Below are positions 1 to 14,213 of a stretch of 14,213 nucleotides of DNA, piece by piece. The stretch is taken from UHGV virus genome UHGV-0136963. One strand, written 5' to 3'. How positions within the stretch are numbered: the stretch's first letter is position 1; each line of letters starts with the position of its first letter. A model generated the notes under the pieces. It worked only from the letters and a program-made list of their open reading frames with translations. It had not been told where the DNA came from and did no database searches. The position numbers and the translations under genes are program-made. Source of the DNA: a virus.

Positions 1-1761
1 AAATCGATACTGGAAAAAACTCTAACTCGGTGGCCAGTTTTTGTTGACCACTTCACAGCGACATGCGTCTTCTTCGATCAGGACAGCAAGCAATATGACC
101 GCTCTGATGCTATGTGGGCTATGGAAATGTTCTCCATGACGCCCAAAGCGTTCGAGGCTGAATACCCTGATTCCATCGCGGCAAGCCTTTCTCGTGATGA
201 CACTGGCACTCAATATGACTGGTCAACGCCTGATGCCATCTATGTTGGACGCTACTACGAAGTTCGCATAGAGAAGGTGAAGCTCACGGCGTGGCGCAAC
301 CCTGTTAGCGGAGAAACGGCAATCTATGATGAAGAGCAAATCAAAGATATTGTCGACGAGCTGACCGATGGTGCATTCGAACTGATTGGCGAGCGAACGG
401 TGAAGAAGCGCCGCGTTTATTGCGGTCTTCTGTCTGGCGCTGAATGGCTGGAAGAACCGAAGCGTATTCCGGGTGAACATATTCCTCTCATCCCGGTATA
501 TGGGCGTCGCTCATTTGTTGATAATCAGGAGCGAATCGAAGGCCACGCAGCAAAAGCGATGGATGCACAGCGTCTTGAGAACCTGATGGTTTCCATGATT
601 GCAGATAACGCTACTCATGCTGGCGGTGATGGCCTTCCTGTAGTTGATGTTGACATGATTCCTGGTCCTCTCGCCACTCATTGGGCGGAGCGCAACAAAA
701 AGCGCCCGGCGTTCCTGCCGATGATCAGTCTGAAAAACAAAAACGGAGATATTACTGCGCAGGCTCAGGTCAGCAGTTATACACCTCCGACACAAATGCC
801 TCCTGCTCTTGCCGGGCTATTGCAGTACACCGGAACGGCTATTCAGCAAATTACAGGTGCGTCGCAGCTTGAGAACATGCCGAGCAACGTCGCTAACGAT
901 ACCGTTGATAGCATCTTTAACCGGATGGATACGCAGTCCTATATCTACATGGACAACATGGCTAAATCTATGCGTCGCGCTGGCGTTGTGTGGCTTTCTA
1001 TGGCGCGTGAAGTCTATGGCAGCGATACGCCGATGCGTATCGTTAATGAGGACGGCAGCGATGACGTGGCGCTGATGACTGGTGAAGTGGTTGACCGTCA
1101 GACAGGGCAGGTTATCGCGCTTAACGACCTTTCGCAGGGTAACTATGAAGTGACTGTCGATGTCGGTCAGTCGTTCGCTACTCGCCGTGATGCAACGGTT
1201 AAGTCGTTACTTTCCATGCTGGCACTTATCCCACCAGGAACGCCGAAGCACGACCTTGTATCGTCGATGATTCTCGACAATATGGACGGCGAAGGGATGG
1301 ACGACCTGAAAGAATACAACCGCAATCAGTTGCTTCTGTCTGGCGTTATCAAGCCGAGAACGCCTGAAGAACAGCAGATGGTTGAACAGGCGAAACAACA
1401 ACAGGCCAGTCAGCCAGATCCGGCTATGGTTGCAGCGCAAGGTCAGCTTCTTGCTGGTCAGGCTGAATTGCAGAAAGCGCAGAACGAACAGGCAGCCATT
1501 CAGGTTAAAGCATTCCAGGCACAGACTGATGCTCAGGTTGCAGCGGCAAATGTTGTGAAAATACTCGCATCTGCCGATAGTCAGCAGAAATCTGATATCC
1601 GCGAGGCTCTGAAACTGCTCGGACAGTTCCAGCAACAGCAAGGAGACAATGCCCGTGCTGATGCAGAGCTTGTCCTGAAAAGTCAGGCACAGGGCCATGC
1701 GCAGCGCATGGACATCAGCAGCATCCTGCAAAAATCAACTCAGCAACAACCACAGCAGTAA
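1..1761 (+). CDS. Portal protein, homologue of P22 gene 1; 5'-partial (frame is open from base 1, so roughly the first 140 codons lie upstream of the window)
   Basis: Frame 1 has no stop from position 1 to the TAA at 1759-1761. The C-terminal ~130 aa are a Q/A-rich helical segment ending ...QKSTQQQPQQ, consistent with the long C-terminal helical barrel of P22-like portals. It lies immediately upstream of the scaffold and coat genes, as in P22. Confidence 0.93.
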   Translation, partial: KSILEKTLTRWPVFVDHFTATCVFFDQDSKQYDRSDAMWAMEMFSMTPKAFEAEYPDSIAASLSRDDTGTQYDWSTPDAIYVGRYYEVRIEKVKLTAWRNPVSGETAIYDEEQIKDIVDELTDGAFELIGERTVKKRRVYCGLLSGAEWLEEPKRIPGEHIPLIPVYGRRSFVDNQERIEGHAAKAMDAQRLENLMVSMIADNATHAGGDGLPVVDVDMIPGPLATHWAERNKKRPAFLPMISLKNKNGDITAQAQVSSYTPPTQMPPALAGLLQYTGTAIQQITGASQLENMPSNVANDTVDSIFNRMDTQSYIYMDNMAKSMRRAGVVWLSMAREVYGSDTPMRIVNEDGSDDVALMTGEVVDRQTGQVIALNDLSQGNYEVTVDVGQSFATRRDATVKSLLSMLALIPPGTPKHDLVSSMILDNMDGEGMDDLKEYNRNQLLLSGVIKPRTPEEQQMVEQAKQQQASQPDPAMVAAQGQLLAGQAELQKAQNEQAAIQVKAFQAQTDAQVAAANVVKILASADSQQKSDIREALKLLGQFQQQQGDNARADAELVLKSQAQGHAQRMDISSILQKSTQQQPQQ

Positions 1762-1851
1762 TTAACCCATAACGTGCAATGGCTGTCTTTATGAGGCCTG
1801 GCACCCTATTGCCTTCCGATGGGCTGAACATCGAGTAAACAGGGGTAACAA

Positions 1852-2745
1852 ATGGACCAGATGGCAGAAAACACACCAGAAGTTGAAATAGAAACCGACG
1901 CGTCAGAGCAGATTCCTGATGATGTCGAACTGGCTGAAGAAGTCGAAACAGAAGATGGCAGTGAGTCATCCGGCAATGATGCAGAGGAAGCTACTGAAAC
2001 TGATGACGACGAATCAGAACAGGATTTCTACTTTGGTGACGAAAAGCTGGATTCGCCAACCAGCGAAGATGGCGCAGAGCATGGACTGGTAAAACACCTG
2101 CGCAAGACGATTAAAGAGAAAGACCGTGAGCTGAAAGAGCTGATGCGTCAGTCTCAGAAACCCGTCGAGCAGCAGCCGGTAATCACTCAACCACCGCGAA
2201 TGCCAAAACTGGATGATGAGGACATCGGTTTCGATGAAGAAATCTACCAGCAACGCATGGCTAAGTGGGCAGAGGATAACGGCAAGTACCAGCAACAGGA
2301 GATGGCTCGCAAGCAGAAGGAGCATGAGCTTCAGGCTGCCTATCAAGAGCGATTATCCAAATATCAGCAACGTGTTAAGGCTCTCAAAGTTCCTGGCTAT
2401 CAGGAAGCTGAGCAGGCCGTACTCGAGGAAATTCCCATCGAGACACAAAACGCGATCCTGTTTGAGTCAGAGAAGCCGGAAATCGTTGTTCTGGCGCTCG
2501 GTCGCAACGCTGAACTGCGCAAGCAACTGGCAGAAGCTACCAACCCCGTAGCAATTGGTCGTCTGCTGGAACGTATCGAATCGAAGGCCAGAATCATGCC
2601 AAAAGCAAAAACCACGGCAGCCACAACCCCGACAGTTAAGGGGAGCAACGGCGCAGTAATCAATAACCTCGACAAACTGAAAGCCAAGGCGCTGGAAACT
2701 GGTGACTGGACGCCGTATTTCGCCGCTAAAAAGGCAAAAAAATAA
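1852..2745 (+). CDS. Scaffolding protein, homologue of P22 gene 8
   Basis: 297 aa, between portal and coat (P22 gp8 is about 303 aa). RBS AGGGG sits a few nt upstream of the ATG. The N-terminal ~80 aa are extremely acidic, the middle is helical and charged, and the C-terminus is basic (…TGDWTPYFAAKKAKK), typical of a coat-binding scaffold tail. Primary sequence differs from P22 gp8 as I recall it, so the call rests on position and architecture. Confidence 0.8.
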   Translation: MDQMAENTPEVEIETDASEQIPDDVELAEEVETEDGSESSGNDAEEATETDDDESEQDFYFGDEKLDSPTSEDGAEHGLVKHLRKTIKEKDRELKELMRQSQKPVEQQPVITQPPRMPKLDDEDIGFDEEIYQQRMAKWAEDNGKYQQQEMARKQKEHELQAAYQERLSKYQQRVKALKVPGYQEAEQAVLEEIPIETQNAILFESEKPEIVVLALGRNAELRKQLAEATNPVAIGRLLERIESKARIMPKAKTTAATTPTVKGSNGAVINNLDKLKAKALETGDWTPYFAAKKAKK

Positions 2746-2763
2746 CCTATCGGAGCATTAAGC

Positions 2764-4017
2764 ATGGCTAACCAATTAGCAAAAGACCTTGAAATCATGT
2801 TCGAAAACTACGTTGAAGGCTTTGAGGCCGCCTGCGTAGTTTCCCGTAACGCTAAAAAATTCCGTCCCGGTGATACAGCAATGCAGAGGGCAGGTGATGT
2901 TCTGTATCGTCCGCAGCATTACCACATGAACATTGAGGAAGGCCTAGACCTCAGCGGAAAAACGCCAACAGCACTTGTTCAGCGCCTTGTTCCTTCTGTG
3001 TTCAAGGAGCCGAAAAACATTCTGTACACTCTGGATGCGCGTGAAATGCGTGACCCGGAACATAAAACTGAAGCTGGTCGCGCCGCAGGTATGCGCCTTG
3101 CTGCACAGATTGACTCTGACCTGATTTCCATGGTCACGCAGCGTGCTACTAACGTGATCACAATGGCTGACTCAACCACAGGTACACAGGGCCGTGATTT
3201 GTGGAACTGTGCGGCAGGTATTGATGCCACTATGACGGCGATTGGTGTACCGCAGGGTATCAATCGTCGCTCTTTCTGGAACCCCTTCAACTACAAAGAC
3301 CTTGCTGGCGAGCTTGGTCACCGTGCCTATGCTCAGGGCGCAACCCTGACAGCATACGAAAAAGCGCAGATCCCTCCGGTTGCGTCCTTCGATAGCTACA
3401 AGACCGATATTTCTGGTCGTGTTCCGAAGGGTACAGCAACTTCCCTGACGCTGGCGGCTGAACCTGCGCACAAGGTTGAAGCGAAAGATGCCAACGATAT
3501 GCCAGTGGATAACCGACAGGGGACTATTACGGTATCTGCATCTGGGTTGCAGGTTGGCGATGCGTTCACCATTGCTGGCGTGAATTCTGTACACCAGATC
3601 ACCAAAGACACCACCGGGCAGCCGCAGGTATTCCGCGTTCTGGCAGTAAGCGGAACGACAGTAACTATCTCCCCGAAAATTCTGCCGCCTGACAACGCGG
3701 ATGTCGCCAGCCGACCATATGCAAACGTTGATGCTAACGCGGCAAATGGTGCAGCAATTACCATTCTCAACAAAAATGCCGCACCGGCTAACCTATTCTG
3801 GGCTGATGGTTCTGTTGAGCTGATGTACGGCAAACTGGCGTTCCCGACTGGTCAGGGTCCACAGGTAATGACAGCAACCACCGAGCAGGGCGCTACGCTG
3901 ATCATGTCTTACGCCTTCGACCACATCAAAGGCGTAACCACTGCTCGTTTCACCACTCTGTACGGTTGCTCTGTACTTGTTCCTGAATATACGGGCATCG
4001 TTATTGCCGGGCAGTAA
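2764..4017 (+). CDS. Major capsid (coat) protein, homologue of P22 gene 5
   Basis: 417 aa, directly after the scaffold gene, with GGAG 9 nt upstream of the ATG. Size matches P22-like coat proteins (P22 430 aa, Sf6 about 423 aa from memory). A strong terminator hairpin follows. Sequence is diverged from P22 coat, so the call is positional and size-based. Confidence 0.88.
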   Translation: MANQLAKDLEIMFENYVEGFEAACVVSRNAKKFRPGDTAMQRAGDVLYRPQHYHMNIEEGLDLSGKTPTALVQRLVPSVFKEPKNILYTLDAREMRDPEHKTEAGRAAGMRLAAQIDSDLISMVTQRATNVITMADSTTGTQGRDLWNCAAGIDATMTAIGVPQGINRRSFWNPFNYKDLAGELGHRAYAQGATLTAYEKAQIPPVASFDSYKTDISGRVPKGTATSLTLAAEPAHKVEAKDANDMPVDNRQGTITVSASGLQVGDAFTIAGVNSVHQITKDTTGQPQVFRVLAVSGTTVTISPKILPPDNADVASRPYANVDANAANGAAITILNKNAAPANLFWADGSVELMYGKLAFPTGQGPQVMTATTEQGATLIMSYAFDHIKGVTTARFTTLYGCSVLVPEYTGIVIAGQ

Positions 4018-4021
4018 TTTT

Positions 4022-4047
4022 GGTGGGGCTTCGGCCCCATTTTTATT
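4022..4047 (+). terminator. Rho-independent terminator or attenuator directly after the coat gene
   Basis: GGGGC (4025-4029), loop TTCG (4030-4033), GCCCC (4034-4038), followed by ATTTTTATT. A perfect 5-bp GC stem with a UUCG tetraloop and a U-tract, starting 8 nt after the coat stop codon. Confidence 0.75.
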
Positions 4048-4058
4048 GGGAGAAGACA

Positions 4059-4247
4059 ATGGCACGAACAATGCTCTATAAGCCTGGCAACATGATCACC
4101 TGTGGTCAGTTTGCTGTCGATTACATCATTGTTGATGACGAAGAAGTTAAATCTCACCTGAAAAAAGGCTGGGTAAAAACTCCTGAAGAAACCGCAACGA
4201 AGCAAAAAGTGGCTAAGGCGGAAGAAGATGGCGAAAACGAAGGGTGA
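4059..4247 (+). CDS. Small hypothetical protein (62 aa) between coat and the gp4 homologue
   Basis: ATG at 4059 is preceded by GGGAGAAG. The ORF ends at a TGA overlapping the first 20 nt of the next gene. The ORF-track start at 4020 is a TTG inside the terminator hairpin and is unlikely. An extra small gene at this position is what I recall for Sf6-like phages; I do not recognise the product. Confidence 0.5.
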   Translation: MARTMLYKPGNMITCGQFAVDYIIVDDEEVKSHLKKGWVKTPEETATKQKVAKAEEDGENEG

Positions 4248-4689
4248 TCTCGTTCTTAAGGCTTTACGAAAAGCCGGGCTGTATTCCAATGCCACGTTGA
4301 CAGATGCCTACCCTCAGGCAATTGAAGATGCCATTAATGACCTCGAAGACATGATGGCAGCATGGCAGGCGAAAGGTATCGAGCTTGGGTATCAGTTTGC
4401 TGATACAGAAAACGGCATCATGCCGTTACCTGACGATGATTCAGGTATCCCTGCATGGGCAAATGATGGCGTCGCTTTGAAACTCGCTGTGCAAGTGTGC
4501 ATGGATAACGTCATTCAGCCGTCAGACGCTCTCCTTACCGCTGCTGACAGTGCATATCAGACAATCTGTATCGCTTTAACCAAAATACCACCACTTGAGC
4601 GGCGAAATGACATGCCTCGCGGTAGTGGTAACAAAAGCGCGTTTACGTGGAATCGGTTTTACATCGAGAAAGATGATCCGAGTACGTGA
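4228..4689 (+). CDS. Head completion / tail accessory factor, homologue of P22 gene 4
   Basis: 153 aa (P22 gp4 about 166 aa). N-terminus MAKTKGDLVLKALRKAG...ATLTDAYPQAIEDAINDLEDMMAAW resembles the P22 gp4 N-terminus as I recall it, and the position before the gp10 homologue is conserved. Confidence 0.85.
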   Translation: MAKTKGDLVLKALRKAGLYSNATLTDAYPQAIEDAINDLEDMMAAWQAKGIELGYQFADTENGIMPLPDDDSGIPAWANDGVALKLAVQVCMDNVIQPSDALLTAADSAYQTICIALTKIPPLERRNDMPRGSGNKSAFTWNRFYIEKDDPST

Positions 4690-4698
4690 GGTGAATAA

Positions 4699-6117
4699 AT
4701 GCCGATTCAGCAACTTCCGCTTATGAAAGGTGTCGGCAAAGACTTTCGAAACGCTGACTATATCGACTATCTGCCAGTGAATATGCTGGCTACACCCAAA
4801 GAAATACTCAACAGCAGCGGATATCTTCGCTCATTCCCGGGCATTGCCAAACGTTCTGATGTGAATGGTGTATCGCGCGGTGTCGAGTACAACATGGCGC
4901 AGAATGCTGTTTATCGCGTTTGCGGTGGCAAGTTGTATAAGGGAGAAAGCGAGGTCGGTGATGTTGCCGGAAGTGGTCGCGTATCAATGGCGCATGGTCG
5001 AACATCTCAGGCTGTAGGCGTTAATGGTCAACTGGTCGAGTATCGCTATGATGGCGCGGTTAAAACAGTCTCAAACTGGCCTACTGATAGCGGATTCACG
5101 CAGTATGAGTTAGGCTCGGTCCGCGACATTACGCGCTTACGTGGGCGTTATGCGTGGTCAAAAGACGGAACTGATTCATGGTTTATCACTGACCTTGAAG
5201 ACGAATCGCATCCTGACCGCTACAGCGCACAATATCGCGCAGAATCGCAGCCGGACGGCATCATCGGCATAGGTACATGGCGAGACTTCATCGTCTGCTT
5301 TGGTTCATCGACGATTGAATATTTTTCCCTGACTGGGGCAACCACCGTTGGTGCTGCTTTGTATGTCGCACAGCCATCACTGATGGTGCAAAAAGGCATC
5401 GCCGGAACTTACTGCAAAACGCCGTTTGCTGACTCGTATGCGTTCATCAGCAATCCGGCAACAGGTGCGCCGTCTGTATACATCATCGGCTCCGGTCAGG
5501 TATCACCAATCGCCAGCGCGAGCATTGAGAAAATCCTCCGCTCCTACACTGCTGATGAACTGGCTGATGGCGTGATGGAATCGTTGCGCTTTGATGCTCA
5601 TGAGTTGCTGATTATCCACCTGCCGCGCCACGTCCTAGTATATGACGCATCTTCAAGTGCCAATGGTCCGCAATGGTGTGTACTGAAAACAGGCCTGTAT
5701 GACGATGTGTACCGCGCTATCGACTTCATTTACGAAGGCAATCAGATAACGTGCGGCGATAAGCTGGAATCGGTTACCGGCAAATTGCAGTTCGATATCA
5801 GCAGTCAGTATGGTCTTCAACAGGAACACCAGCTGTTTACTCCGTTGTTCAAAGCGGATAACGCCAGATGCTTCGATCTGGAGGTGGAATCATCGACGGG
5901 TGTTGCTCAGTACGCTGACCGCCTTTTTCTCTCTGCAACCACTGACGGCATCAATTACGGGCGTGAGCAGATGATTGAGCAGAATGAACCGTTCGTTTAC
6001 GACAAACGCGTTTTGTGGAAGCGTGTCGGGCGAATAAGGAAAAATGTCGGCTTCAAATTGCGCGTTATCACTAAGTCACCTGTCACTCTCTCAGGCTGCC
6101 AGATAAGGATTGAGTAA
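4699..6117 (+). CDS. Head completion / tail accessory factor, homologue of P22 gene 10
   Basis: 472 aa, the same length as P22 gp10. N-terminus [49 protein letters not shown] and C-terminus ...[16 protein letters not shown] closely match P22 gp10 as recalled. Confidence 0.93.
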
Positions 6118-6965
6118 TGGCGGATTCGAATCTCAATGTGCCGGTAATCATTCAGGCTACACGGCTCGACACATCAGTCCTTCCACGCAATATCTTCTCG
6201 CAGTCGTATCTGCTTTACGTTATCGCACAGGGCACTGATGTTGGTAACGTGGCTAACAAGGCCAACGAGGCCGGACAGGGCGCTTATGATGCACAAGTCA
6301 GGAACGATGAGCAGGATGTGATTCTCGCTGACCATGAGCAGCGAATTTCTGCTGCAGAAGCAACGCTTGTTAATCATGAGGAGCGAATCAGCCAGGCAGA
6401 ATCAACTCTTCAGGAACATGAAACACGAATCACTCAGAATGAAAGCGATATTGCGTCGCTTGATACCAGAGTTCAGTCGCTGGAGTCGCAGGTTTCAGAT
6501 CATGAAACGCGCATTGATGCTCTGGAGTATGCAACCACACGCAAGAAGTCAGAGGTTGTTTACTCTGGCGTATCAGTAACCATCCCGACAGCGCCGACCA
6601 ACCTTGTTAGCCTGCTGAAAACGCTCACGCCGTCATCCGGGACGTTGGCACCATTCTTCGACACTGTTAACAACAAGATGGTTGTGTTCAACGAGAACAA
6701 AACCTTGTTCTTCAAGCTGTCGATCGTCGGGACGTGGCCCAGCGGAACCGCCAACAGGTCAATGCAGCTAACCTTTCCCGGCTCTGTTCCTGACACACTG
6801 GTAAGCAGTCGCAACTCTGCTACAACAACCGATAACATCCTGTTAGCTACGTTCTTCAGCGTGGATAAAGACGGCTTTCTTGCCACAAATGGCAGCACGT
6901 TAACCATTCAGTCTAATGGTGCGGCGTTTACTGCCACAACCATCAAAATCATTGCGGAGCAGTAA
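6117..6965 (+). CDS. Tail needle (cell-envelope-penetrating plug), homologue of P22 gene 26, long form with a C-terminal knob
   Basis: N-terminus [43 protein letters not shown]...[20 protein letters not shown] is almost identical to the P22 gp26 N-terminal portal-plug domain, followed by HExRI heptad repeats. At 282 aa it is longer than P22 gp26 (233 aa) and matches the Sf6-type needle length. The start overlaps the gp10 stop (TAATG). Confidence 0.95.
6329..6540 (+). repeat. In-frame 42-bp (14-codon) periodic coding repeat within the tail needle coiled coil
   Basis: The motif CATGA(G/A)..CG(A/C)AT recurs at about 6333, 6375, 6417 and 6501, i.e. 42 bp or a multiple apart, encoding DHEQRIS / NHEERIS / EHETRIT / (LDTRV) / DHETRID. 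This is a coding heptad repeat, not a CRISPR or satellite. Confidence 0.7.
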
Positions 6966-7420
6966 TGATTCAGTTCAAACCAACGCGAAATATCGACCTG
7001 ATCGAAGCAGTCGGAAATCACCCTGACATTATTGCCGGAAGCAACAACGGTGATGGATACGACTACAAACCTGAATGCCGTTACTTTGAGGTGAACGTGC
7101 ACGGGCAGTTCGGCGGCATTGTTTACTATCAGGAGATTCAGCCGCTGACATTCGATTGCCACGCCATGTACCTGCCAGAGATTCGCGGCTTCAGCAAGGA
7201 AATCGGGCTGGCGTTCTGGCGATACATTCTGACTAACACCACCGTTCAGTGCGTCACATCGTTCGCCGCACGCAAATTCCGCCACGGGCAGATTTACTGC
7301 GCAATGATTGGCCTTAAGCGTGTAGGAACCATCAAGAAATACTTCAAAGGCGTGGATGACGTGACTTTTTACAGCGCCACACGCGAAGAACTAATCGACT
7401 TCCTGAATCACGGGAGATAG
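6965..7420 (+). CDS. Homologue of P22 gene 14 (virion or ejection-associated protein)
   Basis: 151 aa between the tail needle and gp7 homologues, the position gene 14 occupies in P22. The start overlaps the tail-needle stop (TAATG). Assigned by position; I do not recall the P22 gp14 sequence well enough to align it. Confidence 0.7.
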   Translation: MIQFKPTRNIDLIEAVGNHPDIIAGSNNGDGYDYKPECRYFEVNVHGQFGGIVYYQEIQPLTFDCHAMYLPEIRGFSKEIGLAFWRYILTNTTVQCVTSFAARKFRHGQIYCAMIGLKRVGTIKKYFKGVDDVTFYSATREELIDFLNHGR

Positions 7421-7422
7421 CC

Positions 7423-8115
7423 ATGTTATATGCATTTAAGCTGGGCAGAAAACTGCGCGGCGAGGAACCTTATTGCCCTGAAAAGGGTGGGAAAGGTGGC
7501 AGTTCTGATAAAAGCGCAAAGTATGCCGCAGAAGCTCAGAAGTATGCAGCAGACCTGCAAAATCAGCAGTGGCAGACGATCATGAAAAACCTTGCTCCGT
7601 TCACGCCTCTTGCGGATCAGTATGTTAACCAGCTTCAGAACCTTTCCAGTTTAGAAGGTCAGGGGCAGGCACTTAATCAGTATTACAACTCTCAGCAGTA
7701 TAAAGACCTTGCAGGTCAGGCTCGTTACCAGAGTCTTGCTGCTGCGGAGGCTACGGGAGGACTTGGTTCGACAGCCACAAGCAATCAACTGGCTACGATC
7801 GCGCCGACTCTAGGTCAGTCTTGGTTATCAAACCAGATGAGCAATTACAACAATCTGGCAAACGTTGGGCTTGGTGCTCTGCAAGGTCAGGCAAACGCCG
7901 GGCAGACGTACGCCAACAACATGAGCAGCATTGCACAGCAAAGCGCAGCTCTTGCCGCTGCTAATGCCAACAAACCATCAAGTCTTCAGACAGCAATTAG
8001 TGGCGGAACGTCTGGTGCGATTGCCGGTGCAGGTCTTGCCAGCCTTTTGGGAACATCAACACCTTGGGGCGCTGGCATTGGTGCTGGTATCGGATTGCTT
8101 GGCTCGTTGTTTTAA
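7423..8115 (+). CDS. Ejection (internal virion) protein, homologue of P22 gene 7
   Basis: 230 aa (P22 gp7 229 aa). N-terminus MLYAFKLGRKLRGEEPYCPEKGGKGGSSDKSAKYAAEAQKYAADLQNQQWQTIMKN and the glycine-rich hydrophobic C-terminus ...GAGIGAGIGLLGSLF closely match P22 gp7 as recalled. Confidence 0.93.
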   Translation: MLYAFKLGRKLRGEEPYCPEKGGKGGSSDKSAKYAAEAQKYAADLQNQQWQTIMKNLAPFTPLADQYVNQLQNLSSLEGQGQALNQYYNSQQYKDLAGQARYQSLAAAEATGGLGSTATSNQLATIAPTLGQSWLSNQMSNYNNLANVGLGALQGQANAGQTYANNMSSIAQQSAALAAANANKPSSLQTAISGGTSGAIAGAGLASLLGTSTPWGAGIGAGIGLLGSLF

Positions 8116-8124
8116 GGGGTAATC

Positions 8125-9513
8125 ATGGCTACTTGGCAAGGATCAAATGGCGGATTGTTGGCTGGTATCGGCGGCGTCAACTCAAACGCTCCGAGCGTAA
8201 ATGACATCGGCAACACGCTTCAGCTTATCAGGCAGAACAATGATATTGAGCGTTCAGGCGCTAACAATGTTGGGCTGACAGCTTTGCAAGGTCTTTCTGG
8301 TATTGCGGGTGTTTTTCAGCAGGAAAAGCAGGCTCAGCGGCAGAAAGAATTTCAGCAGGCATACGCTAATGCTTATGCGTCTGGTGATCGCGGTGCTTTG
8401 CGTCAGTTGGCTACTCAATATCCAGACCAGATTGAATCTGTTCGTAAAGGCATGGGATTCATTGATGAAGACCAGCGCAATTCTATCGGCACCTTAGCGG
8501 CTGGCGCCCGCCTTGCATCATCGTCTCCAGAAGCAATGCAATCATGGCTGCAAAACAACGCCAAGGAACTGACTCGCGTCGGTGTTGACCCTAATAACGT
8601 TGCTCAGATGTATCAGCAGAACCCTTCAGGATTTGGTGAGTTTGTTGATCACCTTGGAATGGCTGCTCTTGGTCCGATTGATTACTTCAATGTTCAGGAC
8701 AAGATGGCTGGTCGTGAGATTGATCGCGGAAAACTTGCAGAGACAATCCGCAGCAATCAGGCTGGCGAGGCGCTAACAGCACGAGGCCAGAACATCACGA
8801 TGCGCGGTCAGGACTTATCTGCTTCTACTGCGCGACGCGGGCAGGATTTGGCAATGCAGCGAGCGTCAACAAGAGGAACCGCTGGGAATGATGAGCGTAC
8901 AGTTCAGTTATCAGATGGCAGAACTGTAACGGTAGGCGGTAAACTTCACGGCGCTGGTGCTAATGCGTTCTACGAAGGCATCGACAACGAGGGGAATATG
9001 GTTCGCGTTCCTGCCAGTTCAATCGCAGCGCCTGCAACATCGTCTGCATCAGCACAAAACTATGCCATGAAGAAGGATATCGACGCGATCGCAAATGCAG
9101 ACGCTTCTGCTCTCGATTTCATGACAGGAATGACAGGCGGTGCAGGTAATCCAGCAATTGGTGCTGATGTTCGCAGCCGATTAACAGGAAAAGAGCAGCG
9201 CCAGTTATATAACTCAGCACAACGTATTCAGGGCAGAATGCAGAATCAGGGTGTGGCGGCAGCAAGGGACATGGGTGCCAGTGGTATTAACACCGTTGCA
9301 GAAGCGAAGATGTATTTTCAGGGGATGCCGCAGGTTGACTATTCAAGCCCGGAGGCTATGCAGCAGTCGATTCGTGAAATTCAGGAATACACCAACAATT
9401 ACAACCAACAATATAACGTTAATGTTGGTAAATCTCAGCGGAAGCAATCTCAACCTGCACAGGTATCACAGCCAGCAGCCAGCAGTAACTTTTCTTCACT
9501 ATGGGGTGATTAA
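8125..9513 (+). CDS. Ejection (internal virion) protein, homologue of P22 gene 20
   Basis: 462 aa (P22 gp20 about 471 aa), between the gp7 and gp16 homologues. AGGGG RBS before the ATG. Q/N/G-rich, low-complexity composition typical of P22-like ejection proteins. Confidence 0.85.
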
Positions 9514-11792
9514 TGGCTAAAGCATGGAAAGATGTTATCGCCTCTCCACAGTATCAGGCGTTAGCACCAGAACAAAAAGCGCAGGCTCAGGAGCAATACT
9601 TCAATGAAGTCGTGGCCCCGCAAGCCGGAGAAAATGCAGAGCAGGCAAAACAAGCGTTTTACTCTGCTTACCCTAGAGGTCTGCTAGAGAAGGGTAATAT
9701 TGACATTCACAATCGGCCTGTTGTTAAAAACTCTGATGGCAGCATTAGCACTGTGCGGAGCATGTCTACCAATATAGATGGTAGAGAGGTGCTGATTCCT
9801 ACCGTTAGTGATGATGGTCGCATTATGTCTGATGATGAAGCTATTGATAACTTCATGAGGACGGGAAAGCATCTTGGTATGTTCGACAATCCTGACGATG
9901 CCACTGCATATGCGGAGAGTCTGCACAACCAGCAAGCTGATGAATACCTCCCTAGGAAGAATCAAGCTACACAACAGCCTGTACAGCAAAGTACACAGGC
10001 AGCGCCACAGCAGCAAGGAGGTTTCATTTCCGACCTTGGCAATGCCGCGGCTGAAACTGGTCGCGGACTGGTGCAGGCTGGCGTGAACGTGGCAAACATA
10101 CCTGCATCAGTTGCCGATGCTGTAACAAGTGCGGCTGCATGGGCTGGCGGTAAACTCGGCATTGGCGATGGTACATATCAACCAGCGCCACGAGTAACAA
10201 CGCAGGGATTAGAGCAGGACTTTGGCCTTCAGCAAGGCGCGCTGACTCCACAAACGACAGAGGGCAGGGTGTTTGCTGAAGCATTGCCTTACCTCACTCC
10301 TGCTGGCGTTGAGAGAGCGGCGGTACAGGCACCAACACTTGCTGGTCGAATTGCTCAGGGGGCAACACGACTTCTCGCAGAAAACGCAGTTGGATCACTT
10401 GCTGCAAATAGTGCGAAAGATGATGCGGAAGCCCTCGCCACCGATTTAGGCGTTGGTGTGCTGGCTGGCGGTGCTATTAACGCTGCCGGAAGTGGATTAG
10501 GTGCTGCTTATCGTGGCGTTCGTGGTGCTATTGCGCCAGAAGCGCAGCAGGCTATCAGATTTGCAGAGCGTGAAGGTGTTCCTCTGCACACCACAGACCT
10601 GTTACAACCCACTTCCCGCGTCGGAAAAATGGCGCAGACTACAGCAGAAAATATCCCTCTTGCTGGCACAAGCGGAATGAGAGCAACGCAACAGGAAGCG
10701 AGAAGCCAGCTGGTGCAGAGATTTGCCGATAAATTCGGTGAGTATGATCCAGCGGTTGTTATTGACAGCCTTAAAGCGAAAACATCAGGAATTCGTCGTG
10801 CCGCCGGTAATCGACTGGAGCAGGTTCAGAATGCTATGGCCGGAGTAAACATTCAGCCTGCGCGAGCAATTCAGCAGATTGATACAGAAATATCTAACCT
10901 GCAGAAGCTTGGTAAGGTTGCTGATAACGAGACTATTTCAAAACTTCAGTCATATCGTGATGAGCTTGTTCGCAATGCTGGCCCTGATGGTCCTGTAAAT
11001 CTGGATTTGAAGCAATTAAGCGACCTGCGCAGCCAGTTCAGAATGGACGTGAAGGGTGAACGACCAGTGTTACCAAACCGTTCCGATGCCGCCATTCAGC
11101 GCGTTTACAAGGCAATGACTGACGATATCAATGGTGCCATTGGTCAGAATCTTGGCAACGATACTCTCCGTAAATATCAGCAGGCCAATGCCGTCTACGC
11201 TGACGAAGCGGCGAAACTAAAGAATACCAGGCTGAAGAATGTTCTCATGAAAGGCGACCTGACGCCGGAAGTTGTCAACAACATGCTATTCAGCAAGAAC
11301 AAATCGGAAATTAAGACGCTGTATAACTCAGTTGGTCGTGTTGGCAGGGCGCAAATGCGCAATGGCATCATTGGAAAGGCGATGGAGAAATCAGGCGGAT
11401 CCCCTGACCAGTTCCTTCGACAGCTTAACATCCTGCAAAACCAGACTGGCATCACATTTAAAGGTCAGGACGCTGCTTATCTGAAAGGATTGAAAAATTA
11501 CCTTCAGTCCACGCAGCAGGCTGCAAAAGCGGCAGTAACAACACCAACAGGGCAGCAAACCATCCCGTTCATTATCGGATATGGGACAGCAATGAACCCT
11601 GCGACAACTGGCGCAGCGGTAAGCTACGGACTTCTTACTCGCGCCTATGAGAGCGAGCCATTCAGAAATGCAATGCTCCGAATGGCAAACACCCCACGCG
11701 GATCAACAGCGTTCGAGAAAGCCATGCAGCAGGCACAAAAGGCCATTAACGCCCTGACTCAGGGTACCAAGTCTGATGCGCTGTCAGAATAG
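9513..11792 (+). CDS. Ejection (DNA-transfer) protein, homologue of P22 gene 16, with about 150 extra residues
   Basis: 759 aa. The central and C-terminal parts (…NIPASVADAVTSAAAWAGGKLGIGDGTYQPAPR…GALTPQTTEGR…IPLAGTSGMRATQQEAR…TDDINGAIGQ…KGDLTPEVVNNMLFSKNKSE…GSPDQFLRQLNILQNQTGITFKG…) match P22 gp16 as recalled. P22 gp16 is about 609 aa from memory. The start overlaps the gp20 stop (TAATG). Confidence 0.9.
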   Translation: MAKAWKDVIASPQYQALAPEQKAQAQEQYFNEVVAPQAGENAEQAKQAFYSAYPRGLLEKGNIDIHNRPVVKNSDGSISTVRSMSTNIDGREVLIPTVSDDGRIMSDDEAIDNFMRTGKHLGMFDNPDDATAYAESLHNQQADEYLPRKNQATQQPVQQSTQAAPQQQGGFISDLGNAAAETGRGLVQAGVNVANIPASVADAVTSAAAWAGGKLGIGDGTYQPAPRVTTQGLEQDFGLQQGALTPQTTEGRVFAEALPYLTPAGVERAAVQAPTLAGRIAQGATRLLAENAVGSLAANSAKDDAEALATDLGVGVLAGGAINAAGSGLGAAYRGVRGAIAPEAQQAIRFAEREGVPLHTTDLLQPTSRVGKMAQTTAENIPLAGTSGMRATQQEARSQLVQRFADKFGEYDPAVVIDSLKAKTSGIRRAAGNRLEQVQNAMAGVNIQPARAIQQIDTEISNLQKLGKVADNETISKLQSYRDELVRNAGPDGPVNLDLKQLSDLRSQFRMDVKGERPVLPNRSDAAIQRVYKAMTDDINGAIGQNLGNDTLRKYQQANAVYADEAAKLKNTRLKNVLMKGDLTPEVVNNMLFSKNKSEIKTLYNSVGRVGRAQMRNGIIGKAMEKSGGSPDQFLRQLNILQNQTGITFKGQDAAYLKGLKNYLQSTQQAAKAAVTTPTGQQTIPFIIGYGTAMNPATTGAAVSYGLLTRAYESEPFRNAMLRMANTPRGSTAFEKAMQQAQKAINALTQGTKSDALSE

Positions 11793-11881
11793 CTTCGCAA
11801 ACACCAGGAACGTGCAAAAACCAAATATGTAGAACGCAATATTCAGCATATCTCTTTGCATAAATCCTCCGTAACTGATGG

Positions 11882-12145
11882 TTAACTGCTGTCTTTTTTA
11901 TATAGCTCCTTGAGCGTATCAAAGACAATTTTCTTAACCATATCAGATTGTTGTTCTGCCATACGCTCTGCATCGTCAATGTAAACTGATGCAGAGCTTT
12001 GTTTAGCCAATGATTCTTCAATCGCTGCAATTATCTCTGAGTTCAGCGACCTGTTATTCATTTTCGCGCGCTGTTTAATTTTCGCGTGGAGTTCATGCGG
12101 AAGTCTCAAGTGAAACTGCGCCTCGTCGTATTTGCTGTACATCAT
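11882..12145 (-). CDS. mnt: Mnt-like ribbon-helix-helix transcriptional repressor (Arc/Mnt family)
   Basis: The 87-aa product MMYSKYDEAQFHLRLPHELHAKIKQRAKMNNRSLNSEIIAAIEESLAKQSSASVYIDDAERMAEQQSDMVKKIVFDTLKELYKKDSS aligns along its length with P22 Mnt as recalled (…HFNFRMPMEVREKLKFRAEANGRSMNSELLQIVQDAL…NDAERLADEQSELVKKMVFDTLKDLYKKTT). I chose the ATGATG start at 12145/12142 because GGTGAGG lies 5-6 nt upstream; the ORF-track start at 12175 would add 10 residues with no RBS. Confidence 0.9.
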   Translation of the reverse strand: MMYSKYDEAQFHLRLPHELHAKIKQRAKMNNRSLNSEIIAAIEESLAKQSSASVYIDDAERMAEQQSDMVKKIVFDTLKELYKKDSS

Positions 12146-12263
12146 TGATGCCTCACCAGTTGGGTGGAATGGCATCGTAACCTACTGGATAAATACTCAA
12201 TAGTACCATTTCGGTATGCAATCACATCATGGTTGCATCATATCATTCGTCTGGAGCAATGAA
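12146..12263. promoter_or_regulatory. Divergent intergenic region between mnt and the tailspike gene; candidate mnt promoter and operator
   Basis: 118-bp non-coding gap between divergently oriented genes. It contains the inverted repeat ATGCAA (12216-12221) / TTGCAT (12233-12238) with an 11-bp spacer, each arm reading as a TTGCAT -35-like hexamer on one strand. On the minus strand TGgTACTAT is an extended -10-like element about 50 nt upstream of the mnt start. Also present: CCAGT (12156-12160) / ACTGG (12184-12188), and TACT-N4-AGTA (12194-12205). No experimental support. Confidence 0.35.
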
Positions 12264-14162
12264 ATGTCAGATATCACCGCAAATGTTGTGGTAAGCATGC
12301 CTTCGCAACTCTTCACTATGGCTCGTTCTTTTAAAGCCGTAGCCAATGGTAAAATTTATATCGGTAAAATTGACACTGACCCGGAAAACCCTGAAAACCA
12401 GATTCAGGTTTATGTGGAGAACGAAGACGGCTCTCACGTTCCTGTTTCGCAACCAATCATCATTAACGCTGCTGGTTACCCTGTATATAACGGACAGATT
12501 GCCAAGTTCGTAACTGTGCAAGGCCACTCTATGGCTGTTTATGATGCATATGGTGTGCAGCAGTTCTATTTTCCTAATTTACTGAAGTATGATCCTGATC
12601 AGTTGCGAGTTGATATTTCATCAAACAATGGAGATAAGATTGTCGGGAGCACATATGGTGGTAATGTTTATAGCGATTACATGCCATATGTATACAAAAA
12701 ATCTGGAGATATGTCAGTTGGCGGAGTGATATTAAATAAATACGAATCATTCAAATATTCAGATGGAATGTATTATTCATATATAGGAAATATACCAATT
12801 GATGGTTATATAGTTACGCCAGGCTCCACTCCAGACTCAACATGGGTGTGTGTTGGATTTCTTTCTGGGTATTCAGTAGATGACCCAAGAAATTACGGAG
12901 CAAAACCATGCGATCCAACATTCGACAGCTCTGATGCACTGGATTTGTGGAGAGATAGTATAATCAAGAGAAATCGCAAAACAACTTACTCAACTGATAG
13001 AGAAGATCCAAACATGTACAATTTGGGTGGCACTGTTTTTGATATGACTCAGGGCACTTACTATGTATCACGTCCATTTACAATAACAGATTGTTTGAAT
13101 TTTTCTATGTTGAATCCATCTCTTTTAGCAATTGGAGCATTTCCTTCGACAGAACCTGTTCTAGATTTTCGTAAAGTTAACGGCTCTAGACCAATTGAAA
13201 ACATCGTGGTATTTAATCCTAATATCGATGCTAACTGGAAAGCTTCCGGCGCAATTAGGGTTTATGATGACTTTTTGAAAGTGACTATATGGGGAGGTCT
13301 ACTGACAAGATACTTGCGTTATGGATTAAAGACTGAACCAAATGACTCACAGCCACATGAATTAAATGTGGGAAAAACTTTTATATTTCAACAACCAGAT
13401 TGGAATGCTTCTTACCCAACTAACGTTACAGATGGCGTTGGCTTGGATATCAACAACTATGATAATAACTTCTCAGACTTAGTTATTGGTTCACAGTATG
13501 CAGATGTTATGTATTTACGTAAAGGAGCAAATTCTTTTAGTAATAGTCATTTTTATCCAAATCAGTCTGCTGATAGCGCAAAAGGGCGTGTGGTTATAAT
13601 GTCTAACGCAGATATTTTTGTTGGATGCTATTTCGATGGATGCTTAATTGAATCAAACTCAGACGGTGCGAGATTTACTGTTAGCTCATGCAACTGGTTA
13701 GTACCTGAACATGGAGTTGCAATAAATCTTATATCAAATCCGTTTCAGGTTAAGATAACAGGTTGCAGATTCCGTAATACAACGGGAACTGTAATGCCAC
13801 TTAGCGTTATTCGCATGAAGACCATAGCAGAAGGAAGATCATCCAGGCCAGATATAAGAAACAACTTTTCTGAAGGTTGCCAATCTATATCAACATCAGG
13901 TAGGGAGTTTTTCACACTAACAGTATCTGGATCGTCAAGGGTTGTAACAAGAGCAATACCAGATCAATTCCAGCCAGCAAATACAGTATCAATTCAGGAG
14001 GTAGCAGCAAACACAAACGATGATACATGGCTTATAAAAGCTAGATTAATTAGTTCAAGCCAAGTAAGGATCAGGCCATACAATATGGATACAGGGTGGT
14101 CATCACAAGCAACGTATTCAGGTCAGGTTGTACTTATTTATAATTCAGAAAATGACATGTAA
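12264..14162 (+). CDS. Tailspike protein, homologue of P22 gene 9; P22-like head-binding domain plus a divergent receptor-binding domain
   Basis: 632 aa. N-terminus [97 protein letters not shown]…LKYDPDQ is near-identical to the P22 tailspike head-binding domain ([40 protein letters not shown]…). Start placed at the ATG at 12264 (GGAG 8 nt upstream) rather than the ORF-track ATG at 12216. The remainder does not resemble the P22 receptor-binding domain. Confidence 0.93.
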
Positions 14163-14184
14163 ATCAGCTCAGAAATAATTGGAT

Positions 14185-14213
14185 ACACCACCATATGTTA
14201 TGGTGGTGTGTTT
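14185..14213 (+). terminator. Rho-independent terminator at the end of the late operon
   Basis: ACACCACCAT (14185-14194), loop ATGTT, ATGGTGGTGT (14200-14209), followed by GTTT at the window edge. A perfect 10-bp stem 23 nt after the tailspike stop. The U-tract is cut off by the end of the window. Confidence 0.6.

Follow-up and report, generated by a model that had tools for sequence, protein, structure and literature searches.

A strongly conserved, so far unannotated domain inserted into the N-terminal region of an Sf6-type gp16 DNA ejection protein

Of all parts of short-tailed phages, the ejection proteins are understood least, and the accessory domains that they carry can reveal what phage entry needs. 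The window analyzed here, the whole 14,213-nucleotide stretch of the virus genome UHGV-0136963, contains, within a P22/Sf6-like prophage, a gp16 gene whose product is longer than that of P22, raising the question of which residues are additional, how they were acquired and what they might do. A first-pass annotation, made from the sequence alone, placed the additional residues within the first ~170 positions, described a folded module in an AT-richer stretch among them, and suggested an injected effector or anti-defence function. The relevant features, all on the + strand, are the following.

8125..9513, + strand: gp20 homologue of 462 aa, ejection protein and functional partner of gp16, given as context (Pfam, identity)
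9513..11792, + strand: gene for a gp16-family DNA ejection protein of the Sf6 gp13 type, 759 aa, with the domain inserted (ORF list, translation, homology, synteny)
9513..9674, + strand: canonical Sf6-type gp16 leader, aa 1-54 (Sf6 alignment, E. coli DNA matches, AF2)
9675..9968, + strand: insertion relative to Sf6 gp13, aa 55-152, replacing LPFVQSVE (protein and DNA alignments with Sf6 and Bas106)
9678..9950, + strand: conserved core of the unannotated domain, aa 56-146, GLLEKGNIDIHNRPVVKNSDGSISTVRSMS...AESLHNQQADEYL (family alignments, AF2, profile matches, pN/pS)
9969..10022, + strand: Q-rich linker, aa 153-170, predicted to be disordered (alignment, AF2)
10023..11792, + strand: gp16 body of the Sf6 type, aa 171-759 (nucleotide identity to Sf6 and E. 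coli prophage genes)

The ORF list and translation agree with the first-pass annotation that the ORF at 9513-11792 encodes 759 aa. The start codon shares bases with the TAA stop of the gp20 homologue upstream (TAATG), and a Shine-Dalgarno-like motif, GGGGTG, precedes it. The product matches phrog_770 'DNA transfer protein' (E=6.9e-234); outside the insertion it shares 97% amino acid identity with Sf6 gp13 (665 aa), which has the same gene position, and it shares 33% with P22 gp16 in an alignment that runs from the GRGLV motif through to the C-terminus. The gene order is that of Sf6 and P22, with gp26 and gp14 followed by gp7-gp20-gp16 and then the tailspike; the needle knob is of the Sf6 type, and Pfam identifies Inj_translocase in the upstream ORF (E=8.7e-78) and a Head_binding tailspike domain downstream. 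The gp20 homologue is 62-67% identical to Sf6 gp12 and P22 gp20, and gp16 and gp20 function only as a matched pair. Body homology and synteny identify the 759-aa protein as a member of the P22 gp16 family of DNA ejection proteins, a gene that databases currently name 'lytic transglycosylase domain-containing protein', 'DNA transfer protein' or 'hypothetical protein'. Both P22 and Sf6 gp16 are packaged in the virion and ejected ahead of the DNA; P22 gp16 passes through and diffuses in the periplasm and then forms a membrane channel. By homology, with the role taken from work on P22, the gp16 body would form the part of the ejection channel that lies in the cytoplasmic membrane. Lengths of 609, 665, 719 and 722 aa have been published for gp16, and gp16 bodies among P22-like phages are only 22-26% identical. 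P22 gp16 does have the 609 aa given at first pass, and the excess of ~150 aa over it holds as a length, but the insertion supplies only part of it, the rest being ordinary gp16 mosaicism.

Alignment with Sf6 places the additional residues internally rather than at the N-terminal end. Residues 1-54 equal those of Sf6 gp13 except for S51A, so the proposed onset of gp16 similarity around residue 175 is wrong in detail, and the extra material is an internal replacement behind a canonical leader. In both protein and DNA alignments, 98 aa (55-152) take the place of eight Sf6 residues, LPFVQSVE, and the Q-rich linker that follows is four residues longer than that of Sf6; these two changes account for the difference between 759 and 665 aa. 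Beyond the linker, the gp16 body retains 96-97% nucleotide identity with Sf6 and E. coli prophage genes. The gene of the Escherichia phage CurroJimenez_Bas106 is 99.4% identical over nt 1-503 and diverges afterwards; leader, domain and linker (the 5' ~500 nt) act as one exchange unit, because they are joined to at least two different gp16 bodies. This anatomy of insertion and exchange unit is backed by alignments with Sf6, Bas106 and E. coli H6. No direct repeats resembling a target site were found around the insertion. The lower GC noted at first pass is confirmed (45.2% in the domain vs 51.7% in the gene body), although GC3 is nearly equal (42.9 vs 45.3%), which attributes the difference mainly to amino acid composition. 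Taken together, an in-frame recombination has placed a ~91-aa autonomous domain in the flexible N-terminal part of an Sf6-type gp16, between a 54-aa helical leader and a Q-rich linker.

Several other accounts of this segment were discarded. Two minus-strand ORFs overlap the domain (9684-10016 and 9707-9928), but they are dismissed since the + frame is under strong purifying selection. An intein or Hint insertion is rejected by the lack of an N-terminal Cys/Ser, of C-terminal His-Asn plus Cys/Ser/Thr motifs and of a Hint fold. The N-terminus of P22 gp16 (MKVTANGKTFNFPDGTS...) is shorter and different, and it is not a degenerate copy of the domain (hhalign probability 0.06%).

The inserted segment is a folded module and not low-complexity sequence, as the first-pass annotation had supposed. 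Modelled alone (GNIDIHNRP...AESLH), it reaches a mean AF2 pLDDT of 84.6; in a model of residues 1-259, block means are 83-97 over residues 51-140, fall below 55 from about residue 150 and stay mostly below 50 over residues ~150-259. The leader is predicted as one long helix plus short ones (2-10, 12-15, 19-52; pLDDT 85-95). Homologues of the domain are found at E = 1e-30 to 1e-60, values that exclude a chance similarity. Family alignments show R68, P69, N73, D75, G76, S79, T80, V81, R82, E92, P96, D101, G102, A110, G118, G122, F124, H138 and Q141 as invariant, with H120 near-invariant. Copies are under purifying selection (pN 0.08-0.29, pS 0.78-0.97), and those from different bacterial phyla are 55-76% identical with saturated synonymous sites, which points to a very conserved ligand. 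Scans of the domain and 50 family members against Pfam, NCBIfam and PHROG returned nothing meaningful, the only weak matches being DUF3110 (best E 0.025), Ntox35 and SPOR. Likewise, a PDB sequence search gave no match, fold comparison gave no significant match, comparison with the Pfam LPD models gave none at E<=1, and literature searches on motif strings of the domain gave no relevant match. The segment is an independently folding, strongly conserved domain that has so far gone unannotated; its autonomy is supported by the AF2 models, by its free position in carrier proteins and by its occurrence as solo ORFs.

Among gp16-position proteins, the domain is far better conserved than its carriers. 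The Bas106 homologue has an identical domain (100%) in a protein 42% identical overall; that of Proteus phage vB_BPM-V3 has 85% identity in the domain and 55% in the whole protein; and between the Escherichia protein and that of Aeromonas phage 4_4512 the domain is 72% identical vs 29% for the whole protein. In all three the domain lies near the N-terminus, as here, whereas the bodies differ, and a short leader unlike the Sf6 type is present in those of Proteus and Aeromonas phages; their annotations read only 'DNA transfer protein' or 'hypothetical protein'. Such strong constraint argues for a defined, testable ligand or activity. The region is nevertheless not a routine part of P22-like gp16, an alternative that the first-pass annotation had itself raised. 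Domain DNA at >=99.7% identity occurs in 13 of 5426 complete E. coli genomes, compared with 656 of the 5426 that contain the gp16 leader DNA, so that it is absent from ~98% of leader-bearing genomes; 23 of 50,697 phage records contain the domain. Sf6 and P22 lack the 98-aa insertion, and HK620 and CUS-3 are not among the domain-bearing records in the phage-database search.

A profile search with the domain recovered 5348 cluster representatives, and the family, with at least this number, is absent from Pfam, NCBIfam, PHROGs and PDB and merits a domain model, with which the varying gene names could become accurate. The carriers are phage proteins of 100-3600 aa, with the domain at the N-terminus, in the middle or at the C-terminus: gp16-like, epsilon15-like and T7 gp15-like internal proteins, tape measures and polyvalent proteins. 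Examples include P22-like gp16 of Escherichia, Proteus and Aeromonas phages, the 937-aa epsilon15-like internal protein of SPN1S, a Citrovirus 'IVP-C-like' protein, and two gp16-like bodies with the domain toward the C-terminal side (L121, L122). Solo copies are ORFs of ~100-125 aa in structural gene regions, often next to portal or terminase genes, either adjoining the portal or standing between terminase and portal; they have neither a signal peptide nor an evident capsid-targeting part, and no conserved partner genes in two contigs, where the 70-aa and ~120-aa neighbours are unrelated. The family is almost confined to proteins ejected from the virion together with the DNA and to such solo ORFs. 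Hosts belong to many bacterial phyla and are nearly all Gram-negative (diderm), and no phage of a Gram-positive host with the domain was found among the 50,697 records.

Within virion proteins, the only recurrent partners recognizable by Pfam are peptidoglycan-degrading and belong to about 12 families, namely SLT, Phage_lysozyme2, Phage_lysozyme, Lysozyme_like, GH108, Glucosaminidase, VgrG3_C, Transglycosylas, M23, M15_3, VanY and Polysacc_deac_1 (9 matches in 44 proteins and 16 in 56, two independent sets). In one carrier (L040) Phage_lysozyme2 directly adjoins the domain, and in another (P0121) the adjoining segment is GH24-like, as judged by eye; in several others lysin and domain lie hundreds of residues apart, and most carriers have no recognizable lysin domain. 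Since lysins are frequent in podovirus ejection proteins anyway, the association may only mirror the kind of carrier. Recurrent fusion to peptidoglycan hydrolases, as is typical of wall-binding domains, is observed with carrier type as a confounder. Many PHROG 'endolysin' labels on carriers have no Pfam lysin domain behind them, and those of the epsilon15-like carriers, being annotation-level only, were down-weighted.

In our preferred explanation, held tentatively and at slightly less than an even chance, an envelope-directed accessory domain was recombined into gp16 and is delivered with the ejected protein. As part of gp16, the domain would be packaged and ejected with it. It might bind, and possibly modify, an invariant component of the diderm envelope, for which peptidoglycan would be the best candidate, and it would help the ejected proteins to dock in or cross the wall. 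This would add to the core channel function of gp16, for which the domain is not required, since Sf6-type gp16 works without it. The peptidoglycan-hydrolase partners and the nearly all-diderm hosts favour an envelope role over a cytoplasmic effector. The passage of P22 gp16 through the periplasm also speaks for an envelope role. Like LysM, SPOR, PG_binding_1 and SH3b, the domain is small, autonomous, sometimes repeated, variably placed and fused to many peptidoglycan hydrolase families. Against an envelope role, some carriers contain ddrB-ParB or InPase, domains expected to act in the cytoplasm, and the domain resembles no known wall-binding or wall-degrading domain in sequence or fold, including the four just named; solo copies, lacking a signal peptide, also have no obvious route to the periplasm. 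A similar movement of accessory domains between proteins and positions is known from T7-type lysin swapping (the N-terminal transglycosylase of gp16, the gp35 lysozyme of K1E), which belongs to the mosaicism described for ejectosomes; unlike those lysins, which are recognizable, the domain has no detectable relation to them.

The cytoplasmic alternative, which we consider unlikely, is that the domain rides with gp16 as an injected effector that targets a conserved host protein or a defence component by binding or inhibition, solo copies being simply expressed from the phage genome. Polyvalent proteins and LPD domains were described by Iyer, Burroughs, Anand, de Souza and Aravind in 2017 (PMC5512222), and in bona fide polyvalent carriers the domain co-occurs with LPD22, LPD23, LPD37, LPD38, ddrB-ParB and InPase. 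A 2382-aa polyvalent protein combines it with ddrB-ParB and LPD38, the architecture by which carriers such as P0171 qualify as polyvalent. The window protein, a gp16 body with one added domain, is a candidate for this class. Like LPD domains, it is small, promiscuous, present in large DNA-delivered phage proteins and also found solo by structural genes, where Iyer et al. (PMC5512222) read such forms as likely early-invasion helpers. Its sporadic accessory spread (13 of 656 genomes) is the pattern that arms-race cargo typically shows, and its mildly acidic character (mean net charge -3.4) also suits an effector. However, polyvalent settings make up a small minority (~6 of 100 proteins scanned), and most carriers are podovirus ejection proteins, unlike MuF-anchored polyvalent proteins. 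Moreover, the domain matches none of the Pfam LPD models and resembles no known anti-defence protein; arms-race effectors usually diversify, whereas this domain keeps its cross-phylum identity under strong purifying selection, and the lack of matches in phages of Gram-positive hosts among the records searched is unexpected for a conserved cytoplasmic target. Of the first-pass proposal, the added, independently folding module and its presence in polyvalent proteins stand, while nothing links it to anti-defence.

A role within the virion appears quite unlikely. In that case, the domain would dock its carrier, or itself when solo, to an internal capsid component such as the portal or the packaged DNA for packaging or ordered exit, in keeping with the location of the solo genes beside the portal, with the storage of every carrier inside head or tail, and with the freely varying position in the carrier. 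Packaging of gp16 needs no such domain, however, as Sf6 gp16 enters virions without it. Pfam distinguishes at least three types of portal among the carrier phages (P22_portal, SU10_portal, T7 Head-tail_con), whose other virion proteins are very divergent, and the 55-76% identity kept by the domain does not suit co-evolution with a phage partner; in addition, an acidic domain makes DNA binding unlikely.

There is a slim chance that the domain is a small new enzyme rather than a binding module, such as a metal-dependent one that hydrolyses or modifies a substrate in the wall or envelope. Lysins that combine two catalytic domains are common, and the 91 aa hold unusually many invariant polar residues (R68, N73, D75, S79, T80, R82, E92, D101, H138, Q141) besides the near-invariant H120. 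Similar conservation patterns were read as a sign of enzymes by Iyer et al. (PMC5512222), although a structural role may account for many of the invariant positions, as G, P, D-G and N-x-D-G are characteristic of beta-turns. No enzyme class matched the domain in fold or motif, and an extra partial copy lacking the N-terminal half in one carrier (P0129) fits a binding repeat better. Finally, a fast-folding translocation aid that refolds beyond the channel and blocks back-sliding as a Brownian ratchet, with no specific ligand, would suit a domain that is found at any chain position and in all classes of proteins that must be threaded from the virion, and folding needs could give strong sequence constraint, but it is very improbable because it leaves the solo ORFs and the many conserved surface-type polar residues unexplained and because most ejection proteins do without the domain.

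Equally tentative as the envelope-directed reading is the broader proposal that the domain founds an undescribed superfamily with a new fold, restricted to ejected proteins of diderm phages and conserved across phyla through its recognition of, or action on, one invariant envelope or cell component. If true, this would define a new class of wall- or host-targeting module on gp16-like, gp15-like, tape-measure and polyvalent proteins. In E. coli, matched pairs exist in nature, as Sf6-type gp16 genes that have the domain and those that lack it are ~96% identical elsewhere. The domain is also present in a cultured phage, Bas106 of the BASEL collection, which makes the question accessible to direct genetics.

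The window lies in a P22/Sf6-like prophage and spans its late (virion) genes: a portal gene, represented by its 3' part, is followed by genes for scaffold, coat, gp4, gp10, a Sf6-type needle with knob, gp14, gp7, gp20 and gp16, a minus-strand mnt-like gene and, at the window end, a tailspike with a P22 head-binding domain. Three features around the ejection genes are relevant:

8125-9513, plus strand, gp20 homologue of 462 aa with a conserved N-terminal Inj_translocase domain
9513-11792, plus strand, gp16-family gene of 759 aa (open reading frame and translation)
11882-12175, minus strand, mnt-like ORF of 97 aa (Arc, E=1e-14; Repressor_Mnt, E=4e-14)

Homology and synteny together place the 759-aa product in the P22 gp16 family. 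Its ATG, preceded by a GGGGTG motif, shares bases with the gp20 homologue's stop codon (TAATG), as in the gp20/gp16 arrangement of Sf6. The gap between gp16 and the tailspike is an AT-rich 424 nt containing the minus-strand ORF, an mnt-like repressor of the immI region; P22, in contrast, has arc, ant and sieA here, and the gap is too small for any of them. The gp20 homologue is only 62-67% identical to Sf6 gp12, P22 gp20 and the corresponding proteins of E. coli H6 and the cultured Escherichia phage CurroJimenez_Bas106 (Bas106). According to published hybrids, gp16 and gp20 have to be compatible, so a Sf6-type gp16 body alongside a gp20 with a non-Sf6 C-terminal half is a noteworthy mosaic. 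RefSeq names for the window-type gene vary across E. coli genomes ('lytic transglycosylase domain-containing protein', 'DNA transfer protein', 'P22-gp16 family phage DNA ejection protein', 'hypothetical protein'). Pfam and NCBIfam scans detect neither SLT nor any other lysin domain in the product, and its sole transglycosylase-labelled match is phrog_29864 ('transglycosylase', aa 257-478); the transglycosylase name may have been propagated without evidence.

Published gp16 lengths already range from 609 aa in P22, as the first-pass annotation correctly stated, through 665 (Sf6) and 719 (CUS-3) to 722 aa (HK620), so that 759 aa is by itself unremarkable. The closest relative is Sf6 gp13 (665 aa), the Sf6 counterpart of P22 gp16. 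On alignment, residues 1-54 match the Sf6 leader save for one substitution, residues 55-152 (RGLLEKGNIDIH...LPRKNQA) stand in place of Sf6 LPFVQSVE, four residues are added to the Q-rich linker, and identity is 97% from about residue 171 onward. The feature, rightly noticed earlier as a compositionally distinct N-terminal segment, is thus real, with its anatomy misdescribed: about 98 aa (nt 9675-9968) are inserted within the protein, after a normal leader. The P22 gp16 N-terminus (MKVTANGKTFNFPDGTS...) differs from the insert and is unrelated to it, and no direct repeats flank the insertion. The reported AT-richness holds modestly (GC 45.2% in the insert against 51.7%), but GC3 is similar. The suggestion of a folded module is borne out by AlphaFold2 (AF2), which models it confidently alone (mean pLDDT 84.6), with an N-terminal half rich in β-hairpins followed by helix-strand-helix. 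In a model of residues 1-259, block-mean pLDDT is 83-97 over residues 51-140 and mostly below 50 over residues ~150-259, which fits a disordered Q-rich linker. The 54-aa leader helix is predicted at pLDDT 85-95 though few aligned sequences span it, and it may pack on the module, which would make the two one structural unit.

Among 5426 complete E. coli genomes, 656 contain leader-matching DNA and 13 contain module DNA, each at ≥99.7% identity; the module occurs in 23 of 50,697 phage records. This rarity indicates that P22-like gp16 proteins do not routinely carry the region, in keeping with its earlier treatment as an addition. Nine of the 13 genomes have the same 2280-nt gene (96-97% identity). 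At least 80% of the window gene is covered in 198 E. coli genomes, and among the matches listed all below the top nine have 85-86% query coverage and a 1998-nt Sf6-type gene without the module. The window protein belongs to a 90%-identity cluster of 2252 members; among 15 listed, 12 are 665 aa and two 759 aa. A different body (828-830 aa) is attached to the same leader, module and linker in E. coli H6 (at least one genome) and in Bas106, where nt 1-503 are 99.4% identical to the window gene and divergence follows; a single leader-module unit would agree with co-transfer in this 503-nt block. The module is shown to be an autonomous domain, exchanged horizontally and placed at a permissive site that separates the leader helix from the disordered linker in a gp16 of otherwise ordinary Sf6 type.

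A word-indexed search with the module returned 667 matches; the 120 listed are all short (91-175 aa), mostly 62-74% identical, and for the most part appear to be solo ORFs consisting of the module alone. When 1.84 billion cluster representatives were searched with a profile, there were 5348 matches (1956 with E <1e-30), with the module N-terminal, central or C-terminal in proteins of 107-3607 aa and the family consensus GLxExGNIDLxxRPVVKNxDGSISTVRSMSxNxDGxEVLIPTVSDDGRIMSDxEAIxxYxKTGKHLGxFDTPxxATxYAxxLHxxQAxxY. Across 56 prophage proteins from many phyla, R68, P69, N73, D75, G76, S79, T80, V81, R82, E92, P96, D101, G102, A110, G118, G122, F124, H138 and Q141 are invariant. When the window copy is compared with those of Aeromonas, Proteus, Salmonella and Klebsiella phages and of Pseudomonas, Bradyrhizobium, Acidobacteriota and Desulfovibrio genomes, pN is 0.08-0.29 and pS 0.78-0.97, a saturation of synonymous sites that excludes recent transfer as the source of the high identity. 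Module identity is 72% against 29% for the whole carrier in the Aeromonas gp16, and 85% against 55% in Proteus; published gp16 identity among P22-like phages is only 22-26%. The module is comparatively well conserved for a phage domain. One 808-aa carrier (P0129) has a full module at ~aa 144-237 and a partial second copy at ~255-315 comprising the C-terminal half only (VLVDGKHYVVPSIGEDGRQLSVNEAIAELQRTGKHFGTYKS...), without the GNIDL...STVRS half, so the domain may be built of two sub-modules.

The family is large and is shown to be tied to virion-stored proteins expelled at infection. In the cultured phages Bas106, Proteus vB_BPM-V3 and Aeromonas 4_4512, the protein at the gp16 position has the module close to its N-terminus. 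In the epsilon15-like phage SPN1S the module occupies ~aa 250-340 of an internal protein of 937 aa, flanked by PHROG-covered blocks that leave it out, and in Citrovirus phages it sits at the very C-terminal end of the 'IVP-C-like' (T7 gp15-like) protein; Rhizobium phages carry it too. Among BFVD fold matches are further proteins, named large polyvalent protein, tape measure protein and SLT transglycosylase. Once the module is masked, 161 carriers fall into 41 single-linkage clusters. Thirty carriers are gp16-body homologues, two with the module C-terminal to the body. In these two IMG/VR contigs (L121 and L122), aa ~71-633 of a 1028-aa ORF align to window aa 237-732 and the module lies at ~aa 715, pointing to independent fusion to gp16-type bodies at both ends. 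Hosts of 80 loci in GTDB genomes are Gamma-, Alpha- and Betaproteobacteria, Desulfovibrionales, Acidobacteriota, Verrucomicrobiota, Planctomycetota, Cyanobacteria and Myxococcota, with just three exceptions in MAGs labelled Clostridia, Actinomycetota or Peribacteria, and none of the 50,697 phage records is a Gram-positive-host phage with the module.

Peptidoglycan-active domains are the only partners that are both recognisable and recurrent: SLT (four), VgrG3-like C-terminal (two), Glucosaminidase, VanY and Transglycosylas (one each) in 44 metagenomic carriers; SLT (five), Phage_lysozyme2 (four), Polysacc_deac_1 (two) and M23, GH108, Phage_lysozyme, M15_3 and Lysozyme_like (one each) in 56 prophage carriers. 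PHROG 'endolysin'-type labels in the epsilon15-like family, which come without a Pfam lysin domain, were discounted. Spacing varies from directly adjoining to hundreds of residues: Phage_lysozyme2 (110-225) precedes the module (~267) at locus L040, the segment directly after it in carrier P0121 is GH24-like by eye, and the two are widely separated at loci L083 and L056. In P22, gp16 passes into the periplasm, where it can diffuse, attaches to the gp20 tube and makes part of the channel crossing the cytoplasmic membrane; by analogy, the module would be delivered with gp16 to the periplasm/inner-membrane region. Sf6 gp16 serves virion assembly and infection without the module, which is thus an add-on outside the core machine. 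Because lysin partners are diverse, hosts are diderm-restricted and cross-phylum conservation demands an invariant ligand, we tentatively favour an accessory role at the envelope, most likely peptidoglycan binding, a reading held with low confidence when taken jointly with the steps shown here. Its main confounder is that lysins are common in ejection proteins whatever their other content.

A minority of carriers are polyvalent proteins with LPD22, LPD23, LPD37, LPD38, ddrB-ParB or InPase (in P0171, module aa 9-113, ddrB-ParB 660-780, LPD38 1968-2132), a setting that favours the cytoplasmic effector or anti-defence module first proposed, which we consider unlikely yet the foremost alternative. 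Solo genes (~100-125 aa) occur between large terminase and portal in SU10-like contigs, directly behind a P22-type portal, or ahead of a T7-type portal amid sugar-nucleotide (NeuB) genes, with no conserved immediate neighbours; their position would suit an encapsidation or portal-docking module, a less likely reading that conservation across unrelated portals makes hard to reconcile. The numerous invariant polar residues could indicate a small new enzyme, which ranks lower again, and a refolding ratchet is very improbable. In two unrelated metagenomic phage contigs (L006, 10001-11430; L175, 6068-9220, and L176), the solo module lies in or beside a nonulosonic-acid and sugar-nucleotide cluster (NeuB, CMP-sugar transferase-like, epimerase/dehydratase, DegT aminotransferase) upstream of the portal. 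A 103-aa solo ORF in a tail/ejection block (L177, 6854-8312) begins 26 nt before the preceding 390-aa ORF ends and may be a split fusion, frameshift or assembly error rather than a true solo gene.

The window gp16 fits the mosaicism and domain swapping reported for ejectosome proteins, and likewise for polyvalent proteins with their LPD domains. The module matches none of the LPD models present in Pfam, a comparison confined to LPDs with such a model; assignments as a LysM, SPOR, PG_binding or SH3b domain and as an intein were rejected, and its motifs are absent from the papers searched. The mosaic ejection protein is therefore of a known type, and the domain family it carries is apparently undescribed. 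An extra domain in gp16 alone would not greatly surprise a specialist; a family that spans more than 5000 clusters, lacks annotation and is conserved across phyla deserves a domain model, and natural plus/minus pairs in E. coli together with the cultured carrier Bas106 make it accessible to simple genetics. One E. coli copy is decaying, since in strain MSHS 472 (NZ_CP041302.1, 1444905-1453225) the module-bearing gp16 is annotated as a pseudogene fragment and the prophage is cut off just upstream by an IS21-family element (IS100kyp IstB).

What the first reader, a model, noticed from the sequence alone, without database searches (positions are those of the whole stretch)
11882..12145. Orphan Mnt-like repressor whose DNA-reading strand looks like Arc, not Mnt
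The protein has the Mnt body, including the C-terminal helix DAERMAEQQSDMVKKIVFDTLKELYKK that in P22 Mnt forms the tetramerisation domain. Its N-terminal recognition strand reads QFHLRLP, closer to Arc (QFNLRWP) than to Mnt (HFNFRMP). In the Arc/Mnt family the N-terminal strand residues set operator specificity, and swapping the N-terminal residues between Arc and Mnt swaps specificity. This therefore looks like a natural Arc-strand / Mnt-body chimera with an operator that may differ from both. Its normal target, the ant antirepressor with arc, is absent: only 118 bp separate it from the tailspike gene.
Basis: partly seen in the sequence, partly recalled or inferred. Interest (0 to 1): 0.65.

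Follow-up and report, generated by a model that had tools for sequence, protein, structure and literature searches.

The report
Mnt-only repressor cassette with its own operator
This is a real, widespread variant of the phage P22 Mnt repressor that has lost the antirepressor gene it normally controls but kept a matching, changed DNA target beside its own promoter; the layout was already known, and the changed specificity is only a modest addition.

Summary
The ORF is real. It lies on the minus strand at 11882-12142 (or 12145) and encodes 86-87 aa with an Arc-type ribbon-helix-helix domain plus the Mnt tetramerisation domain. It sits alone between the gene-16 homologue and the tailspike gene of a P22-like prophage.

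The strand QFHLRLP is indeed closer to Arc (5/7) than to P22 Mnt (3/7). It is not an Arc graft: the rest of the DNA-binding domain is no more Arc-like (35% vs 41%), and the central contact residue is His, unlike both.

About 250 related loci fall into three strand classes. Each pairs, with no cross-pairings, with its own 17-bp dyad at the position of the P22 mnt operator:
- HFNFRMP with GGTCCACnGTGGACC, always with arc (19/19) and almost always ant (18/19).
- QFNLRLP with AGACCACnGTGGTCT, orphan.
- QFHLRL(P/T/S) with ATACCGAAATGGTAC, orphan.

The window's predicted operator is 12202-12218.

The allele matches in 417 of 5426 complete E. coli genomes and is in phages Sf101 and IME10. It is under purifying selection (dN/dS 0.13).

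Mnt-only regions are already described for ST64T, ST104 and L. What the repressor does without ant remains unknown; autoregulation is the best guess.

The parts
11882..12142 (-). mnt-like gene, 86 aa plus stop. An alternative ATG lies 3 nt upstream at 12145. The ATG at 12175 used in the Sf101 annotation lies inside the promoter -10 region.
   Evidence: dN/dS is 0.13 among 52 unique alleles.
12098..12118 (-). Codons for the recognition beta-strand QFHLRLP. By alignment with Arc Q9/N11/R13 and Mnt H6/N8/R10, the DNA-facing residues are Gln9, His11 and Arg13.
   Evidence: Read directly from the sequence and from alignment A1. The assignment of contact residues comes from the literature (Raumann 1994; Knight and Sauer 1989, cited in PMC3413123).
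11993..12121 (-). Ribbon-helix-helix (Arc-like) DNA-binding domain, residues about 8-50.
   Evidence: Pfam PF03869, E 7.8e-15; PDB 1mnt, E 3.4e-19.
11891..11977 (-). C-terminal Mnt tetramerisation domain, residues 56-84.
   Evidence: Pfam PF11423, 52.7 bits; PDB 1qey, E 1.7e-8.
12151..12157 (-). Shine-Dalgarno GGTGAGG of mnt.
   Evidence: It is conserved in all orphan classes.
12174..12200 (-). Homologue of the P22 Pmnt promoter: -35 TTGAGT (12195-12200) and -10 TACGAT (12174-12179). The spacer is only 15 nt in this allele class, against 17 in the others.
   Evidence: Alignment with the annotated P22 promoter; class tallies; conservation of 98% or more at the -35 TTG and across the -10.
12202..12218 (.). 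Predicted Mnt operator: a 17-bp element, AGTACCATTTCGGTATG on the + strand, with core dyad TACC-N5-GGTA at 12204-12216. It sits at the position homologous to the P22 mnt operator, directly next to the -35 of Pmnt.
   Evidence: (0.04 matches expected by chance in the window, 1 found).
12242..12270 (-). Promoter-like match CTGACA-17-AATGAT, reading towards mnt from upstream of the operator. It is a consensus match only.
   Evidence: 2 matches found in the region; shuffles give 1.2.
12264..14162 (+). Tailspike gene. The N-terminal head-binding domain is conserved; GGAG lies at 12253-12256.
9513..11792 (+). Homologue of the P22 gene 16 injection / DNA-transfer protein; last late-operon gene before mnt.
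   Evidence: phrog_770, E 6.9e-234.

Best explanation
**What it is**
- The gene encodes a genuine Mnt-family repressor: an RHH dimer-of-dimers with the Mnt tetramerisation helix.
- It belongs to a distinct specificity class whose DNA-facing strand residues are Gln-His-Arg.
- It is what remains of the P22-type immI / 'ant moron' after loss of arc, sar and ant.
- In this class mnt is the only gene between gene 16 and the tailspike gene.

**What it is predicted to bind (inferred)**
- One site: the 17-bp element at 12202-12218, core TACC-N5-GGTA.
- This element occupies exactly the place of the P22 mnt operator, next to the -35 of the Pmnt homologue.
- It has changed together with the strand.

**What that binding probably does (inferred)**
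- The Pant promoter that Mnt represses in P22 is degenerate here. The most likely consequence of binding is therefore control of its own promoter (autoregulation).
- Because the bound tetramer lies about 50 bp upstream of the tailspike start, it may also affect polymerases reading towards the tailspike gene.

**Shown versus inferred**
- Shown: family membership, absence of arc and ant, positional homology of the intergenic region, strict strand-operator pairing, and purifying selection.
- Inferred: actual binding to the dyad, and any regulatory output.
For: **Family**
- Pfam Arc plus Repressor_Mnt.
- PDB 1mnt and 1qey.

**Homology of the intergenic region**
- The mnt-upstream regions of the window, Sf101, IME10, VSe13, JEP4, Gally and ST160 align with the annotated P22 Omnt/Pmnt/Pant region.

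**Strand-operator pairing in about 250 loci**
- HFNFRMP pairs with GGTCCAC(C/G)GTGGACC in 18/18 loci scored.
- QFNLRLP pairs with AGACCACnGTGGTCT in 69/69.
- QFHLRL(P/T/S) pairs with (A/G)TACC(G/T/A)A(A/G)A(T/C)GGTAC in about 160/160.
- The dyad axis lies at the same distance from the -35 in all classes.
- There are no cross-pairings, although C-terminal domain types and distal flanks reassort.

**Conservation and placement of the dyad**
- TACC-N5-GGTA lies about 80 nt upstream of the mnt start in 83/88 QFHLRLP loci and 65/67 QFHLRLT loci. It never lies there in the other classes.
- The dyad core and the promoter hexamers are 98% or more conserved, while the tailspike-proximal part of the spacer is variable.
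- Chance expectation for the core in the window is 0.04.

**Selection**
- dN/dS is 0.13 in the window class and 0.10 in the ST64T-type class.

**Orphan state**
- 0 of 88 QFHLRLP loci have an arc or ant hit within 3 kb.
- In 74 of the 78 loci where the gene 16 end could be placed, gene 16 ends within about 100 bp of the mnt stop.
- The complete Sf101 genome has no arc or ant homologue and only one perfect copy of the dyad (one further match has three mismatches, no more than chance predicts).
Against: - There is no experimental evidence of binding.
- The window-class dyad is much less symmetric (4-5 bp arms) than the P22 operator (8 bp arms). An unbiased palindrome scan did not rank it first.
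- The strand codons and the operator lie within about 100 bp of each other. There are effectively only three classes, so linkage alone could keep them paired.
- The Pmnt homologue has a 15-nt spacer in this class, which would make a poor sigma-70 promoter.
- No target that would explain selection has been found.
- In the P22-like phage Kapi1, which carries a different Mnt-like allele, mnt was not detectably expressed in lysogens (PMC12922286).
Confidence: 0.62

Rival explanations
1. One reading: a natural chimera in which an Arc recognition strand was grafted onto an Mnt body, giving Arc-like or hybrid specificity.
For: The strand is 5/7 (5/8 with the preceding residue) identical to Arc against 3/7 to P22 Mnt. 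The N-terminal arm before Gln is the same length as in Arc.
Against: - The helices are 35% identical to Arc and 41% to Mnt; the whole RHH domain is 40% identical to each.
- The middle contact residue is His, not Asn.
- The Q..L.R.P pattern is common to about 230 orphan Mnt proteins. That includes the QFNLRLP class, whose representative ST160 is closer to Arc than the window protein is.
- No Arc operator is present.
- The conserved dyad is unlike the Arc operator.
Confidence: 0.05
2. A decaying remnant of immI: a non-functional leftover gene and site that persist only because they were deleted around recently.
For: PMC8022706 raises this possibility for the phage L mnt-like gene. Pant is degenerate and the Pmnt spacer is 15 nt. 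One relative (L154) carries a 3' fragment of ant next to mnt.
Against: - dN/dS is 0.13 over 52 distinct alleles, with an intact ORF in 88/88 loci.
- The operator core and promoter hexamers are conserved across sub-classes whose synonymous sites are saturated: window vs JEP4 N-domain dS is about 2.
- The allele matches in 417 of 5426 complete E. coli genomes.
Confidence: 0.13
3. Trans-acting immunity: the resident Mnt represses the ant promoter of superinfecting phages, or an ant elsewhere in the genome, and so protects the prophage from induction.
For: In P22, Mnt does repress ant of incoming phage (established knowledge). Some QFHLRLT-class relatives carry ant-like genes 1-2.4 kb away.
Against: - No locus of the QFHLR or QFNLR classes has the dyad in front of an arc or ant gene.
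- Those distant ant modules have their own RHH regulators and no TACC-N5-GGTA site.
- An exact 15-mer scan of IMG/VR gave 71 hits beside mnt.
- Sf101 has no ant.
- The orphan classes have moved away from the P22 operator, the only type seen with ant.
Confidence: 0.1
4. A gate on tailspike expression: the bound tetramer, and convergent Pmnt transcription, limit read-through from gene 16 into the tailspike gene in the prophage, or tune it late in infection.
For: mnt always lies about 120-140 nt upstream of, and divergent from, the tailspike gene. PMC2629481, citing Adams et al. 1985, notes that the P22 region affects how often late transcripts reach gene 9 and that Mnt and Arc may take part. No terminator is predicted on either side of mnt.
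Against: - The operator-to-tailspike distance is not fixed: it is about 54 nt here, about 65 nt in other flank types, and more than 600 nt where an HNH gene is inserted.
- P22-like phages without mnt, such as Sf6, make tailspike normally.
- There are no direct data.
Confidence: 0.1

Closest known systems
P22 / epsilon34 Mnt repressor (immI maintenance repressor)
   Same: - Two-domain architecture: RHH plus Mnt tetramerisation helix.
- Same genomic slot between gene 16 and the tailspike gene, on the strand opposite the late operon.
- Homologous Pmnt region with a dyad directly next to the -35.
   Different: - 49% identity overall and 40% in the RHH domain.
- Strand QFHLRLP instead of HFNFRMP.
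- Dyad ATACCGAAATGGTAC instead of GGTCCACCGTGGACC.
- No Pant, arc, sar or ant.
- Pmnt spacer of 15 nt, not 17.
Mnt-only 'ant morons' of the type described for ST64T / ST104 / L; sequences examined here were SE1, ST160 and Gally
   Same: Orphan mnt divergent from the tailspike gene without arc or ant. Described in PMC2629481 and PMC8022706, where its function is left open.
   Different: - Those proteins have the strand QFNLRLP and the dyad AGACCACnGTGGTCT.
- They usually have an extra ORF between gene 16 and mnt: the gap is about 1 kb against about 90 bp here.
- RHH identity to the window protein is 55%.
Mnt-like genes of Escherichia phages Sf101 and IME10 and of E. coli prophages
   Same: 97-99% identical protein with the same intergenic region and dyad. 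This is the same allele.
   Different: None of substance. The databases call it 'partition protein ATPase' (Sf101, from phrog_795), leave it unannotated (IME10), or call it 'Arc family DNA-binding protein' (PGAP).
P22 Arc repressor
   Same: RHH fold. Strand residues Q, F, L, R and P are shared, and the N-terminal arm is the same length.
   Different: - Arc is 53 aa with no tetramerisation domain and is co-transcribed with ant.
- Its contact triad is Q-N-R, against Q-H-R here.
- Its 21-bp operator is absent from the window.

Membership tests
Mnt repressor family (P22 immI) | N-terminal ribbon-helix-helix (Arc-like) DNA-binding domain | tested here: met
   PF03869, E 7.8e-15; 1mnt, E 3.4e-19 over residues 6-79.
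Mnt repressor family (P22 immI) | C-terminal helix that tetramerises two dimers | tested here: met
   By sequence only: PF11423 at 52.7 bits against a cut-off of 20.9; 1qey, E 1.7e-8. The oligomeric state itself was not tested.
Mnt repressor family (P22 immI) | Gene lies between gene 16 and the tailspike gene, antisense to the late operon, with its own promoter | tested here: met
   The promoter is inferred from homology, and its spacer is 15 nt.
Mnt repressor family (P22 immI) | About 17-bp dyad operator next to Pmnt | tested here: met
   A positionally homologous dyad at 12202-12218 is conserved and class-specific. Binding was not tested.
Mnt repressor family (P22 immI) | Represses Pant, which drives arc and ant | tested here: not met
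   No arc or ant in the window, in 88/88 loci of the class, or in the whole Sf101 genome. The Pant hexamers are degenerate.
Mnt repressor family (P22 immI) | Specific binding of a tetramer to the operator in vitro | not testable with these tools
   Needs EMSA or footprinting.
Arc repressor | Small (about 53 aa) RHH-only protein co-transcribed with ant | tested here: not met
   The protein is 86 aa with an Mnt C-terminal domain, and there is no ant.
Arc repressor | DNA-contact residues Gln9, Asn11, Arg13 and the 21-bp arc operator | tested here: not met
   The triad here is Gln-His-Arg. No arc operator is found within 3 mismatches.
Mnt-only 'ant moron' of P22-like phages (ST64T / L type) | mnt present without arc or ant between gene 16 and the tailspike gene | tested here: met
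   described in PMC2629481 and PMC8022706.
Mnt-only 'ant moron' of P22-like phages (ST64T / L type) | Same Mnt allele and operator as the orphan QFNLRLP class (ST160 / SE1 / Gally examined here): QFNLRLP with AGACCACnGTGGTCT | tested here: not met
   The window has QFHLRLP with ATACCGAAATGGTAC.

The most novel reading that the evidence does not exclude
Orphan Mnt cassettes form at least two co-evolved strand-operator specificities (Gln-Asn-Arg and Gln-His-Arg). Both are kept by purifying selection in hundreds of prophages that have no antirepressor. This would mean Mnt has a second, undescribed job, such as gating transcription into the tailspike gene or acting against related superinfecting phages. 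Together with P22 Mnt, the three classes would give a natural recognition-code series for beta-sheet DNA readers. The apparent correspondences are: Arg vs Tyr four residues before the strand with G:C vs T:A; His vs Gln with T:A vs A:T; and Asn vs His with the inner AC vs GA.
Probability: 0.3. Interest if true: 0.55.

Novelty: new member of a known kind. Interest (0 to 1): 0.33.

Why it matters
Arc and Mnt are textbook models for DNA recognition by beta-sheets, and their specificity has so far been changed only by laboratory swaps and mutants. The three natural strand classes, each with its own operator at one fixed position, give ready-made test pairs for that recognition code.

The data also argue that Mnt-only regions are maintained rather than decaying. 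That sharpens a question left open in the ST64T, L and epsilon34 genome papers: what does Mnt do when there is no antirepressor to control?

Practically, the gene is mis-annotated in RefSeq phage records as 'partition protein ATPase' and should be called an Mnt-family repressor.

Tried and rejected
- **Arc graft.** Rejected from per-segment identities.
- **A second operator or an ant target.**
  - Dyad searches in the window and in the whole Sf101 genome found only the one perfect site, plus a three-mismatch near-match at chance level.
  - The TACC-N5-GGTA scan of all loci found class-specific sites only at about -80.
  - The exact 15-mer scan of IMG/VR found no ant-linked copy among 120 rows.
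- **A Pant-like promoter driving the tailspike gene.** No + strand sigma-70 match was found, and the homologous hexamers are degenerate in all orphan classes.
- **An sRNA like sar, a terminator or a structured leader.** No Rfam hit, no terminator, and folding z-scores of -0.1 and -1.7.
- **Unbiased best-palindrome scan of the upstream region.** It recovered the P22 and ST64T-type operators but not the window-class dyad, which has short arms. The assignment therefore rests on positional homology.
- **Genome-contig scan.** It returned only 8 loci and added little.
- **Literature.** Adams et al. 1985 (PMC255003) is not held. A search for the Mnt contact-residue papers found nothing usable.

Full report
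**1. What is at the coordinates**

The minus-strand ORF 11882-12145 is real. It has an Arc-type ribbon-helix-helix domain (PF03869, E 7.8e-15) and the Mnt C-terminal domain (PF11423, 52.7 bits against a cut-off of 20.9). Its best solved relatives are P22 Mnt 1mnt (E 3.4e-19) and the Mnt tetramerisation domain 1qey (E 1.7e-8). Arc itself scores only 1e-3.

Most relatives have a single start codon that corresponds to window 12142, behind a GGTGAGG ribosome-binding site. The window has ATGATG, so the protein is probably 86 aa. The longer 97-aa reading used for Sf101 starts inside the promoter -10 region.

The flanking genes are a gene-16-type DNA-transfer protein (9513-11792, phrog_770) and a tailspike gene. 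The conserved head-binding domain of the tailspike starts at 12264. The window is therefore the late region of a P22-like (Lederbergvirus) prophage. mnt is the only gene between gene 16 and the tailspike gene, with 89 bp on one side and 118-121 bp on the other.

**2. How common it is**

- The same allele (97-100% protein identity) is in phages Sf101 and IME10 and in an E. coli O26 phage fragment.
- At least 80 IMG/VR viral contigs carry it.
- It matches 417 of 5426 complete E. coli genomes, 159 of them over 80% or more of the query. There it is annotated 'Arc family DNA-binding protein'.
- In the loci gathered, 88 carry the strand QFHLRLP. None has a P22-type arc or ant within 3 kb.
- In 86 of those 88 the tailspike gene is divergent upstream, usually about 120 nt away.
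- In 74 of the 78 loci where the gene 16 end could be placed, gene 16 ends within about 100 bp of the mnt stop.
- The complete genome of Sf101 has no arc or ant homologue anywhere.

The absence of arc and ant is therefore a property of this phage type, not an effect of where the window ends.

**3. The orphan layout is already known**

Villafane et al. 2008 named this variable region the 'ant moron'. They noted that ST64T, ST104 and Para1 keep only mnt plus one unknown gene (PMC2629481). Zaworski et al. [quoted passage not shown] I confirmed the same layout in ST160, Gally, JEP4 and VSe13.

**4. Is it an Arc-strand / Mnt-body chimera?**

QFHLRLP shares 5 of 7 residues with Arc (QFNLRWP) and 3 of 7 with P22 Mnt (HFNFRMP). 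Three things argue against a graft.

- The helices of the domain are 35% identical to Arc and 41% to Mnt. The domain as a whole is 40% identical to each.
- The Gln and Leu strand positions shared with Arc also occur in the other orphan strand class, QFNLRLP. The ST160 and Gally proteins of that class are closer to Arc in the strand (7/8) than the window protein is.
- By alignment with Arc Q9/N11/R13 and Mnt H6/N8/R10, the three residues expected to face the DNA are Gln-His-Arg, so the middle one differs from both. The contact assignments are from the literature; Knight and Sauer 1989 and Raumann et al. 1994/1995 are cited in PMC3413123.

The data do point to mosaicism, but between Mnt alleles. 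The JEP4-type protein shares 83% of the RHH domain with the window protein and only 31% of the C-terminal part. Its C-terminus does not match the Pfam Mnt domain.

**5. The operator**

The mnt-upstream regions of the orphan phages align with the annotated P22 Omnt/Pmnt/Pant region. Taking the 19 bases directly 5' of the Pmnt -35 in every locus gives a strict three-way pairing.

| Strand class | Element next to the -35 | Loci |
|---|---|---|
| HFNFRMP | AGGTCCAC(C/G)GTGGACCT | 18/18 |
| QFNLRLP | (A/G)AGACCACnGTGGTCTT | 69/69, a few with single mismatches |
| QFHLRL(P/T/S) | (A/G)TACC(G/T/A)A(A/G)A(T/C)GGTAC | about 160/160 |

- The symmetry axis is at the same distance from the -35 in all three classes.
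- The CC/GG pair is invariant, and the positions around it differ by class.
- No cross-pairing occurs, although C-terminal domain types and the distal flank reassort.
- TACC-N5-GGTA lies about 80 nt before the mnt start in 83/88 QFHLRLP loci and 65/67 QFHLRLT loci. It never lies there in the other classes.
- Across 96 distinct upstream sequences of the QFHLRL classes, the dyad core, the -35 TTG and the -10 TACGATGC are 98% or more conserved. The tailspike-proximal part is variable.
- In the window the element is 12202-12218, with the core at 12204-12216. The core pattern is expected 0.04 times by chance in 14 kb.
- Neither P22 operator is present.

An apparent residue-to-base correspondence is my inference only:
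- Arg vs Tyr four residues before the strand goes with G:C vs T:A at the outer position.
- His vs Gln goes with T:A vs A:T.
- Asn vs His goes with the inner AC vs GA.

Caveats:
- The window-class dyad has only 4-5 bp arms, and an unbiased palindrome scan did not pick it out.
- The strand codons and the site are within about 100 bp of each other, so linkage alone could keep them paired.
- There are only three classes.

**6. Is the gene maintained?**

Among 52 distinct coding sequences of the window class, mean dS is 0.093 and mean dN is 0.012, a ratio of 0.13. The ST64T-type orphan class gives 0.10. The N-terminal domains of the window and JEP4 alleles are 83% identical in protein, although their synonymous sites are saturated (dS about 2). 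This is purifying selection, not decay.

**7. What it might do**

- The P22 Pant hexamers are degenerate in all orphan classes, and no + strand promoter is predicted. Mnt is therefore not repressing a Pant-like promoter that drives the tailspike gene.
- The Pmnt homologue is retained, but with a 15-nt spacer in this class (17 nt in the others).
- A promoter-like match, CTGACA-17-AATGAT (12270 to 12242, minus strand), lies upstream of the dyad. If it is used, the dyad would lie downstream of its start and give ordinary autorepression.
- No second copy of the operator was found in the window, in Sf101 or beside ant-like genes. In IMG/VR the exact 15-mer occurs beside mnt or in unrelated contigs.
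- Some QFHLRLT-class relatives carry a separate ant module between gene 16 and mnt. It has its own two RHH genes and no such dyad.
- There is no Rfam hit, no terminator and no unusual RNA structure.

The best-supported picture is a self-contained repressor-operator-promoter cassette that at least regulates itself. A role in limiting read-through into the tailspike gene was suggested for the P22 region by Villafane et al., citing Adams et al. 1985. That role, and a role in trans against other phages, remain possible but unsupported.

**8. Verdict**

It is partly wrong: this is not an Arc chimera and not a new kind of orphan.

It is a very common allele of a known family in a known layout. The one modestly new point is the natural three-class strand-operator series and the evidence that orphan mnt is under selection.

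Noticed in passing
L014, L049, L056, L061, L064, L066, L072, L074, L080, L086 (about 670-730 bp between mnt and the tailspike gene); also Kapi1 L378:3930-4430: In about 10 of 88 related loci, an HNH_3 + AP2 homing-endonuclease gene (166 or 179 aa, two unrelated versions) is inserted just after the tailspike start-codon region. It is oriented like mnt. The original 'MSDIT' start remains as a stub, and Kapi1 has the same kind of insertion.
   Followed up: partly
window 11882-12175; Sf101 NC_027398.1 14284-14577: RefSeq phage records name Mnt homologues, including that of P22 itself, 'partition protein ATPase'. The name matches the label of phrog_795, the best PHROG hit, and looks like a propagated mis-annotation. 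The Sf101 CDS also starts at an upstream ATG that lies inside the promoter -10 region.
   Followed up: partly
window 12174-12200: The homologue of the P22 Pmnt promoter has a 15-nt spacer in the window's allele class (77 of 86 loci). In the JEP4, ST64T and P22 types it is 17 nt. The cause is a 2-bp deletion, and whether the promoter still works is unknown.
   Followed up: no
L123, L107, L103 and other QFHLRLT-class loci, 1-3 kb downstream of mnt: A second, complete antirepressor module lies between gene 16 and the orphan mnt, convergent with it. It has Ant up to 85% identical to P22 Ant, or Rha/KilA-type genes, plus two divergent small RHH genes. These phages therefore carry two Mnt/Arc-like regulators of different specificity.
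   Followed up: partly
L154, 116-445 nt upstream of mnt: One QFHLRLT-class locus keeps the last ~66-110 codons of ant (93% identical to P22 Ant over 110 aa), followed by a GC-rich hairpin and T-run that looks like the ant terminator, between mnt and the tailspike gene. It looks like a snapshot of deletion or recombination in this region.
   Followed up: no
window 12264-14162: Nearly all PHROG matches to the tailspike protein cover only residues 1 to about 135, the head-binding domain. One match reaches residue 213. The receptor-binding part, about 420 aa, has no PHROG match above threshold.
   Followed up: no
window 12142-12147: The window has a tandem ATGATG at the mnt start, where nearly all relatives have AAGGATG. 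This single-base difference creates a second in-frame start.
   Followed up: no
PDB 9pio chain G: A recently deposited 79-aa 'Arc family DNA-binding protein' matches the RHH domain weakly (E 0.002). I did not look into what complex it belongs to.
   Followed up: no

Follow-up and report, generated by a model that had tools for sequence, protein, structure and literature searches.

The DNA analysed here (the window) is a stretch of 14,213 nucleotides from the virus genome UHGV-0136963, and represents the late region of a P22-like (Lederbergvirus) prophage. Over positions 11700-12500, the closest phages are IME10 (96%) and Sf101 (95%). In the part considered below, a gene-16-like ejection protein gene on the plus strand is followed by an mnt gene reading leftward and then by the tailspike gene, again on the plus strand. 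The block composed of mnt, the intergenic interval and the start of the tailspike gene is present in approximately 250 of 5426 complete E. coli genomes (~5%); that of E. coli W (NC_017635) is 98% identical to the window over 11880-12300. The gene-16-like open reading frame (9513..11792), the last late gene before the mnt cassette, encodes a DNA-transfer/ejection protein, aligned relatives of which are annotated either as DNA transfer protein or as lytic transglycosylase domain protein.

The mnt-like repressor gene occupies 11882..12145 on the minus strand and encodes 86-87 amino acids. Its product matches the Pfam families Arc (7.8e-15) and Repressor_Mnt (3.4e-14) and, in the PDB, the solved Mnt repressor 1mnt (3.5e-19) and 1qey (1.7e-8). 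These matches include both parts of the Mnt architecture, that is, the ribbon-helix-helix N-terminal domain and the C-terminal tetramerisation coiled coil. The ATG at 12142 is conserved and an additional ATG lies at 12145; the reading frame continues to 12175, and this portion is unused in relatives. In RefSeq, mnt homologues carry the label 'partition protein ATPase'. The Shine-Dalgarno sequence, read as GGTGAGG at 12151..12157 on the minus strand, is kept in relatives. It lies in a nested inverted repeat (12147..12176; outer arms GATGCC and GGCATC enclosing CACC-N5-GGTG) that reaches from the ribosome site to the -10 homologue of Pmnt described below. The Gally and L Mnt classes keep the outer arms, and the right arm in Serratia, AGCATC, is one base off. 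When the minus-strand RNA is folded at this repeat, the mnt Shine-Dalgarno sequence is sequestered (z = -2.64). No recognisable terminator was found for mnt in the window, so that its mRNA could run antisense into gene 16.

The tailspike gene (12264..14162, plus strand) encodes a P22 gp9-type head-binding N-terminal domain (Pfam Head_binding, 5.3e-66, residues 1-113). Its translation signals, read from the sequence, are GGAG at 12253-12256 and the start codon ATG at 12264-12266 (12253..12266 together), and the block TCTGGAGCAA..ATG is kept across P22-like tailspike leaders. An in-frame ATG also exists upstream, at 12216. The start at 12264 is indicated by the Head_binding match, which begins at residue 1, and by the relatives, which begin MTDITANV... 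at the same position. The preliminary description of this DNA was right in labelling the two genes mnt and tailspike, and also in regarding the in-frame extension 12216-12263 as noncoding.

The region between gene 16 and the tailspike gene has been called the 'ant moron' (Villafane et al. 2008, PMC2629481). In P22, it affects the late transcription that reaches the tailspike gene, and Mnt and Arc may contribute to this effect (PMC2629481). Versions containing only mnt were found in ST64T, ST104 and Para1 (Villafane et al. 2008, PMC2629481), and the mnt-only ant morons of ST64T, ST104 and L have been described (PMC2629481; Zaworski et al. 2020, PMC8022706). To these, the window adds a new member with a different Mnt specificity class and a different leader. 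Among its open reading frames, neither arc nor ant is present downstream of the operator, and the tailspike gene starts 46 nt past that site; Sf101 likewise has no ant in this region. An Rfam scan of 11700-12400 with E values up to 10 returned only chance-level eukaryotic families and no match to the sar RNA. As in ST64T, ST104 and L, mnt lies without arc and ant in antisense orientation between the ejection genes and the tailspike gene, and the cassette has kept a palindromic operator-like site together with a putative Pmnt-like promoter. In contrast to those phages, the window encodes an Mnt of another specificity class (~49% identity to P22 Mnt), lacks an orf62-type gene and has the type A hairpin (see below) instead of CCGTAGC-CAT-GCTGCGG. 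The type of region is ordinary and already described for P22-like phages; the value of the analysis lies in the correct annotation of a common E. coli/Shigella prophage region, with the tailspike start at 12264, an Mnt-type repressor and a probable operator at 12202-12218.

In the curated P22 record, Pant (TTGACA-17-TATATT), Pmnt (TTGAGA-17-TATCAT, on the opposite strand), Oarc and Omnt are located between mnt and arc. The window resembles this immI region in several respects: Mnt has the same fold and tetramerisation tail, mnt reads leftward between gene 16 and the tailspike gene, a 17-bp palindrome stands right after CTCAATAG, and a -10-like hexamer lies 28 nt from the mnt ATG. It differs from P22 in lacking arc, ant, sar, Oarc, Tant and a strong Pant, in the sequence of the operator (TACC-N5-GGTA versus GGTCCAC-G-GTGGACC), in the recognition strand of Mnt (AQFHLRL versus PHFNFRM), and in that the operator directly abuts the tailspike leader.

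The palindrome, AGTACCATTTCGGTATG at 12202..12218 (core TACC-N5-GGTA, centre 12210), was recognised as the Mnt operator homologue by alignment with P22 immI and by its conservation. Positions 12196-12218 consist of CTCAATAG plus the palindrome, exactly as in the alignment with annotated P22, where Omnt directly follows CTCAATAG; P22 reads ...TATATTCTCAATAGGTCCACGGTGGACCTG and the window reads ...AAATACTCAATAGTACCATTTCGGTATGCAA. CTCAATAG, present in both, corresponds to the Pmnt -35 hexamer read on the opposite strand. A set of 94 loci including the window, collected from viral contigs and from E. coli, Escherichia sp., Buttiauxella, Serratia and Citrobacter genomes, yielded 61 distinct intergenic variants. 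The intergenic types have everything up to GGTATG(C/T)AA in common and then diverge: type A, to which the window belongs, continues with TCACATCATGGTTGCATCATATCATTCG, and type B continues with the P22 gene 9 leader, which contains the hairpin CCGTAGC-CAT-GCTGCGG. The sequence GTACC(A/G)TTT(C/A/T)GGTAT is kept in nearly all 61 variants, including the Serratia, Citrobacter and Buttiauxella relatives. Symmetry is higher in some variants, with 6 of 8 pairs symmetric in CGTACCGTTTCGGTATG and perfect arms of 6 bp in ATACCATTTTGGTAT. The 73 matches to CGTACCRTTTMGGTATG in viral contigs show the order mnt / operator / tailspike leader wherever the context is of phage type, and in none of them does a window-type operator precede arc or ant. 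In the complete Sf101 genome, the operator occurs only once.

The synonymous sites of mnt are saturated when the window is compared with JEP4, VSe13 or Serratia (dS 1.4-2.7), and dN/dS in the DNA-binding ribbon-helix-helix domain is 0.01-0.07. Since dN/dS is low and the operator is conserved despite this saturation, the repressor and its site are under constraint and not decaying. In addition, three classes of Mnt N-terminus pair with three palindromes at the same position: the PHFNFRM class (P22, epsilon34) with GGTCCAC-G-GTGGACC, the PQFNLRL class (Gally, L) with AGACCAC-N-GTGGTCT, and the AQFHLRL class of the window type with a GTACC-N5-GGTAC-like palindrome. In Arc and Mnt, residues of the N-terminal beta-strand set the operator specificity, and the pairing of classes with palindromes fits this rule. 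The interval very probably contains an Mnt operator, at 12202-12218. The earlier suggestion that Mnt may bind in this region is therefore probably right with respect to this predicted operator; the arms of the inverted repeat are unlike the operator half-sites.

Promoters were scored with our own hexamer position weight matrix, which was built from consensus frequencies and is approximate. As a control, it recovered Pant (17.3) and Pmnt (13.5) of P22 as the two top hits. In shuffled sequences of the same length, the median best score was 9.7 and the 95th percentile was 13.0. The best score in the interval, 9.5, is below this median and belongs to an extended -10-like element, TGATATGAT, on the minus strand (12237..12245), of which the divergent locus L014 keeps TATGAT and loses the TG. 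Since all scores in the interval lie within the shuffle null, no promoter is callable here from the sequence, and the promoter pair proposed in the preliminary description is not borne out by prediction. The only site that a simple consensus scan gave in the interval, CTGACA-17-AATGAT on the minus strand, was judged to be a chance match: its -35 hexamer consists of the first codons of the tailspike gene and is unconserved in type B. A LexA box (CTGT-N8-ACAA), as seen in type B, is inapplicable to the window, which has CTGG..TCAA.

By position relative to P22, the Pmnt homologue of the window lies at 12174..12200 on the minus strand, with the -10 hexamer TACGAT at 12179..12174 and the -35 hexamer TTGAGT at 12200..12195. 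The -10 hexamer stands 28 nt from the mnt ATG, as does TATCAT in P22. The score of this site is low (6.5, within noise) because the spacer is 15 nt. The homologous sites have 17-nt spacers in the mnt-only relatives Gally (TTGAGG-17-TAAGAT, 9.4) and L (TTGTGG-17-TATGAT, 8.8), as well as in type B and Serratia (TTGTTG-17-TACGAT, 8.1); this site is the top-scoring one in type B, Gally and L and the second in the Serratia locus L017. The matrix found no comparable rightward promoter in these mnt-only relatives. In the interval there is no strong Pant-like rightward promoter, the best plus-strand site being ATGGCA-17-AATACT with a score of 7.0, versus 17.3 for Pant of P22.

For the tailspike gene, the simplest account is that it would be expressed by read-through of the late operon, with no need for a promoter of its own. 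P22, HK620, CUS-3 and epsilon34 have the ant terminator between gene 16 and the tailspike gene. The window has no terminator-like site on the plus strand from gene 16 to the tailspike ATG at 12264, and late-operon read-through can therefore express the tailspike. The claim that a rightward promoter in the interval drives the tailspike gene directly finds no strong plus-strand candidate to attach to.

Comparison with P22 and the collected relatives shows the 118-bp interval (12146-12263) to be an immI-derived control region, reduced to mnt and its predicted operator and fused to a tailspike leader. From 12146 to 12218 (the left two thirds), the interval is what remains of a P22 immI-type control region with mnt as its only gene, and comprises the ribosome site of mnt, a leftward Pmnt homologue by position and the 17-bp palindromic operator homologue; the strong rightward Pant, arc, ant and sar are gone. 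The right third (12216-12263) is the 5' leader of the tailspike gene. The likeness to P22 immI noted earlier thus stands with respect to the descent of the interval. It does not extend to the inverted repeat, which is not an equivalent of the overlapping Pant/Pmnt pair: the operator homologue and the Pmnt hexamer homologues all lie to the left of it, and no more than 3 nt of its first arm are shared with the operator.

The inverted repeat itself is present as reported, with the core arms ATGCAA at 12216-12221 and TTGCAT at 12233-12238 separated by 11 nt. It extends to ATGCAATCA-CATCA-TGGTTGCAT (12216..12238), that is, to arms of 9 nt at 12216-12224 and 12230-12238, of which 8/9 positions are complementary, with a gap of 5 nt. 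The single mismatch between the arms is T.G, which is a wobble pair in plus-strand RNA, and a perfect 9/9 form, TGATTGCAT, occurs in IME10 and several contigs. When 12146-12263 was shuffled 2000 times with its dinucleotides preserved, 41% of the shuffles had a perfect inverted repeat of 6 nt or more, 19% had one of 9 nt or more with at most one mismatch, and 1% had a perfect 9-mer. As an observation on a single sequence, the repeat is not above chance. It is unique in the Sf101 genome, and second copies of the operator or the repeat beyond chance were found neither in the window nor in the whole Sf101 genome. The repeat was also considered as an intrinsic terminator and rejected: there is no terminator-like site on either strand and no U run, the stem being followed by CATATCATTCG.

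In an alignment of 16 variants of the repeat, 97.2% of the cells are paired, with one double change and six further pair types, and one arm pair occurs as U.G, U-A and C-G within type A. The transitions C4>U, C8>U and A9>G, which are combined in the variant L329, give wobble pairs on the plus strand only. In the divergent L014, a compensatory double change from G-C to U-A leaves a stem of 7 bp in unchanged register. Two of the arm changes break a pair. Altogether, plus-strand pairing is preserved in six of the eight arm substitution events (binomial P = 0.0075-0.035, according to how strong a transition bias is assumed), and minus-strand pairing or DNA symmetry in only two. The shuffle controls are no more than mildly favourable, with 13/500 for the percentage paired and 34/500 for the covariation score, the latter based on one double change and a handful of substitutions that are possibly not independent. 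The stem is short, and folding of the 80-nt leader is not better than that of shuffled sequences (z = -1.08). The pattern of arm variation favours a plus-strand RNA hairpin, with thin support.

Other tailspike leaders provide a further comparison. The hairpin ends 25 nt before the ATG in type A, 27 nt in type B and 25 nt in Sf6 (CCGGACA/TGTCCGG), and these three leader types are unrelated. In the leaders L211 and L252 the hairpin is truncated, so that a leader hairpin is not universal. Between Sf6 and contig L253, three differences in the CCGGACA stem are wobble-compatible on the plus strand only. In the P22-type leader hairpin, we found one-sided changes only, with no double changes and no statistical support for covariation. 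The literature searched contained no documented function for such tailspike-leader hairpins.

Sf6 and L253 have no mnt, and yet they carry (A/G)TGCAAT-N8-(G/A)GTTGCATC; L253 has exactly ATGCAA-N11-TTGCAT, and both have the post-gene-16 spacer of the window in common. The arms therefore belong to an Sf6-like tailspike leader. The window resembles Sf6-type leaders in this spacer, in the (A/G)TGCAAT-N8-(G/A)GTTGCATC sequence, in the Shine-Dalgarno/ATG block and in a hairpin ending 25 nt before the ATG. It differs from Sf6 in that the latter has no mnt cassette and forms the stable hairpin CCGGACA/TGTCCGG with the TTGCAT arm in its loop, whereas the window has the inner pairs TCA/TGG and the type-specific CATATCATTCG.

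We consider that the repeat is best explained as an RNA hairpin of the tailspike leader that abuts the conserved Mnt operator inside an mnt-only ant moron, and give this reading a probability of about 0.5. The tailspike gene would be transcribed within the late operon, by transcription reading through the antisense mnt cassette, and Mnt would bind at 12202-12218 and control its own promoter. In the plus-strand RNA, the two arms would pair into a stem of 9 bp with a loop of 5 nt, and the end of this hairpin would lie 25 nt before the ATG of the tailspike gene. As a guess, such a hairpin might stabilise or insulate the ribosome-binding region.

An alternative is that the repeat is a functionless scar of a recent recombination, in which an mnt cassette (...GGTATGCAA) was joined to an Sf6-like leader (ATGCAAT...GTTGCATC) via microhomology. 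The joining as such is part of both readings: as judged from the alignments, the left arm is the microhomology that connects the two pieces. A type A/type B mosaic breakpoint lies at 12218-12221, the left flank after gene 16 is common to Sf6 up to TTTGCATA, and in CUS-3 the annotation places boundary sequences ahead of the tailspike gene. That the repeat is within chance expectation and that type A sequences are 95-100% identical, with little evolutionary depth, also suit a recent scar. Against a scar stand the bias of arm substitutions toward preserved pairs, the in-register stem of L014, and the unrelated hairpins that other leader types have at an equal distance from the ATG. We regard a mere scar as possible, if on balance unlikely.

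The preliminary description interpreted the arms differently, as the -35 elements of two divergent promoters, one transcribing mnt leftward and the other the tailspike gene rightward, with Mnt acting at the repeat between them. TTGCAT matches the consensus TTGACA at 3/6 positions (TTG only). For the right arm there is no -10 partner: at spacings of 16, 17 and 18 nt the hexamers are AGCAAT, GCAATG and CAATGA, with scores of 1.3, -2.6 and 0.4. A -10 element at the required spacing would fall on the Shine-Dalgarno sequence and start codon of the tailspike gene, and the transcript would thus lack the ribosome site and start at or after the ATG. The left arm is the better candidate, since it gives TTGCAT-17-GAGTAT with a score of 7.0, places the operator exactly in the spacer, and would produce a transcript containing the leader hairpin that sequesters the mnt Shine-Dalgarno sequence. 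Moreover, GGTATG(C/T)AA is kept past the palindrome core in all relatives, so that the minus strand always reads TT(G/A)(C/A)AT. However, 98% of shuffles match or exceed the score of 7.0, and the -10 hexamer GAGTAT is not kept in the type B relatives, where its counterpart GTTGAT lacks the essential A. Moreover, type B relatives share the Mnt N-terminus of the window and lack the right arm, Sf6-like phages carry both arms in the absence of an mnt gene to be transcribed, and the homologues of P22 Pmnt and Omnt are found on the left side of the repeat. Given the 15-nt spacer and weak score of the Pmnt homologue, the mnt gene could be transcribed from a promoter located elsewhere in this type of interval, including one at the left arm, but a divergent pair as described is improbable, and most likely the repeat is neither a promoter element nor an Mnt binding site.

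The remaining reading, that a dimeric protein recognises the repeat in the DNA, either as a second Mnt operator or as the target of another phage or host regulator, draws on the conserved arms, which in the window type, Sf6 and L253 keep a fixed 11-bp spacing while the centre varies (a pattern that fits two half-sites), on derived alleles that make the palindrome perfect (TGATTGCAT and ATGCAACCA) and on a local enrichment of TTGCAT (4 of the 10 copies in the window lie within 11668-12238), but is very improbable given that the arms are unlike the operator half-site GTACC, that C4>T, C8>T and A9>G break the DNA symmetry and keep plus-strand RNA pairing, that Sf101 has no second copy and no candidate binding protein was found, and that type B, with the same Mnt recognition strand (identical N-terminus), lacks the repeat, which is therefore unneeded for Mnt function.

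A separate matter is why the cassette persists. Many P22-like phages retain mnt after losing the antirepressor that Mnt controls in P22, and whether mnt has a new role in mnt-only morons or is a remnant has already been asked in the literature (PMC2629481; PMC8022706). One possibility is that the cassette is a selected stand-alone module, in which an Mnt of new specificity gates late transcription or translation into the tailspike gene, or protects the lysogen. In this reading, the operator lies 46 nt before the tailspike ATG and adjoins the leader hairpin, and either Mnt or the convergent mnt transcript, running on for lack of a terminator, might gate the late-operon output that reaches the tailspike gene; alternatively, it might protect the lysogen in trans against related superinfecting phages, like the antisense RNA of BTP1. 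That RNA, STnc6030, is expressed leftward in lysogens of the P22-like prophage BTP1 across the gene-16/tailspike junction (Owen et al. 2020, PMC7067206); it is non-coding, starts inside the tailspike gene and acts in superinfection exclusion (PMC7067206). A leftward transcript across the same junction is possible for the window's mnt mRNA, for which STnc6030 is a precedent and not evidence; BTP1 was the only P22-like prophage for which we found transcript data. We consider the stand-alone module doubtful, with a small chance of being correct. The facts compatible with it are the strong purifying selection on Mnt, the invariable mnt/operator/leader arrangement and the occurrence in about 5% of complete E. 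coli genomes. The combination of a constrained Mnt DNA-binding domain and an operator that always lies against the tailspike leader makes the question of retention testable.

The mnt gene, which encodes the Mnt-like repressor and is read leftward (11882-12145), is followed on the minus strand by no terminator-like structure at window 11793-11881 and leftward, the nearest candidates lying at about 10120-9963. Since no such structure follows the mnt stop codon, mnt transcripts could run on and overlap the gene-16 homologue in antisense at its 3' end; a possible antisense transcript of this kind is reminiscent of STnc6030, the antisense RNA of the P22-like prophage BTP1 (PMC7067206).

At the other end of the gene, a nested inverted repeat, GATGCC-[TCACC-AGTTG-GGTGG-AAT]-GGCATC, extends from the mnt Shine-Dalgarno sequence to the homologue of the Pmnt -10 element (window 12147-12176). 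In the minus-strand RNA the repeat has a folding z of -2.64, and the Shine-Dalgarno sequence and start codon of mnt are buried in the fold, the 5' arm of which would lie outside any transcript begun at the P22-homologous promoter. The outer arms are kept in mnt-only regions of the Gally/L class and differ by one base in Serratia, where the right arm reads AGCATC; P22 and epsilon34 are without them.

The top promoter-like score of the interval, 9.5, which is within noise, belongs to an extended -10-like element on the minus strand, TGATATGAT (12237-12245). If this were a promoter, its leftward start would fall within the ATGCAA/TTGCAT repeat of 12216-12238, and the putative Mnt operator would be located at about +20. 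The divergent L014 retains the TATGAT of the element and not the TG. Across the window, TTGCAT/ATGCAA is rarer than expected (10 copies observed versus 17.8 expected), and 4 of the 10 copies, at 11668, 11856, 12216 and 12233, are found inside the 570 bp around the mnt cassette (11668-12238), an observation made post hoc.

In relatives with the P22-type tailspike leader (type B), the place of the former -10 element of Pant, the rightward promoter of P22 immI, is occupied by a LexA-box-like sequence, CTGTACAAATCAACAA (CTGT-N8-ACAG with one mismatch; for example, about 3310-3330 of locus L009, equivalent to window 12183-12200), the Serratia counterpart of which is CTGTATAAACCAACAA. A LexA box at 12183-12200 of the window itself was rejected: the sequence there, CTGGATAAATACTCAA, does not fit.

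In Serratia marcescens (L017, JADMXW010000031; mnt at 786-1040), two elements lie beyond the operator about 200 nt upstream of mnt, on the opposite strand: the hairpin ACCACG-N9-CGTGGT comes first, and GCCAGCC-TAACC-GCTGGC-TTTTTTT, a strong terminator, comes next. The part beyond the operator contains no ORF and may represent a short non-coding transcript remaining at the former site of arc-ant. The mnt homologue of a Citrobacter sp. (L018) has an in-frame stop at codon 5 (MYSK*DEAQ...) and is the sole disrupted copy among the relatives examined.

In E. coli 23CRST042 (L012, 3394-3990), an HNH endonuclease gene is inserted on the opposite strand directly after the first five tailspike codons (ATGTCAGATATCACC...). 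The tailspike that follows this gene is a different one, and its leader has a hairpin of its own, AGCAAT-GAAT-ATTGCT, placed 24 nt upstream of the ATG. Because the same insertion is present in L015, L023, L069 and L075, and further loci change sequence at this very point, a recombination boundary slightly inside the tailspike 5' end is suggested. In L171, L078 and L006 (JEP4), a remnant of the truncated tailspike start, ATGACAGATATTATAAATAGG..., precedes an AT-rich insert and then a tailspike ORF, which has an in-frame N-terminal extension, MLHGFKMNRRLFFKTIASLSAVIPFSS, ahead of MPDITPNVV. This extension looks like a twin-arginine signal, or it may be merely upstream in-frame sequence.

In RefSeq, Mnt homologues (NC_027398 Sf101 gp14, NC_002371 P22 mnt and others) are labeled 'partition protein ATPase', a name at odds with the Pfam and PDB matches; Sf101 gp13 is labeled 'lytic tail fiber protein'.

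What the first reader, a model, noticed from the sequence alone, without database searches (positions are those of the whole stretch)
12600..14162. Mosaic tailspike: P22-type head-binding domain joined to an AT-rich, unrelated receptor-binding domain
Up to about KYDPDQ (near nt 12600) the protein is near-identical to the P22 tailspike N-terminal domain. From there the DNA becomes visibly AT-rich (by eye roughly high-30s % GC against about 50% for the rest of the operon; not computed) and the protein does not resemble the P22 receptor-binding domain. A junction at the head-binding linker is the classic domain-swap point in P22-like tailspikes. The composition shift suggests recent acquisition from a lower-GC source and implies a different receptor, probably an O-antigen or capsule.
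Basis: partly seen in the sequence, partly recalled or inferred. Interest (0 to 1): 0.55.

Follow-up and report, generated by a model that had tools for sequence, protein, structure and literature searches.

The report
Mosaic P22-type prophage tailspike, probable OX18 specificity
This is an ordinary kind of modular phage tailspike: a conserved P22/Sf6-type head-binding domain joined to an AT-rich, uncharacterised beta-helix receptor domain that probably recognises the O-antigen of the emerging Shiga-toxin E. coli serogroup OX18.

The parts
12264..14162 (+). Tailspike gene, 632 codons plus stop. It is the last gene of a P22-like (Lederbergvirus-type) late operon.
   Evidence: ORF list and translation. 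RefSeq homologue WP_023156183.1, 'phage head-binding domain-containing protein', uses the same start. Upstream genes are P22 portal, coat, gp4, gp10, Sf6-type needle knob, gp7, gp20 and gp16-like.
12253..12256 (+). GGAG ribosome-binding site, 7 nt upstream of the ATG at 12264.
   Evidence: Read from the sequence. Homologues start M(S/T)DITANV.
12264..12602 (+). Head-binding (particle-attachment) domain, residues 1-113; 42.8% GC.
   Evidence: Pfam PF09008, E = 5e-66. 90% identical to Sf6 gp14 and 74% to P22 gp9. 83-93% DNA identity to IME10, Sf101, HK620, CUS-3 and Sf6.
12586..12609 (+). Recombination joint at the KYDPDQ hinge. Homology to all other P22-like tailspikes ends here.
   Evidence: Match ends at 12601-12609 and 12575-12608. 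The CUS-3 record annotates a 'boundary sequence' (bsq1) under the same match.
12603..12902 (+). Neck/linker module, residues about 114-213; 35% GC. It is a separately exchangeable piece.
   Evidence: phrog_22294 (a 779-position profile) matches residues 19-213 and no further. Kuttervirus and Dickeya-phage tailspikes match residues about 117-228 at 35-44%. Family members with other adaptors converge only from DDPRNYGA, residue about 205. pLDDT is below 50 in the monomer model.
12873..13874 (+). Right-handed parallel beta-helix, residues about 204-537, with an N-terminal capping helix at about 223-237. This is the presumed glycan-binding and glycan-cleaving domain.
13899..14159 (+). C-terminal beta-sandwich domain, residues about 546-632.
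   Evidence: Strands at model residues 432-512, equal to protein residues 546-626. Highly conserved in the family: NDDTW, RPYNM.
14185..14213 (.). Terminator-like hairpin ACACCACCAT-atgtt-ATGGTGGTGT followed by GTTT, cut by the window end. It lies between the tailspike and, in related prophages, a convergent acyltransferase gene.
   Evidence: Read from the sequence. The consensus scan did not call it, because the T run is truncated. Acyltransferase context.
11882..12175 (-). Mnt/Arc-type repressor gene (context, immI-like region); 41% GC.
   Evidence: Pfam Arc E = 1e-14 and Repressor_Mnt E = 4e-14. The main GC change point, about 11816, lies just upstream.

Best explanation
The gene encodes the tailspike of a P22-like temperate phage (prophage) and is built from exchangeable modules.

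Modules:
- Residues 1-113 dock the protein onto the tail, as the Sf6/P22 head-binding domain does.
- Residues about 114-213 form a neck.
- Residues about 204-632 form a right-handed beta-helix plus a C-terminal beta-sandwich.

Proposed mechanism: the beta-helix part binds, and most likely cleaves, the O-antigen polysaccharide of the host, so that the particle can work its way down to the outer membrane.

The receptor is most likely the O-antigen of E. coli provisional serogroup OX18.

The receptor module belongs to a small, uncharacterised, AT-rich family. It moves horizontally between P22-like, T7-like (Kayfunavirus), N4/G7C-like and siphovirus backbones by recombination at adaptor/receptor-domain joints, here at the YDPDQ hinge (12603-12608).

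Basis of each step:
- Shown: the module boundaries, the fold class, the distribution across phage types, and the OX18 association.
- Inferred: the trimeric state, enzymatic cleavage, the candidate catalytic carboxylates (E366, D400, D458), and OX18 as the actual substrate.
For: Domain and junction:
- fix the head-binding domain and the joint.
- Operon context is P22-like.

Fold:
- AF2 model with pLDDT 79.8 and pTM 0.75; it is confident from residue about 204 onward.
- The best BFVD hit is the Aeromonas phage 2_D05 tail protein.

Module mobility, with homologues at 50-74% identity:
- Behind PF09008, PF03906 (T7 tail fibre N-terminus) and PF18668 (TSP1/Gp66 N-terminus) adaptors.
- In Kayfunavirus P762 at the gp17 position.
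- In a 71.6-kb N4-like contig.
- In a contig with a tape-measure gene.

Receptor:
- 8 of 5426 complete E. coli genomes carry this receptor domain.
- 12 of 5426 carry the O-antigen cluster of strain 2014C-4587. That cluster is OX18, because JNE170426 and JNE181771 were typed OX18 (PMC8084502).
- The overlap is 6 genomes, hypergeometric p = 7e-16. They include different H types and STs.
- An O-antigen-modification-type acyltransferase (Acyl_transf_3) follows the tailspike in two different prophage backbones. PMC10408124 describes this arrangement for Lederbergviruses.

Selection:
- Differences between copies are mostly synonymous: 6 synonymous against 2-3 nonsynonymous.
Against: - Two of the 8 carrier genomes lack the OX18 cluster. 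PM22 has a rare vioA/glycerol-phosphate-type cluster. Ec40743 has neither cluster. Specificity may therefore be broader, the O-antigen may have switched after lysogeny, or those prophages may be relics.
- The carrier genomes are not phylogenetically independent samples, so the p-value overstates the evidence.
- The host of the window itself is unknown.
- No catalytic residues could be placed in a groove, because model coordinates were not inspected and no trimer was modelled.
- Neither the window protein nor its close homologues hit any glycosidase or lyase Pfam family. Two distant homologues give only sub-threshold PF12708 (pectate-lyase-like) hits.
- The chemical structure of the OX18 O-antigen was not found in the literature searched.
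Confidence: 0.7

Rival explanations
1. The receptor domain targets a surface polysaccharide other than the OX18 O-antigen, such as a capsule, colanic acid or a shared core or modified epitope. On this reading the OX18 link reflects shared ancestry or ecology of the lysogens.
For: Two of 8 carriers have other O-antigen clusters. PMC10408124 lists tailspike subtypes found in prophages of many serogroups, which it takes to be non-O-antigen specific. The carriers are mostly bovine or human B1-type STEC lineages.
Against: The enrichment is extreme: 6 of 8 carriers against 12 of 5426 genomes. It spans at least two H types and STs, and at least three chromosomal contexts appear among related copies: sbcB-dacD in 2014C-4587, ybhB-bioA in fECg99.1, and next to a formate/nitrite transporter-family gene in L009. 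P22-like phages with a single tailspike are, by established knowledge, O-antigen dependent. PM22 appears to lack the colanic-acid operon next to galF, which argues against colanic acid as the receptor there.
Confidence: 0.2
2. The AT-rich 3' part is a recent import from a low-GC organism outside the enterobacterial phage pool.
For: GC is 37.4% and GC3 27.4%, against 50.7% for the operon. Distant homologues include Aeromonas phage proteins.
Against: All close homologues (50-100% identity) come from E. coli prophages or coliphage-type backbones. The module is AT-rich in those backbones too (41% in P762), so low GC is a long-standing property of the cassette. The same holds for the adjacent acyltransferase (29.7%) and for the OX18 O-antigen cluster itself (29.3%). 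The fused gene is at least 99.4% identical in prophages with diverged backbones, so the fusion is not specific to this window. The GC decline already starts at about 11816.
Confidence: 0.1
3. The beta-helix domain only binds its glycan, as an adhesin, and has no depolymerase activity.
Against: In the characterised podovirus tailspikes of this architecture (P22, Sf6, HK620, CUS-3, Det7, CBA120 TSPs) the domain is enzymatic; this rests on established knowledge, and these proteins are structural neighbours. Invariant carboxylates and histidines (E366, D400, D458, H365, H429) persist down to about 25% identity, which is typical of an active site.
Confidence: 0.15

Closest known systems
Sf6 gp14 and P22 gp9 tailspikes (Lederbergvirus endorhamnosidases)
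   Same: The N-terminal head-binding domain is shared: 90% identical to Sf6 and 74% to P22. Also shared are the YDPDQ hinge, the gene position after the ejection-protein genes and the immI-type region, and the overall plan of adaptor, beta-helix and C-terminal domain.
   Different: There is no sequence similarity beyond residue about 119. An extra neck of about 90 residues is present. The receptor is different and the chemistry is unknown.
Modular O-antigen-specific tailspikes exchanged among Lederberg-, Kayfuna-, Gamaleya- and Kutterviruses (framework of PMC10408124; also HK620, and CUS-3 with its annotated boundary sequences)
   Same: The same principle applies: a conserved anchor with a horizontally transferred receptor domain, prophage tailspike type tracking host O-serogroup, and an optional O-antigen-modification gene behind the tailspike.
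   Different: This receptor-domain subtype and serogroup OX18 are not covered in that paper (0 occurrences of OX18). The subtype has no Pfam or PHROG v4 family.
Escherichia phage P762 (Kayfunavirus) gp17-position protein QUR34677.1
   Same: It is the closest receptor domain in a cultured phage: 70% amino-acid identity over 95% of residues 116-632. It is also AT-rich relative to its genome.
   Different: It has a T7-type N-terminal adaptor and sits in a lytic phage. It is annotated only as a hypothetical protein, its host serotype is not recorded, and no paper was found.
Pectin-lyase-fold phage depolymerases (Geobacillus virus E2 ORF18 7chu, Det7 gp208 6f7k, CBA120 TSP2 5w6p)
   Different: Identity is only 12-15%, so substrate and mechanism cannot be transferred.

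Membership tests
P22-like (Lederbergvirus-type) tailspike | N-terminal Head_binding domain (PF09008) | tested here: met
   E = 5e-66, residues 1-113, full profile coverage. 90% identity to Sf6 gp14.
P22-like (Lederbergvirus-type) tailspike | Position at the end of a P22-type virion operon (portal, scaffold, coat, gp4, gp10, needle, ejection proteins, immI region) | tested here: met
   Pfam and PHROG assignments of the upstream ORFs. RefSeq annotation of homologous prophages.
P22-like (Lederbergvirus-type) tailspike | C-terminal right-handed beta-helix receptor-binding domain | tested here: met
P22-like (Lederbergvirus-type) tailspike | Homotrimer with receptor-destroying (endoglycosidase or lyase) activity | not testable with these tools
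   No multimer modelling or biochemistry was available.
P22 gp9 / Sf6 gp14 endorhamnosidase receptor domains | Sequence homology of the beta-helix part | tested here: not met
   PDB phmmer matches to full-length P22 (2xc1, 8tvr) and Sf6 (7sg7) chains cover residues 1-119 only. The only Pfam hit beyond residue 113 is a chance-level one to HTTM (E = 0.11).
Pectate-lyase-like beta-helix superfamily | Right-handed parallel beta-helix fold | tested here: met
Pectate-lyase-like beta-helix superfamily | Match to a curated sequence family (for example PF12708) | tested here: not met
   No hit for the window protein. Only sub-threshold hits in distant homologues P0016 and P0022.
OX18-specific tailspike (proposed here) | Carriers have the OX18 O-antigen cluster | tested here: inconclusive
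   6 of 8 carriers do, p = 7e-16, but there are 2 exceptions and the samples are not independent.
OX18-specific tailspike (proposed here) | Binds or cleaves OX18 O-polysaccharide | not testable with these tools
   Needs biochemistry.

The most novel reading that the evidence does not exclude
The AT-rich block may be a mobile 'serotype cassette'. It would consist of the tailspike neck and beta-helix plus, in related prophages, the convergent acyltransferase. Its beta-helix would define an undescribed family of O-antigen depolymerases specific for OX18.

On this reading the two divergent alleles found in OX18 hosts recognise the unmodified and the phage-acetylated form of the same O-antigen, as a phage-phage arms race over one receptor. 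The two alleles are:
- The window type, which is followed by the acyltransferase in related prophages.
- The fECg99.1/P0002 type, with a replaced helix core and no acyltransferase.
Probability: 0.15. Interest if true: 0.55.

Novelty: new member of a known kind. Interest (0 to 1): 0.3.

Why it matters
Modular tailspikes with a conserved P22-type anchor are textbook material, so the architecture itself is not news.

The practical value lies in the likely specificity. OX18 is an emerging Shiga-toxin-producing serogroup that has caused fatal HUS, and commercial O antisera cannot type it (PMC8084502). A tailspike that binds OX18 O-antigen could serve as a typing or capture reagent, and as a guide for choosing lytic phages that carry the same receptor domain (Kayfunavirus P762 and an N4-like phage).

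The receptor domain also marks a small family with no Pfam or PHROG entry, for which neither substrate nor mechanism is known.

Tried and rejected
- The longer ORF from the ATG at 12216 was rejected. Homologues and RefSeq start at the 12264 equivalent, and a GGAG precedes it.
- The Pfam HTTM hit (E = 0.11, residues 225-294) was rejected as chance.
- The phrog_8280 label 'colanic acid degradation' matches only the head-binding part (residues 1-131), so it says nothing about the receptor domain.
- The consensus promoter/terminator scan of 11700-14213 gave no more sites than shuffles. The 3' hairpin was found by eye instead.
- The literature searches turned up neither a chemical structure of the OX18 O-antigen nor a paper on phage P762. 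Hits to 'OX188' were irrelevant.
- I first looked on the wrong side of the prophage for the O-antigen cluster of 2014C-4587, and assumed the same integration site for Ec40743 and PM22. Their prophages sit elsewhere.
- The O-antigen cluster of Ec40743 was not located. It is only known to lack full-length matches to the OX18 and PM22 clusters.
- A second word-index protein search with a profile added only 3 proteins.
- The neck (residues 115-203) could not be modelled with confidence as a monomer.

Full report
**What is in the window**

The window is the virion-structure half of a P22-like (Lederbergvirus-type) prophage. The large + strand ORFs match, in order:
- P22 portal, scaffold and coat
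- gp4 and gp10
- an Sf6-type tail-needle knob
- DUF2824 (the Pfam family PF11039, of unknown function)
- the ejection proteins gp7, gp20 and a gp16-like protein

A Mnt/Arc-type repressor gene follows on the minus strand at 11882-12175. The last gene, 12264-14162, is the finding.

The ORF list extends this gene to an ATG at 12216. I reject that start for three reasons:
- A GGAG at 12253-12256 precedes the ATG at 12264.
- Homologues start M(S/T)DITANV.
- RefSeq annotates the same 632-aa product.

**Check of the observation**

Residues 1-113 are a full-length Pfam Head_binding domain, E = 5e-66. Against solved structures, the protein matches Sf6 gp14 and P22 gp9 only over residues 1-119. Identity is 102/113 to Sf6 and 83/112 to P22. 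The domain is therefore P22-type and closest to the Sf6/IME10/HK620 group. 'Near-identical to P22' overstates it.

Three independent DNA comparisons place the joint:
- Megablast to 28 phage records ends at window 12601-12609.
- The 15 E. coli prophages that share at least 79% of the window at 94-97% identity all stop at 12575-12608.
- The CUS-3 record annotates a 'boundary sequence' under the same match.

The composition figures are also right. GC is 37.4% for 12603-14162 against 50.7% for 1-11792, and no upstream 1560-nt window falls below 46.8%. The shift does not start at the joint, however:
- The best single change point over 9000-14162 is about 11816.
- The Mnt region is 41.2% GC and the head-binding part 42.8%.
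- The step at the joint is weak in total GC (p = 0.065) and clearer at third codon positions (41.6 vs 27.4%, p = 0.004).

**Anatomy of the C-terminal part**

An AlphaFold2 model of residues 115-632, built on 14 family sequences, has mean pLDDT 79.8 and pTM 0.75. The first 89 model residues are poor. From protein residue about 204 onward the model is confident. It shows three elements:
- a capping helix
- a long run of short strands
- a C-terminal beta-sandwich at residues about 546-626

All of these are at 16% identity or less. The best viral predicted structure is the Aeromonas phage 2_D05 tail protein at 32% identity. The domain is thus unrelated to the P22 receptor domain in sequence but has the same general architecture.

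- Residues about 114-213 behave as a separate neck module. A PHROG profile of other tailspikes (phrog_22294) matches residues 19-213 and stops.
- Kuttervirus, Dompiswa and Dickeya-phage tailspikes match residues about 117-228 at 35-44%.
- Family members with other adaptors converge only at DDPRNYGA, residue about 205.
- The allele in E. coli fECg99.1 is 99% identical to P0002. It is essentially identical to the window protein over residues 1-233 and about 581-606, but only about 55% identical in between. This is an intragenic replacement of the helix core.

**How rare and how mobile the module is**

An exhaustive phmmer search of 1.84 billion cluster representatives found 36 proteins at E of 1e-3 or better, and 10 at 1e-30 or better. 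Pfam and PHROGs v4 have no family for residues about 214-632.

Close homologues (50-74% identity) sit behind different adaptors:
- PF09008, the P22 type
- PF03906, the T7 tail-fibre N-terminus
- PF18668, the TSP1/Gp66 N-terminus

Genome context confirms four backbones:
- P22-like prophages
- Kayfunavirus P762, at the gp17 position, 70% identity
- a 71.6-kb N4-like contig with N4 gp1/gp2 families
- a 47-kb contig with a tape-measure gene

PMC10408124 documents this same exchange pattern for O-antigen-specific tailspikes of E. coli phages.

**Likely receptor**

The receptor-domain DNA occurs in 8 of 5426 complete E. coli genomes: 7 at 99.4% identity or more, plus the fECg99.1 allele.

In strain 2014C-4587 the O-antigen cluster between galF and gnd is a six-gene block of 29% GC. 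That cluster occurs in only 12 of 5426 genomes. Two of the 12, JNE170426 and JNE181771, are published as STEC OX18:H2 and OX18:H19 (PMC8084502), so the cluster is OX18.

Six of the 8 tailspike carriers are among those 12, hypergeometric p = 7e-16. Conversely, half of the OX18 genomes carry this tailspike family.

There are two exceptions:
- PM22 has a rare vioA/glycerol-phosphate-type cluster.
- Ec40743 has neither cluster.

They may reflect O-antigen replacement after lysogeny, relic prophages, or a broader specificity. I could not distinguish these. The genomes are also not independent samples.

In two different prophage backbones the tailspike is followed by a convergent Acyl_transf_3 gene of 29.7% GC. 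This is the arrangement expected for an O-antigen-modifying, superinfection-blocking gene. The window ends 51 nt after the stop codon, inside a terminator-like hairpin, so that gene cannot be seen here.

**Mechanism proposed**

- By analogy with characterised tailspikes of this architecture (established knowledge for P22, Sf6 and HK620), the protein should be a homotrimer.
- The N-terminal domain would fix it to the tail.
- The beta-helix would bind and cleave O-antigen repeats, letting the virion reach the outer membrane.
- Polar residues invariant down to about 25% identity are H365, E366, Q376, D400, N401, H429, D458, R470 and D567. Of these, E366, D400 and D458 are my candidate catalytic carboxylates.
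- Whether the chemistry is hydrolysis or beta-elimination is open.
- These steps are all inference.

**On 'recent acquisition from a low-GC source'**

The whole gene, head-binding part included, is 99.4-100% identical between the window and two prophages (L001, L009). Their structural genes are only 91-97% identical to the window, and they differ in the gp16 region. Differences within the gene are mostly synonymous. The fusion therefore predates this window, and the gene has recently spread between backbones as a unit.

The receptor module is also AT-rich in Kayfunavirus P762: 41% against 50-52% for its neighbours. Low GC is a standing property of this cassette, as it is of the adjacent acyltransferase and of the O-antigen cluster itself. 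It is not evidence of a recent import.

**Verdict**

The protein is a new member, with an uncharacterised receptor-domain family and a probable new serogroup specificity, of a very well-known kind of modular phage protein. The interest is modest and mainly practical.

Noticed in passing
L001:19621-20607 and L009:11957-12943 (just beyond the window's 3' end): A convergent Acyl_transf_3 gene (328 aa, 29.7% GC) follows the tailspike in two different prophage backbones. It is probably an O-antigen acetylase for lysogenic conversion. It is absent behind the divergent allele in fECg99.1 (L010).
   Followed up: partly
L010:3665-5560 (E. coli fECg99.1), equal to P0002: A second tailspike allele, also in an OX18 host. 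It is identical to the window protein over residues 1-233 and about 581-606 but only about 55% identical in the beta-helix core, which is an intragenic mosaic.
   Followed up: partly
window 9513-11792: The gp16-like DNA-transfer protein is 759 aa here, against 614-665 aa in related prophages. It carries a transglycosylase-like segment (phrog_29864, residues 257-478), and RefSeq relatives are annotated 'lytic transglycosylase domain-containing protein'. This region is one of the blocks that differ between otherwise similar prophages.
   Followed up: no
window 11793-12263: The main GC drop of the window (about 11816) coincides with the start of the Mnt/Arc-type immI-like region, not with the tailspike joint.
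   Followed up: yes
window 6117-6965: The tail needle has an Sf6-type knob domain (PF16532, E = 5e-117), which fits the Sf6-like rather than P22-like character of the head-binding domain.
   Followed up: no
phage records OR850875.1, OR844702.1, OR846963.1: Records named as Salmonella, Escherichia O104 and Listeria phages carry the same receptor-domain homologue, with identical scores (53.9% identity). The host labels look unreliable, or a single phage has been deposited under several names.
   Followed up: no
L008 (E. coli PM22, 2790424-2794232): In PM22, galF is followed almost directly by yegH, so the colanic-acid (wca) operon appears to be missing next to an unusual vioA/glycerol-phosphate-type O-antigen cluster. 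That cluster is found in only 2 of 5426 genomes.
   Followed up: no
window 14185-14213: A 10-bp perfect hairpin (ACACCACCAT/ATGGTGGTGT, 5-nt loop) lies directly after the tailspike stop codon. It is truncated by the window end and is probably a bidirectional terminator shared with the convergent downstream gene.
   Followed up: partly
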